Part shown: in pieces, positions 1-52,702 of the stretch
Numbering within the stretch: position 1 is the stretch's first letter
How the letters are laid out: each line of letters starts with the position of its first letter
Origin: Candidatus Hydrogenedentota bacterium
GTDB taxonomy: Bacteria; Hydrogenedentota; Hydrogenedentia; Hydrogenedentales; JAEUWI01
Length of the DNA stretch: 52,702 bases
Assembly: GCA_024280935.1 (NCBI GenBank)
Contig: JAJRPE010000175.1
Location: 1 to 52,702, forward strand
Reading direction: 5' to 3'
The notes under the pieces: model-generated
The model's database searches: none
What the model was told of the DNA's origin: nothing
The model's input: only the letters and a program-made list of their open reading frames with translations
Program-made: the position numbers and the translations under genes

Positions 1-1
1 C

Positions 2-751
2 AACATTGAGTGGTCCCTGAAAAAGCTCTACCAAAAGGAGCTCATCACCCCAAGCCCGAAAACCGTGCTCGCACGCATCACCCCCGCCACCGAACTCGAT
101 GCGGCCCGTGATGCGGACTTGGTTTTCGAAGCGGTGCCGGAAATCGTCCACGTAAAGCAAGAAATTTTTCGTGCGCTCGACCAGTGCTGCAAGCCCAGCG
201 CCTGCTTCGCCTCCAACACCTCCACCATCCCCATACATATTCTCGCCGAAGTCACCAACCGGCCCGAACGCATTGTAGGCACCCATTTCTTCTTTCCCGT
301 GCCCCTCAATCCCCTGCTGGAACTCATTCCCTCCCCGGTCACCAGCGCCGAGACCCTTACCCTCTTCCGCGATCTCTGCGAGTCTTTTGGGAAATATATC
401 ATCCACGTCAAGAAAGACATACCCGGGTTTATCATGAACCGGGTCTTCGGTGCCATGACCTGCGAGGCCATCCGCCTCGTCGAAAAGGGCATCTGCACCG
501 TCGAAGATGTGGACCGTGGCCTGACTACAGGCTATGGCATGATCCAGGGTCCCCTGGCCAAAGCCGACATGGCCGGCCTCGACATCTGCCTCCTCGCTTT
601 TTCCCACATCTACGAAATGGACAAGAACGAGGCCCTGCGCCCGCCTGAGCTCCTCGTTAAACTTGTGAAGGAGGGCCACTACGGCATGAAGAGTCGTCAA
701 GGCTTTTACCACTATGACGAAAGCGGAAAGCCCACGGGACCCGCCGTGTAG
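2..751 (+). CDS. 3-hydroxyacyl-CoA (3-hydroxybutyryl-CoA type) dehydrogenase, 5' end cut by the window edge
   Basis: The frame is open from position 2 (NIEWSLKKLYQKELITP... precedes the GTG at 65). Motifs seen: DADLVFEAVPE..K.EIF, ASNTSTI, HFFFPVP..LLE, and the C-terminal 3HCDH domain GFIMNRV...GP..ADM.GLD. Confidence 0.9.
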   Translation, partial: NIEWSLKKLYQKELITPSPKTVLARITPATELDAARDADLVFEAVPEIVHVKQEIFRALDQCCKPSACFASNTSTIPIHILAEVTNRPERIVGTHFFFPVPLNPLLELIPSPVTSAETLTLFRDLCESFGKYIIHVKKDIPGFIMNRVFGAMTCEAIRLVEKGICTVEDVDRGLTTGYGMIQGPLAKADMAGLDICLLAFSHIYEMDKNEALRPPELLVKLVKEGHYGMKSRQGFYHYDESGKPTGPAV

Positions 752-997
752 TCGAAGAGTATATCGGTATCTTCTTCTTGTCCAGCGTCCACAGCAGCCA
801 AGCCTTCCCCCTGTTGAAAATTTTGAAATGATCCCTGCCCGGCGGCGCGGAAAGCGAAGCTGTGGCCGACTGGGCGTGGTGGAGCCAAGGGAACCTGCGC
901 ACCGAGGCCCACCACAACGTGAGCACCACCCTTGCCCAGGAAGGGGACTTCGCGTCGGGATGCGGCGACAGCTTGATATATCGTTACCTCGACATAT

Positions 998-1309
998 ATG
1001 CTTATGTTTATGACTGCCAACTCAGAGCTTGTATCCATGGAAGGCCTTACCCAAGCGGCGGAATGCCTCAAGACGCTGGCCCATCCCCATCGTTTGCGCA
1101 TGGTGCAAATGATGCTCCGGGGAGAGCACACGGTAGGCGAGTTGGCGGAGGCGTGCGGCATTCCCAGCCACATGGCATCAGAACACCTTGGAAAAATGAA
1201 GGACCGCGGTCTTCTTAAGCCCGAACGGCGGGGCCGCCAGATTTTCTACCACGTCGCCGATCCGCACCTCGCCAGCATTCTCGGTTGCGTGGAAACGCGG
1301 TTTAAGTAG
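998..1309 (+). CDS. ArsR/SmtB-family winged-helix transcriptional regulator
   Basis: LKTLAHPHRLRMVQMML.GEHTVGELAEACGIPSHMASEHLGKMKDRGLL..ERRGRQIFY is a typical HTH_ArsR core. No obvious Cys metal site. The start is ambiguous (ATGs at 998, 1004, 1010, 1037). Confidence 0.85.
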   Translation: MLMFMTANSELVSMEGLTQAAECLKTLAHPHRLRMVQMMLRGEHTVGELAEACGIPSHMASEHLGKMKDRGLLKPERRGRQIFYHVADPHLASILGCVETRFK

Positions 1310-1426
1310 GGTACGGATGCACATTGCCCTGTTAAGTGTGTCAGTAACCACCTGCGACGCCGATGGCTTGAGGAAGGCCCCTGAAAGGGGCCGAATCGTC
1401 ATACTTCAGGCACAAAACAAAAGCAG

Positions 1427-1663
1427 TTAGTCCCGTAGGGACGACATATCGTAGCCCAGCGGTGAAGCGAGGTACGAGCGAAACCCTGGGTAGGCCGGCC
1501 CACAAAGGGCTGAACCCCGAAGGGGTGGCATAGAAAGAATCCAAGCACATTCCCAACGCCTCTATGCCACCCCTTCGGGGTTAGACATCGCTTACCTTCA
1601 AGCTATCCCAGGGTTCGCTTCGCTCACGCCTAGGCTACGATATGTCGTCCCTGCGGGACTAAA
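1427..1663. repeat. Long imperfect inverted repeat (REPIN-like doublet): arms about 105 bp, loop about 26 bp
   Basis: Left arm ttagtcccgtagggacgacatatcgtagcc...ggtgaagcgaggtacgagcg...ccccgaaggggtggcataga matches the reverse complement of the right arm (...tctatgccaccccttcgggg...ggctacgatatgtcgtccctgcgggactaa). It shares the gtgaagcgaggYacgagcg module with 6941-7434. Confidence 0.9.
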
Positions 1664-1843
1664 TCAACATGGCGCACACCGCCCGGTGTATGAATCCAAC
1701 AACTAACGCGGGAACGACAGAGCCTGATGAATTCTCACCAGCAGAGCTGGTGCTTTAGCTTATGATCTAAAACGGATTCACGCTCCACAGCGTCGTCGCC
1801 ATACAGACAAGCGAACTCACTAAAACCACCCCAAGGGTGTCAC

Positions 1844-1885
1844 CTACACGGGTAAGCCCTGAGAGGCCTATCCGTGGCACCCGAC
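1844..1885. repeat. A-type palindromic unit (GTCGGGTGCCACGGRTAGGCC-N5-GGGCTTACCYGTGTAG), reverse orientation
   Basis: ctacacgggtaagccctgagaggcctatccgtggcacccgac lies 20 nt 3' of the sulfatase stop. Same unit at 6683, 6776, 13476, 13565 and 25522, with variants at 27183 and 52208. Confidence 0.9.
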
Positions 1886-1904
1886 GTGTTGCTTTTTAAC
1901 GTCG

Positions 1905-3290
1905 CTATTCCCACCAGATGGCGCCGCCGTCCAAGGTGTTCTTTCGATCCTTGCCATAGGCCGCTGCCGGGGGCGGCAGGAAGTCGTTGGTTTGGTTCAT
2001 CCATTTGCCGAGCGTCTTTTGCATATCGATGACCCGTTGTTTGTGCTCCGGGACTTCGGCGAGGTTCTTCCACTCACCGGGATCAGCCTCCAGATCATAG
2101 AGTTCGACCAGGGGCTTGGTGGTTTCGTGGTACCACTTCAACGGGCCTTCGAGGGTACCATCTTTTGCTTTCTTGATGATGGACTCAAAGCTCGGTGAGC
2201 GCAGCAGATCCCAACTGGGGATGTAGCCCACTTCAGGCCGGTAGTTTTGGATAAGCTTGTAGCGTTCCGTCACCACACCGCGCATGGGATCCCAGTTGTC
2301 GTGCCAGTCCCGCTCAAAGAAGACGTGTTCCCGCACGGTGTCTTTTGCACCGCGAAGCAGGGGGGCCAGGGATACGCCCTCCATCGTTTTCGGAATGGCC
2401 GCACCCGCTACGTCGAGCCAGGTCTTCGCCAGGTCCATCAGTGACGCGAGGGCCTTCGAGCTTCGCCCCGGCTCAATGACACCCGGCCAATTCGCCAGGA
2501 GCGGCACCTTCACGCCGGGTTCGTAGAGGGTGGCCTTGGCCCGGGGGAAGGGCATGCCGTTGTCACCCGCCATGACGATGAGGGTGTTGTCCCGAACGCC
2601 CTGTTGCTCCAGCAGGGCGATGATTTCGCCGCATTCCTTGTCGAAGCGACCAATTTCATCGTAGTAGTAGGCCAAGTCCTGACGCACTTCGGGCGTATCC
2701 GGCAAAAACTCCGGCACCTCAACCAGGGCCGGGTCGTGGGGCGGATCCACGGCGCCAGGGGCGTAGTCCCGGTGGGGGTCGGTGGAACCAAACCAAAGAA
2801 AGAAGGGCTTATCTTTGGGGCGTTGTTCAAAAAAGGAGGCTATGGGCTTCTTGTAACCACCGTAAAAATCAAAATCGCGCTGGATATGGCCTTGGTGGAC
2901 CTTACGCAAGGCACCCGTGTGGTAGCCCGCATCCCGCAAGAGCCGGGGCACGTTGGGGGTCTGCTTGTAGGCATTCATATGGAGCCGGGAGGCCCCCACC
3001 GCGTGGGGCGTGCGGCCCGTGAGGATACTCGCCCGACTCGGGCTGCACTGGGGACTGGTCACATAGCCCCGGTCGAATCGCATGCCGGTTGCAGCCAGCG
3101 CGTCCAAGTTGGGCGTGTGGATAGCCTGGTTGCCATAGCAGCCGAGATCGGGGACGCTATGGTCGTCGGAAAAAAGAAACACTATATTGGGGTGCGTCGA
3201 TTTCGACTTGGCGTGGCTTCGTGTTGCTGCGCCGAAGGCGAAGGCAGTGGTCGCCATGGCCGTTAAGAATTGGCGTCGTGATGATTGCAT
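1905..3290 (-). CDS. Sulfatase (arylsulfatase A / formylglycine-dependent family) with twin-arginine signal
   Basis: MQSSRRQFLTAMATTAFAFGAA is a Tat-like signal. Also NIVFLFSDDH and SPQCSPSRASILTGR (C-x-P-x-R FGly motif). The ORF is open to 3350, but ATG 3290 with upstream GGAG gives a normal signal peptide. Confidence 0.9.
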   Translation of the reverse strand: MQSSRRQFLTAMATTAFAFGAATRSHAKSKSTHPNIVFLFSDDHSVPDLGCYGNQAIHTPNLDALAATGMRFDRGYVTSPQCSPSRASILTGRTPHAVGASRLHMNAYKQTPNVPRLLRDAGYHTGALRKVHQGHIQRDFDFYGGYKKPIASFFEQRPKDKPFFLWFGSTDPHRDYAPGAVDPPHDPALVEVPEFLPDTPEVRQDLAYYYDEIGRFDKECGEIIALLEQQGVRDNTLIVMAGDNGMPFPRAKATLYEPGVKVPLLANWPGVIEPGRSSKALASLMDLAKTWLDVAGAAIPKTMEGVSLAPLLRGAKDTVREHVFFERDWHDNWDPMRGVVTERYKLIQNYRPEVGYIPSWDLLRSPSFESIIKKAKDGTLEGPLKWYHETTKPLVELYDLEADPGEWKNLAEVPEHKQRVIDMQKTLGKWMNQTNDFLPPPAAAYGKDRKNTLDGGAIWWE

Positions 3291-3461
3291 TTCCCAGAGT
3301 CTCCTAGTGTTTTGTTCCGTGCTATAGTGCCAGCGAGACGACGAAGACACAAGCCACCAATTGCTTTGATTGGAATCACGTCGGCCCGTTCCTTACAATG
3401 GCTTCAACCTTTGGGAACACAACACCGCCCGTACTTTCGGTGGGAAGAGGAGTAAGGCTTC

Positions 3462-4784
3462 ATGGGAAACGTCGTCGAAACGTTGCGGGGGGGGGACATC
3501 ATGCGGAACGTGTGCGCTATCGTGCTGGGCGGAGGACGGGGTTCGCGCCTCTATCCGCTGACCAAAGAGCGCGCCAAACCGGCCGTCCCGCTCTATGGCC
3601 GCTATCGCCTGGTGGACATTCCACTCAGCAACTGCATTCATTCGCAGATCAATCATATCGCGGTGCTGACCCAATACAATAGCCACTCGCTGAACCGCCA
3701 CATTAACAACACCTATCGTTTTGACACCTTCAGCGATGGCATGGTGGAAGTGCTCACTGCGGAACAAACCGACCATGCCAGCGGCAATGAGTGGTTTCAG
3801 GGCACGGCCGACGCAGTGCGCAAACAATTTCTCCATCTTCAGAAGCCGTCCATCGAGCATTACATCATCCTTTCCGGCGATCAGCTTTATCGCATGGACT
3901 ACCGCGAACTGCTCCGAACCCACCTGAACAAGGACGCGGATATTACCGTGGCGGCCTTGCCCGTCAACCGAAGTGATGCCGAAGGTTTCGGCATCATGAA
4001 GGTCCTCAAGAGTGGTCGCATCCGCGAGTTTGTCGAGAAACCCACCGACAGCGCGGCCCTTGATGCCCTCGTCACCCCCGAAAAAGTATTCGAAGACTTC
4101 GGGCTGGAAGCCGGGGGAAAGCCCTATCTTGCTTCCATGGGCGTCTACGCATTCAAGGCGGAGGTGCTGGAGCGACTTCTGATGGACCATGTCGAGTGGA
4201 TCGACTTTGGCAAGGAATTGATTCCCTATTCCCTCCGCACGCACCAGGTCTATTCACACATGTTCACGGGTTTCTGGGAGGATATCGGTACGGTTCGTTC
4301 CTATTTCGACGTGAGCATGGCGATGACCACGGCGGATCCGCCCTTCCAGTTCAACGACGAGAACCACCAGATCTATACCCACGCCCGCGCCCTGCCTGGC
4401 GTTCAGATTACGGATGCCCATATCAAGAATTCCGTTATCTGCGCGGGAAGCCGGGTCACGAAGGCCAGTATCAGCAACGCCATCATCGGTATTCGGAGCA
4501 TCATTCACCCCGGTGCCAAGGTGGACAGGGCCATCATCCTGGGCGCGGAGTATTTCGAGGAGCACCTGGAAGACAGCAGCAAGCCCCAGCTTGGCATTGG
4601 GCGCAACACCCGAATCAGCAACGCCATCATCGACCACAATGCCCGCATTGGGAAGGGCGTCACCATCAAGGGTTCCAAACGCCTCAAGGACTACGATGGG
4701 GATGGCTTTGCGATTCGCGACGGCATCGTCGTGGTCTTGAAGAACGCCACCATTCCCGATGGTACCACCATCGGCGCCGTTTGA
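3462..4784 (+). CDS. glgC: Glucose-1-phosphate adenylyltransferase
   Basis: AIVLGGGRGSRLYPLTKERAKPAVPLYGRYRLVDIPLSNC, FQGTADAV, GFWEDIGT, and a C-terminal left-handed beta-helix. GAGGAG lies 10 nt upstream of 3462. Alternative start at ATG 3501. Confidence 0.93.
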   Translation: MGNVVETLRGGDIMRNVCAIVLGGGRGSRLYPLTKERAKPAVPLYGRYRLVDIPLSNCIHSQINHIAVLTQYNSHSLNRHINNTYRFDTFSDGMVEVLTAEQTDHASGNEWFQGTADAVRKQFLHLQKPSIEHYIILSGDQLYRMDYRELLRTHLNKDADITVAALPVNRSDAEGFGIMKVLKSGRIREFVEKPTDSAALDALVTPEKVFEDFGLEAGGKPYLASMGVYAFKAEVLERLLMDHVEWIDFGKELIPYSLRTHQVYSHMFTGFWEDIGTVRSYFDVSMAMTTADPPFQFNDENHQIYTHARALPGVQITDAHIKNSVICAGSRVTKASISNAIIGIRSIIHPGAKVDRAIILGAEYFEEHLEDSSKPQLGIGRNTRISNAIIDHNARIGKGVTIKGSKRLKDYDGDGFAIRDGIVVVLKNATIPDGTTIGAV

Positions 4785-4824
4785 GCAGCGACTTCGTGTC
4801 CATCTGTTTTTCACCGCAAAAGAC

Positions 4825-4972
4825 GCCGGGCAGGCGGGTGGACTTTCCAGTCCGCAATAAAGGCATCGTGATGCCACGCAGGCTACCTGGGCATATTGCA
4901 ACACACACGGGCCTCGAATGATTCAACGCGTGCCTTGTGTCGGGTAAGAAAACCCGACCTCCTGCCTACGTG
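4825..4972 (+). repeat. BC-type composite element, copy 1 (hairpin GYGGACT-TTCC-AGTCCGC ... hairpin GNCGGGT-AAGAAA-ACCCGNC)
   Basis: About 148 bp, alignable end to end with 42405-42552 (same orientation) and 20767-20912 (inverted). Degenerate GTGAAC-type shell ends at about 4803-4815 and 4970-4982. Confidence 0.85.
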
Positions 4973-5059
4973 AACACGTGCCAAAATGTTTACCACGGAA
5001 AGCACGGAAAAGAAATTCAACCTGTCGTTGTGAATTCACGGAGCCAGGTAAACCCTGCT

Positions 5060-6673
5060 ATGAACGTCGGAAAACTGCGAAACCCGCGTCTGTGGCTGCT
5101 GTGCATTGTTTTGCTTGCCGCTGTACTGCGTCTTTTCGGGCTGGGCAGCTTCAGTCTGTGGTATGACGAAGGGGCCAGCCTCTATCTCGGCAACTACGTC
5201 ACGACCCCCGCCGCGCTCTTCGATTCCTCCAAGAATATTGAGCCGCCCGTGAACGCCATCATGACGGGGCTTTGGTCCGGCCTCGTCTCGGCGCTCAGCC
5301 CAACGAAAGTTACGGATGGCACCCACGATTTTCTGCTGCGGCTTCTCCCCTGGTTCTTTGGCGTACTTAATTGCGTGCTGGTCTATTGCGTGACCCTGGC
5401 CCTCTATCGTTCGCAGCCCACGGCCCTTTGCGCCGCCTTCCTCTTCGCCATCGCCCCCTTTCAAATCTATTACGCCCAGGAACTCCGTGTCTATGGGCTG
5501 TACATAACGCTGTCGCTCCTCGCGGTGTGGTACATGACGAGCGCCCTGTCAGAAAACCGTCTCAAGCACTGGGCGGGCTTCGTCCTGTCCCTCGCCGTTC
5601 TCATGTATTGCCACTATTTCTCCATGTGGCTCATCTTCACCCTCAACGTGGCCTTCGTCGCCCTGCTCGGAAAATACAAACACCTCTTCTGGCGCTGGAC
5701 TGCGGCCAATGCGCTATTGATGCTGCTCATCGCACCAGCCCTGTACCGCGCCTTCGCCATGCATGCCGAGGTACAAAACCTGGAAACGGCCTGGTACCCC
5801 AATCCTACCTGGAAAACCGGCCTCATTACCTTCAAGATATTTTTCGCGGGCTATGGCCCGACGGTCTGGGCTTATTGGCCCCTCTTTCTCTTGGCCTTGG
5901 GCTTGTGGGGCTTCGGTATGCGGCGAAAAGGCAATATGGGCACCCCGACGGTCATCATCGCCTGTCTCACCTGGATACCTCTCATCGGCTGTATCTGGCT
6001 ATGGGGCCGCGCCGACTTTTCCTTCTACGAGCACCGCCTCTTTCTGTTCTCCGGCGTCGCCGCCCTGATCGGAGCCGCCCGTGGCATCGTCCTCCTCGGG
6101 CGTCCAGGCGCGATTGCGTTGGGCCTCGTGCTCCTGCTGACACTGCCCTGCCTGGGGGACTACTACCAGGGACGGCTCCACCCCATCCTCGAACACCGTC
6201 TCGGCATGTCGGACAAGGTCGATTTCCGCAGCGTGGCGCGTGTCCTGGAGGCGCAGTGGGAACCGGGCGACCGGCTGGTGTACGCAAATCTGTTCAGCGC
6301 CTATCCCCTCTATCACTATTTTCCACGAGACCAAGTGCAGTTGGGCTGGGATATACGGACGGAAGAATATCTCATTGGAATGTTGGGCCATGAAGCCCTG
6401 CTTCGGAAACACAAGCTTCTGCCCGTGATCAAGGAAGACGCTATCGCAGCCGCAACGCGCCTCTGGTTTGTCCGAACCCATGGCATAACCTTTGAATCAC
6501 AGCCCTTTTCGGACCGCATTGAGGCTTGGCTGGAATCGGTGGCGACAAAGGAGGAGACCCTGAACTTTGATGGGGTTACGTTGGTGCGCTATGTGCCAGA
6601 GCAGATGGAGCCTGTCCAAAACGAAAAAACGAACGAATGGCCACAATCAAATCCAAGCCCCTCTCCTCCATAA
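5060..6673 (+). CDS. Glycosyltransferase family 39 (ArnT/PMT-like) polytopic membrane protein
   Basis: LRLFGLGSFSLWYDEGASLYLG is followed by about 12 hydrophobic segments and a soluble C-terminal domain. The 4937 GTG start is rejected because it lies inside the BC repeat. ATG 5060 gives MNVGKLRNPRLWLL... Confidence 0.8.
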   Translation: MNVGKLRNPRLWLLCIVLLAAVLRLFGLGSFSLWYDEGASLYLGNYVTTPAALFDSSKNIEPPVNAIMTGLWSGLVSALSPTKVTDGTHDFLLRLLPWFFGVLNCVLVYCVTLALYRSQPTALCAAFLFAIAPFQIYYAQELRVYGLYITLSLLAVWYMTSALSENRLKHWAGFVLSLAVLMYCHYFSMWLIFTLNVAFVALLGKYKHLFWRWTAANALLMLLIAPALYRAFAMHAEVQNLETAWYPNPTWKTGLITFKIFFAGYGPTVWAYWPLFLLALGLWGFGMRRKGNMGTPTVIIACLTWIPLIGCIWLWGRADFSFYEHRLFLFSGVAALIGAARGIVLLGRPGAIALGLVLLLTLPCLGDYYQGRLHPILEHRLGMSDKVDFRSVARVLEAQWEPGDRLVYANLFSAYPLYHYFPRDQVQLGWDIRTEEYLIGMLGHEALLRKHKLLPVIKEDAIAAATRLWFVRTHGITFESQPFSDRIEAWLESVATKEETLNFDGVTLVRYVPEQMEPVQNEKTNEWPQSNPSPSPP

Positions 6674-6682
6674 AACACCACT

Positions 6683-6813
6683 ACGGGTGCCACGGGTAGG
6701 CCTCTCAGGGCTTTACCCGTGTAGTGCCTGCCGACAATCAGGGGACTATACAGTTTCATGAGACCTTGGGTTTTTCACGGGTAAACCCTGCGGGCCTACC
6801 CGTGGCACCCGAC
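6683..6813. repeat. Inverted pair of A-type units (6683-6724 forward, 6776-6813 reverse) around a 51-bp spacer
   Basis: acgggtgccacgggtaggcctctcagggctttacccgtgtag ... cacgggtaaaccctgcgggcctacccgtggcacccgac. It starts 10 nt after the GT39 stop. Confidence 0.9.
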
Positions 6814-6837
6814 GTATCTCTCTTGAGAATCTAAAGT

Positions 6838-6937
6838 GGCTGGGCCACAACCAAATACTATTTGCCACGAAGAGTCGAAGAACACGAAGGGAGCGCGACG
6901 GGGAGACGTAACAAGTTGCCCGGTCCGGGATAAATCC
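6838..6937 (+). repeat. L-type repeat (GGCCRCAACCAAA...CCACGAAG...CGAAGAACACGAAGGG...GTAACARGTTGCNCGGTCCG...TAAAT)
   Basis: It matches the reverse complement of 52599-52702 over about 100 nt. Confidence 0.8.
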
Positions 6938-6940
6938 CAT

Positions 6941-7434
6941 CGGCTATGCCATAGTCCGCGAAGCGGATGTCGGACTAAAGCCTGGGGTGAAGCGAGGCAC
7001 GAGCGGAGCCCCAGGAAGCGAATAGCAATAACGAGAAAAAGCCCGCGAAGCGGGTGACGGACAATCGGGCTGGCTTGGTAAAACACGGCACACAAGAGGA
7101 GCTGCCAAATGGGTTCATCGTATTGCAATGCAATCTCATCTACCCCATGGTGTTTTCAACCAAGGGCCGCCAAAAATGGATTGACAATACAATCTCAACC
7201 AGGAGGAATCTCACAAGGAGATGACGTTCCAAGTCGAATTCATCGGGCTGCTTGAAAAGCATCGCGTTGGATACAATGAACGGTATCTGTGGGACTGATG
7301 GGTTTCCGCCACCCGCTTCGCGGGCTTGGGGTTCAGGTATAACATTGGTCCTGGGGCTACGCTCGTACCTCGCTTCACCCCAGGCTTTAATCTGTCACCC
7401 GCTACGCGGGCTATTGGGAAACACTTGATAGCCG
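6941..7434. mobile_element. Decayed REPtron: inverted composite REP arms (6941-7064, 7301-7434) flanking a RAYT-like transposase remnant
   Basis: The arms align in inverted orientation. Each holds three hairpin modules (YCCGCG-WAG-CGGR; CCTGGGGTGAAGCGAGGYACGAGCGNAGCCCCAGG; GCCCGCGAAGCGGGT). The interior holds the remnant at 7132-7298. Confidence 0.65.
7132..7298 (+). pseudogene. Remnant of an IS200/IS605-like Y1 (REP-associated, RAYT) transposase: N- and C-terminal ends only, frameshifted
   Basis: Frame 1 reads (L)QCNLIYPMVFSTKGRQKWIDN, which resembles the conserved N-terminal ..L.H.VFSTK.R.P.I.. of this family. Frame 3 reads FQVEFIGLLEKHRVGYNERYLWD*, which resembles the typical C-terminus ..LL.K.G.E.DERY.WD. 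The HUH/Tyr core is missing. Family assignment is from memory of family sequences. Confidence 0.5.
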
Positions 7435-7650
7435 AGGAACCCAAGGAACCCAAGAAGACGGTCTCGGTCTTGCGCTCCGCTTTCGAATGCCGTTTACAAC
7501 GTTCCACAAAAGTCAGCCGACAACTTCGGCTGCTGTGTGTTCACGGGCTGATAGAGAAAATTTCGGTTGCGACCAACGGAAGCGCTAAGCTTTCCGTGGC
7601 AAATGCTTTACTTGTGGCTCGGCCACGCCAGACAAGAAGGGTCACCCTGA

Positions 7651-9789
7651 ATGTATTACTCCATTCGCATGTTGATTCTATCGCTGTTCATCCTCAGTAC
7701 AGTCGAGGGGGCTTCGGGCGAATCGGCCCAAACCGCCTTCCAGACGGCTTCGCCCTTCTCGCCCCGCCTGGACGTTGGATCAGACCAAGCCATCGTCTAC
7801 GGGGTCAACGCCTCCTTCAATGACCGACTGGCCTCGTGGCGGGCAGCCAACTACGAAACCGCCTTCATGACGGGCATTTCGTGGGGGGGCTACGATGCCT
7901 ATTACGGTGCCGATCCACGCCGGATAGCGGAAGAAATCCAAACCGACAAGCAGGGCAAACGCATCATGCACGGGCATAGCACGACGGTAGGCTACAACGT
8001 GCCCACGCCCGCCTATCTCGACTTCCTCAAGGCCCATATTATGCCTGCCATTGAAGCGGGCGTGGAAACCTACTACCTGGAGGAACCGGAGTACTGGGCC
8101 GTCACCGGTTGGAGCCAGGGCTTCAAGGATACCTGGCAGTCCTATTACGGAACGCCCTGGGTGGAGCCAGACAGCAGTGTGGATGCCCAGTTTAAGGCCA
8201 GCCGCCTCAAGTACGAGCTTTACTACAACGCCTTAAGCGAGGTCTTTGATCATATCAAGAGCGAAGGGAAAGCACGAGGCTTCGAGGCAAAGTGCTTCGT
8301 CCCCACCCACAGTCTCCTGAGCTACGCCCAGATTCGCATGATAAGCCCCGAATCTCACCTAATGGACCTCGATAGCGCCGATGGCTACCTCGCCCAGGTC
8401 TGGACGGGGACGGCCCGGATGCCCAATCAATACGGTGGGATCGTGAAAGAGCGCACCTTTGAAACCGCCTTTCTGGAATATGGCCAGATGCTGAGCATGG
8501 TGCGGCCAAGCGGGCGCACGGTGTGGTTTCTCGCCGATCCCGTCGAGGACGACCCCAACCACACGTGGGCCGATTACGAAAAAAACTACAAACTCACCCT
8601 GGCAGCTTCCTTGTTTTGGCCCGATGTTCATCGATTCGAGGTTATGCCCTGGCCCCACCGTGTTTTCAACGGTGTCTATCCCCTTGAAGAGGGCAACGCG
8701 GAAAAGAAGGGCCCCATGCCCGCCGCCTATGCTGTTCCCCTGATGGCGTCCATCAATGCGCTGAATGACATGGATCAAAAGGATATTCAGCGGGATATGG
8801 GGAGCGAAGGCATCGGGGTGATCGTATCCGACACCCTCATGTTTCAGCGGGTCAATCCACATCCGAGCGCCCCCCACCTGGGTTCCTTCTTTGGACTTGC
8901 CCTGCCCTTGCTCAAACACGGCGTGCCCGTGGAGCCGGTGCAACTGGAGCAAATTCTCCAGCCCGGTGCGCTGGACGCGTACAACGTTCTATTGTTGACC
9001 TATGAAGGCCAGAAACCCCTTCGGGCCGACTATCACGAGGCCCTCGAACACTGGGTCCGCAAGGGCGGTGCCCTCATCGTCGTGGGGGATGGCAAGGATC
9101 CCTATCATCAAGTCCAGGCCTGGTGGAATGGCGAGGGTACCCTAAATGACGATGCCTACCAGGATCTCTACCGTCGGCTGGGGATAGAGGAAGGGGCCTA
9201 CGAGTCCGTCCAAGCGGTGGGAGAGGGCTGTGTGCGCATCCTTTGCGAATCACCCGCCGATTTGCAGCAACAGGCCGATGGGCCGGAGAAGGTCCGCACG
9301 CTCGTGCGGGACGTGTTGAAGCATCAGGGCCAAACGCTGGAAACACAAAACTACCTGGTGTTGTGGCGCGGGCCTTATGTCATCGCCATGGGACTGGATG
9401 AGAGCCTGCCGGGCGCACCCAAGATCCTCAAGGGCCCCTTTATCGACCTTTTTCATCCCGAGTTGGCCCTTGTGGAAGAGGTGACCCTGGTCCCCGGCAC
9501 ACCACGCCTCCTTTACGACCTCGGCAAGCTGGTCGAGGGTGGCGCTATGGTGCCCGTCGCCTCCGCCCGGGTGAAAAACATCCGTCGCCCGCAGGGCAAG
9601 GTATTGATGGATACGCGGGGTCCCCAAGGCACCGAAGCAATTTTGTGGATGAGCGCCCCGTCGGCCCCAAGGGAGGTCCGCCTTGACACGGGGGCGGCGA
9701 TACAGTTCCAATGGAATCCGGCCCACGAGTTCCTCTGCCTACGCTTCGCCAATCAGGGAGAACGCTTGGGGGTGGCAGTGGCATTCTAA
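7651..9789 (+). CDS. Secreted hypothetical protein (712 aa), possibly glycoside-hydrolase-like with three domains
   Basis: N-terminal signal MYYSIRMLILSLFILSTVEGA. Long, intact, non-repetitive ORF with normal codon usage. YYLEEPEYW and a mid-region ALIVVGDGKD loosely resemble a TIM-barrel + GATase-like layout. No family recognised with certainty. Confidence 0.75.
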   Translation: MYYSIRMLILSLFILSTVEGASGESAQTAFQTASPFSPRLDVGSDQAIVYGVNASFNDRLASWRAANYETAFMTGISWGGYDAYYGADPRRIAEEIQTDKQGKRIMHGHSTTVGYNVPTPAYLDFLKAHIMPAIEAGVETYYLEEPEYWAVTGWSQGFKDTWQSYYGTPWVEPDSSVDAQFKASRLKYELYYNALSEVFDHIKSEGKARGFEAKCFVPTHSLLSYAQIRMISPESHLMDLDSADGYLAQVWTGTARMPNQYGGIVKERTFETAFLEYGQMLSMVRPSGRTVWFLADPVEDDPNHTWADYEKNYKLTLAASLFWPDVHRFEVMPWPHRVFNGVYPLEEGNAEKKGPMPAAYAVPLMASINALNDMDQKDIQRDMGSEGIGVIVSDTLMFQRVNPHPSAPHLGSFFGLALPLLKHGVPVEPVQLEQILQPGALDAYNVLLLTYEGQKPLRADYHEALEHWVRKGGALIVVGDGKDPYHQVQAWWNGEGTLNDDAYQDLYRRLGIEEGAYESVQAVGEGCVRILCESPADLQQQADGPEKVRTLVRDVLKHQGQTLETQNYLVLWRGPYVIAMGLDESLPGAPKILKGPFIDLFHPELALVEEVTLVPGTPRLLYDLGKLVEGGAMVPVASARVKNIRRPQGKVLMDTRGPQGTEAILWMSAPSAPREVRLDTGAAIQFQWNPAHEFLCLRFANQGERLGVAVAF

Positions 9790-9861
9790 GATGGGGTAGG
9801 ATCATGGAAATTGAGTCCGATGACTCATCGACTTGGGAATCTTCCAGCCGTTTCTTAACGA

Positions 9862-9989
9862 TTCACGGCCCCAAAAAGCTCCCCTCCTTGGAGGGGCTGG
9901 GGGTGGGTCAGTTGCATCGTGCATAAGGAAACCCACCCCTAACCCCTCCCAGGAGGGGAATAAGACCGTTGGCTTCGCCAACAAAAATG
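9862..9989. repeat. H-type repeat with nested palindrome (CCCCTCCTTGGAGGGG...GGGGTGGGT / ACCCACCCC...CCCCTCCCAGGAGGGG)
   Basis: The outer part ttcacggcccc aaaaagctcccctccttgg...ggggaataagaccgttggcttcgccaacaaaaatg matches 17558-17630. The inner 62 bp is an extra nested palindrome. Confidence 0.85.
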
Positions 9990-10084
9990 CGCCGTTAGGG
10001 TTATTTCAACGGGTTCTTTTGACCTATAATGCAGCGGGCATGGTCCCGCCTTGATAGTAGTGCGTACTTATTTCGGAGTTTAAG

Positions 10085-12523
10085 ATGATTGAAGACCGGT
10101 TTGTAGACCAGATCAGTGCGCGGGTTGGCGCGAAGCCAACCCAGGTGAAGGTCGCCATTGAGTTTTTTGACAAGGGAGCGACCATCCCGTTTGTGGCGCG
10201 GTACCGCAAAGACGCGACCGGAAATCTGGACGAAGTCAAGCTGGAAAAAATTGAATCCCTCAATACCCAGGCCATAGCTTTCACCAATCGTCGCAACGCC
10301 GTGCTTGAGAATATCGGGAAGCAAGAGAAGCTGACGCCCGCCCTCAAGAAACAGATAGAGGATTGCATGGACCCGGTGATTCTTGAAGATCTCTATCTGC
10401 CTTTCAAGAAGGCCCGCAAGACCAAGGCCACCGTGGCGCGCGAGCAGGGTCTGGAACCCCTGGCAGAGATTATCTGGGGCCAAGCCGACACCGGGAAAAA
10501 ACCGGAGGAAGAGGCTGCCGCCTACGTGAGCGAGGAAAAGAACGTTGCCGATACCGAGGCCGCGTTGCAGGGCGCCCGCAATATACTGGCCGAGCGGATG
10601 GCGCAAGACGCCGAACTACGCCAACATGCCCGCAACGTGTTTCACGAGGAGGGAGTGCTCACCACCTCCGCCACCAAGAACACCGAAGGGCAGAAGACCA
10701 AATTTGAAGCCTACTACGACTTCAAAGAGCCGATTAAGTCGATGCCGTCCCACCGTCTCCTGGCCGTGCTGCGCGGTGTGCGCAAAGGATTTCTCCGCAT
10801 GGACCTCGCGGTCAACGATGAAGCTATCCGCAGCGATATGTTGAGTCGTTTCTGCACCGACGCTGACGGACCCTTCGCCGCACAACTTGAGTTGGTGGTC
10901 GAGGACAGCTACAAGCGCTTGATTCAGGCAACCATCGAAAACGAGGTAATTCAGGCGGCCCGCACCACTGCGGACGAGGCTGCGACCCAGGTTTTTCGTG
11001 AAAACGCGGAAAACCTTCTGCTCGCGTCGCCTGCGGGGCACAAGCCTGTTCTGGGGGTGGATCCTGGAATTCGCACGGGTTCCAAGCTGGCGGTCATTGA
11101 TGGCCAGGGCACCTACCACGAGAGTGCCACCGTCTATCCCACGGAACCCAAGAAGGACGAGGCCGGTGCGACGACTGCACTGCTGAAACTCATCAAAGGC
11201 CACAACGTGGAATTCATCGCCATAGGCAATGGCACCGGCTCCAAGGAGATCAACCAGTTTATTCGCAAGGTCTTGAAGGAAAATGAGCTGGCATCGATTA
11301 CAACGGTTCTGGTAAACGAAGCGGGAGCCTCGATCTACTCTGCTTCGGAAGTGGCCCGCACGGAGTTTCCTGATTTGGATCTTACGATTCGCGGGGCCAT
11401 TTCCATCGCCCGTCGCCTTCAGGACCCCCTCGCCGAGCTGGTAAAGCTGGAGCCCCGCCATGTCGGGGTCGGACAGTACCAACACGACGTGAACCAACGG
11501 CAGCTCCGGGATGGACTCACGAAGACCATCGAGTCGTGTGTAAACCGTGTGGGCGTGGATCTAAACACAGCATCGGTTGAATTGCTACGGTATGTTAGTG
11601 GCATTCAGCAAAACACGGCCCAGAATATCGTCGCGCACCGCATAGAAAAGGGTCCTTTTGTCAACCGTACCCAGTTGACAGACGTGTCAGGGGTCGGCGA
11701 GAAGACCTATGAGCAGTGCATCGGATTCCTCCGCATACAAGACGGTACGGAACCCTTGGACCAGACCGCGATTCACCCCGAAGCCTATGGTGTCGTTGCG
11801 GCCATGGCGGAAGGCCTGTCTGTTGAACCCGCAAAGCTCATCCGCGCAAAGGAACTGGTCGACAAACTGAATTTGGACGATTTCGCCAGCGGGACGGTGG
11901 GGACGCTGGCCTTGTCCGACATCAAGCGCGAGCTTCTGCGACCAGGCCGGGACCCCCGAAGCGTCTTCAAGGCCCCTGAATTCCTGGATGGTGTCGATGA
12001 TGTCAAGGATCTGGAAGTTGGCATGGTCAGTGAAGGCGCGGTGACCAATGTAACTGACTTCGGGGCATTCGTTGATATCGGTGTTCACCAGGACGGCTTG
12101 GTCCATCTCTCCGAATTGGCGAACCGGTTCATAAAAGATCCCCACGAAGTGGTGAAGGTAGGGCAGATAGTGCGCGTGAAGGTTATCAAGATCGATACCG
12201 AACTCCAAAGGGTTTCTCTGTCCATCAAAGCATTGCAATCTCCGCCGAAGCCACGAGAACGTGATAAGAGTCGGGGGGCCGAGGGTGGGAAGCCGACCGA
12301 GAAGTCGGGTAACCGACCGACAAGTGGCGGCGCGAGGCCCCAATCTCGCCGCAAGCCCAAGCACGCCAAGAGCGAGGGCACGTCGGGAAAGCAACGCCCC
12401 CGAAAATCGGACCGAGAAAAGGGTAGTGGTACCCGCAATAAACCGGGCGGCGCGCAGGAGAATATGAATACCTTGCTCGCTGACCAACTGGCCGCCCTGA
12501 AAGACAAATTTGGCAGTCGCTAG
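10085..12523 (+). CDS. tex: Tex-like transcription accessory protein (YqgF/HHH/S1 domains) with basic C-terminal tail
   Basis: GATIPFVARYRKDATGNLDE, VLGVDPGIRTGSKLAVID, and S1 domain VGMVSEGAVTNVTDFGAFVDIGVHQDGLVHLSEL. The last 95 aa or so are K/R/G/P-rich. Confidence 0.95.
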   Translation: MIEDRFVDQISARVGAKPTQVKVAIEFFDKGATIPFVARYRKDATGNLDEVKLEKIESLNTQAIAFTNRRNAVLENIGKQEKLTPALKKQIEDCMDPVILEDLYLPFKKARKTKATVAREQGLEPLAEIIWGQADTGKKPEEEAAAYVSEEKNVADTEAALQGARNILAERMAQDAELRQHARNVFHEEGVLTTSATKNTEGQKTKFEAYYDFKEPIKSMPSHRLLAVLRGVRKGFLRMDLAVNDEAIRSDMLSRFCTDADGPFAAQLELVVEDSYKRLIQATIENEVIQAARTTADEAATQVFRENAENLLLASPAGHKPVLGVDPGIRTGSKLAVIDGQGTYHESATVYPTEPKKDEAGATTALLKLIKGHNVEFIAIGNGTGSKEINQFIRKVLKENELASITTVLVNEAGASIYSASEVARTEFPDLDLTIRGAISIARRLQDPLAELVKLEPRHVGVGQYQHDVNQRQLRDGLTKTIESCVNRVGVDLNTASVELLRYVSGIQQNTAQNIVAHRIEKGPFVNRTQLTDVSGVGEKTYEQCIGFLRIQDGTEPLDQTAIHPEAYGVVAAMAEGLSVEPAKLIRAKELVDKLNLDDFASGTVGTLALSDIKRELLRPGRDPRSVFKAPEFLDGVDDVKDLEVGMVSEGAVTNVTDFGAFVDIGVHQDGLVHLSELANRFIKDPHEVVKVGQIVRVKVIKIDTELQRVSLSIKALQSPPKPRERDKSRGAEGGKPTEKSGNRPTSGGARPQSRRKPKHAKSEGTSGKQRPRKSDREKGSGTRNKPGGAQENMNTLLADQLAALKDKFGSR

Positions 12524-12568
12524 GGCAACTTATTAGTATTAATAGTGATAAATAGGCGATTGTTTGTC

Positions 12569-12597
12569 TTGACATTCTTGCGGGCGTATGCTACGGT
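12569..12597 (+). promoter_or_regulatory. Candidate sigma-70 promoter upstream of the dksA-like gene
   Basis: TTGACA (12569-12574), 17 nt, then TGcTACGGT (extended -10 type). It would give a leader of about 175 nt containing the hairpin cagcttca-ggactcat-tgaagctg. Confidence 0.4.
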
Positions 12598-12780
12598 TTT
12601 CCAGCTTCAGGACTCATTGAAGCTGCGTTGCCAGCGTGGTCGAGTAACGTGCGTTGTGAAACCCGCAGGGAACCCGTCTAACTGGGCAATTTCTTCGCCT
12701 TGCTGGTACAATTGCCATGTTCCATCGCTGTAGCAAGGGGCAAGCCGGTCAGAACCGGAAATGCAGGAGACAAACGCAGT

Positions 12781-13149
12781 ATGAATAAGCGCGATTTAAA
12801 AAAGTTTGAAAAGCTGCTGAGGGCCGAGCGAGAACGGCTTACGGGCAGCATCAAGAATATTGAAGATGCGTCCCGATACGAATCCGGGCGCGACAATAGC
12901 GGTGATTTATCCAGCTACGCCGAATCCGGCACGGACAATTTCGAACTGGAAACGGCACTCAATATCGCCAGCGGCGAATCCAATTGGCTCAGTGAGGTTA
13001 CCGAAGCCCTTGGGCGGGTGCAAGATGGCACCTTCGGCAAATGCGAGGGATGTGAAGCCGATATCCCAAGGAAACGCCTGGAGGCGTTCCCATCGGCGAA
13101 ATTCTGTATTGTCTGCCAGGAAGATATCGAAAAGCAGAACGCTTATTAG
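12781..13149 (+). CDS. DksA/TraR-family C4 zinc-finger protein
   Basis: A coiled-coil N-terminal part, then CEGC-x17-CIVC. AGGAG lies 11 nt upstream of ATG 12781. The longer ORF from 12700 has no support. Confidence 0.88.
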   Translation: MNKRDLKKFEKLLRAERERLTGSIKNIEDASRYESGRDNSGDLSSYAESGTDNFELETALNIASGESNWLSEVTEALGRVQDGTFGKCEGCEADIPRKRLEAFPSAKFCIVCQEDIEKQNAY

Positions 13150-13430
13150 TGCCTTCCTCATAGAGCCTCGAACACGCGCTTTCCGGGAGTGTCCAAGGGG
13201 CTGGAGGAAGGGCGTAATAGAAGAACACCACGGACACTGTGCCGCCCTTTCAGGGCTGTTATTATTTCTTCATTCTAACCCAAAGGCGTTGCCCTGGGCT
13301 AACCTGTTGTGCCCCTTCGGGGCGCTGACCCCATAATCCAAGGCTATAATAGCGCCTCCCCGCTTCGTACGTTCGAAACCGCGTTGCCAGCGGAGTGTGC
13401 TATGCACCAAAAGATATGGGTAAAGACAAG

Positions 13431-13643
13431 GTAAGCGTTCACGGCCCATGCCATCTTGGCCCTTTAAAAACAACAGTCGGGTGCCATGGGTAGGCCTCTG
13501 AGGGCTTACCTGTGTAGTTCCTATCGGTGAGGGAGACGACCCAAAACCAGAGACAGTGCATCTGCACGGGTAAACCCTACCGGGCCTACCCGTGGCACTC
13601 GACGGTCTTTTTGTTGACTATAGTTGCCCGTTCCAACGCTTAC
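13431..13643. mobile_element. MITE (213 bp) with termini GTAAGCGTTCACGG / CCAACGCTTAC and a perfect 8-bp TSD AAGACAAG; cargo is an inverted pair of A-type units
   Basis: AAGACAAG occurs at 13423-13430 and again at 13644-13651, immediately outside the inverted termini. The interior holds A units at 13476-13517 and 13565-13603. Confidence 0.8.
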
Positions 13644-13719
13644 AAGACAAGAAACTCGTACGGATGCACGCTGAACATCGTAAGTACATCCTGCGAAACC
13701 TATAAGGTCGCTTCACACT

Positions 13720-14568
13720 ATGTATCCCACCATTCTTGAGCTGGGTCCGATAACGATTCATTCCTACGGCCTGATGATTGCCTTGGGCTTTATCACCATC
13801 CTCTATTTCATGCAACGGGATGCCAAGCGGGTCGATGTTGATCCCCAGGCAATCGCGGACATGGCCTTCTGGTCCTTGCTAATTGGTGTCGCGTCCTCGC
13901 GTTTCTTCCACGTTATCATGTATCCAGAGCACTATACTTGGGGCGATCCCTTCGGATGGATTGACGTGCGGCGGGGGGGATTGGTCTTTCAAGGGGCCGT
14001 TCCTACCGTCGTGTTGTATGTGGCCTGGTCGCTGAGACGGCGTAAACTATCCTTTCGAACCGTGGCCGATGTCGTCATGCCCTATGTGTCGGTAGCCCAG
14101 GCCTTCGGGCGTGTGGGCTGTTTCTTAAAGGGGTGTTGCCATGGTTCGCGGGCCGACGAGCTTTTCTGGGGCGTGCGGTTCCCGCAAGAAAGTCCAGCCT
14201 TTGCAACCCACCAGCGCCACTATCCGAACTTTCCCGCTGATGCCACGTTGTCTTACCCTGTTCACCCCACGCAGCTTTACAGCATTGCCCTGCTTCTGGG
14301 CATGTGCGGCCTTCTCTTGTTGTTGCGCAGCAAGCGCCCCTTCGAAGGTGCCACCTTCCCGGCCTACTTTGCCTTGTATGGCATCTGTCGTTTTATTGTG
14401 GAGATTTTTCGCGGGGACGGCAATCCGACCAGCACCTGGCTCGGCATTGATTTTACGACCCAGCAATTGTTCTGCCTCGGCATGATAGTCTTCGCCATCG
14501 TGGCGTGGATCATTATGAAAGCTACCCGCGACAAGAATGCCGATCCGACCTTTCCAACGCCAGGATAA
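13720..14568 (+). CDS. lgt: Prolipoprotein diacylglyceryl transferase
   Basis: ITIHSYGLMIALGF, GRVGCFLKGCCHG, HPTQLYS, and multiple TM segments. Confidence 0.9.
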   Translation: MYPTILELGPITIHSYGLMIALGFITILYFMQRDAKRVDVDPQAIADMAFWSLLIGVASSRFFHVIMYPEHYTWGDPFGWIDVRRGGLVFQGAVPTVVLYVAWSLRRRKLSFRTVADVVMPYVSVAQAFGRVGCFLKGCCHGSRADELFWGVRFPQESPAFATHQRHYPNFPADATLSYPVHPTQLYSIALLLGMCGLLLLLRSKRPFEGATFPAYFALYGICRFIVEIFRGDGNPTSTWLGIDFTTQQLFCLGMIVFAIVAWIIMKATRDKNADPTFPTPG

Positions 14569-14666
14569 TCGTTCGGAGTCTACCCCTTGGCAATTTGGTC
14601 TTCCTGAACACTTTCGGTATACTGTTTTCAGTAGATTGTAATAGGCTCACAATCTTGGGAGTCCCT

Positions 14667-15569
14667 ATGTGGCGCTTTGTGCATGTGACTGATCCGCATC
14701 TTGCAAGTCAACGCGATGGCATTTGGAACAATCGTTTTCTTTGTACCATGATGCCCGATGTTATGGCGTGCCTGAGAAAGGACCTGGCGGGCCTGAAACC
14801 CGACTTTATGCTTCTCACGGGGGATATTGTCAGCGCCCAGACACGGGCGGCCATGTTCGAGGCGCGGGACGAAGTAGAACGCCTGGGTGTCCCCTATTAT
14901 CCGATGGGGGGAAATCACGACTTTGTGCTGGAGGAATCGCGGGCGTGGTTCCTTGATGCCTTTAATGAGCGTCTGCCGGAGCCGCGCACTTACTATTCAT
15001 TCAGCCACAAGAATCTTCACTTTTGTGTTTTGGATGCCTGGTGGATGTGGTCCGATGGCTCACTGAACGAGACTAGCGAGGCCAGTGTCATGGAGGACCT
15101 GGACCAATCGCTCGAAGGCGCACGGTGGGCCGTGCCCCCCCATATACTCGACTGGCTGGAGGAAGATCTGGCGTTGCATGCGGACACGGCCACGGTGATT
15201 GCGGTCCACTATCCGGTAGTCCCGATTCCCATGCGCCTTCACAGGCCGGAGTTCAACAACGGGGGATGCCTCGAAAATGGCGATCTGCTCTTGGCATGTT
15301 TCGCCAATCATCCGCAGGTAAAGGCAATCTTTTCCGGGCACGTACACATGCATTTTGTGGAGCAAGTCAATCGTCTTACCCAAATCGTTACGGGGGCGCT
15401 ACCCGAGTATCCGACAGAGTTTCGTGACGTGCAAGTCTATTCAGACCGTATGGAAATACAGACCCTGGGCCTGAGCAATGGCGAGTTTGCCCAACGGTCG
15501 CTCTTGCCCGGAAAAGAATGGACGGCGGGCGAAAGGTGTGACCGAAAAGTGATTGTTCCCTTGATGTGA
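14667..15569 (+). CDS. Calcineurin-like metallophosphoesterase
   Basis: MWRFVHVTDPHL, TGDIV, GGNHD, SGHVH. ATG 14667 is preferred because the upstream part of the 14505 ORF overlaps lgt. Confidence 0.85.
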   Translation: MWRFVHVTDPHLASQRDGIWNNRFLCTMMPDVMACLRKDLAGLKPDFMLLTGDIVSAQTRAAMFEARDEVERLGVPYYPMGGNHDFVLEESRAWFLDAFNERLPEPRTYYSFSHKNLHFCVLDAWWMWSDGSLNETSEASVMEDLDQSLEGARWAVPPHILDWLEEDLALHADTATVIAVHYPVVPIPMRLHRPEFNNGGCLENGDLLLACFANHPQVKAIFSGHVHMHFVEQVNRLTQIVTGALPEYPTEFRDVQVYSDRMEIQTLGLSNGEFAQRSLLPGKEWTAGERCDRKVIVPLM

Positions 15570-15575
15570 TGCGCT

Positions 15576-16058
15576 TTATTTTGGAGGCACCGTTAGTGCA
15601 AACACGAGCACCAATTCTTTACCCCCCTTTTGTTTGAGTCCCCGAACCACGAGTTGTTTATCTGGTTGCAGCAATAACTCGGTGGAAACTGCTTCGATTT
15701 CTTTGGGCGGCTTATCGGTTGTCTTCATCAGGATCCGAAGGCGAAGGCGAAGGCGACCATCGGAAGTGGCGACCGGTGGTTTCGTCTCAAGCGTGTAGGT
15801 CTTGGTGATCATTATTCGGGTGAGTCCATCCGCCAAGAGGGTGTGCTTGCCCGTATGCACTTTGCGATAGGTATCGTGTGGCAGCGCTGACAGTACACGT
15901 TCTATCGCCTCCAGCCCCTTGTCGTACTGGGGCTTCTCACGCTTTTCGGTGGTGGCCTCGACAACCCACAGCTTGAGTTCTGAACCCTCCGCAGCTTGGG
16001 CAGCGCTCCAAGGGAAAGCAATCACAGCCAACAAAACGGCGAGAAGACACCGAATCAT
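15576..16058 (-). CDS. Small secreted hypothetical protein (160 aa) downstream of the ECF sigma/anti-sigma pair
   Basis: ATG 16058 gives the signal peptide MIRCLLAVLLAVIAFPWSAAQA. No family recognised. The GTG 16241 extension runs through a repeat motif and does not look protein-like. Confidence 0.6.
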   Translation of the reverse strand: MIRCLLAVLLAVIAFPWSAAQAAEGSELKLWVVEATTEKREKPQYDKGLEAIERVLSALPHDTYRKVHTGKHTLLADGLTRIMITKTYTLETKPPVATSDGRLRLRLRILMKTTDKPPKEIEAVSTELLLQPDKQLVVRGLKQKGGKELVLVFALTVPPK

Positions 16059-16240
16059 TATTGAGACGACCGGGCCAAAGCCAACAAATTCGTGCTGAGT
16101 TGTCCCTCGCAAAACAGGTCCCTTGCTTCCTATAGTACTTCTTGCAAAATCAGGCACTAACGTGGCGGGGCCACAACCGAGATTTATGGTCCCTGGCGCG
16201 CGCCGCCTGAGAATTCTCTTGGTTCTTCCAGATTGAGGCA

Positions 16241-16693
16241 CTAAAAATCATCCTCGGCGATGGAAATCCAGATCGTCGTTACGCCATCATCGGAGATGTC
16301 CCAATGGGCGGTTCCCCCCTCAAGCTGGGTCGAAACCGACTCCACTTCGTTGGCCTTCACAGGCCCCGGCCCGGTAAACATGGAGAAGGTCGCGATGGCA
16401 ATAACCAAGGCCGCCGCCGACAGGCTCATGAGCGCCCAGATGCCGCCGGGCCGCTTTCGCGAATGGGAGACACCCTCGTGAATTCCCTCCATAAAGGCCG
16501 GGAACTGTCCATCGGAGAGGGACGGCGCTTCAGGCAATGCGCCTAAAGCGGAACGCATATGCAGCATCGTCGCACGGTGCCGGGCGCATAAGGCGCAGTC
16601 GGCGATGTGCGCTTCAACCGCGCTATGGTCGTGGGACTCTCCGTCGGTATATGCTTCGACTTTTTGGGTCCATTTACACGTGTTCATAATCAT
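16241..16693 (-). CDS. Anti-sigma factor (zf-HC2 type), single-pass membrane protein
   Basis: H-x3-C-x2-C (HIADCALC), TM segment IWALMSLSAAALVIAIATFSMF, and an ATGA start/stop overlap with the sigma gene at 16690-16693. Confidence 0.8.
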   Translation of the reverse strand: MIMNTCKWTQKVEAYTDGESHDHSAVEAHIADCALCARHRATMLHMRSALGALPEAPSLSDGQFPAFMEGIHEGVSHSRKRPGGIWALMSLSAAALVIAIATFSMFTGPGPVKANEVESVSTQLEGGTAHWDISDDGVTTIWISIAEDDF

Positions 16694-17331
16694 CCACCCT
16701 CCACGTAGCCCATCGCGGCCAATTTGTTCTGCAACTTCTTCCGGGCATGATGTAAGCGGCTCATCACCGTGCCTTCGCTGCAATTCATGACTTCCGCCAT
16801 TTCCTTGTAGGACAGCCCTTCCAATTCCCGCAGCACGAAGGCCATGCGATGTTTTGGAGAAATTCCGTCCAGCGCACGCTGTATTGCCATGCCCAGCTCT
16901 GTGTTGGCCAGGTCCTTGGCGGGATCCGACCGGGCAGGAAAAAGGTCCTGGGTCGGCATAGCGTCCATGGAAACCGTCGGAAGACGCCGTTTCTTAAAAT
17001 GATCCTTACAATGGTTGGCTGCAATACGCAGCAACCATGTTTTAATCCCTGCGTCCCCCCGAAAGCGCCCGAGGGAGCGGAAGGCCTTAATGAAGACCTC
17101 CTGCGAAACATCCCAAGCTTCTTCCCGGTCACGGAGGAAATGGTAACTCAGCCCATATACGTCATTGCGGTAGCGCCGTACCAACTCTTCAAATGCCTGC
17201 GACTCGCCAGATTGTGCACGGGCCACCAATTCCTGGTCGGTTGCATTGCGCGGTGGGGGCTGATTTTCCACAGGCTCCTCTTCCACAGCAGCGTGATCGT
17301 AGAACAAACGGGCTTCAATGGGTATGCTCAT
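16690..17331 (-). CDS. ECF-subfamily RNA polymerase sigma-70 factor
   Basis: Region 2: FEELVRRYRNDVYGLSYHFLRDREEAWDVSQEVFIKAF. Region 4: FVLRELEGLSYKEMAEVMNCSEGTVMSRLHHARKKL. Confidence 0.92.
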   Translation of the reverse strand: MSIPIEARLFYDHAAVEEEPVENQPPPRNATDQELVARAQSGESQAFEELVRRYRNDVYGLSYHFLRDREEAWDVSQEVFIKAFRSLGRFRGDAGIKTWLLRIAANHCKDHFKKRRLPTVSMDAMPTQDLFPARSDPAKDLANTELGMAIQRALDGISPKHRMAFVLRELEGLSYKEMAEVMNCSEGTVMSRLHHARKKLQNKLAAMGYVEGG

Positions 17332-17395
17332 ACGCTGAGTCTCCTCATTCCGAGGATAAAGACGCAGCCTGGCGACAAGTATTCAAAAAATAATC

Positions 17396-17543
17396 GTAAG
17401 CGTTCAGCCCCAAGGGGATTTTACACCGTCATTCCCACGCACGTGGGAATTCCAGAACGCGGTAGAAACCTCTTCGGTCATGCTGGATCCCCGCATTCGC
17501 GGGGATGACGATCTATTTTTGTATTCAGATGGTGAACGCTTAC
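17396..17543. mobile_element. MITE (148 bp), termini GTAAGCGTTCAG / GTGAACGCTTAC, 8-bp TSD AAATAATC; cargo is the D-type double hairpin
   Basis: AAATAATC occurs at 17388-17395 and 17544-17551. The interior has tcattcccacgcacgtgggaat and ggatccccgcattcgcggggatga hairpins, the reverse orientation of 24885-25002 and 46118-46226. Confidence 0.8.
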
Positions 17544-17551
17544 AAATAATC

Positions 17552-17643
17552 GTAAGAGTTCACGGGGCCGAAAAGGCTCCCCTCCTTGGCGGGGAACATA
17601 AGGACGTTGGCTCCGCCAACCCAAAACATGGGTGAATGCTTAC
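17552..17643. mobile_element. MITE (92 bp), termini GTAAGAGTTCAC / GTGAATGCTTAC, flanks AAATAATC / AAATAACC; cargo is the H-type module
   Basis: It directly abuts the previous element and shares its right-hand duplication. The interior matches the outer part of 9862-9989. Confidence 0.75.
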
Positions 17644-17870
17644 AAATAACCGATGGGCCATTGTAGCACCGAAGAAGGGGGCAATAAAGTGCGAATAATG
17701 CTACCATGCCTTTCCCGCGACACCGCCCCGGTGTCCAACTCCCGCAGCGACGGCCTTTCAGTCGCTTTGGCGCGAAATCTTCTGGTACACTGATGTCGGA
17801 GCAGTAGGTGGTGGGTAATCACAGAGTCGAATGGCCCGGTGCGATTCCGAGGACCAATTTTGGAGATTCC

Positions 17871-19448
17871 ATGCAACGAAAAAACAGCAAAGCCGAATTC
17901 TTTGCCCTTTTGACTTTTCTCGCCGCCCTTACCTTGTTGCTCACCAATGGATTCGCTCCCCGCATTCATGCGCAGGGTGGGGAAGTCGACTTGTATCCCA
18001 AGATCGAACCCATCGGTGAGGTGCTTTCAAATATACTCGATGAATTTGTGGAAGAACCCGATCTGGACCGCGTGGTGGAAGGTGCCATCTATGGCATGAT
18101 GGCTACGCTGGGCGAGCACAATGGCTTTATCCCTGCGGAGGCTCTTACCGAAATGCGAGAGGATACCCGCGGGGAGTTTGAGGGCATCGGTGTCTCGATC
18201 AAAGAAGATGCCAAAGATGTCGTAATCTACATGCCGATTGAAGGGGCGCCAGCGGCAAAGGCCGGCTTGCAAGCGGGTGATATTATTGTTGCTGTGGACG
18301 ATGTCACGATGGAATCTTTGTGGGAAGAAGCGGGAAACAGCCCCGCCTTCAGAATCGTCAATGCGGTGGCGGATCGTATTCGGGGGGAGCGGGGCACTTC
18401 CGTAAAGATTACTGTATCGCGCGACGAAGGCGGCTTCCGCCAGAACTTGGACTTTATGGTAAAACGGGCGAAAGTGCCTCTTGAAAGCATCAAGGAGGCG
18501 CGTGTTCTTCCTGAGGGAATCGGTTACATTCGTATTAAGGATTTCAAAGACAACACCGCAAGAGACATGCGCAAACGCCTTAATGAGTTTAAGGACGAGG
18601 GCATGATGGCCTTCGTACTCGATCTTCGCTGGAATCCCGGTGGCCTGTTGAGCGCGAGCAAGGAAGTGTGCGATCTCTTTCTACCGAAAAAATCGCTTGT
18701 AACCTACACCAGGGGACGGCAGCGCGAGAACGGTTCTGAGAACACCGATAACATGGAGTTGTACACGGAACACAAGCCCGTGTTGCCCTTGAGTTTCCCG
18801 ATGATAATTCTGGTCAACGGGGACACGGCAAGTTCGGCTGAGATCGTAACCGGTGCGCTGCAGTTTCATAAGCGGGCCTTGATTCTGGGCGAGAAAACTT
18901 TTGGCAAGGGCAGTGTGCAAACAATCATTCCGCTGACGCGGCTGAAAAATACCGCCTTGCGCCTCACTACGGCGCTCTATTACACCCCGGCGGACGTGAC
19001 CATTAATCATCAGGGCATTCTGCCCGACGTTTCGGTGCCCATGGAACGCAGCCACGTAAATGCGTTGCTCAACCAGATGTTTCGCAGCTATGAAAAAGAC
19101 TACATGAAGCGGAACGCACAGAATCACGGTACGGCTTCGGGCAACTCCGTTTCAGAAGAAGATCCAAACGACAGCGTGAAAAAAGATGCGCTGCTGGAAG
19201 ATGTTGCCGCCTACTACGGTGAAGATGTGGCCAACATCTTGCGCGACCGGGTCAGTCTGAAGGAGCGTGACGAAAAAACCGTCGAGGATCTCCCGCTGTT
19301 GCGTGCCGTGGAAATCATCCAGGAGGACGGCGGTTGGCCCGCGATTCTCAAGAAATATCACCGCGATGTCTCGGAAACACAGATGGCAGAGGGTTCTGTG
19401 GCGAGCGACGTTACGAAGTCTCCAGTGGAAAATACTGAAGTACAGTAA
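17871..19448 (+). CDS. S41-family carboxy-terminal processing protease with PDZ domain
   Basis: Signal/anchor [68 protein letters not shown] and [15 protein letters not shown] upstream of ATG 17871. Confidence 0.92.
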
Positions 19449-19461
19449 GAATGGAGAAGCT

Positions 19462-20172
19462 ATGCGTACCGATGGTCGCGCCAGCGACGCACTGCGTCCA
19501 GTCTCATTTGAACGAAATTTCACCCGCCATGCTGCGGGGTCCGTCTTGGTGTCCTTTGGCGACACCAAAGTAATCTGTACTGCGAGTCTGGAGAAGCGTG
19601 TTCCTCCCTGGTTGCGGGATAGCGGCAAGGGGTGGGTGACCGCAGAGTACGCCATGCTTCCTGGGTCCACCCATGACCGAATTCGGCGCGATGCGAACAA
19701 GAAGGGGCGCGCTCTTGAGATCAGCCGCCTCATTGGGCGGTCGCTTCGGGCCATGGTTGACTTGGAAAAAATGGGTGAACAGATGATTACCTTGGACTGC
19801 GACGTGATCCAAGCAGACGGAGGAACGCGAACGGCGGCTATTTCCGGAGCCTACGTAGCCCTTCAGGATGCCGTGAGCAAGCTGCTCGCCGGTGGCGTAT
19901 TGACGGAATCCCCACTTACGGGCTACTGCGCTGCCGTAAGCGTGGGTGTCATAGGCGACGAGGTTCTCTTGGATTTGTGCTATGAAGAAGATGTCGTCGC
20001 GGATGTGGATATGAACATCGTGATGGATGATTCCGGAGACTTTATTGAGGTGCAGGGCTGCGCCGAAGGGCGGGCCTTCAATCGTGCGCAGATGGATGCC
20101 ATGCTGGCCTACGCTGGCTCGGGGATCGGGCAGATTATCGATGCCCAGAAGGATGCGCTGGTCCATGGCTGA
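19462..20172 (+). CDS. rph: Ribonuclease PH
   Basis: [42 protein letters not shown]...[14 protein letters not shown] upstream of ATG 19462. Confidence 0.95.
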
Positions 20173-20758
20173 GGTCTTACTCATCGGATCGGGAAATCGA
20201 GACAAGGCCCGTGAGCTGGCCGAACTCCTTCACGGGCTGCCGTGGGAAGTAAAGTGCTTGAAGGACCTTCCGGCGGTGGCGGAGCCCGAAGAAGACGGCG
20301 ATACCTTTGAAGCCAACGCCCTCAAGAAAGCGCGTTTCTATGGAGCGCATTTCGATGTGGCCTGCGTGGCAGACGACTCTGGATTGTGCGTGGACGCGCT
20401 GGACGGCGCTCCAGGCGTTTATTCGGCACGCTACGGTGGCGAGCATTGTAGCTATGAGGACAACAACAGAAAGCTGCTGAAGGCGTTAGCGGAAATGCCA
20501 TGGCACGAGCGCACGGCCCATTTTTCTTGCTGTGCGGCCTTCCTGCCGAAGGACCATGATATTCCCTACCTGGCAAAAGGGGTGGTGGCGGGGCACATCG
20601 CCGTGGCACCATCTGGCAATTCTGGTTTCGGCTATGACCCGCTTTTTGTGCCCGATGGCGAAGAACGAAGCTTTGCCGAAATGGGTCCTGAAGAGAAGCA
20701 CGCGATAAGCCACCGGGGCCGGGCCTTTGCGCGAATTCGTAGCTTTCTGGAATTGTAA
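20165..20758 (+). CDS. rdgB: Non-canonical purine NTP pyrophosphatase (RdgB/HAM1)
   Basis: [66 protein letters not shown]. 8-nt overlap with rph. Confidence 0.93.
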
Positions 20759-20918
20759 GAGTTGCCGGGAAGCAGGAGGGCGGGTTTTCCTACCCGCCAC
20801 AAAGCACCCGTTGGGCCAGCCAATGTGCATGAGTCACGGAAGAGTCGCAGCGGCCTCTGCTTGCATCACGCCGCACTTATTGCGGACTGGAAAGTCCGCA
20901 CGCCTTCCCGATGTCTAC
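20755..20918. mobile_element. MITE-like element with BC-type cargo (inverted copy); left terminus GTAAGAGTTGCC, right terminus degenerate
   Basis: 20767-20912 is the reverse complement of the BC elements at 4825 and 42405. GTAA of the left terminus contains the rdgB TAA stop (20756-20758). No TSD is detectable. Confidence 0.65.
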
Positions 20919-20931
20919 TTGGAGTCCTCCC

Positions 20932-21555
20932 ATGGAACTGTTTGACGCGTCGCTCTCCGAATCAATCGAACATGCGGCACGCCTGCTTCACGCCGGGGAG
21001 GTGGTGGCCTATCCCACAGAAACTCTCTATGGATTGGCTGTGGACCCCTTCAACCCAGATGCGCTTGCACGGCTTTTTTCCGCCAAGGGACGTGCCCGCG
21101 AAAAGGCCATTCTGCTGATCGTCGGGGGAGCGGCCCACCTGGATCGCGTAACAACGGGAATATCACCCCAGGCCCAAGCGTACATGGATGCCGTTTGGCC
21201 CGGCCCCCTGTCCCTGCTCTTGCCCAAGCACCCGGATTTGCCCGAAGCCTTGGCCCCAGGCTTGGATCGCATTTGCGTACGCTGCCCCGGTTCAGCCGTG
21301 GCCCGTGCTCTCTGTGATGCGTTTGGCGGTCCCATTACCTCGACCTCCGCCAATGCGAGCGGTGAAGCACCCGTTCAGCGGCTGACAGACCTGATGCTCC
21401 CCGACATCGCGCTGGGCCTGGATGGCGGGGTTCTGGGAAATTCAAAGCCCTCTACTATCGTGGATGCAGAGACTGGCGAAGTCCTTCGTGAGGGAGCAAT
21501 CGGCGGCGCACGATTGGTGGCCATTCAGGGGCGGATAAGGCAAAAAGGTCCATGA
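20932..21555 (+). CDS. tsaC: L-threonylcarbamoyladenylate synthase (YrdC/TsaC type)
   Basis: VVAYPTETLYGLAVDPFNPDALARLFSAKGRAREKAILLIV and ITSTSANASGE. GGAG lies 7 nt upstream of ATG 20932. ATG 20911 lies inside the repeat. Confidence 0.9.
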   Translation: MELFDASLSESIEHAARLLHAGEVVAYPTETLYGLAVDPFNPDALARLFSAKGRAREKAILLIVGGAAHLDRVTTGISPQAQAYMDAVWPGPLSLLLPKHPDLPEALAPGLDRICVRCPGSAVARALCDAFGGPITSTSANASGEAPVQRLTDLMLPDIALGLDGGVLGNSKPSTIVDAETGEVLREGAIGGARLVAIQGRIRQKGP

Positions 21556-21715
21556 GCAAAACAATTCGGTATAGTGCTGAACCCCTTGGTGAACTTCGTT
21601 TAGAGCCTGTCACAAAATAAGCACAGCAAATGTTGTAAGCACTCATGACCGAGACAAATATAATCATCAAAAACTGTAGGTGTGGGGCCACCAAAACATG
21701 CACCCTCAAGGAGTG

Positions 21716-24676
21716 TCATTCAAACTTGGCCGGATCGATTGTCACATGCTTCGCATCCAGATGCCCCAGGAAATAGACAACGTGAATTAACCCATCGTCC
21801 GTTTGCAGCACGGTGAGTTCGGAAATGCCACCCTTCTCTTGTTCTTCAAGGCGCAGAGCCTGCTGCCAGGATAGGCCATCTTGGCTAATCGCAAGATAAA
21901 GCAGCGATTTGTCATTCAACGTGCGCTTTTCATGCGCCAACGGTGTGTACACGATCAGAAGGCGATTATCTTGGAGCATGATCGCGTCAAATTCTGAGAC
22001 GGGGCCGGGTAAGTTTGCAAGGGTGAGTTGCTCCTTGTTTGTTTTGCCGCCATTTGTCCAGTGCGATAATACGATACCCTCCTCCGTCCGACACAGGAGC
22101 TGAAGCGTCCCGTCATGATGTTTCAATAACGTTGGCTCAGTAGCGGTGAACGGAACTCCATCAAGCAAGGGCGTTGTGCGATGCCAGGAGTTTTTGGAGA
22201 TCGAAAACATCTCGAAAGACAGCTCCGATTTTCTCGTGCCGAGCGTGGCATGTTGGAGGGTGCCATCCGGTAGAATAAGGGGTTTGCTCCCATTGGGTCC
22301 AGTGATTTCCCAAGGTAATCGGCGGGGTTCTTGCCAAACCCTTCCCGCATCGTAGGACAGCCTGAATTCACCCCAGGCTGCCGTCTTCCCGCCTTGAACC
22401 TGGTAGAACAGCAGCAACGGACCCTTCGGGATTTGAACGAGCACGGGTTTTTTACACGGAAGTTTCTGGTCGTTGTATTGCACACCATCTGCTACCTCGA
22501 TTGCATCCGTCCAAGTTCCGTTGTGCCGACTTACCCAAACTCCGATTTCCCCCGGACGGCCTTCGATGCTTCCAGAACATGCGGCAGTAAGCCCGGTGGG
22601 TGTCTCGGCTAGTGTCAGACCATGAAATTGGTCAAACGAAATATCAGTGAAGATAAATTCTTCATCAACAACTGCCGACGGTGTCGACAATCCAGTGTGC
22701 TTCTTCAGGCGCAGCAGTACGTCACTTTTTTTCTGCGTGCTGTAGTCTATTGCGCCCTCGTGTGAGAGATGATAGAAGAAGCCGTCTTCAGCACCCAGCA
22801 GCAGGTCGGGTTGAGCATCGTTGTCCCAATCAACGGTTGTTGCGCTTGTGCTGTGTTTTGCCAGTTCTCGTTCTCCTAAGGGCCCCTCTTTCTTCAGCAC
22901 AGTCTTCCCGTCGTATGATCCATAGTTTCGCCACCAATCGACATTGGTCGCGTCTACCAGTAAATCGAGCCGGCCATCGCCATCCCAATCCACCATATCC
23001 AGCTTTCGACGGCCACTGCCACCGGCCGCACGGTCATTGAGTTGAATGGGCTCACCGTTTTCATGGACGAATATTCGTTGGGGAGGAAGCAATTCAAATC
23101 GGTCAACATTTTTGCGACGCTCATACAATGCCAGATAGCCCTCGTGATCGATCATGACCAAATCAACCAGGCCATCATTGGTAAAATCAACCGCAACAGG
23201 GGTCGTTCGCCATTGAGTGACCAGTTGTTTGCCGGTTGGGTCCCACCAATTCCACCTTGGTTTCAGGGGGGCTCCGCCCCAGGCAACTTCCACGGGTATT
23301 CCTCTGGCTAATTCAGGTTCTTGTTTGCTGCCGATATTTTTATACCAGAGAATTTCTCCCCACATGGAATTCACGATCAAGTCTGCCAAGCCATCCATAT
23401 CCCAATCCGCGACCGATAACACGGTCTGGCCCCATTTTGCCTCACAAGGCCCTTGGATCGATCCGTTTTCGCCCGCCGTGATGCGTATGACATCCCCGTC
23501 GGCCCGCAGGTACTGGGGAGCGCCCCATTTCGGCGATGCGCCGCCGCCGAAATTTTCGATAAATCCGATATAACCCGCGCTGTTACCGCAAAGAATATCC
23601 TCATCGCCATCGTCATCCCAATCGAATCCGACGGGTGTCGAATCGCTTCCAAACTTTACATAGGCTGCTTCCTGCTGAAAAAACTTGGGTGGTAAAAACT
23701 GAGGGATACCAGCGATAACCTGACCGCTGTGTTCCACCAGGGCTATTCGCCCATCCTCTTGCCCTACAACCAAGTCGATATCACCATCGTTGTCCCAATC
23801 GATTGCCACGGGCACGATCATTTGCAGATCCATGCGCAACGGATTTCCTCGGTGAGTCAGTTTCTTTCCAATGGTGTATTGCGCTTTGCTTCGTGTGCCA
23901 ATGTTTTCAAAGTAGGTGAAAGAATCCAGAAATTCTCCACAAAGTAGATCCAAGTCTCCGTCGCTGTCGAAATCGGCAAAGTTTGGGGAGGGCCAACCAT
24001 AGACATCTACGTCACTTCCCCCTGCTTGTATGCGGGTTGGCCTGGCATACTCAGGCATACGGGTTGTTCCCAGATTGCGTAGCAGATAGACAAAGCCATG
24101 AAGACGACCGTTTTTCCACGTGCCGTAAGCGTCGAAGGCGTTATCCCAACCGTAGTTTTCCCAGTCGCCGATACCAACAATCAGGTCGTATGCCCCGTCG
24201 TCATCGTAGTCCAAATAATTCCAATTTCGTGCCCGAATTCTTTTTGACGTGTGGACCTCAACACCCTGGTAAATTGGGGTTGCTTTTTTGAACCCCGCTT
24301 CTCGGAAGTCTACGAATTCATGACCTGGAACGAGGATGCGCGGTTGACCATCAACGTAGGAGAGGTGCATATAACGTGGCGCGTCACCAAGCCGTACACC
24401 GGGCCTGAATACAGGCATTTTCCCCTGACCGCCAGGGTTTTCAAAGAAATAGACACCGTTGGAAGGTTTGTCGGGACAGGCTACCAGCAAATCGAGGTCG
24501 CCATCCCCATCGTAATCCATGGGCAGGGGCCACGCCCAAAGCCCGACACCAAGGTCAACAAGGAGGCCCGGGTTGTTGTAGGGCACCCGTTGAAAGTCCT
24601 CAGCGGATGTGGTTCCTATGTTTAAGATGCTGGCGATTAGCAGGCTGAGCACCCATGTATGCTTCGATTTTTTCAC
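21716..24676 (-). CDS. Giant secreted protein: about nine FG-GAP/VCBS repeats fused to a C-terminal BNR/sialidase-like domain
   Basis: GTG 24676 with GGAG 9 nt upstream gives the signal MKKSKHTWVLSLLIASILNIGTTSA. Nine D-x-D-x-DG-x-x-D-L motifs are present (DYDGDGDLDLLV, DFDSDGDLDLLC, DWDNDGDIDLVV, ...). The C-terminal 330 aa or so has Asp-box-like SYDAGRVW and SQDGLSW. Confidence 0.85.
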   Translation of the reverse strand: MKKSKHTWVLSLLIASILNIGTTSAEDFQRVPYNNPGLLVDLGVGLWAWPLPMDYDGDGDLDLLVACPDKPSNGVYFFENPGGQGKMPVFRPGVRLGDAPRYMHLSYVDGQPRILVPGHEFVDFREAGFKKATPIYQGVEVHTSKRIRARNWNYLDYDDDGAYDLIVGIGDWENYGWDNAFDAYGTWKNGRLHGFVYLLRNLGTTRMPEYARPTRIQAGGSDVDVYGWPSPNFADFDSDGDLDLLCGEFLDSFTYFENIGTRSKAQYTIGKKLTHRGNPLRMDLQMIVPVAIDWDNDGDIDLVVGQEDGRIALVEHSGQVIAGIPQFLPPKFFQQEAAYVKFGSDSTPVGFDWDDDGDEDILCGNSAGYIGFIENFGGGASPKWGAPQYLRADGDVIRITAGENGSIQGPCEAKWGQTVLSVADWDMDGLADLIVNSMWGEILWYKNIGSKQEPELARGIPVEVAWGGAPLKPRWNWWDPTGKQLVTQWRTTPVAVDFTNDGLVDLVMIDHEGYLALYERRKNVDRFELLPPQRIFVHENGEPIQLNDRAAGGSGRRKLDMVDWDGDGRLDLLVDATNVDWWRNYGSYDGKTVLKKEGPLGERELAKHSTSATTVDWDNDAQPDLLLGAEDGFFYHLSHEGAIDYSTQKKSDVLLRLKKHTGLSTPSAVVDEEFIFTDISFDQFHGLTLAETPTGLTAACSGSIEGRPGEIGVWVSRHNGTWTDAIEVADGVQYNDQKLPCKKPVLVQIPKGPLLLFYQVQGGKTAAWGEFRLSYDAGRVWQEPRRLPWEITGPNGSKPLILPDGTLQHATLGTRKSELSFEMFSISKNSWHRTTPLLDGVPFTATEPTLLKHHDGTLQLLCRTEEGIVLSHWTNGGKTNKEQLTLANLPGPVSEFDAIMLQDNRLLIVYTPLAHEKRTLNDKSLLYLAISQDGLSWQQALRLEEQEKGGISELTVLQTDDGLIHVVYFLGHLDAKHVTIDPAKFE

Positions 24677-24884
24677 GGTGTTGACTCCAGATTCTGAGGG
24701 ATAATTCAGCATTAACTTCAAATCGCTCCGGTTGACAATAGAATTGCTGCCACCAAGTTGGCACAAGAGCAATCCTGTGTTCAAGTGCTGAATGCAGGGA
24801 GAGAGTCCCAAATGATGACATTTTTGCGTTAGCTACTTGTTCGGAGGGCTGTAAAATCAATACAATATGGAGTGTTCATTTGAC

Positions 24885-25002
24885 GTGAGCGTCGCGCATA
24901 ACCCAAGATCGTCATCCGCACGAACGCGGGGAGTCGGTAGTGATTCAGGGCGATCTTACTAATTCTAGATTCCCACGTGCGTGGGAATGATGTGGCGCTT
25001 TT
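24885..25002. mobile_element. MITE-like element with D-type double-hairpin cargo, degenerate termini (GTGAGCGTCGCGCAT ... TGTGGCGCTTTT)
   Basis: gatcgtcatccgcacgaacgcgggga ... attcccacgtgcgtgggaatga aligns with 46118-46226 and the reverse complement of 17426-17513. Confidence 0.6.
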
Positions 25003-25063
25003 TTTGTTTTTTTGGCCTTTTCGTTGAGTAAGGGCCTAACGTTAACCTACGGAACGCCTTCCC

Positions 25064-25516
25064 ATGAATATCGCCTTTGGATGTGACCACGCCGGTTATG
25101 AAGAACCCGAACCCTATTATGCGCCGACGATCATCGACCACCTCGAATCATTGGGCTATTCTGTGCAGCATTTGGGCACTCATGGTCAGGGTTCTGTAGA
25201 TTACCCGGACTTTGCGAACAAGGTTGCTCACGCGATTCTTGATGGTTCTGCGGAATTGGGCATATTGCTTTGCGGGACGGGCACGGGCATCAGTATTGCG
25301 GCCAACCGACATCGGGGTATTCGTGCGGCGGTTTGTGTGACGGAGGAAATGGTGCAGTTCGCACGCGCCCATAATAATGCGAATATTCTCTGCATTGGAA
25401 GGCGTATTTCCAGCATTGAAGAATGCAAGCACCTTATCAATAGCTTCCTGGGTACCGATTTTGATGGTGGCGAACGCCATGTGCGGCGTATCGACAAGAT
25501 GGACGAACTTGCTTGA
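25064..25516 (+). CDS. rpiB: Ribose-5-phosphate isomerase B (RpiB/LacAB family)
   Basis: NIAFGCDHAGY, VDYPDFA, GILLCGTGTGISIAANRHRGIRAA, ARAHNNANILCIGRR. Confidence 0.93.
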   Translation: MNIAFGCDHAGYEEPEPYYAPTIIDHLESLGYSVQHLGTHGQGSVDYPDFANKVAHAILDGSAELGILLCGTGTGISIAANRHRGIRAAVCVTEEMVQFARAHNNANILCIGRRISSIEECKHLINSFLGTDFDGGERHVRRIDKMDELA

Positions 25517-25521
25517 AACGA

Positions 25522-25560
25522 CACGGGTAAGCCCTGAGAGGCCTACCGGTGGCACCCGCC
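25522..25560. repeat. A-type palindromic unit, 6 nt after the rpiB stop
   Basis: cacgggtaagccctgagaggcctaccggtggcacccgcc. Confidence 0.85.
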
Positions 25561-25725
25561 GGTTGTTTATTAATGGTCAATATAACCCAAGAAAACTTTT
25601 CTTGTTGAGTTCGAACAGGTTTTCATCGAGGTTACAATGGCAGGGGCACAACCGAGAATTGGGGCCCTTGCCGCACGCAGCTTGAATTGAAATTGTTGGG
25701 GGTATTTACGCATGGAGAATAGTGA

Positions 25726-27114
25726 ATGAGCGCATTGACGCCAAGAGAAATTGTCGAAGCCCTGGATAAACATATCGTAGGACAGCAGGAAGCCAAGAAA
25801 AAGGTTGCTATTGCGCTCAGAAATCGGTGGCGTCGCAAGCAACTCCCGGAAACGCTGCGCGAGGAAATCGCTCCGAAGAACATCATCATGATTGGCCCCA
25901 CTGGTGTGGGGAAGACGGAAATCGCACGGCGCTTGTCTAAATTGGCCGATGCGCCCTTTATTAAGGTGGAGGCCTCCAAGTTTACCGAGGTGGGCTATGT
26001 GGGCCGCGATTGCGAGTCCATGATCCGGGATTTAACGGAAGTGGGCATCAAGTTGGTCAAGGAGGAGATGCAGCGCGAGGTGGAGGAAGAGGCCCACGAG
26101 CTTGCAGAAAGGAAACTCCTCGATTTGTTGCTGCCGCCGCAGCCGACGGGACCGGAAAAAATATTTCGTCCCAGTGACCCAGCATCGGGCGACGAAGGCC
26201 CGGCCCGAAATACGGCGATTGATCCCGAGGCGCGGACGCGCGAAATCTTATTGAAGAAACTGCGGACCGGGGAATTGGATGAGCGTGAGGTGGAGGTGCG
26301 CGTTAAGGACTCAGGCAACACCTCGATGATGCAGGTATTCGGTGCGTCGGGCATGGAGGAGATGGGCGTAAACCTTCAAGAGATGATGGGCCGCATGATG
26401 CCCCCAAAGTCCAAGCAACGCAAGGTCAAGGTAAAAGAGGCCCGCAACATTCTGGAACAAGAGGCTGTCCAGGAACTTATCGACATGGATTCCGTGACAC
26501 CACTGGCCATTGACCGGGTGGAGAACTCCGGCATCGTCTTTCTCGATGAAATCGACAAAATCGTGGGGCGCGGGCAGCAGGGGCAAGGTCCCGATGTTTC
26601 CCGCGAAGGGGTGCAGCGTGACATCCTGCCCATTGTAGAGGGCAGCACCGTTATAACAAAGTATGGCCCCGTTCGCACCGACCACATCCTATTCATCGCG
26701 GCGGGGGCCTTTCATGTCGCCAAGGTTTCCGACATGATCCCAGAACTCCAAGGCCGCTTTCCCATTCGTGTCGAGTTGGACAATCTCGGCGCCGAAGACT
26801 TCAGCCGCATTTTGCGAGAGCCAGAGTGCTCCCTTCTCATGCAGTATGAGAACATGATGAAAACCGAGGGCGTTACCCTGACTTTTGAGGATGAGGCCAT
26901 CGATACCATCGCGGAGTACTGTCAACGTGTGAACGAAGAAACCGAGAATATCGGCGCACGGCGCTTGCACACCCTGATGGAAAACCTGCTGGAAGAAATC
27001 TCCTTTGACGCGCCTGACTGCCCTGGGAAAACTGTGGTCGTCGATGTGTCCATGGTAAAGGAGCGCCTCGCTGACAAGGTCGAAGACCAGGATCTTTCCA
27101 AATATATTTTGTAA
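25726..27114 (+). CDS. hslU: ATP-dependent protease ATPase subunit HslU
   Basis: [72 protein letters not shown]. Confidence 0.96.
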
Positions 27115-27120
27115 CCGGAT

Positions 27121-27231
27121 GCTAAGCGTTCACGCCCTTCTGCTATTTTTATTTCACCTCGACACGACAAAATACGGCTACCGCACGGGCAAGGGCTATC
27201 GCCCCTTGTCCGTGGCACGCCTGACGCTTCC
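27121..27231. repeat. Shell-type element with A-variant hairpin cargo; left terminus GCTAAGCGTTCAC, right terminus degenerate
   Basis: gctaagcgttcacgccc ... gcacgggcaagggctatcgccccttgtccgtggcacgcc ... ctgacgcttcc. No TSD seen. Confidence 0.55.
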
Positions 27232-27330
27232 TTTTTTGCGTTGAGTACCCCAAAAAAAAAGGAGGCAAGCTGTGATGGTCACGTTTATAACGTCTCGACC
27301 CCCATTCCACCGGAAGCAGGAAATCTGAGC

Positions 27331-28032
27331 ATGTACCAGTTCCAGAGTCTTCTTGATGCGGGTGCCGTGGTTGCCGCAATGTCGGATGTGAACGATGGAG
27401 ACTGTGGCTGTGATGGTATCGACACCGGAGTTCGCAGTGACTTCTTAAACCAGGCAGGTGTTCCGCCCGAAGATCTTTTCACCCTGCACCAGGTACACGG
27501 CTGTCATATTCGGGTTGTAGATGGCAAGCAGATGGGGCAAGGTGCCCACTCTGTCGACGAGGTACTTGGGGATGGCGATGGCCTGATCACAATAGCGACT
27601 GGAATCCCCCTTGGTGTGACGGTGGCCGACTGCGTTCCAGTATTGCTCTTTGATCCAACGACACGGGCCGTTGCGGCCCTTCATGCTGGGCGCGATGGCA
27701 CAACAGCGGGCATTGCGTTGCGGGGACTGAACCTCTTGGTGTCTGAATTCGGTGTTAACCCCGCTGACGTGCATGGGGTGATTGGACCTTCCGCCGGGCC
27801 GTGCTGCTACGAAGTTTCGGAGGAAATTCGCTCACACTGCGTAAGCAAGGGGGTTATCGCCCGGGTAAATCACCTGGATCTTTGGGCAAGCAATTACATG
27901 CAACTCATGGATGGTGGTGTAAAAAGTGAAAATATTGAGGTGTCTGAGCGATGTACCATTTGCTCATCCGTCTTTTTTTCCTATCGTCGTCAACAGTCCG
28001 CATGTCGAAATATTGCCGTAATAATGGCATAG
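27331..28032 (+). CDS. pgeF: Peptidoglycan editing factor PgeF (YfiH/DUF152, laccase-domain protein)
   Basis: LHQVHG, GDGLIT, LGVTVADCVPVLLFD, AALHAGRDGT, GPSAGPCCYEV. AGGAA upstream of ATG 27331. Confidence 0.9.
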   Translation: MYQFQSLLDAGAVVAAMSDVNDGDCGCDGIDTGVRSDFLNQAGVPPEDLFTLHQVHGCHIRVVDGKQMGQGAHSVDEVLGDGDGLITIATGIPLGVTVADCVPVLLFDPTTRAVAALHAGRDGTTAGIALRGLNLLVSEFGVNPADVHGVIGPSAGPCCYEVSEEIRSHCVSKGVIARVNHLDLWASNYMQLMDGGVKSENIEVSERCTICSSVFFSYRRQQSACRNIAVIMA

Positions 28033-28094
28033 TTCGAGCATATTTTGGCAGGTCCGAAACCCTATGCGACCTGCATAAATCTATGCGTTTCTGA

Positions 28095-28124
28095 TTGCAC
28101 ATTAGTGCGATCTTATGTTAGAAT
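28095..28124 (+). promoter_or_regulatory. Candidate sigma-70 promoter of the rimP-nusA-infB operon
   Basis: TTGCAC (28095-28100), 18 nt, then TGtTAGAAT (extended -10, 28116-28124). Confidence 0.45.
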
Positions 28125-28154
28125 CCCCGTCGTTATACATTGCGACTTCGCCGT

Positions 28155-28181
28155 AAAGTGGGTCTTGACCCACTTTTTTTG
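28155..28181 (+). terminator. Intrinsic-terminator-like hairpin + U tract in the rimP-nusA-infB leader (candidate attenuator)
   Basis: aagtgggtc-tt-gacccactt followed by ttttttt. It lies between the candidate promoter and the rimP GTG at 28201. Confidence 0.6.
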
Positions 28182-28200
28182 TTAAGAGCCGAGGTGGAAG

Positions 28201-28659
28201 GTGAGTAAAGAAGAACTTATTCGACGTTTTTGGTCGGTATTTGAATCCGAGGTCGTCGAGCAAGGTTACGAGCTTGTTGATGTGGAGCTTACCGGTGTAG
28301 GCGGCGTGCGAATATTACGAATCTACATCGATAAAGAGACTGGCGGAATTGTCCATCAGGATTGTACCGCTGTCTCTCAGCTTCTTAACCCACTGCTGGA
28401 TGCGGACAACTTTATATCCGATAATTATATCTTGGAAGTTTCTTCGCCGGGGATAGATCGTCCGGTGCGGAAGCCCAAGGATTTCGAACGGTTTGCAGGG
28501 GAGTCGATCACCGTGACCACCCTTTCCCCGGTTTTGGGGCAGAAGGAATTCATCGGTGTTTTGCGCGGTTTTGGCGACGGACTCATACAGGTTGATTGCG
28601 AAGGAACGGTCTTCGAAATACATTTGGAGAATCTCCGAAAAGCCAATCTGAACCGTTAG
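28201..28659 (+). CDS. rimP: Ribosome maturation factor RimP
   Basis: GYELVDVEL...LRIYIDK..G....DC..VS......LD........Y.LEVSSPGIDRPL-type pattern. GTG start with AGGTGGAAG upstream. Confidence 0.9.
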   Translation: MSKEELIRRFWSVFESEVVEQGYELVDVELTGVGGVRILRIYIDKETGGIVHQDCTAVSQLLNPLLDADNFISDNYILEVSSPGIDRPVRKPKDFERFAGESITVTTLSPVLGQKEFIGVLRGFGDGLIQVDCEGTVFEIHLENLRKANLNR

Positions 28660-28680
28660 CAACCGATTAAGGAGAGTGCT

Positions 28681-29994
28681 TTGGACCAGAATTTACGCCT
28701 GATATTACAACAGATTGAAGCAGAAAAAAGCATTGATCGGGAGACACTGATCGAGGCGATTCGCAGTGCCATCGAGAGTGCTGCCCGAAAAGATGCGGGC
28801 AATGTGAGTAATATTACCGTAGATGTTGATCCAGACACCCTTGCTTTCAAGGTCTTCGAAATTAAGACCGTCATGGAAGAGGTGGAGGATTCCACGACTG
28901 AGATTTCGCTCAGCGATGCCTTGGCATTGAATGAGGCGGCGGTCGTCGGCAATCGATTAAAAATACAAACACATCCGAAAGGCTTTGGTCGTATTGCCGC
29001 GCAAACCGCAAAGCAAGTAATCATACAGAAAATTAAAGATGCCGAGCGGGACAATATCTACGATGAATACAAGGAACGCGAAGGTGAGCTAATCACGGGA
29101 AGCGTGAAGCGTCTCAGCCATGGCAATATCATCGTATCCATCGGCAAAGTCGAGGCGCTGATCCCCTACCGCGAGCAATCTCCCCGCGAGACCTACCGGC
29201 CTGGCGACCGAATTCGAGCCGTGCTGACCGAAGTAGAAAAGTCTTCCAAAGGTGCCCAGGTCATTCTTTCTCGCACGTCTCCTGAGTTGGTGCTCAGCTT
29301 GTTCGAGCTTGAAGTGCCGGAGCTCTATGACGAGACCATTGAGATTATGGCTATCGCACGGGAAGCGGGTAGCCGCACAAAGGTGGCGATACGCTCAAAT
29401 GACGTAAATGTAGACCCAGTGGGGGCCTGCGTTGGCATGAAGGGTTCGCGCGTGCGCTCGGTGGTGGAGGAGCTGTCGGGTGAAAAGATCGATATCGTTC
29501 GATGGAGCGACAATGTTTCCGAATTGTGCGCCAACGCCTTGAACCCGGCGGATATTATACAAATTCAGATGGACGAGGAGCAAGGGAACATTCAGGTCAT
29601 CGTTCCCCAAGACCAATTGTCGCTGGCTATCGGAAAACGTGGACAAAATGCCCGTTTGGCGTCTAAACTAATAGGCTGGAATATAGATATTCAGGGCGAA
29701 GCCGATGGTGAGGAAGAAGAAGTGGATGCCCTGTTTGAAGATAGCGACGACGTGGCGAACAGCGATGCTGGGGATGAGTCCACAGAGTCCGATAACACTG
29801 ACGACGTGGCGGAGTCCAATGCTGAGGATGAGTCCACGGAGTCCGATAACACCGACGAAGTAGCGGAATCCAATGCTGAGGATGAGTCCACAGAGTCCGA
29901 TGACACCGACGACGTGGCGGAGTCCGATACCGAGGGCGAGACCGCAGAGTCCGATGACACCAACAAAGTGACGGAGGGTGACGAGGCAAAATAA
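28681..29994 (+). CDS. nusA: Transcription termination/antitermination factor NusA with an acidic tandem-repeat C-terminal tail
   Basis: S1: GELITGSVKRLSHGNIIVSIGKVEALIPYREQ. KH1/KH2: VDPVGACVGMKGSRVRSVVEELSGEKIDIV and LSLAIGKRGQNARLASKLIGWNIDI. TTG start with AAGGAG upstream. Confidence 0.95.
   Translation: MDQNLRLILQQIEAEKSIDRETLIEAIRSAIESAARKDAGNVSNITVDVDPDTLAFKVFEIKTVMEEVEDSTTEISLSDALALNEAAVVGNRLKIQTHPKGFGRIAAQTAKQVIIQKIKDAERDNIYDEYKEREGELITGSVKRLSHGNIIVSIGKVEALIPYREQSPRETYRPGDRIRAVLTEVEKSSKGAQVILSRTSPELVLSLFELEVPELYDETIEIMAIAREAGSRTKVAIRSNDVNVDPVGACVGMKGSRVRSVVEELSGEKIDIVRWSDNVSELCANALNPADIIQIQMDEEQGNIQVIVPQDQLSLAIGKRGQNARLASKLIGWNIDIQGEADGEEEEVDALFEDSDDVANSDAGDESTESDNTDDVAESNAEDESTESDNTDEVAESNAEDESTESDDTDDVAESDTEGETAESDDTNKVTEGDEAK
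29741..29985 (+). repeat. 54-bp in-frame tandem repeat, about 4.5 copies (DESTESDNTDDVAESNAE units) within nusA
   Basis: Units at 29773-29826, 29827-29880 and 29881-29934, with partial units on both sides. Only a few substitutions between units. Confidence 0.9.
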
Positions 29995-30092
29995 GCCGAT
30001 ACTCGTCCCTGTTTAAATTAACAATAAAATGCCCCGTCATTATGCGTTGATGTCATCGCAGTACGGTGTAATATTCTGGAGGATCAGAAATT

Positions 30093-33056
30093 ATGCAAAC
30101 AGTTGCCAGCTTGGCAAAACGCCTGGATATGAGTGCAGACGACGCAGTGGAGACGCTGCGGAAGCTCAGTTTTGATATCGGTGGCGTCGAAACCAACATC
30201 GATGATGATCAGTGCGATCTTCTCATTGATGTTGATGAAGATCCGTCTGTACTCGACGGCCTCCTCCAGGAAATCAAGAAAAAAGAAGATATCGAGCGCA
30301 AGAAAGCGGAGCGCGTGGAGAAGGCGGAAGCCAAGAAAAAGGCGGCGGCGGCGAAGAAAAAGGCGGCGGCGGAGAAGAAGGCGGCGGCAGAAGCCAAGAA
30401 AGTGGAAGCGGAGGAGAAAAAGGCCGCCGCAGCAATCGCAAAAGCGAAGGCAGCGGAAGCAGAGTCCGAGGAGCCAAGGCCCGAGGAGCCAAGGCCCGAG
30501 GAGTCCCAAGCCGCCGTTCTTGCACCCGAGGAAGCGCCAGAGGCCACCGTTGTTGTCGTCGAAACAAGTCCCGATGTCGCGACGACGGCGGCGACGACTG
30601 AGGATTCGAGCGAAGCGGCGGAACCCACAGCCGAAACCCCCGAGCCGGATCCACCGGAAAAATCAGACGACGCTGAAAAAGAAGCGGATGCACCTGTTGA
30701 GATTCTGCCTCCTGCGGAACCCGATTCGGAAGCGGGCGAAGGTGGGAAAAGCCATCGTTCGGTCGAAGCGCCGGCCCATGAATCAACCATGGCTAAAGCT
30801 GAGATTCTTCAGGAGAAAGAGGAAGAGGAGCGCGCCAAGAAACCGGTCCGCCCTCTGGCAACGCCAGATCCGGATGTGGTCGCGGCAGTAATTCGCCGTG
30901 ACCAGGAAAAACGCCAGGGCCTTCTTCGGCCCAATCGCGGCGCAGCGGGCGGCCCTCGTGGCCGGGCTGGTGCTGGAGGTGCGGCAGGACCTCGTGGTGC
31001 GACAGGATCCCGTGGCCCAGCGGGGGCGGCAGGCCGATCAAAAAAACCACCGAGCATAGAAGAGGAAGCCAAGCGGAGTCAGCAATTCCGCAACGCACCC
31101 AAGAAAGCGGGTGTAGGTGTCGGCAAGGTAATTCGCAAGAAGCCCAAACGCACCGAGCGTGCCCGAGCTCTTGAGGGCAACCTTCGTCGCGACGCTGCGG
31201 CAGCCGTGCGGGAATTTCAGTCTGGCGGCGGAGGCGGGGGAAAGAAACGCCGCAAAAAGCGCCACTCCGATGTAGAAACGGCGGTTGTGGAGGAGGTGAT
31301 GGGCGGTACTATTGAAGTTGACGAGACCATGAGCGTGGAGCAGCTTGCCGAAGCCATGTCTTGTTCGGTAAACGATCTGATTCTGGACCTCATGGACGAC
31401 AACATGATGGTAAATAAGAACCAGAATCTCGACATGGAGGTTATTCGCAAACTCGCCGGGAAGCGTGAGTTTGAGGTAGTATCGATCATCCCCGAAGAAG
31501 ACGAAGCCCTGGCCGATGTGCCGGACGAACCCGCTGATCTTCTTTTGCGCCCGCCCGTCGTGACGATTATGGGTCATGTGGACCACGGCAAAACCTCTTT
31601 GCTCGATGTGGTTCGCAAGGCCAACGTGGCGGATGGCGAGGCCGGTGGCATCACGCAGCACATCGCTGCCTATGATGTGGAACTCGAAGCGGGTCGCATC
31701 GTCTTCCTCGATACGCCCGGTCACGAAGCCTTCACGCAAATGCGTTCCCGAGGTGCCAGCATCACCGATGTGGTTGTACTTGTGGTTGCCGCCGATGACG
31801 GCGTGAAGCCCCAGACCATTGAGGCCATCGACCACGCTAAAGCCGCCGAAGTTCCCATTGTTGTGGCTATCAATAAGTGCGATAAGCCCGATTCCCAGCC
31901 GGATCGCGTGCGCACCGAGCTGGCGAATTATGGCCTTCAGGACAGCAAGTGGGGCGGCGACACGACCATGATCAATGTGTCGGCCCATTCCGGCGAAGGC
32001 ATCGATGAGCTGATGGAGTTGCTTGCCCTTGAGTCGGAAATGCTCGAACTCAAGGCCAACCCCGACAAGAAAGCCCGTGGTGCCATCGTAGAAGCCGAAC
32101 TCTCCAAAGGCCATGGTCCTGTCGCGTGGGTTCTCGTCCAGAGCGGCACGTTGCGCGTCGGCGATATATTTCTCTCTGGCGAGACCTGTGGCCGCGTCCG
32201 GACGATGACGAATTCCAAGGGAAAACAGATAAAGGAGGCGGGGCCATCGACACCCGTTCTCGTCACAGGTTTTGATTCCGTTACCGATTCAGGCGAACAG
32301 TTCTACGCGCTCGAGGAGGAACGTGTTGCGCGGACTATAGCAGACAAACGTTCCGCGCTAAGCCGACACAAACGTGGCCGGGCGACTGCCAAACACATGA
32401 CCTTGGAAGATTTCCACGCCATGATGGAAGGGGTGGAACAGAAAACGCTGAATATTATCATCAAGGCGGACACGCAAGGTTCTGCGGACGTGCTGGTGTC
32501 CAGTTTTTCCAAATTGGGCAATGAAGAAGTTACGATCAATATTGTGCATTCTGGTGTGGGCGGCGTAAATGAATCCGATGTTTTGTTGGCTGGTGCAAGT
32601 GATGCCGTGGTCATCGGCTTCCACGTGACCGCAGCCGCCAAGGTCAAAACAATGGCCGAGGCCGAAGGTGTGGACATCCGCACCTACCTGATCATCTACG
32701 AAGCGATTGACGAGGTCCATCGTGCGCTTGAAGGCATGTTGACACCGGACTCGAAAGAGGTCATTGTTGGCCACGCGGAGATTCGCCAGGTCTTCCGTTC
32801 CTCAAAGTTCGGCAATATCGCCGGTTCCATCCAGCAGGATGGTGAAACGGTGCGTGGTGCAATGGCCCGCCTTGTTCGCGATGATGTGGTGATTTACACC
32901 GGCAGGATTGCGACGGTGCGACGGGAGAAGGACGAAGTCAAGTCGGTATCCACCGGCTTTGAGTGCGGCCTTAAACTCGAACGTTTCGACGATATTCAAG
33001 TGGGTGACATCATCGAGACCTATCGCGTTGAGAGTGTGGCCAAGACGCTCGCCTAG
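30093..33056 (+). CDS. infB: Translation initiation factor IF-2
   Basis: G domain [29 protein letters not shown]. The N-terminal 400 aa or so are low complexity (KKAAAE runs, [16 protein letters not shown] repeats). Confidence 0.97.
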
Positions 33057-33068
33057 CGCAATTACCCT

Positions 33069-33350
33069 ATGACGATTGGAATCCTGCACATTGACTTCCT
33101 TATTGATGGTGCCCGCTCACTGAAAGACAAGCGGCGTGTTGTCAAGAGTCTGAAGGATCAAGTGCGTAGCCGTTACAACTGTGCTGTAGCGGAAACAGAG
33201 TATCAGGATCTCAGGCAACGGGCACGTCTTACGGCCGTTGTGGTATCCAACGAATCTCGGCACGCCAATAGTCAAGTGAGTGAAATAGCCCGTTTTATTG
33301 AAACCAGGATTGGCGGTAGTATCGTCGATTATCAGATAGAGTTATTATGA
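33069..33350 (+). CDS. DUF503 (YlxP-like) protein
   Basis: IGILHIDFLIDGARSLKDKRRVVKSLKDQVRSRYN.AVAE. Conserved position between infB and rbfA. Confidence 0.85.
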   Translation: MTIGILHIDFLIDGARSLKDKRRVVKSLKDQVRSRYNCAVAETEYQDLRQRARLTAVVVSNESRHANSQVSEIARFIETRIGGSIVDYQIELL

Positions 33351-34690
33351 GTACAAAAGGACGCGGACAGCGGGTAGGCGAACTCCTGCGGCAAGAAATT
33401 GCGGGAATGCTTACAAAGGGTCTCAAAGATCCGAGAATCGGATTTGTATCGGTTATGAGCGTGGAGATGTCCAAGGATCTCCACTATGCGACGGTAAACG
33501 TCAGCCTCTATGGCTCCGAAAAGGAGCGAAAGAGTTCACTTATCGCGCTACAGAATTCTGCGGGATGGGTCCGTCGAGAGATTGGCAGGAACGTGCGGCT
33601 TCGTTTTACGCCGGAGATTCGATTCAGGACGGACGGCACCTTGGACAACGTGTATGCGTTGGAGAAAGTATTCGACGAGATACGCGAGGAGCGCGAAGGG
33701 GGCTCCATGATTCGCATTGGCCTGCCTGCGGTATTGGAAGAGTTGAAATCCTCCAATTCCTTCTTGATTACGAGCCATGTCAGCCCGGACGGCGATGCGG
33801 TAGGCAGCATGCTGGCCCTTCGCCATTTTCTGGTCGCCTTGGGAAAACACGACATCACCTGCATGTTGTCGGATCCTATCCCCAAGGTCTACACGACGCT
33901 CCCGGGTGCTTCCGACATCAAAGCGCCCTCGGACAAGATACCGGACTACGACTTGGCCGTTGTCGTGGATGTCGCCCGCTTTGATCGTGTCGGGGATGTC
34001 GCGCAACATATCCCGGCAGACAAGAAAATTCTGATCATCGACCATCATCTGGAAGAAAACCCCGATGGAACGTCGGGATTTATCGATGCCAGTTATGCGG
34101 CCACCGGCGAAATCATTGTCGAACTATTTAACGAGGCGGCAAAGTCCATGTCGCCCGAAGCTGCCCGCTGTGCCTATGTGGCGCAGGTTACCGATACGGG
34201 CGGCTACCGCTATTCCAACACCAATGCGCGTTCTCATCGAATCGCGGCAATCTTGCTCGATGCCGGGGTCGAACACGCCGAGATTTGCGCAGATGTCTTC
34301 GAGTGTACTTCCCGCGCCAAGATATTGCTCCTGCGCCTCATGCTGGATCGGATGACCTTTCGCTGCGACGGGCGCATCGCGACCTCCTATGTTTCTACCA
34401 AAGACGTGGAAGAAGCGGGTGGCAAAAAAGAAGACTTAAACGGTCTTGTGAATTTTCTCCGGAATATAGAAGGCGTGGTCGCGGGCATTCTCTTCAACGG
34501 TGTTGACGGATCGATTACTAAGGCCAGTGTCCGCTCCGACAAAACCTTCAATGCCGCAGAGTTCCTGAAGGAGTTCGGTGGCGGCGGTCATGCGGCGGCG
34601 GCGGGGGTGACAATAGAAGAACCGCTGAAGTCGGTGATGGAGCGTGTCCTCACGCGGATGGATACCTGCGTTGGAGCAGAGAAGGCATGA
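33347..34690 (+). CDS. rbfA: Fusion protein: ribosome-binding factor A (N-terminal, about 115 aa) + DHH/DHHA1 phosphoesterase of NrnA type (C-terminal, about 325 aa)
   Basis: RbfA part: RVGELLRQEIAGMLTKGLKDPRIGFVSVMSVEMSKDLHYATVNVS...RFTPEIRFRTD. NrnA part: ITSHVSPDGDAVGS, IIDHH, TDTGGYRYSNT, GGGGHAAAAG. There is no stop between them. ATGA overlaps occur at both gene ends. Confidence 0.9.
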   Translation: MSTKGRGQRVGELLRQEIAGMLTKGLKDPRIGFVSVMSVEMSKDLHYATVNVSLYGSEKERKSSLIALQNSAGWVRREIGRNVRLRFTPEIRFRTDGTLDNVYALEKVFDEIREEREGGSMIRIGLPAVLEELKSSNSFLITSHVSPDGDAVGSMLALRHFLVALGKHDITCMLSDPIPKVYTTLPGASDIKAPSDKIPDYDLAVVVDVARFDRVGDVAQHIPADKKILIIDHHLEENPDGTSGFIDASYAATGEIIVELFNEAAKSMSPEAARCAYVAQVTDTGGYRYSNTNARSHRIAAILLDAGVEHAEICADVFECTSRAKILLLRLMLDRMTFRCDGRIATSYVSTKDVEEAGGKKEDLNGLVNFLRNIEGVVAGILFNGVDGSITKASVRSDKTFNAAEFLKEFGGGGHAAAAGVTIEEPLKSVMERVLTRMDTCVGAEKA

Positions 34691-35586
34691 ATGGGATTCT
34701 GCTGGTCGATAAGCCCACGGGCATGACTTCTCACGATGTCGTCGACAAGGTGCGGAAAGCCGCGAAGATGCGCAAAATCGGGCATACGGGAACGCTGGAT
34801 CCCGCCGCGACCGGCCTGCTCGTTCTTTGTCTTGGAGCGGCAACCCGTCTCTCCGAACATTTTACCGCGTTGGGCAAGGTCTATGAAGGAACCATGCGCC
34901 TTGGCCTTTCGACCACCAGCTATGATCTGCAAGGCGAAGTGGTTTCGGAACGCGAAGTGCCCGACCTTGATCGCGCTGCCATCCAAGCACGCTGCGATGC
35001 CTTCCTAGGGGCCATTGAACAAATCCCGCCCATGGTGAGCGCCGTCAGGATTGGGGGGGAGCGACTCTACAAGAAAGCCCGAAAAGGTGAAGTCATCGAA
35101 CGCCCGCCGCGCCCCGTGCAGGTAGACCGCTTCGAGGTTCTTTCCTACGAAGCACCCGATGCCGTGGTCTCCGTGGCCTGTTCCAGCGGCACCTATGTGC
35201 GAAGTCTTTGCCACGACGTGGGCGAGGCCCTCGAATGTGGTGCCGTATTGGCCTCGTTGCGCCGTCTTTCCGTGGGCAAGCACCACGTGGATAATGCGGC
35301 CACCCTCGAAGAACTCACGGGACCAGACGCTGTTTCGGAGCGTCTTTTGCCCATGGGAAGCGCCTTGGAGTTGCCCGTTGGCATCGTGAACCCGGATGCA
35401 CTCCCCATACTCGCGAATGGCGGCACACTCTCCAGTGGAAACCTGGTGGAGGGGTGCCCGATCACATCGGGATGGCTTCAACTCAAGAACTCCGAGGGCG
35501 AACTGCTGGCCCTGGCTCAAGTGGAGTCCACGCCCGTAGAGGCCTTTGTGCATCCGAAGCGCGTGTTTTACACAGGGCGGGATTAG
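34687..35586 (+). CDS. truB: tRNA pseudouridine(55) synthase
   Basis: GILLVDKPTGMTSHDVVDKVRK....KIGHTGTLDPAATGLLVLCLGAATRL. Confidence 0.95.
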   Translation: MNGILLVDKPTGMTSHDVVDKVRKAAKMRKIGHTGTLDPAATGLLVLCLGAATRLSEHFTALGKVYEGTMRLGLSTTSYDLQGEVVSEREVPDLDRAAIQARCDAFLGAIEQIPPMVSAVRIGGERLYKKARKGEVIERPPRPVQVDRFEVLSYEAPDAVVSVACSSGTYVRSLCHDVGEALECGAVLASLRRLSVGKHHVDNAATLEELTGPDAVSERLLPMGSALELPVGIVNPDALPILANGGTLSSGNLVEGCPITSGWLQLKNSEGELLALAQVESTPVEAFVHPKRVFYTGRD

Positions 35587-35621
35587 TCCGGCGTTGGCAG
35601 GGGTAAATTGGCGGAGCAACG

Positions 35622-36557
35622 ATGATGCATGTTTTCAATGATGTTACAACCTGCACCTGTTCCTTCCCCAATCTTGTTCTGACTATCGGTAGCTTCGACG
35701 GGTTTCATCGTGGACACCAGTACATCCTGGAGGAAGTTACCCGCATCGCAAAAGAGCGGGGGGGGACCTCGGGCCTCATGACACTCTGTCCCAACCCCAA
35801 GGCCTTTTTCAATCCCGAATCGCGATTGGAGCTACTCACCGTCGCAGCGGAGAAGGAAGCGCTTCTGGAGGCGGCAGGGCTTGATGCCTATTTCGTACTG
35901 CCCTTTGACGAGCACGTTGCCCAGATTGATCGAGCGTCTTTTCTTCGCGATATCGTCTTGGGGCGATGCGGGGCGCGTTGCCTGGTCGTCGGCCATGATT
36001 TTTCTTTTGGCGCCGGTGCCCGTGGGGATTTTGCCTATCTCAGCGACGTGGCCGATAGCATGGGCCTCGATGTGGTGCGCCTGCCCGCCTTGGAATGTGG
36101 CGAAGAACGCATAAGCAGCACCCAGATCCGGGCACTAGTCACCGCAGGTGATATGGAACGGGTTACAGCACTGTTGGGACGCCCCTACACACTCCGGGGC
36201 AAGGTTGTTCGGGGGCGAGGACTGGGGAAGGGGCTGGGTTTTCCCACGGCAAACATTGAGCCGCCGGAGAACCTCCTGCCCGCCTTCGGGATTTATGCCG
36301 CGCAGGCATACTGGGGTGAAAACCAAGCGATGGGCGCGGTCAACATTGGCGTGGCACCAACCGTTGAACATACGAGTCCAATGATTGAAGTGCATCTGCT
36401 GGATGTCGAGGCGGAGCTTGTAGGTCAAGAGCTTACTATCGCGCTTTATCATCGACTTCGCGGTGAAAAAAAGTTTCCTGACCTGCCGACCTTGAAAGCG
36501 GCCATTAAGAACGATATAGTGGAAATACGCGGCTTTTTTGAAGTACACGGCGCTTGA
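35622..36557 (+). CDS. ribF: Bifunctional riboflavin kinase / FMN adenylyltransferase
   Basis: LTIGSFDGFHRGHQYIL, and kinase part LRGKVVRGRGLGKGLGFPTANI. Confidence 0.93.
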   Translation: MMHVFNDVTTCTCSFPNLVLTIGSFDGFHRGHQYILEEVTRIAKERGGTSGLMTLCPNPKAFFNPESRLELLTVAAEKEALLEAAGLDAYFVLPFDEHVAQIDRASFLRDIVLGRCGARCLVVGHDFSFGAGARGDFAYLSDVADSMGLDVVRLPALECGEERISSTQIRALVTAGDMERVTALLGRPYTLRGKVVRGRGLGKGLGFPTANIEPPENLLPAFGIYAAQAYWGENQAMGAVNIGVAPTVEHTSPMIEVHLLDVEAELVGQELTIALYHRLRGEKKFPDLPTLKAAIKNDIVEIRGFFEVHGA

Positions 36558-36744
36558 AAAGGGGCTTGCAGCGCAACTCCACTGCGTGGACTCCGTTTCT
36601 CAAAGCGACGCTACAACGATAGCCACGGAAGTTCATTTTCCCCAACAGGGTTTAATTTACACCGAGAACATTATTTGCGGCACTATAATGGCTCTGGGTA
36701 CGTCTCGCAGGGAGCGTGCCGCCCCGGACGTTAGAAAGACTACG

Positions 36745-38622
36745 ATGTATTGTTTGAATACGCAGGAATCTCGGCTGTGCGCCAGCCTCCTGAACCGGCT
36801 TCAAGGTGCTTCTTGTGCCTTGGCCGTTCTTTTTTTCTGTGCCGGATTCTCCTCCTGCTCAACAACACACTACAAAGCCCGCGCTGATCGGGAGGTCTAC
36901 GAAATCATCGAAGGCAAGTCTGCCCACGTGGTGGGCATGACCGACGAATTCAGCATCGAAGAGTCCCCTGAAGACGATGTGCTGGCAGGACTACCCCATA
37001 CCGGAACCGCCGAATTGGCGCTGGGGGAGTCTCGTGCCGCCGATGAGGGTGCCGCCGTCTTATCGCTGGAACAGGCCCTGCGGCTTGCGGTTAGCAACAG
37101 CCGAACCTTTCAAAACCAGAAGGAACGCCTCTACCTGTCGGCCCTCTCACTCACCCTGGATCGCTATCGCTACACGCCTATTTTTTCTGGCGGGGTGTCG
37201 GGAGACTATGCACGCAGTACAACGGATATTTTAGAGAACACGGATCTCAGCAAGGCGTTGGCCTCAGGCAATGCCATTATCGATGACTTGGAGGCCTTGA
37301 CCGGTACCCAAGCCGACCTGCTCAACGCGTACGCCGCCGTGGTGGAAGCCGCAGGTGATGTTGCGGGTCTTACGGGCACTGAAAGCGAGATAGTGAGCAA
37401 TCGTTCCACATCGGGGCAAACACGGGTCGGCGTGGATTGGCTGCTCAAAGGTGGGGGGCGCGTCGCCCTGGATCTAACCTCCAACTTCCTTCGCTTCCTG
37501 GCCGGTGACTCGGGCACCTTCACTTCCTCCGTCTTGTCCGGTTCATTGACCCAGCCCCTGCTGCGTGGCGCCGGATCCAAGGTTGCCGCAGAACGCCTCA
37601 CCCAGGCCGAGCGCAACGTGCTCTATGCCCTCCGTGAATATAGTCGGTTCCGCAAACGCTTTGCGGTCCAGGTGTGCTCCGCTTACTATGGGGTGCTCCA
37701 AGACTTGGATACGGTGCGAAACAACTGGAACAGCTACCAGAACCTCCAACGAAACGCCGAACGGGAGCGGAATTTCGCGGTGGAAGGCCGGAGTACCTTG
37801 GCCAGTGTGGGCCGCCAGGAGTCCGCTGTCCTCAATGCGGACAACCGGTGGACAAACTCCGTTCGCAACTACCGCGAAGGACTGGACGAATTTAAGATTC
37901 TCTTGGGACTGTCCACCCAGGCTGCCATTGTGCTGGACAACGACGAACTCCCGGCACTCCGGGAGGCGGGCCTTAAACACCCGACTATTCCGATGGAAGA
38001 TGCCGTGGCGGTGGCATTCAATGCACGACTCGACCTCTATAATGTGCGTGAGGAGACGGAAGACGCTGCGCGCCTTGTCGATGTGGCGGCCAACGCCTTG
38101 CTACCCGATGTAAATCTTGTGGCCGATGCCTCGCTGCGGTCATCCGGGGAGGACAATGCCCAGCAGCTCGACTTTCGTCGCACCAACTGGAATGCGGGAC
38201 TGGATGTGGACCTGCCCTTTGATCGCAAGTCCGAACGAAATTCTTACCGCCGGACGCTGATAGCCTATGAGCGTGCCCGTCGAGAGTTATCCCTGGCGGA
38301 AGATGGCATATCGCTGGAGGTGCGAAGTGCGTGGCGCAATCTGGAGTCTGCCCGCCGAAATTATCTGATTGCACAAAAGAGTGTGGAGCTGAACCTGCGC
38401 CGTGTTGAGGAGCAGGAACTCCTGGCCGAATTGGGGCAAGGCTCCGCCCTTGACCAGGTTGATGCCCAAAACAACCTTACGGAGTCCCAGAACGGACTTA
38501 CGAGTTCCTTGATAAACCATACGCTGGCCCGACTACAGTTCTGGCTGGACATGGGAATTCTCTATATTAAAGAAAATGGTCAGTGGGAGGAAATCGCTGA
38601 TGACTACCAACGTGAATCCTGA
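36745..38622 (+). CDS. TolC-family outer-membrane efflux protein (long form)
   Basis: Two OEP repeats (LSLEQALRLAVSNSRTFQ..., EDAVAVAFNARLDLYN...). Signal with a Cys-containing end ...LFFCAGFSSC. The start is uncertain (36688 or 36745; the TTG at 36538 is rejected). Confidence 0.85.
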   Translation: MYCLNTQESRLCASLLNRLQGASCALAVLFFCAGFSSCSTTHYKARADREVYEIIEGKSAHVVGMTDEFSIEESPEDDVLAGLPHTGTAELALGESRAADEGAAVLSLEQALRLAVSNSRTFQNQKERLYLSALSLTLDRYRYTPIFSGGVSGDYARSTTDILENTDLSKALASGNAIIDDLEALTGTQADLLNAYAAVVEAAGDVAGLTGTESEIVSNRSTSGQTRVGVDWLLKGGGRVALDLTSNFLRFLAGDSGTFTSSVLSGSLTQPLLRGAGSKVAAERLTQAERNVLYALREYSRFRKRFAVQVCSAYYGVLQDLDTVRNNWNSYQNLQRNAERERNFAVEGRSTLASVGRQESAVLNADNRWTNSVRNYREGLDEFKILLGLSTQAAIVLDNDELPALREAGLKHPTIPMEDAVAVAFNARLDLYNVREETEDAARLVDVAANALLPDVNLVADASLRSSGEDNAQQLDFRRTNWNAGLDVDLPFDRKSERNSYRRTLIAYERARRELSLAEDGISLEVRSAWRNLESARRNYLIAQKSVELNLRRVEEQELLAELGQGSALDQVDAQNNLTESQNGLTSSLINHTLARLQFWLDMGILYIKENGQWEEIADDYQRES

Positions 38623-40387
38623 TACAAATGCGATAACAAAGAAGAAGCCAACCCGGCGAACCCTTACGATCTTCGTAGCTGTGATCGCTGTCGTGGCCCT
38701 TTACGTCCTGTTTGGCGGGGGCGAGGAAGAGGAAACGAGTCGGGGCACGACCTTCGAGGCCATCCGGGGTGACTTGGAAATCACGGTGGTCGAGGGGGGA
38801 AGCGTCGAAGCCAAGGAATCGCAACAACTGAAATGCGAGGTTCAAGGGCAAACCAAGATTCTTTCTATCGTTGAAGAGGGCTACCTCGTAACCGCCGAGG
38901 ACGTGGCGGAGGGCAAGGTATTGGTCGAACTGGATTCCAAGGAGCTTCTTGACCGTTTGACGGAGCAGGAACTGCAATACCAGAACGCCTTGGCCAGCTT
39001 CACGGAAGCTCGGGAACAGTATGGCATCCAAATCAACCAAAACCAGAGCGATGTGAAAGCGGCGGAGTTGGACAGCAAATTCGCCCTGATGGATCTGAAG
39101 AAATACCTGGGCGAGGATGTGGCCACCGAAATCGCCGCCCTAGTAGAGGCAAATTTTCTGTCCGACCAACCCGGTGTGGCGGCGGGTAGTGAGCGCGAGG
39201 ATGGGCCGCCAGAGGAGGTGGAGGTTTCCGTTTCCGTTGCGCGGGATTCAGAGACGGGAAAAATACGGATGGAGAGCAGCACACCCACGGATGTAGATAT
39301 CGATTTTTCGAAATACGCAAAGTTGGAATCCTTGGAAGACGGCGAAGCCCGCCAAAAACTCCTGAAACTTGAAGATGATGTTGATCTCGCCCAAGAAGAT
39401 GTTGGCTTGGCGATATCCAAATTGGAAGGGACAAAAAGGCTCTTTGCGAAGGATTTTGTTACAAAAATTGAATTGGACAATGACGAGCTTGCCCTCAAGC
39501 GCAAGACCCTCAACAAAAAGTCTGCCGAGACCGACATAAAGCTCTACGTGAAATATGAGTTTCCAAAGCAAGCGGAAAAACTGCTATCCGACTACGAAGA
39601 GTCCTTGCGAGCACTCCAACGTGCCCGAAAGCTGGCGGTCTCGAAGTTGGCGCAAGCCGAGGCCAAACTTAATTCCGCCGAGGCGCGTTATGCGCTGCAA
39701 AGTCGAAAGCGGGATGAATTGAACGAACAGATCACAAAGTGTGTGATTCGCGCCACAAAGCCCGGCCTGGCGGTCTACGGCGCAGGGGGGCGCAGTTACT
39801 ATCGCAACAATGACCGCATTGAGGAAGGGGCCGCCGTCCGAGAGCGCCAGGTAATCATCACGATTCCTGACACCACCCAAATGACCGTAAACGTCAAAGT
39901 GCATGAGTCTTACGTGAAACGCGTAAAGAAGGGCCAACGGGCGCGGATTAGGGTCGACGCTTTTCCCGACGAACTTCTCGAAGGCGAAGTACTTAAAATC
40001 GGTGTCTTGCCCGATTCTCAAAACCGTTGGATGAACCCGGACCTCAAGGTATACGCTACCACCATCTTGATCGATGGTCAGCACGACTGGCTCAAGCCGG
40101 GCATGAGCTCGGAAGGCGAAATCATTATTGAAGCCCTCAATAATGTGGTCATGGTTCCCCTGCAGGCGGTAACGCAGGATAACGGCGATACGGTGGTCTA
40201 TCTCGCCGAACGCGGCATGGAGCGGCGTGTGGTGGAGACCGGTTCCTTCGACACAACATTCATCGAGATAACATCGGGTCTGGAACCCGGCGAGGTCGTT
40301 GCGCTGCGGGCTCCCCTGTCCGTCGACCGGGGCGAGGCCACGGAGCGTGACAAAAACGGACAAAAGAAACGCGGCGAGGCCGCATAA
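38600..40387 (+). CDS. HlyD/MacA-type periplasmic adaptor (membrane fusion protein), 595 aa with an extended coiled-coil region
   Basis: N-terminal anchor TLTIFVAVIAVVALYVLF, a barrel-sandwich start (IRGDLEITVVEGGSVEA), long heptad-rich E/K/L/A stretches, and C-terminal beta domains. GGAGG 9 nt upstream of ATG 38600. Confidence 0.85.
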   Translation: MTTNVNPDTNAITKKKPTRRTLTIFVAVIAVVALYVLFGGGEEEETSRGTTFEAIRGDLEITVVEGGSVEAKESQQLKCEVQGQTKILSIVEEGYLVTAEDVAEGKVLVELDSKELLDRLTEQELQYQNALASFTEAREQYGIQINQNQSDVKAAELDSKFALMDLKKYLGEDVATEIAALVEANFLSDQPGVAAGSEREDGPPEEVEVSVSVARDSETGKIRMESSTPTDVDIDFSKYAKLESLEDGEARQKLLKLEDDVDLAQEDVGLAISKLEGTKRLFAKDFVTKIELDNDELALKRKTLNKKSAETDIKLYVKYEFPKQAEKLLSDYEESLRALQRARKLAVSKLAQAEAKLNSAEARYALQSRKRDELNEQITKCVIRATKPGLAVYGAGGRSYYRNNDRIEEGAAVRERQVIITIPDTTQMTVNVKVHESYVKRVKKGQRARIRVDAFPDELLEGEVLKIGVLPDSQNRWMNPDLKVYATTILIDGQHDWLKPGMSSEGEIIIEALNNVVMVPLQAVTQDNGDTVVYLAERGMERRVVETGSFDTTFIEITSGLEPGEVVALRAPLSVDRGEATERDKNGQKKRGEAA

Positions 40388-41085
40388 TGACTGTAGCCGT
40401 AGCGAGTATTGCCCGCCTGGAGCAGGTCACAAAAACGTATTATATGGGTTCCGAAAAGCTTGACGCGCTGGGCGGCATCGATATCGATATTCTTGAAGGC
40501 GAATATGTGGCCATTATGGGGCCTTCGGGTTGCGGTAAATCGACGTTGTTGAACATTCTGGGCTGCCTGGACAGGCCGACATCGGGACACTACATTCTTG
40601 GGGATGTGGACGTATCCCAGATGGAGGACGATAGCCTGTCGGAGGTTCGCGGAAGCAAGCTCGGCTTCATTTTTCAATCCTACAATCTCATACAGCAGCT
40701 TACCGTGATTGAAAATATTGAGGTGCCCCTGTACTACCAGGGAATCGCGGGGGAGGCGAGCCGGGATATCGCGGTGGAAATGGCGAAGCGGGTGGGCTTG
40801 GGTGATCGACTGGACCACAAGCCCTTTGAGCTTTCTGGTGGCCAGCAACAGCGCGTTGGTATCGCCCGCTCACTTGTGAACGATCCTATCGTCTTGTTGG
40901 CCGACGAACCCACGGGCAATCTGGATTCACGTTCTGGCGCGGAAATTCTGGATCTCTTCAATGAACTGCACGGGCAGGGAAAAACCATCCTTATGGTGAC
41001 CCACGACGACGATATTTGCAATCAATCGCAACGTGTTATCCGGCTCCGGGATGGCCTGGTGGAATCGGACATCCGCAATGGATAA
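40387..41085 (+). CDS. ABC transporter ATP-binding protein (MacB/LolD type)
   Basis: GPSGCGKST, LSGGQQQRVGIARSL, LLADEPTGNLD. 1-nt overlap with the MFP stop. Confidence 0.95.
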   Translation: MTVAVASIARLEQVTKTYYMGSEKLDALGGIDIDILEGEYVAIMGPSGCGKSTLLNILGCLDRPTSGHYILGDVDVSQMEDDSLSEVRGSKLGFIFQSYNLIQQLTVIENIEVPLYYQGIAGEASRDIAVEMAKRVGLGDRLDHKPFELSGGQQQRVGIARSLVNDPIVLLADEPTGNLDSRSGAEILDLFNELHGQGKTILMVTHDDDICNQSQRVIRLRDGLVESDIRNG

Positions 41086-42385
41086 CCGCGTACTCGCTAC
41101 GAAGAATGTCAACCCATTTACACCGGCGCGACTCCGCCGAACCATCATTCTTGGCTTCAAGAGCCTCTGGCTGCACCGCCTTCGTTCACTCCTCACCGTC
41201 CTCGGCATCGTCTTCGGCGTTTGCTCGGTAATCGCCATGCTTGCCGTGGGCGAGGGCGCGAGCTACGAGGCTCAGGAGCAAATACGGCGGCTCGGCAGCA
41301 ACAACATCATTCTCCATAGCGTGAAGCCGCCGGATACGGACAGCAACTCTACGGAGCAAACCTACGTCATCGAGTATGGTCTCACCTACAAAGACCTCGA
41401 ACGCATCCGGGGTACGATCCCCGGTGTCACCGTGGTGGTGCCCAATCGAATCATGCGCAAGCGTATCTGGCGGGCCACTTATCGAGCGGATGCGGATATC
41501 GTCGGCACGGTGCCTTGGTTTCCAGAAATGAAGAAGCTTCGCCTGGCCGAGGGCCGTTTTTTCTCTGACTTGGAAAGCTACGAAAAAACCAACGTCTGCG
41601 TTCTGAGCGCATCGTTGGCGCCGAAGCTCTTCCCCCTGAAAAAACCAATTGGGCAGAAGGTGCGCGTGGGCAGTAATTATTACCAGGTGATTGGCGTTAT
41701 CGATGTGGAGACTGGGCGCCCCGGCTCTTCCGACGAAGGGAGCCGCCTGGATCGCCTTTACATTCCACTCACTACGGCACGGGCCCGGTTTGGAGAAATA
41801 CTTCGCAAACGAAGCAGCGGCAGTTTTGAGAACGAAAAAGTACAACTCCACGAGGCCATTGTCCAGGTCCACAATCAGCAGGAGGTGGAAGAAATTGCAC
41901 TGATTATCGAGGGCATCCTGCAGCGGCACCACAAGAAGCGTGATTTTGAGCTGGAGGTTCCTCTCGAATTGCTCCGCTCAGCCGAAGCGACGGCCCGTAC
42001 TTTCAATATTTTGCTCGGATCCATCGCGGCCATCTCCCTGCTCGTTGGCGGCATCGGCATTATGAATATCATGCTGGCCAGCGTCACCGAACGGACCCGT
42101 GAAATAGGTATTCGACGTGCCCTGGGTGCCAAGCGCAGGGACATCATCACCCAGTTCCTTATTGAGACCGTGCTCCTCTCGGCTACGGGCGGTGCTTTGG
42201 GCGTGATCATCGGCATTATGATACCCATCGGCATTGGGGCCATGACCGACATGAAGACCATCGTGACGCCCGAAGGCCCTATCCTGGCCTTTTCCATATC
42301 GGCGGTGGTCGGTATCATTTTCGGAATTTACCCGGCCATACGGGCCGCCAACATGGACCCCGTGGAGGCCTTGCGCCACGAATAG
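41078..42385 (+). CDS. ABC transporter permease (MacB_PCD + FtsX domains)
   Basis: TM1 LLTVLGIVFGVCSVIAMLAVGEG, a periplasmic domain of about 230 aa, and C-terminal FtsX TMs with REIGIRRALGAKRRDI. 8-nt overlap with the ATPase gene. Confidence 0.92.
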   Translation: MDNRVLATKNVNPFTPARLRRTIILGFKSLWLHRLRSLLTVLGIVFGVCSVIAMLAVGEGASYEAQEQIRRLGSNNIILHSVKPPDTDSNSTEQTYVIEYGLTYKDLERIRGTIPGVTVVVPNRIMRKRIWRATYRADADIVGTVPWFPEMKKLRLAEGRFFSDLESYEKTNVCVLSASLAPKLFPLKKPIGQKVRVGSNYYQVIGVIDVETGRPGSSDEGSRLDRLYIPLTTARARFGEILRKRSSGSFENEKVQLHEAIVQVHNQQEVEEIALIIEGILQRHHKKRDFELEVPLELLRSAEATARTFNILLGSIAAISLLVGGIGIMNIMLASVTERTREIGIRRALGAKRRDIITQFLIETVLLSATGGALGVIIGIMIPIGIGAMTDMKTIVTPEGPILAFSISAVVGIIFGIYPAIRAANMDPVEALRHE

Positions 42386-42386
42386 G

Positions 42387-42562
42387 GTAACGTGTGCGTT
42401 CACAGTCGGCAGGCGTGCGGACTTTCCAGTCCGCAATAAAGGCAGCGCGATACCAGCACAGGCCGCTTGGCACGCTTGTATCACTCACGGTCCTCGGTGC
42501 ATACAACGCGTACCTTGTGCCGGGTAAGAAAACCCGTCCTCCCGTTTTCCGTGGACGCTTAC
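42387..42562. mobile_element. MITE-like element with BC-type cargo, copy 2; termini GTAACGTGTGCGTTCAC / GTGGACGCTTAC
   Basis: The BC core 42405-42552 aligns with 4825-4972. Shell-like termini are recognisable. No clean TSD. Confidence 0.65.
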
Positions 42563-42700
42563 TGAATCTCTTCGTTCCGAAAGTTCCCGAGTGACCGGTC
42601 CGCGAACTGTCGCCTTTACCCAATCAACCGTGGTGTCGTGCATCCAGCATCTTTCGTCTGCTACGCTATCGCCCAAGACAAAAGCACGCAGAAAGACACC

Positions 42701-43555
42701 ATGCCCCTTCCACGAACGCCCGTAGCGGCCACATTTCCCGGATATGCGGGCCTCAACCTGAACGTCTGGGATTATGGCGGCGATGGACCGCCCCTACTCT
42801 TCGCCCATTGCACGGGAACCCTGGCCCGCATCTGGGATGTTGTCGTTGCGGAGCTAAACGATGCTTTCCGTGTTCTGGCCGTAGATACACGGGGGCACGG
42901 CGATTCAGCGACACCACCAACGCGCGAAGACTACGCCTGGTCCTGCTCGGGACAGGATCTCATGGCGGTGCTCACCCATTTCAATTTGGGAAAAGGCATC
43001 GGCGCGGTGGGTCATTCGGCAGGCGGTGCCCACGTTGCCTATGCGGAACATTCAAGCCCTGGGACTTTTGGGAAGATTCTGCTCATTGACCCCATCATAG
43101 GACCTCGGGAGTATTTTTCCGGGAAGAACCCCCTCGCCGAAAAAGTGCGCTACCGCATTAACGACTTCGACGGGCTTGCCCAGGCACGGGAACGCTTGGT
43201 CTCCAAGCCGCCCATGACGCACTGGGTCGCGGGCGCGGTGGATGCCTACATGGCCCACGCTTTTAACGTTACCGACGATGGCCGTTGTTCCCTCAAGTGC
43301 CCCGGCGACCGGGAAGCCTGGTACTACGAGCTCGGTGGTGCCAGTGACGTCTATGAGACGCTGGAGACCTTCCAGTGCAAAACCTGCCTGGTGACGGGCT
43401 CCGAGAGCTACGTGCAGCCCCTGGTTGCAGCCCAGCAGGCCCGGATACCCAACGCGCAACGCGAAGTTGTGCCCGGCGTGGGACATTTCGTGCCCCAGGA
43501 CAAACCTGTGGAAACAGCGGCGCTCATCGCCGCGTGGTTTGGCTCGGAACGATAA
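42701..43555 (+). CDS. Alpha/beta-fold hydrolase
   Basis: PLLFAHCTG, nucleophile elbow GHSAGG, and C-terminal GVGHFVPQDKP. Confidence 0.85.
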   Translation: MPLPRTPVAATFPGYAGLNLNVWDYGGDGPPLLFAHCTGTLARIWDVVVAELNDAFRVLAVDTRGHGDSATPPTREDYAWSCSGQDLMAVLTHFNLGKGIGAVGHSAGGAHVAYAEHSSPGTFGKILLIDPIIGPREYFSGKNPLAEKVRYRINDFDGLAQARERLVSKPPMTHWVAGAVDAYMAHAFNVTDDGRCSLKCPGDREAWYYELGGASDVYETLETFQCKTCLVTGSESYVQPLVAAQQARIPNAQREVVPGVGHFVPQDKPVETAALIAAWFGSER

Positions 43556-43560
43556 GAAGA

Positions 43561-43961
43561 GATAAGCTTTTACAACAGAATACACTCGTTCTTGATGTTG
43601 CCTTGGTGGCATGAAAAAGGACTTGTTTTGAGCGCCAACGGCGCGTTTTATACCAGCCTGGGGCAACGCCCCAGGACAGAGAAAACTCGAATGCTGAGGG
43701 CTGAAAGCCCGATATATCCGTTGACTTCACACCTATGCCTCATCCTATTCAGCACCATCTATTTTTCGTACTGAGAGTCAATTTAACAATTACGGAACTC
43801 ATTGGATTGGGGTATAGTACATGGATCGGGCTTTCAGCCCTCTTCTCCTCTTGACATGTTACCTGGGGCGTTGCCCCAGGCTGGTATGGATTCGGGCCGT
43901 TGGCCCTGTTTTGGACAATTGAACGTATGTCTATATCCATGAATAACGCCTAAACGCTTAC
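43561..43961. repeat. 400-bp element with degenerate shell termini (GATAAGCTTTTAC / TAAACGCTTAC) enclosing an 85-95-bp inverted repeat around an AT-rich 100-bp core
   Basis: Arms at 43631-43719 and 43820-43914 (gccaacggc...ataccagcctggggcaacgccccagg...gagggctgaaagcccgat versus its reverse complement). Core at 43720-43819. Confidence 0.75.
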
Positions 43962-44050
43962 AGAGAATATTCGTAAACAACATCAGACTGAGAATCAAGT
44001 GCTGGAAGTCTGTATCGATACGCCTGTCATTTTTCAGTTGGAGATCTTTC

Positions 44051-46117
44051 ATGAGAATCATTTCAAAAGCCTCTTGGCCTTTCGTTGTATTGGTGTGTTT
44101 GTCGCTGAGCATCCCTACCCCAGCGCACGCCGACGATTTGGAGGCCATGAAGGGAAAACTGCACGGTGACCACAGTTGGATGATGTGGGCCACGGCAAGC
44201 GTGTTGTCGGACGAAGAGCGTGCCTATCTTGCGCCAGAGCTTGAATTGCTGATCGAACACTACACCCATCTACCCGACATGAATTGGTCCAACTCCGGCA
44301 CGTGGGGAGGCTGGTCGGGATTGCCCGATGCGGGATGGTCGCCCGATGTGCGGCGCGAGTGGGGGATTTCCCAGGCCTGTGACTGGAGTCCGGTGAGCCG
44401 CCAGGGACATCAAGTTCATCTTCATTCGCCGCCCGGCACCTACGAGGCATCGCGCACGCTCTATCCCAAGGCCATCGAATTATTGAAGTTGGGCAGACAC
44501 GGCGATGCTATTCGCATGTTTGGTGCCGTGTTTCATTCGATTCAGGACTCGGCGACCTTCCCGCGCATGCAGGCGATCCATCGTGCGTCAAAATTCGCCT
44601 ATGAGAAAACCCGTATTACCGGCTATCAGCCCCAAATACTGAGTGATACGCCCGAGGAGGTGGGGGAGGCCTTGGTGAAGCGGGTTGAGGGCATGGTCCA
44701 CTTTGTGGAAACGGTTGCCCTGGAACTCAGGCAGGCTATTTTGGAGGACGATCTGGAGCGCTACAACGAGCTGCGTGTTCGCTGCACGAACGAGGCCGCC
44801 AAAGTCGTCACCGATGCCCTTCACACCGCCATCGCACTGGCCGGGCCAAGGCCCGCGTATGTGGCACCGGCGGCCAACAAAAATCTGGTAACCAATGCGA
44901 ACGTGGAAGAAGAGGATTTTTGGGAGCCTTGGCCCGAGGGCTGGGTGGGTGCCCATGGGGATAAGCAGGACCGCGTGGGGCGTATCGAATGGGAAGGGCT
45001 GGCCATACGAAACGGCAACGTCTATCATTCGGGGCGGCATTCGCTCAAACTCATGTGGGCGGGGACACAGGGCTTGGAATGGCGGCAGACGTGGCCTGCG
45101 GCATCATTTGTAAGACCCGGCCAGCGATATCGTGCCAGCGCATGGGTGCGGACCGCCCAGGCGACGGGAGAGTCCTTTGTGGTGCTTCAGTTTTCCGACG
45201 CGGCAGCACAGTTGGTGCAGGAAGTTAAAAGCACCGCCATTCAGGGCGATCACGATTGGACGCAACTGGCCGCGGAAGCGGATGTGCCCGAGGGTGCTGT
45301 GCGCGTCCGTGTCATCTTGCGCAGTGTGGAGAATGAAGGGGCGACGTGGTTTGACGACATAGCCCTGCACCGCCTGGAATCCGTTCCCACTGCGGAAGGT
45401 GTGCCAGCGTCCCAATCAGCCCCACGGACGGAAGACCGGGTTCTTCGTTTTACCTTCAATGAGACCTCCGGTGTCCATGTGAATGATCACTCCCCCTACG
45501 CCGCGTTAAATGGCCCCAACATGACCTTTTCGGCGGGCATTCCGGCGGAGTTGCACGCCCAGGATGACCAGCGTGGTGCCGTGATATCTTTCGATGGAAT
45601 CGATGATTTCCTCGAATGTCCCGCGTCCCACATTCAGGATATGCATGCCCCGGAGGGTGCCATGACCCTTATGCTTTGGGTGCGCAACACCGGCGAAGCC
45701 CAGGATGCTGTGCTGGTGCAGAAAGAACAGCGCCCACGGGATGGAAAAGCGCGAGGCTATCGCCTGAGTCTTAACGAGGGAGGCAACGTGCAGTGGACCG
45801 TCCACACGGAAAGCGGCCCCGTGATTGCCGTGTCGAAAGCGGCCATTCCGGGAAACCAATGGGTACACATCGCCGCAGTCAGCGTGCCAGGCGAGTCGTT
45901 GATGATCTACATTGACGGCGTGCTTCAGGGAACTGCGGAACTGAAGGACAAAGTCCTACGACCGCGGAAAGCCCGTGTAGGCGCGCCGCCAGCCCTGTAT
46001 CTGGGAGCGAACACCGGAGTACGTGATTTTTTCCAAGGCCAGTTTGATGACCTGATCTTGTTGAATCGTGCGCTGGCACCCGATGAAATCGTGACTTACG
46101 CTGAGCAATCAAACTAA
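44051..46117 (+). CDS. Secreted multidomain protein: helical N-terminal domain (possible Zn-PLC/P1-nuclease-like) + CBM4/9-like + LamG (Laminin_G_3) domain
   Basis: Signal WPFVVLVCLSLSIPTPAHA. HSIQDSATFPRMQAIH (H-x3-D...P..H pattern). CBM-like SGRHSLKL...WVR...VVLQF...WFDDIAL. LamG: ISFDGIDDFLEC...MTLMLWV...WVHIAAV...IYIDGV...FQGQFDDLILLNRAL. Confidence 0.8.
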   Translation: MRIISKASWPFVVLVCLSLSIPTPAHADDLEAMKGKLHGDHSWMMWATASVLSDEERAYLAPELELLIEHYTHLPDMNWSNSGTWGGWSGLPDAGWSPDVRREWGISQACDWSPVSRQGHQVHLHSPPGTYEASRTLYPKAIELLKLGRHGDAIRMFGAVFHSIQDSATFPRMQAIHRASKFAYEKTRITGYQPQILSDTPEEVGEALVKRVEGMVHFVETVALELRQAILEDDLERYNELRVRCTNEAAKVVTDALHTAIALAGPRPAYVAPAANKNLVTNANVEEEDFWEPWPEGWVGAHGDKQDRVGRIEWEGLAIRNGNVYHSGRHSLKLMWAGTQGLEWRQTWPAASFVRPGQRYRASAWVRTAQATGESFVVLQFSDAAAQLVQEVKSTAIQGDHDWTQLAAEADVPEGAVRVRVILRSVENEGATWFDDIALHRLESVPTAEGVPASQSAPRTEDRVLRFTFNETSGVHVNDHSPYAALNGPNMTFSAGIPAELHAQDDQRGAVISFDGIDDFLECPASHIQDMHAPEGAMTLMLWVRNTGEAQDAVLVQKEQRPRDGKARGYRLSLNEGGNVQWTVHTESGPVIAVSKAAIPGNQWVHIAAVSVPGESLMIYIDGVLQGTAELKDKVLRPRKARVGAPPALYLGANTGVRDFFQGQFDDLILLNRALAPDEIVTYAEQSN

Positions 46118-46226
46118 TGTTCGCTTCGCCCACAACCCAAGACTGTCATCCCCGCGAACGCGGGGATCCAGTGGAGATTTGGTGCAAACTTACCGCGTTC
46201 TGGATTCCCACGTGCGTGGGAATGAC
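46118..46226. repeat. D-type double-hairpin element, copy 3 (variant left end GTTCGCTTCGCCCACAACCCAA)
   Basis: gtcatccccgcgaacgcggggatcc ... ggattcccacgtgcgtgggaatgac. The left-end motif recurs alone at 46276-46296. Confidence 0.8.
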
Positions 46227-46310
46227 ATGGGCTTATCTTGTTTCTTATAGTGGTTTCACGGAGTAAGGTACTAAGGTGAGCTTCGCCCACAACCCAATTT
46301 TCGCCAACAA

Positions 46311-46526
46311 GGAAGCGTCAAGGGTGCCACCCTCACGCGGGGGAGCGAAGCGGGGAAGCTTGCGGGTGCAAGTCATCAGGATAGCCTCGTGTATAAAAAG
46401 AGACGACAAGAATGTTACGACGTGTATTGTGAACCAGGTGACGAATTGAAACACGTTTCAGGAGTCTGCACCCGCAAACTTAGCCGGGAACCGGCTTCGT
46501 GTGAGGGGGGCACCCTTGAAGCTTCC
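46311..46526. repeat. Inverted repeat with arms of about 60 bp (46311-46372 / 46466-46526) around a 93-bp AT-rich core
   Basis: ggaagcgtcaagggtgccaccctcacgc...cttgcgggtgcaag versus ctgcacccgcaaac...gtgaggggggcacccttgaagcttcc. Confidence 0.8.
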
Positions 46527-46581
46527 TTTGAAGGTTCTGGGCACATCAAATGGCTCAAAAGCCCTGTTTTCAGCCATCAAA

Positions 46582-46610
46582 CTTGACATCATCGGGGCTG
46601 TTTTCTATAT
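46582..46610 (+). promoter_or_regulatory. Candidate strong sigma-70 promoter upstream of the SulP gene
   Basis: TTGACA (46582-46587), 17 nt, then TATATAAT (46605-46612). It would give a leader of about 140 nt. Confidence 0.5.
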
Positions 46611-46756
46611 AATACCAGTTCTTTCCTCCCCTTGGCATGGCACCCGATCTGCGTAATGTATATCCCTGTCTTTACGTGTATCGTCGTTTTTGCCCCTGCT
46701 GTTAACAAAGCAGGCTGCCAGAAAAACACCAGCCCCCTTTCCCATAAGGCATTTGA

Positions 46757-48463
46757 ATGATCGACTTAATTGTTAAACGACAGCACAGCCTGAAGGACGA
46801 ACTCCTTTCTGGACTGACCGTGGCCCTGGCCCTTGTCCCGGAAGCTGTGGCCTTTGCCTTTGTGGCCGGTGTTGACCCCATGGTCGGACTCTGGGCCGCC
46901 TTCTTTGTCGGCTTTATCACGGCCGCGATTGGCGGGCGCCCTGGAATGATCTCTGGCGCAACGGGTGCCATGGCCGTTGTTATGACTTCCTTCGTCATAC
47001 TCTACGGCCTGGAGTATCTCTTCGCCGCCGTCGTCTTGTGCGGTATCATCCAGATCCTGTGCGGTGTCTTTAAGCTGGGAAAATTCGTGCGTCTCCTGCC
47101 GCACCCCGTCATGCTCGGTTTCGTAAACGGGCTGGCCATCGTTATCGGCAAAGCCCAGTTTGGTCAGCTCAAAGAGAACATGGCGGTGTTCTTTGATGAA
47201 CACACCGGGAACTTTGTTGTGGCGGGCGAGTGGATGAGCGGCCCCGCGCTCTACACCACCATCGGCCTGATCGCCCTTACCATGGCGATCATCCAATACC
47301 TCCCCAAGCTCACCAAAGCCATTCCCGGCACCCTCGCGGCAATCGTCATCGTCACCACCCTGGTGCAGATCACCCCGCTGCAATCTATAACCGTCAATGA
47401 TTTCGTTACCAGCCAAAAACAAATTGCCCTCGAAAAGAAAATCAAAACCGACGAGTTTGAAGCCCTCAAGCCGGGCATGCTCTATGGTGAGATCGCGGCC
47501 AAAGGCCATAAAAAGGCCGCCGAAGCCTTTACCGCCCCTGAAACGACCCTGGAAGGGCGAAAAGCAGGGCGATTTCAGATGCCCGATATCGATTTCTCCT
47601 TTCACAGCCTTGGTATCATCTTCGGGCTGGCGCTCACGTTGGCCGCCATTGGTCTCATCGAATCCCTCATGACCCTTACCCTGATAGACGAGCTCACCGA
47701 AACCCGTGGGCATGGTAATCGAGAATGTATCGCCCAGGGACTCGCCAATATCGTTTCTGGATTTTTTGGCAGCATGGGCGGCTGCGCCATGATTGGCCAA
47801 TCCATGATCAACATCCGTTCCGGTGGGCGAACCCGGCTCTCGGGCATGGCGGCGGCGCTCTTCCTCCTGGGCTTTACCATTTACCCGCCTCTTTGGGCGG
47901 CCATCGGAAAAATCCCCGTGGCAGCCCTGATTGGCGTCATGTTCATCGTCGTCATCGCGACCTTCGAATGGACCAGCCTCCGCCTGTGGAATAAAATTCC
48001 CAAGAGTGATTTTCTCACCATCATATTGGTCTCTTCGGTGACCGTTATATTTGATCTTGCCATCGCGGTGATTGCGGGGGTGATCATGTCTGCCCTTGTA
48101 TTCGCGTGGAAGAAATCCCAGCGTATCTTTGCGAACACCTATGAAGAGAATGACATCAAGACTTACGAACTGAACGGCCCCTTGTTTTTTGGCGCAGTGA
48201 CCAGTTTCAAGAGTATCTTTACGCCGAATGAAGACCCTGACGAAGTCGTGATCGAGTTCAAAAACTGCCAGGTCTATGACCACTCCGCCCTCGAAGCGAT
48301 TCATGGCCTCAGCGAAAAGTACCGCAAGCTGGGCAAGACGGCCCGGCTGAAGCACCTCAGCACCGAGTGCCAGGCCCTGCTGAAAAAGGCGGGCGACATC
48401 ATCGAAGTCGACCTTCACGAAGATCCGCACTACCACATCGCGAGCGATGAACTGGCCAAGTAG
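46757..48463 (+). CDS. SulP-family anion transporter with C-terminal STAS domain
   Basis: LSGLTVALALVPEAVAFAFVAGVDPMVGLWAAF, GGRPGMISGATGAMAVV, and STAS end (YELNGPLFFGAV...VIEFKNCQVYDHSALEAI). Confidence 0.93.
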   Translation: MIDLIVKRQHSLKDELLSGLTVALALVPEAVAFAFVAGVDPMVGLWAAFFVGFITAAIGGRPGMISGATGAMAVVMTSFVILYGLEYLFAAVVLCGIIQILCGVFKLGKFVRLLPHPVMLGFVNGLAIVIGKAQFGQLKENMAVFFDEHTGNFVVAGEWMSGPALYTTIGLIALTMAIIQYLPKLTKAIPGTLAAIVIVTTLVQITPLQSITVNDFVTSQKQIALEKKIKTDEFEALKPGMLYGEIAAKGHKKAAEAFTAPETTLEGRKAGRFQMPDIDFSFHSLGIIFGLALTLAAIGLIESLMTLTLIDELTETRGHGNRECIAQGLANIVSGFFGSMGGCAMIGQSMINIRSGGRTRLSGMAAALFLLGFTIYPPLWAAIGKIPVAALIGVMFIVVIATFEWTSLRLWNKIPKSDFLTIILVSSVTVIFDLAIAVIAGVIMSALVFAWKKSQRIFANTYEENDIKTYELNGPLFFGAVTSFKSIFTPNEDPDEVVIEFKNCQVYDHSALEAIHGLSEKYRKLGKTARLKHLSTECQALLKKAGDIIEVDLHEDPHYHIASDELAK

Positions 48464-48668
48464 CTCGTTTCGCTACGGCGTGTGCGGTGCCCTGTGAACA
48501 AATACGAAAAACGGCAAGGGTGCCACCTACACAGACACGAGGAACGAGTAATGGTTACTCGCTTGTCGGCGGAGAAACCCCGTTGGACTAATCGCGAGGT
48601 GCTGAAACGGCTACCACGAAGCTCAGACGTGCCGCGCGATCCCCAAAAGGCGAGTCTCAACGAGTCCT

Positions 48669-48754
48669 GAGGGGTTCGTGCGCTGGCGTAGCGCCGCTCG
48701 CGCAAGATGCTTCGGGAGTATCACGGTGCTGTTGCTCCAAGCGCACGAACCCTC
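48669..48754. repeat. Hairpin-forming inverted repeat: 18-nt arms, 50-nt loop
   Basis: gaggggttcgtgcgctgg ... ccaagcgcacgaaccctc. Confidence 0.7.
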
Positions 48755-48886
48755 GTACCTCGGGATCGCACGGCACATCCGATAGAACTCATGTGTGACC
48801 AACCCCAACATAGCTTGTGCAGGGTTCCACGACGAAGTTGTTCCGTTTGACGCGTTCCTTATTCCATAGGTTCAATCTCGTTTTAA

Positions 48887-49891
48887 TCACCCGCACTCGT
48901 GTGTCAACACGGCACGGTAACGTACTTTTCCTTCGGCCAGTCGTTGCATAACCTCGTTCACAGCCTCCAGCGGATAGCATTCCAGCATAGGCTTGACCTT
49001 GCCGGATGCAGCCAAGCCCAGAATCTCGACCAGGTCCTCGCGACCGCATTGCTGCGAGCCGATTATTCTAATTTGATGATCGAGGAGGAACAGCGGATCA
49101 ATCTCCATTTTCTCCTTGCTGATGGCCATCGAAACCAGTTTGCCCTCGTGCCGGATTCCCTCGATTACCTGGCTATTGTGTTTCATGTCATTTGATGTAG
49201 AAATAGCAACATCCACCCCGCCCATATCCGCCAGCGCCTTGCCTGCATGTTCCTTAACCACCAAGACCTCGTCCGCACCAAGCTGTCGGGCTTCTTCGCG
49301 CTTGTTTTCACTGCTCGTGATGGCCACCACTTCGTGCCCGTAGGCTTTGGCTACCTGCACCAGGAGATGTCCCAGCCCACCGATGCCGATCACGCCGACG
49401 CGGTCGCCGGGTTTGGCCTGGGCGTTGCGGTAGCCGCTCATGACCGTGTAACCCGCGCAAAATAGCGGTGCTGCCACAGCCCAGTCGAGACCATCAGGCA
49501 AGAGCGTGCAACCGGCTGCCCGCGCTATCATGTACTCCGCGTGCCCGCCGCCGAGATTCATCCAGGAATACTGATCGTCGCAGTAGTCGGGTTTGCGCCG
49601 CTGACAGAATCCACAACGTCCGCAGCCCTCCTGCACCCACGAAACGCCGACCCGGTCACCTTCGCGCAGATGGGTGACCCCATCTCCAAGAGCGTCGATA
49701 GTGCCCACAGGTTCGTGGCCGAGAACCCAGGGCGACTGCAACGGGAGGGTGCCGTCCCAATAATGCGCGTCGGTCCCGCAGATGCCACTTGCGTGACAGC
49801 GAATACGCACCTCGCCTGGGCCAGGCTCCGGCACGGCCACGTCCTGGAAGGTAAAAGGTTGTTTTGCTCCAGTGAAAAATGCAGCTTTCAT
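48887..49891 (-). CDS. Zinc-dependent alcohol dehydrogenase (MDR superfamily)
   Basis: CGTDAHYW, GHEPVG, structural-Zn Cys cluster GCGRCGFCQRRKPDYC, and GIGGLGH Rossmann motif. ATG 49891 gives MKAAFFTG... Confidence 0.92.
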   Translation of the reverse strand: MKAAFFTGAKQPFTFQDVAVPEPGPGEVRIRCHASGICGTDAHYWDGTLPLQSPWVLGHEPVGTIDALGDGVTHLREGDRVGVSWVQEGCGRCGFCQRRKPDYCDDQYSWMNLGGGHAEYMIARAAGCTLLPDGLDWAVAAPLFCAGYTVMSGYRNAQAKPGDRVGVIGIGGLGHLLVQVAKAYGHEVVAITSSENKREEARQLGADEVLVVKEHAGKALADMGGVDVAISTSNDMKHNSQVIEGIRHEGKLVSMAISKEKMEIDPLFLLDHQIRIIGSQQCGREDLVEILGLAASGKVKPMLECYPLEAVNEVMQRLAEGKVRYRAVLTHECG

Positions 49892-49940
49892 TTGCCCTGC
49901 CCTTCGTTCGATTATCTCAAGGTGCCGTCTGTAGACTGAG

Positions 49941-51995
49941 CTACACCCGCTCACTTTTCAGATTTAGCGCCCCCCGAACTTCGCTCAGAAGTTTCTTGAG
50001 TCGGAAAGGTTTCTTTATATAGGCCACGGCACCGGCATCAAGCAGGGCTTGGGACTCACTATCGATAGCGTAGCCGCTACATAGAATAATCTTTGCGTCG
50101 GGCCGGGCTTCCCTGAGCATGGGGAATGCCTCGGGTCCACTGAGCACGGGCATGCGCATGTCGAGAAGGATGACGTGTATATCGCCTTCGAAACCCTGTG
50201 CCATGGCGATGCCTTCCTCACCATTTCGCGCCTTGAGAACGGCGTATCCTTTTAGATGAAGTATCTTTTCCACTACATCGAGAATTCTTTCTTCGTCGTC
50301 GATGAGAAGGACGGTTTCACTTCCGCCAAGACTGTTTTCCATCTGATCCGGCGGGTGCGGTATCTCCAGGGTCGTGACAGGGAGGTATACGCTGAATGTT
50401 GCGCCTTCTCCCGGCTGGCTGTCCACATAAATCCCGCCCTCGTGACTCTTTACGATGCCATAGGCCGCCGCAAGACCAAGACCGCGACTTTGTCCCGTCT
50501 GCCTTGACGTGAAGAAGGGTTCAAAAATTCTCGCACGGGTTTGCTCGTCCATGCCGCAACCGGTGTCCTCCACCGTAAGCAGCACATAGGAACCCGGCTT
50601 CATGCCGGGAAGAGCGTCGCTCTCCTCCGCTGACATATTTGCGTTGGATGTAGTAAATACGATTTGACCGGATTCATCCATGGTTTCGACCGCATTATTG
50701 ATAAGGTTTATTAGGACCTGCTCAATTTGAGAGCTGTCTGCATAAATATTCTTGAGTTCCGAATCAAAACGGCTCTCGACATGTATCGCGGGGGGAATGT
50801 GGACCCGGTCCAATCTCAAGGTCGCGTCAATGGTCTTGTTCAGGTTGATGACTTTGGGCGCATATTTTCCACCGCGTGCGTAGGCCAGCATCTGTGAGGA
50901 TAATTCATCGGCCTTTATGGCAGCGCCTTCGATGTGCCTCAGGCGCTTGGCGGCGGCATGCTCTTCCGACACCTCCAACTGGGCGAGCGACGCGTTGCCA
51001 AGGATAACCGCTATGAGGTTATTGAAATCGTGGGCAATACCGCCAACCAATGTGGCGATGGCTTCCATTCGAGCGGCCGTTCGAACCGCTTCTTCCGCAC
51101 GCTTTCTGGCAGTAATGTCTCGGGTTACACCAACAATGGAAAACTTAGTTCCATCGTCGCTCGGGATGAAAGAGACCCGATGCTCGCCGGTTACCGACGT
51201 GCCGTTCGTATGGATATCCTCTCGAATTACTGTTTGCGAAGGGGGAGTGCCAGGAAAACAGGATTCGCCCTGGCTGATTACGTCCAGAACGGCTTGACGC
51301 AACGGGGATTCCTCTGGGCCGTTGGCGACGAGTTCCCGCCATAATTTTTTCGCGTCTTTGGCAGTATACCCGATGAAATCCATGACAGCAGGGTTGATGT
51401 AGACCAGGTTCAGGTTGGCATCAATCGACCAGATCACGTCGGAGGCGTTTTCCGTAACCAGGCGAAAACGCGTTTCGCTTTCCCGCAAGGCATCATTGAG
51501 CTTCTTTTGCTCCGCAAGGCTGGCCTTAAGGGAAGCGCTCTTCTCCGCCAATTCGGAATGTGAACGCGAAATTTCGAGGATGATGAAATAACTGGCGCAA
51601 AGGAGGGTCAGTACGCCGAGGGTAACTACGCCGGTATCGATCTTCATCGCATGAAGGACACCACCATTACCATAGAAGGGATGGGCCGCAATCCCGGGCA
51701 CCTCCTCCAGGAAATTCATGGTCAGGCCGACTGCGATGAGGCTACTTCCCAACCGCACCGCAGGAATCACCCGGGGGATGTAAGCAATCTTGCGGGCAAG
51801 ATACCATGTGCCAAATAGAAGGACCAAGCCCAGCGCCATTCCCATGGCATCACGCGGGAACTCGGCATCATCGCTTATCTTATCAATGCAAAGGACGGAG
51901 ATTAGCATGAATGCCGACACGAGGGCCATTCCCCGCACAACCCACCTGACATTACGGAAGTCCATCTCCGTCGAAGACGATGTTTCTACAGGCAT
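49941..51995 (-). CDS. Hybrid sensor histidine kinase / response regulator (membrane N-terminus, PAS, HisKA, HATPase_c, REC)
   Basis: H-box GGIAHDFNNLI, N-box LINLINNAVETM, DTGCGMD, GLGLAAAYGIV, receiver VLLIDDEE...ILLDMRMPVLSG...K. GGAGG 7 nt upstream of ATG 51995. Confidence 0.92.
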   Translation of the reverse strand: MPVETSSSTEMDFRNVRWVVRGMALVSAFMLISVLCIDKISDDAEFPRDAMGMALGLVLLFGTWYLARKIAYIPRVIPAVRLGSSLIAVGLTMNFLEEVPGIAAHPFYGNGGVLHAMKIDTGVVTLGVLTLLCASYFIILEISRSHSELAEKSASLKASLAEQKKLNDALRESETRFRLVTENASDVIWSIDANLNLVYINPAVMDFIGYTAKDAKKLWRELVANGPEESPLRQAVLDVISQGESCFPGTPPSQTVIREDIHTNGTSVTGEHRVSFIPSDDGTKFSIVGVTRDITARKRAEEAVRTAARMEAIATLVGGIAHDFNNLIAVILGNASLAQLEVSEEHAAAKRLRHIEGAAIKADELSSQMLAYARGGKYAPKVINLNKTIDATLRLDRVHIPPAIHVESRFDSELKNIYADSSQIEQVLINLINNAVETMDESGQIVFTTSNANMSAEESDALPGMKPGSYVLLTVEDTGCGMDEQTRARIFEPFFTSRQTGQSRGLGLAAAYGIVKSHEGGIYVDSQPGEGATFSVYLPVTTLEIPHPPDQMENSLGGSETVLLIDDEERILDVVEKILHLKGYAVLKARNGEEGIAMAQGFEGDIHVILLDMRMPVLSGPEAFPMLREARPDAKIILCSGYAIDSESQALLDAGAVAYIKKPFRLKKLLSEVRGALNLKSERV

Positions 51996-52145
51996 TCGAT
52001 TCCCTCCCCTTAAATCGCCCCGTGAATATCTATCGGAACGATAATATACAAATGGGACGGCCCTCAATGACTACAATCATAGACAATAAAAGCGGCGTAA
52101 AACAAAAACGTCCAGAATCCGAATGCCCTGTGCAGTGAAATCTTC

Positions 52146-52271
52146 GTAAGCATTCACACCCTCCGCTTTTTTCTTGATATCACCTTGACCCTATAAAAAC
52201 AACCTTCGGGTGCCACAGACAAGCCCGGTAGGGCTTGTCCGTGGCACCCCAAGTGGCCCGTGAACGCTTAC
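52146..52271. mobile_element. MITE (126 bp), termini GTAAGCATTCAC / GTGAACGCTTAC, perfect 8-bp TSD AAATCTTC; cargo is an A-variant hairpin
   Basis: AAATCTTC occurs at 52138-52145 and 52272-52279. The interior hairpin is gggtgccacagacaagccc-ggta-gggcttgtccgtggcaccc (52208-52249). Confidence 0.8.
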
Positions 52272-52563
52272 AAATCTTCTTCGTGGGGCTATTTCAAGGC
52301 ATAGATAGAGACACCGTTGTTTGATAGTTGGAGTAGTTGTACAGCGGATTCTTTATGGTGAGGAAGTTGCAATCCGTGGTCAAAGTTTTGGTTGCGGCCA
52401 ATGGCTGCTCTGAACTACTATCCGCCATTTTCTTGTTTTCTCAATAAGAAAATTTTTCTCAGATTATGTAACGTATTGATGTCAAGTCGTTTACAGAATA
52501 GAAACGAACGGGTGTTTATTTTGAGTTTCGCCGGAGTTCTGTTTGATCTCAACAGTTTTTTTA

Positions 52564-52702
52564 CCACGAAGGACACGAAGGGCGCACGAAGAAGGAAAAA
52601 TTTAAGGACGGACCGTGCAACCTGTTACCTCTATTCTCCTCTTCGTGCGCCCTTCGTGTTCTTCGTGCCTTCGTGGTGAATAAAGTTTTGGTTGCGGCCA
52701 AC
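52564..52702. repeat. L-type repeat: inverted CACGAAG-rich arms (52564-52595 / 52641-52676) plus a GTTGGCCGCAACCAAAACTTT end; runs into the window edge
   Basis: The reverse complement of 52599-52702 aligns with 6838-6937. AAAGTTTTGGTTGCGGCCAA also occurs at 52382-52401. Confidence 0.75.

What the first reader, a model, noticed from the sequence alone, without database searches (positions are those of the whole stretch)
13423..13651. Independent copy of the same shell with a different perfect TSD (AAGACAAG)
The layout is AAGACAAG | GTAAGCGTTCACGG ... CCAACGCTTAC | AAGACAAG. The flanking octamer differs from the one at 17.4 kb and from the one at 52.1 kb, while the termini are the same. That is what distinguishes a target-site duplication from element sequence. 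The cargo here is an inverted pair of A-type units (13476-13517 and 13565-13603), a third kind of interior.
Basis: seen in the sequence. Interest (0 to 1): 0.65.

Follow-up and report, generated by a model that had tools for sequence, protein, structure and literature searches.

The report
IS66-type miniature transposon upstream of lgt
A 213-bp non-coding mobile element (a MITE with the end sequence of IS66-family insertion sequences) sits between the dksA and lgt genes of an uncultured Hydrogenedentota bacterium, flanked by a perfect 8-bp target duplication; it is a clean but ordinary transposition footprint.

Summary
AAGACAAG (13423-13430) | element 13431-13643 | AAGACAAG (13644-13651), with a perfect 9-bp terminal inverted repeat GTAAGCGTT/AACGCTTAC.

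The left end, GTAAGCGTTCACGG, is identical over 14 nt to the end of a complete 1,697-bp single-ORF IS66-family insertion sequence in a Nostoc contig (PF03050, E=2e-37). It also matches the end of a truncated copy in a Planctomycetaceae MAG. IS66 elements are known for GTAAGCG ends and 8-bp duplications. The window has no IS66 transposase, so the element is non-autonomous.

Other copies in the window carry different octamers (AAATAATC, AAATCTTC). Logan contigs from ten metagenome runs show many further copies whose flanks diverge exactly at GTAAGCG and GCTTAC.

The interior is an inverted doublet of REP-like "A" hairpins. The same doublet also occurs without the shell at 6672-6826.

A conspecific MAG (99% identity) has the same insertion. 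Relatives with 76-81% identical Lgt have 149-223-bp spacers instead of 570 bp, with no element, but they are too diverged to show the exact empty site.

The right end of this copy is 3 nt shorter than in other copies, so it may be immobile.

The parts
13423..13430 (.). Left copy of the 8-bp target-site duplication, AAGACAAG
   Evidence: (family D1)
13431..13643 (+). The 213-bp non-coding MITE. It has no ORF attributable to a transposase. As a single strand it folds into one long foldback.
   Evidence: Fold -102.7 kcal/mol, z = -7.5. tblastn with an IS66 transposase finds nothing in the window.
13431..13444 (+). Left terminal inverted repeat, GTAAGCGTTCACGG. It is identical to the end of the IS66-family IS in L057 and in L086.
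13467..13517 (-). Left A-type REP-like unit: a hairpin plus a GCACCCGAC-GTTGTTTTT tail that points outward to the left
   Evidence: (I1)
13518..13561 (.). Spacer between the two A-type units. It is partly conserved with the spacer of the shell-less doublet at 6672-6826 and is multi-copy in metagenome runs.
13562..13612 (+). Right A-type REP-like unit, with its tail pointing outward to the right
   Evidence: (I1)
13630..13643 (-). Right terminal inverted repeat. The last 9 nt (13635-13643) are perfect. The inner part is degenerate and 3 nt shorter than the family consensus GCCGTGAACGCTTAC.
   Evidence: (I5); loose ends at 13631
13644..13651 (.). Right copy of the 8-bp target-site duplication, AAGACAAG
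12781..13149 (+). Upstream flanking gene: dksA/traR-type zinc-finger protein (122 aa as called in the conspecific MAG)
   Evidence: Pfam PF01258, E=6.5e-12; gene call in L121
13720..14568 (+). Downstream flanking gene lgt (prolipoprotein diacylglyceryl transferase). Its start codon lies 68 bp after the right duplication copy.
   Evidence: Pfam PF01790, E=1.1e-56

Best explanation
The element at 13431-13643 is a non-autonomous miniature inverted-repeat transposable element (MITE). Its ends are those of an IS66-family insertion sequence, most like the single-ORF (ISBst12-type) group.

Inferred mechanism: an IS66-family DDE transposase encoded elsewhere recognised the two GTAAGCGTTCACGG-type ends. 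It cut the target with an 8-bp stagger at AAGACAAG in the dksA-lgt spacer and joined the element to it. Gap repair then produced the two AAGACAAG copies.

The core of the element is an inverted doublet of REP-like 'A' hairpin units. This composite (ends plus A-unit core) has itself been copied to many sites.

The insertion is older than the split between the window's strain and a 99%-identical MAG. Its right end has since lost 3 nt, so this copy is probably a fossil.

Shown here: the anatomy, the duplication, the identity of the end with IS66-family ends, the multiple copies with different flanks, and the absence from more distant relatives.

Inferred, not shown: the acting transposase, the transposition chemistry, and any effect on lgt or dksA expression.
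For: The anatomy and the perfect 8-bp duplication are. Such a structure is expected about 0.005 times per window by simulation and is seen twice, both times with the same end.

IS66 link:
- L057 (Nostoc) carries a 1,697-bp element that begins with the identical 14-mer and ends with its inverted copy. Its single 493-aa ORF hits PF03050 DDE_Tnp_IS66 (E=2e-37), zf-IS66 and DUF6444. Its database relatives are named IS66 family transposase.
- L086 (Planctomycetaceae) has the same 14-mer followed by the N-terminus of the same transposase type before the contig ends.
- Literature: IS66 inverted repeats start with GTAAGCG and give 8-bp direct repeats (PMC11946415). The ISBst12 group is the single-ORF branch, and ISDge4 gives an 8-bp direct repeat (PMC12898284).

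Generality: among loci with the same 14-mer from Thermoguttaceae, Pirellulales, Sedimentisphaerales, Planctomycetaceae, delta-proteobacterial/Thermodesulfobacteriota and Anaerolineales genomes, 14 of 28 end pairs have 8-bp duplications matching at 7/8 or better (one element counted on both strands). All the octamers differ.

Multiple copies: in ten metagenome runs, contigs match parts of the element and then diverge exactly before 13431 or after ...GCTTAC, with low-agreement flanks. For example, 18 contigs in X1 continue GCCGTGAACGCTTAC plus varied flanks.

Non-autonomy: there is no IS66 transposase in the window.

Comparative: L121 is 98.98% identical over 5.2 kb and has the same insertion with 1 substitution. 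Relatives with 81% and 76% identical Lgt have spacers of 223 and 149 bp, against 570 bp here, with no element.
Against: No unoccupied site was found. The spacers of relatives are too diverged to align. The exact empty-site 28-mer is absent from JGI metagenome contigs. No contig in ten runs skips the element.

The full-length elements with the same end come from other phyla.

The terminal inverted repeat of this copy is perfect over only 9 bp.

The interior is a REP-type doublet that also exists without the shell. A second mobilisation route for the core cannot be excluded.
Confidence: 0.85

Rival explanations
1. The whole element is a REPIN-like foldback, that is, an inverted REP doublet mobilised by a Y1 (RAYT/TIRYT) transposase. 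The GTAAGCG ends would be incidental outer parts of that repeat.
For: The interior is an inverted doublet of hairpin units, and the whole element folds as one long hairpin. The same doublet occurs without the shell at 6672-6826, close to what reads like a decayed RAYT gene. In metagenome runs the summed contig depth on the A units is tens to hundreds of times that on the shell ends.
Against: Y1-transposase-mobilised REP and REPIN elements do not make target duplications (established knowledge of the HUH/Y1 mechanism); here the duplication is a perfect 8 bp. The ends match a DDE IS66-family IS over 14 nt. The same ends enclose unrelated interiors at 17396-17543, 17552-17643 and 42392-42562. Pfam gives no hit for the putative RAYT stump.
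Confidence: 0.05
2. It is a MITE, but of another IS family that also makes 8-bp duplications (for example IS256, ISL3 or an IS4/IS5 group), not IS66.
For: An 8-bp duplication is not unique to IS66. No transposase was linked to the element within the same genome.
Against: The end starts with the IS66 hallmark GTAAGCG (PMC11946415). It is identical over 14 nt to the end of an element whose only ORF is a PF03050 IS66 transposase, and to a second such element.
Confidence: 0.05
3. It is a host-encoded structured regulatory element of the dksA-lgt spacer (a terminator, insulator or RNA-stability hairpin). The flanking octamers would be a coincidence.
For: The fold is strong (-102.7 kcal/mol, z = -7.5). 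Each A unit is followed by a run of T. A units elsewhere sit just after stop codons, for example at 25517.
Against: It is absent from the same spacer in relatives that keep the gene order. The sequence is multi-copy with varied flanks. The octamer-plus-inverted-repeat structure is far beyond chance. The terminator scan does not flag it.
Confidence: 0.03

Closest known systems
IS66-family insertion sequences, single-ORF ISBst12 group (e.g. ISBst12, ISDge4), and the unnamed 1,697-bp Nostoc element in L057
   Same: The terminal sequence starts with GTAAGCG and is identical over 14 nt to the L057 element. The target duplication is 8 bp. (PMC11946415; PMC12898284.)
   Different: The element has no transposase gene and is 213 bp rather than about 1.4-2.7 kb. 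Its interior is unrelated to any IS and is made of REP-like hairpins. The host phylum is Hydrogenedentota.
Bacterial MITEs that share ends with a resident IS (e.g. MITEPsy1/ISPsy2 in Pseudomonas syringae, PMC3189936)
   Same: Short and non-coding. The ends match those of an IS. It makes the family-typical target duplication, is multi-copy, and is presumed to be moved in trans.
   Different: Here one end sequence encloses several unrelated hairpin-rich interiors within one genome. The same 14-nt end is used by MITEs in several phyla. Mobility was not shown experimentally.
REPINs / REP doublets and the GTAG/CGTC-tagged palindromes with RAYT or TIRYT Y1 transposases
   Same: The interior is an inverted pair of REP-like hairpins that folds into one long hairpin. 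The same doublet exists on its own at 6672-6826.
   Different: The whole element is bounded by DDE-type inverted repeats and an 8-bp duplication, which Y1 transposition does not produce.

Membership tests
IS66-family-derived MITE | Terminal inverted repeats that begin with GTAAGCG | tested here: met
   Left end GTAAGCGTTCACGG; right end ...AACGCTTAC, perfect over 9 bp. The hallmark is stated in PMC11946415.
IS66-family-derived MITE | 8-bp target-site duplication | tested here: met
   AAGACAAG on both sides, exactly 8 bp. About 0.005 such structures are expected per window.
IS66-family-derived MITE | Ends shared with a bona fide IS66-family element that encodes a PF03050 transposase | tested here: met
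   The L057 1,697-bp IS has an identical 14-mer end and a single ORF hitting PF03050 at E=2e-37. L086 is a second case, truncated by its contig end. Both come from other phyla.
IS66-family-derived MITE | Short, with no transposase of its own | tested here: met
   213 bp. tblastn with the L057 transposase finds nothing significant in the window.
IS66-family-derived MITE | Several copies at different sites with different duplications | tested here: met
   Window copies carry AAATAATC and AAATCTTC. Metagenome contigs diverge exactly at the element ends into varied flanks.
IS66-family-derived MITE | A cognate autonomous IS66 element in the same genome or lineage | not testable with these tools
There is none in the 52.7-kb window. 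The 120 best homologues of the L057 transposase that carry a name are cyanobacterial.
IS66-family-derived MITE | An unoccupied orthologous site with a single copy of the octamer | tested here: inconclusive
   The conspecific MAG is occupied. Relatives with 76-81% identical Lgt lack the element, but their spacers do not align. The empty-site 28-mer is not in JGI contigs. No contig skips the element.
REPIN / RAYT-mobilised REP doublet (for the whole element) | Inverted pair of REP hairpins that forms a long hairpin | tested here: met
   Arms 13467-13517 and 13562-13612; foldback fold. This applies to the interior only.
REPIN / RAYT-mobilised REP doublet (for the whole element) | Insertion without target-site duplication and without DDE-type terminal inverted repeats | tested here: not met
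   A perfect 8-bp duplication and IS66-type ends bound the element.
REPIN / RAYT-mobilised REP doublet (for the whole element) | A cognate Y1 (RAYT/TIRYT) transposase in the genome | tested here: inconclusive
   Frames at 7100-7298 read like the N- and C-terminal ends of a RAYT, but Pfam gives no hit. Earlier notes report a TIRYT gene elsewhere in the genome; I did not check this.

The most novel reading that the evidence does not exclude
The GTAAGCGTTCACGG 'shell' and the A-type REP doublet form a true chimera that two unrelated enzymes can move. An IS66-type DDE transposase would act on the ends and a Y1 RAYT/TIRYT enzyme on the hairpins. In this repeat-saturated Hydrogenedentota lineage, new MITE subfamilies would arise repeatedly when REP units land between a pair of IS66 ends.
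Probability: 0.12. Interest if true: 0.5.

Novelty: new member of a known kind. Interest (0 to 1): 0.25.

Why it matters
This is a tidy, well-bounded example of an IS66-family MITE in a phylum (Hydrogenedentota) with no cultured, genetically studied members. It gives usable end sequences and a target-duplication length for annotating the many short repeats of this genome.

It also shows that one 14-nt IS66-group end is shared by full-length elements in a cyanobacterium (L057) and a Planctomycetaceae MAG (L086). MITEs with that end occur in Planctomycetota, delta-proteobacterial/Thermodesulfobacteriota, Anaerolineales and Hydrogenedentota genomes, each with an unrelated interior.

It does not change the understanding of transposition. 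Any effect on lgt or dksA expression is untested.

Tried and rejected

2. Genome-contig scan with the 14-mer. I estimate several thousand chance matches to a 14-mer in 596 Gb, so many hits lie inside genes and are chance. The window's own genome was not among the loci. The scan still gave the Nostoc IS, the Planctomycetaceae IS start, and about a dozen MITEs with duplications.

3. Clustering of ORFs lying inward of the 14-mer, to find a shared transposase. It found none, because only one full-length copy was present.

4. Empty-site 28-mer in metagenome contigs: 0 hits.

5. A family-specific gapped pattern (A-unit tail plus right end) in metagenome contigs: 0 hits.

6. Looking for an empty allele as a joint in Logan contigs of ten runs: none. 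The only joint skips 54 nt inside the doublet, in one contig.

7. Closer relatives through Lgt and DksA look-ups. Only the conspecific MAG and relatives at 81% identity or less have DNA.

8. Searching for Hydrogenedentota homologues of the IS66 transposase. The 120 listed hits that carry a name are cyanobacterial.

9. Rfam on the spacer: nothing on the element. The promoter/terminator scan found nothing convincing on the + strand within the element.

10. Pfam on the RAYT-like stump at 6991-7298: no hit.

Full report
**Observation**

The sequence reads ...GGGTA AAGACAAG | GTAAGCGTTCACGG ... CCGTTCCAACGCTTAC | AAGACAAG AAACTCG....
- The octamers lie at 13423-13430 and 13644-13651.
- The element is 13431-13643 (213 bp).
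- The repeat finder reports the octamer pair (D1), the perfect 9-bp terminal inverted repeat GTAAGCGTT/AACGCTTAC (I5), and the 51-nt inverted arms 13467-13517 / 13562-13612 (I1).
- The bases just outside the octamers differ, so the duplication is exactly 8 bp.

A scan for [8-mer][perfect 9-bp inverted repeat, 40-400 bp apart][same 8-mer] finds two such structures in the window, both with GTAAGCGTT. It finds one in 200 simulated windows. The 14-mer with up to 2 mismatches occurs 6 times against 0.36 expected.

**Other copies in the window**

| Coordinates | Length | Flanking octamers |
|---|---|---|
| 17396-17543 | 148 bp | AAATAATC both sides |
| 17552-17643 | 92 bp | AAATAATC / AAATAACC |
| 52146-52271 | 126 bp | AAATCTTC both sides |
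| 42392-42562 | 171 bp | degenerate copy, no duplication |
| 27122 to about 27229 | about 108 bp | degenerate copy, no duplication |

The shared part is only the terminal 14-16 nt, consensus GTAAGCGTTCACGG(G/C). The interiors differ.

**Host and gene context**

The flanking genes are a dksA/traR zinc-finger gene and lgt, with Tex upstream and a metallophosphoesterase downstream. The closest Lgt is 96% identical and belongs to a Candidatus Hydrogenedentes MAG.

That MAG's contig (L121, GCA_021647925.1) is 98.98% identical to window 12338-17512. It carries the same element at the same site, with the same octamers and one substitution. The contig ends inside the 17396 element, as expected for a repeat.

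A contig in run X6, about 95% identical, also covers the occupied left junction.

Relatives with 81% (L122) and 76% (L124, L125) identical Lgt keep the gene order. Their dksA-lgt spacers are 223 and 149 bp, against 570 bp here. They contain no GTAAGCG end and no AAGACAAG. These spacers do not align with the window, so they show absence of the element but not the exact empty site.

The empty-site 28-mer is absent from JGI metagenome contigs. No contig in ten public runs skips the element.

**What the ends are**

It nevertheless yielded L057, a Nostoc contig that starts with GTAAGCGTTCACGGGGGAAATTA.... At 1,697 bp it carries the inverted copy ...TAATTTACCCCCATGAACGATTAC. Between the two ends lies a single 493-aa ORF. 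The ORF hits PF03050 DDE_Tnp_IS66 (E=2e-37), zf-IS66 and DUF6444. Its relatives in the databases are named IS66 family transposase.

L086 (Planctomycetaceae MAG) has the same 14-mer. About 160 bp further in, the N-terminus of the same kind of protein begins, and then the contig ends.

Published descriptions agree:
- IS66-family inverted repeats start with GTAAGCG and the family makes 8-bp direct repeats (PMC11946415).
- ISPsk01 has the inverted repeat GTAAGCGTCCGG... (PMC12888890).
- The ISBst12 group is the single-ORF branch, and its member ISDge4 transposes with an 8-bp repeat (PMC12898284).

The window holds no IS66 transposase, so the element is non-autonomous.

**Generality of the behaviour**

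Among the 120 loci, 28 matches have a partner end GTGAACNNTTAC within 1 kb. Of these, 14 (one element counted on both strands) are flanked by 8-bp repeats matching at 7/8 or better, and all the octamers differ. They come from Thermoguttaceae, Pirellulales, Sedimentisphaerales, a Planctomycetaceae MAG, delta-proteobacterial/Thermodesulfobacteriota MAGs and Anaerolineales. Their interiors are unrelated to the window's.

**Copies of this very subfamily**

Logan contigs of ten metagenome runs were laid on the element. Three patterns emerged:
- Many contigs match 13563/13572-13631 and then continue GCCGTGAACGCTTAC followed by varied sequence: 18 contigs in X1, 10 in X9, 4 each in X4 and X5.
- Other contigs end at 13430/13431 with varied upstream flanks.
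- One contig in X6 covers 13431-13573 with a different left flank.

The same data show that this copy's right end is 3 nt shorter than usual: TCCAACGCTTAC against GCCGTGAACGCTTAC.

Summed contig depth on the right A unit is up to about 4,000 in X1, against about 22 on the left end. A units are therefore far more numerous than shells. These depths sum over all organisms in the run and are not copy numbers.

**The interior**

The two units are REP-like hairpins (CACGGGTAAGCCC-loop-GGCCTACCCGTG) with a tail GCACCCGAC-GTTGTTTTT that points outward. Further units lie at:
- 1841-1899 and 25517-25583 (single units, the latter right after a stop codon);
- 6672-6826 (the same inverted doublet, with a partly similar spacer but no GTAAGCG shell);
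- 52196-52252 and about 27185-27220 (variants inside other shell copies).

The whole 213-nt element folds as one foldback, at -102.7 kcal/mol and z = -7.5. Rfam has nothing on it. The terminator scan does not flag it.

**Interpretation**

This is an IS66-family-type MITE whose core is a REP doublet. It was inserted by a trans-acting DDE transposase with an 8-bp staggered cut at AAGACAAG, before the split of two 99%-identical strains. It is now probably immobile because of its damaged right end.

The REPIN-only reading fails on the duplication and on the DDE-type ends. The reading as another IS family fails on the 14-nt identity with PF03050 elements. The host-regulatory reading fails on multi-copy status and on absence from syntenic relatives.

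**What could not be done**

There is therefore no genome-wide flank census and no search for the partner IS in this genome.

Earlier notes of this scan on sibling findings (17.4 kb and 42.4 kb) reached the same IS66-MITE reading. I treated them as leads and re-derived the link independently from L057 and L086.

Noticed in passing
window 13269-13350: A second multi-copy repeat in the same spacer. Summed contig depth jumps to about 357 (X1) and 141 (X4) here, and loose ends cluster at 13285 and 13324. Rfam gives a sub-threshold hit to Acido-Lenti-1 RNA at 13280-13324 (22.9 bits against a gathering score of 37; E=0.0065).
   Followed up: no
window 6672-6826: The same inverted doublet of A-type units, with a partly conserved spacer, lies here without any GTAAGCG shell or octamer repeat. 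It sits about 115 bp from inverted hairpin arrays around frames that read like the two ends of a RAYT gene (7100-7298). Pfam gives no hit for those frames.
   Followed up: partly
window 12781-14568 vs L121: Divergence between the window and the conspecific MAG is uneven: 0 differences in 369 nt in dksA, 1 in 229 nt in the element with its two duplication copies, and 33 in 849 nt (3.9%) in lgt. This suggests a recombination boundary near the lgt start.
   Followed up: no
L057 1-1697: A complete single-ORF IS66-family element in a Nostoc MAG contig. Its ends are GTAAGCGTTCACGGGGGAAATTA / GTAATCGTTCATGGGGGTAAATTA. The contig starts at the first base of the IS.
   Followed up: yes
L076 3558-3600: A 43-bp palindrome made of nothing but two GTAAGCGTTCACGG ends facing each other, in a Deltaproteobacteria MAG. 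It has no 8-bp duplication. It may be a minimal shell or an excision or deletion remnant.
   Followed up: no
L001, L035, L055, L071, L087 (Planctomycetaceae MAG MFD04944.bin.2.203): A family of 101-133-bp MITEs with the same left 14-mer and right end GTGAAC(A/T)GTTAC. The flank repeats of L001, L035, L055 and L071 fit only if shifted by one base, which suggests a 9-bp duplication or one extra terminal base. L087 shows no flank repeat.
   Followed up: partly
window 27122-27229 and 42392-42562: Two degenerate shell copies (ends CTAAGCGTTCAC... and GTGTGCGTTCAC...GTGGACGCTTAC) without target duplications. They are presumably old insertions.
   Followed up: partly
window 13423-13430, 17388-17395, 52138-52145: All three perfect duplications in the window start with AA and are A/T-rich (AAGACAAG, AAATAATC, AAATCTTC). 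Duplications of same-end elements in other phyla show no such bias. The sample is too small to call a target preference.
   Followed up: no

Follow-up and report, generated by a model that had tools for sequence, protein, structure and literature searches.

Judged from its sequence, the pair of terminal sequences that encloses a set of short intergenic repeats in a 52,702-bp bacterial chromosomal contig (G+C 55%) is the terminal inverted repeat of the IS66 family, accompanied by an 8-bp target duplication and of the single-ORF ISAva2/ISGka4-like kind. We refer to these ends as the shell, and to the whole stretch of DNA analysed as the window. The elements are very likely non-coding MITEs with IS66-type ends that are mobilised in trans, and they form at least four families (A, BC, D and H) within one superfamily defined by its ends. 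Besides older copies, the window contains no fewer than five non-coding derivatives (92-213 bp) in which only the shell ends are kept.

An ORF and Pfam scan of the window returned ordinary envelope and housekeeping genes, and the nearest named homologues of their proteins belong to Candidatus Hydrogenedentes/Hydrogenedentota. None of 30 long ORFs contains a transposase domain. Neither an IS66 transposase gene nor a full-length IS with shell ends was found within the 52.7-kb window, and the same holds there for a RAYT (Y1 transposase) or other second transposase gene. Comparison of the window with Rfam gave no family at the gathering score. The intergenic spacers are densely packed with short repeats. 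Inside the ORF at 28681-29994, a 54-nt tandem repeat of five to six units extends over 29691-29960, and the N-terminal region of the IF-2 gene contains 21-nt Lys/Ala-rich repeats (30313-30451).

Shell ends and element copies in the window

With up to two mismatches allowed, GTAAGCGTTCAC and GTGAACGCTTAC occur at 14 sites in the window against 2.94 expected, and none of 100 shuffles reached this number. The heptamer GTAAGCG is found 12 times (4.0 expected), and ten shell ends are strong. In the four clean elements (A1, D1, H and A3), both ends show 0-3 mismatches and are flanked by an 8-bp direct repeat that differs from site to site (Table 1). The terminal repeat is short, with 12 nt clearly conserved, and the outer 12-14 nt are the sole sequence common to the four families. 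The initial annotation had described the termini as the constant part and the interiors as unrelated types, a description borne out by the enriched 12-mer and by the lack of mutual similarity among A, BC, D and H.

Weaker copies were scored, at the positions that the initial annotation had proposed, with a weight matrix made from the eight ends of A1, D1, H and A3. The matrix finds 46 sites of at least 8 bits in the window versus ~32 in shuffles, ends at the level of the weak copies being common by chance. The proposal that the shell brackets all copies holds cleanly for A1, D1, H and A3 and, with two significant but damaged ends each, for BC1 and the 400-bp element. It is weak or unconfirmed for BC2, BC3, A2 and H', each of which has one recognisable end, for D2, whose ends are marginal, and for D3, which has none. 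The shell observation is real for the core set and overstated for the remaining copies.

Table 1. Shell-bounded elements, degenerate copies and shell-less units in the window. P values refer to the weight matrix.
Copy	Position	Description	Ends (left; right)	Flanking 8-bp duplication	Fold
A1	13431-13643	213-bp MITE; interior an inverted A-hairpin doublet	GTAAGCGTTCAC; CCAACGCTTAC	AAGACAAG at 13423-13430 and 13644-13651, 8/8	one long hairpin, -46.9 kcal/mol, z = -5.4
D1	17396-17543	148-bp MITE; interior an inverted pair of GTCAT-tagged hairpins	GTAAGCGTTCAG; GTGAACGCTTAC	AAATAATC at 17388-17395 and 17544-17551, 8/8	z = -4.7
H	17552-17643	92-bp MITE	GTAAGAGTTCAC; GTGAATGCTTAC	AAATAATC / AAATAACC, 7/8	
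A3	52146-52271	126-bp MITE; single long palindromic A hairpin	GTAAGCATTCAC; GTGAACGCTTAC	AAATCTTC at 52138-52145 and 52272-52279, 8/8	z = -6.5
BC1	42387-42562	176-bp MITE, IS66-type ends; two small hairpins, B (GCGGACTTTCCAGTCCGC) and C (CGGGTAAGAAAACCCG)	GTAA[CGTGT]GCGTTCAC, 5-bp insertion (P ~0.003); GTGGACGCTTAC, 1 mismatch (P ~0.002)	only 4/8	z = -2.1 (whole element)
400-bp element	43562-43961	long inverted repeat	degenerate, ATAAGCTTTTAC (P 0.006); CTAAACGCTTAC (P 0.002)	none at flanks	
A2	27122-27231	A3-like	CTAAGCGTTCAC, intact (P 0.002); CTGA-CGCTTCC, degenerate (P 0.09)	none recognisable at flanks	
BC2	20755-20918, reverse	old BC copy	GTAAGAGTTGCC, recognisable (P 0.004); not significant		
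BC3	4803-4982	old BC copy	none; GTGAACACGTGCC, weakly shell-like (P 0.011)		
D2	24885-25047	88-bp D core, flanks unlike D1	marginal (P 0.10, 0.06)		
D3	46113-46279	D core, same alternative flanks as D2	not shell-like		
H'	9855-10003	decayed H-type	TTAACGATTCAC (P 0.013); none		
A doublet	6674-6814	REPIN-like; 76% identical to A1 interior	no recognisable shell		-45.4 kcal/mol, z = -8.1
Single A unit	1844-1899	directly downstream of sulfatase gene	shell-less		
Single A unit (leader + hairpin)	25517-25583	directly after rpiB stop codon	shell P 0.11		

That the degenerate termini might be chance matches had been named at the outset as a possible objection, and for BC1 and the 400-bp element the significance of both ends speaks against it; it stands where ends lie at background level, as on the left of BC3, on the right of BC2 and at both ends of D3. 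As a general explanation, chance matches or a regulatory palindrome (such as CcpA cre-like operator half-sites) flanking ordinary intergenic hairpins is extremely improbable. Such a reading accommodates the background-level ends and the frequency of weak matrix hits, but four elements carry perfect or near-perfect 8-bp duplications of different sequence, the same ends and 8-bp duplications recur in many phyla and on annotated IS66 elements (see below), and promoter and terminator scans gave no enrichment. We reject it for A1, D1, H, A3 and BC1 and retain it only as the null for the weakest copies.

D1 and H adjoin head to tail (17388-17651) with one target copy in common, the array containing three target copies, AAATAATC, AAATAATC and AAATAACC. 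This arrangement means either that one element inserted exactly beside an existing one or that the pair moved as a single unit. Within the 400-bp element, the interior (43631-43907) contains perfect 26-nt arms, ATACCAGCCTGGGGCAACGCCCCAGG, as well as a GGGCTGAAAGCCC hairpin; arms and hairpin presumably resemble repeats present in many PVC-group genomes.

The shell elements are non-coding and sit at gene boundaries, in intergenic spacers. BC1 begins 1 nt past the TAG stop of a MacB-like gene. BC2 spans the entire spacer between a Ham1/RdgB-like and a Sua5/YrdC-like gene, and its GTAAG end provides a TAA stop (20756-20758), while the ATG of the downstream ORF (20911) falls within its other end. 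Contigs of the MAG GCA_021647925.1 match parts of the window at 99.0-99.5% identity, and in a 99%-identical contig A1 occupies the same position. One contig of this MAG (L310) terminates inside D1, and another (L120) stops ~260 bp short of BC1, which suggests that shell repeats break short-read assemblies. Recognising these elements should thus aid both gene calling and assembly, as they lie at gene boundaries, one of them supplies a stop codon, and they coincide with breaks in the related MAG. Syntenic relatives with 62-63% protein identity contain none of the elements, their divergence being too great to define clean empty sites, and no empty insertion site was found in either the 99%-identical MAG contig or these relatives. 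Exact-protein look-ups with HslU, RpiB, Lgt and Sua5 gave no match, and the look-ups with the ABC ATPase and the ECF sigma factor yielded nothing beyond short same-species contigs.

IS66-family elements and the same ends in other phyla

Inverted repeats starting with GTAAGCG and 8-bp direct repeats are given as the hallmark of IS66 in PMC11946415 (citing Ross et al. 2021), and one IS66-family inverted repeat is printed as GTAAGCGTCCGG... (PMC12888890). A search of a plasmid collection with a Nostoc-type element led to Trichormus variabilis plasmid A and its ISAva2, whose transposase ORF (annotated as 'IS66-like element ISAva2 family transposase') matches the Pfam family DDE_Tnp_IS66 with E = 6e-41. 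The ISAva2 unit has a length of 1,547 bp, reads GTAAGGATTCAGG...CCTGAATCCTTAC and is flanked by the perfect 8-bp duplication GAATCCAG. Three of four further single-ORF IS66-family elements on plasmids have like ends with an 8-bp duplication: an element of Chroococcidiopsis (GTAACCGTTCAAGGGG / GTAATTGTTCACGGGG, duplication TAAAGAAA), one of Oscillatoria (GTAACTGCTCACC, duplication GTGAATTC) and ISGka4 of Geobacillus (GTAACTATTCAGCCC, duplication AACTCGTC). The fourth, ISKpn15 (L314), showed no such duplication at its flanks for the boundaries that we tried.

The ends of the annotated single-ORF IS66 elements follow the pattern GTAAnnnTTCA, which the window sequence GTAAGCGTTCACGG fits closely. 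The window elements thus resemble ISAva2, ISGka4 and ISKpn15-like elements in their ends (GTAAG followed by nnTTCA(C/G)), in the 8-bp duplication and in their A/T-rich targets. They differ in having a length of only 92-400 bp and no transposase, and in a conserved end of ~12 nt compared with the 20-30 nt quoted for IS66. A literature search for the TIR strings produced unrelated primer matches only, and the best 120 matches of a search for IS66-transposase homologues were all of cyanobacterial type.

When species-representative genomes were searched with the pattern GTAAGMRTTCA-N100-130-TGAAYKCTTAC, at least 119 loci were obtained, with fewer than 20 expected by chance according to our estimate. 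These loci span Nostoc, Scytonema, Moorena, Chloroflexota, Planctomycetota, Armatimonadota, Legionella, Nitrospinota, candidate phyla and others. Among the matches listed for which both flanks are available, the 8-bp duplication is perfect in 53 of 118 and agrees at 7/8 positions in a further 15; the perfect duplications of the listed matches contain 71% A+T versus 54% for the surrounding loci. We propose a simple annotation rule, by which GTAAGnnTTCA ends with an 8-bp duplication indicate an IS66-type MITE, and which holds from cyanobacteria to candidate phyla. No full-length IS lies between the shell ends at the 119 listed loci, nor does any IS66 ORF, and the only transposase ORF that recurs at them is, by sequence, an IS605-type TnpB-like ORF. 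A scan of viral contigs with GTAAGCGTTCACGG gave 112 loci, and at none of them does a partner end occur together with a target duplication.

After trimming 25 nt per end, the interiors of the 119 matches listed fall into at least 73 unrelated clusters. Most genomes among these matches yield one interior cluster; Moorena producens 3L yields four elements with four interiors. One shell with many interiors is thus normal for elements of this class. Beside the same outer TIR, the foreign elements often carry extended, family-specific subterminal repeats. Heptamer arrays of the form (CAGCYRT)n lie just inside the TIR in many foreign elements (L004, L006, L024, L063, L072, L075, L077 and L090), with cyanobacteria, Nitrospinota, Phycisphaerae, a Deltaproteobacteria MAG and unclassified MAGs as hosts, and the element at L072 consists almost entirely of heptamers. 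A transposase may bind these heptamers as subterminal repeats.

Beyond the end pattern, the window matches the 119 foreign loci listed in a single hairpin: a 31-nt stretch of the extra hairpin in H' (9930-9960) recurs with 100% identity in four copies without a shell in Moorena producens 3L (L072, 3828-3974 and 6101-6131). Certain hairpin classes recur under the same ends. Inverted GTCAT...ATGAC pairs in a position like that in D1 occur in 6 of the 119 matches listed, against an estimated ~0.5 expected, namely in Legionella saoudiensis, a Roizmanbacteria MAG, a Brocadiaceae genome, and Sedimentisphaerales and Planctomycetota MAGs. The hairpin of H' has a counterpart, CCCTAACCC...GGGAGAGGG, inside elements of a Methylococcaceae MAG and an Armatimonadota MAG, and the CCCCTCC..GGAGGGG / GGGGTTAGGGGTGGG hairpin seems to be common to several phyla. 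The sample is small, and ancient MITE families that spread horizontally could account for the recurrent cargo classes as readily as repeated acquisition could. That similar hairpin cargos reappear within the same ends in several phyla offers a modest lead on the origin of MITE interiors.

Interiors and their origin

The A, BC, D and H interiors are mutually unrelated, and copies are homologous inside each type, as expected of MITE families from these alignments. An alignment of BC1 and BC3 with BC2 read in reverse spans the full length of the copies, terminal regions included, with 77% identity between BC3 and BC1 over 109 nt. D1, D2 and D3 have in common an 88-bp core, composed of two GTCAT-tagged hairpins in inverted arrangement (GTCATCCCCGCGAAYGCGGGGAT and GTCATTCCCACGCACGTGGGAAT), that in D3 is ~80% identical to D1. 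D3 was not listed in the initial annotation, and the homology between D2 and D3 runs ~45 nt past the end given there for D2 (25002), to ~25047. In the A interior, a ~40-nt hairpin occurs as an inverted doublet, and A1, A3 and several other loci have both the A hairpin and an A-rich leader in common. One of these loci, 25517-25583, carries the A unit in reverse orientation, with 82% complementarity across 67 nt to A1's left arm (13453-13519), and may be a decayed A3-like copy. According to the alignment, H' consists of H and an extra 61-nt palindromic segment at ~9882-9942. We also considered the BC interior as an inverted doublet; the alignment was suggestive, but it did not rise above shuffled controls. 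A metagenome scan with a 17-mer of the A hairpin gave 70 matches, none related to the window, and these were dismissed as chance matches.

The families could be separate foldback derivatives, each stemming from a different IS66 member, with the outer 12 nt conserved, the subterminal region and a local hairpin differing, and the doublets representing long inverted arms. The two halves of D1 are mutually inverted repeats well past the 12-mer and A1 forms a single long hairpin, as this would predict, and the family-specific subterminal repeats of the foreign elements point the same way. A further point in its favour is that several MITE families with different interiors, derived from one or more autonomous elements, have been documented (PMC3814204). 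We nevertheless consider this origin rather doubtful, as neither BC1 nor H shows significant similarity between its left and right halves beyond the ends, and as it leaves unexplained the D core in non-homologous flanks and the A doublet without a shell.

Modules outside the shell had been suggested as a test of whether interiors are mobile cargo, and at least two such modules exist: the A doublet at 6674-6814 and the D core, which in D2 and D3 lies in flanks different from those of D1. Compared with the shell, the ends of D3 show 6/12 and 9/12 mismatches. This loss exceeds what decay would predict from a core divergence of ~20%, and the same applies to the A doublet at 6674-6814; some interior modules therefore appear to have a life of their own, which a plain MITE model does not explain. 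D3 lies between two copies of a perfect 18-nt direct repeat, GCTTCGCCCACAACCCAA (46123-46140 and 46280-46297), which could be a partial tandem copy or a long duplication left by some other mode of insertion.

These modules raise the question of cargo acquisition, in which a minimal H-like MITE of 92 bp with IS66 ends would have been invaded by mobile REP/REPIN doublets, or would have picked them up by template switching during repair, so that the interiors would be true swapped modules. The naked A doublet and D core, the 61-nt palindromic insert that distinguishes H' from H, the presence of the same cargo classes (GTCAT pairs and the CCCTAACCC / GGGAGGGG hairpin) inside the shells of other phyla, and the shell-free occurrence in Moorena of part of a CCCTAACCC / GGGAGGGG-type hairpin all fit such a history. 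Against it, no nested target duplication or fixed junction was found around any cargo module, and neither of the routes offered by the initial annotation, secondary insertion into the shell or capture by it, was thus demonstrated. In the one 52.7-kb contig we also find no empty shell with the arms of a loaded copy, and no RAYT or second transposase. Moreover, A1, A3 and the unit at 25517-25583 share the A-rich leader as well as the hairpin, which fits common descent of whole arms. On balance, acquisition of this kind is unlikely.

Within the preferred reading of non-coding MITEs defined by their IS66-type ends, interiors were probably exchanged or invaded over time, since some modules also occur outside the shell. 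Possible routes to such change are nested insertion, recombination between neighbours (for example D1 and H) and foldback of the ends of different parent ISs. A stronger proposal, that IS66-type ends and REP-like doublets are functionally coupled, with the shell acting as a vehicle that acquires REPIN modules or as their preferred landing site, appears quite improbable to us. It draws on the hairpin classes that recur under the same TIR, namely GTCAT doublets and CCCTAACCC / GGGAGGGG hairpins and, in the window, also A and B units. If true, the coupling would link two otherwise separate kinds of bacterial selfish DNA.

Further long inverted repeats without the GTAAGCG shell are present at 1427-1662, 6951-7414, 46309-46528 and 52565-52667, with arms of 39, 66, 31 and 28 nt and complementarities of 88-96%; the segment 1456-1493 is similar to 6981-7018. 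These probably represent additional MITE-like families that have other ends. Near the contig end, a 20-nt exact repeat occurs twice 300 bp apart (52382-52401 and 52682-52701). An inverted match between 6843-6927 and 52609-52699 (77% identical) points to yet another repeat family.

Mobilisation and comparison with known systems

For mobilisation in trans and for the origin of the interiors, we infer the following course. An IS66-type DDE transposase encoded elsewhere would bind to ends of ~12-25 bp and transpose the element, with duplication of 8 bp of an A/T-rich target. Because only the ends would be needed, the interior would be free to differ, and unconstrained interiors could diversify or be exchanged until at least four families (A, BC, D and H) coexist. 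The outer ends of adjacent elements such as D1 and H could also mobilise everything between them, which would be a simple route to chimeras.

The A and D modules, and B less clearly, resemble REP and REPIN sequences in being GC-rich hairpins of 20-40 nt that form inverted doublets with a spacer and also occur solo in intergenic regions. According to PMC3733652, REP palindromes carry GTAG or CGTC as a conserved 5' tetranucleotide. This canonical tag is absent from the window modules, as the D units begin with GTCAT and the A units read ...CCCGTGTAG, with GTAG on the 3' side. The doublets of the window further differ from REPINs in their IS66-type caps and 8-bp duplications, which REPINs lack, and in that no RAYT accompanies them in the window. 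The BOX elements of pneumococci and the BIMEs of E. coli are intergenic mosaics of a few recurring modules, like the repeats of the window; unlike the window elements, they are without transposase-type TIRs or target duplications.

A parallel in end structure is Nezha of Anabaena and Nostoc (Zhou et al. 2008), described in PMC3184786 as a non-coding element of 130-170 bp with direct repeats and with TIRs common to a full-length IS. The cluster of 133-134-bp Nostoc elements with GTAAGAATTCAG ends that we recovered is probably the published Nezha. The window elements share the end pattern of these Nezha-type elements, but their interiors are unrelated and their host belongs to a different phylum.

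The initial annotation knew of no described family with this behaviour. With the shell assigned to the IS66 TIR, this view is no longer tenable, as families with common ends and different interiors are the normal structure of a MITE superfamily. A survey of prokaryotic MITEs describes mobilisation by transposases that share only the TIR with an element of different internal sequence (PMC11602168). In rice, 36 Stowaway families have similar TIRs, and MITE families can outnumber the autonomous elements (PMC3814204). Like Stowaway and Tourist, the window elements combine many unrelated interiors with the TIR and target duplication of a single transposase superfamily; Stowaway and Tourist differ from them in being eukaryotic, in depending on Tc1/mariner or PIF transposases and in generating TA or TAA duplications. 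What is new here is the presence of four such families (A, BC, D and H) in a Hydrogenedentota-like genome that has no annotation of such elements. The elements are lineage-new examples of an established MITE pattern, from a poorly studied bacterial lineage.
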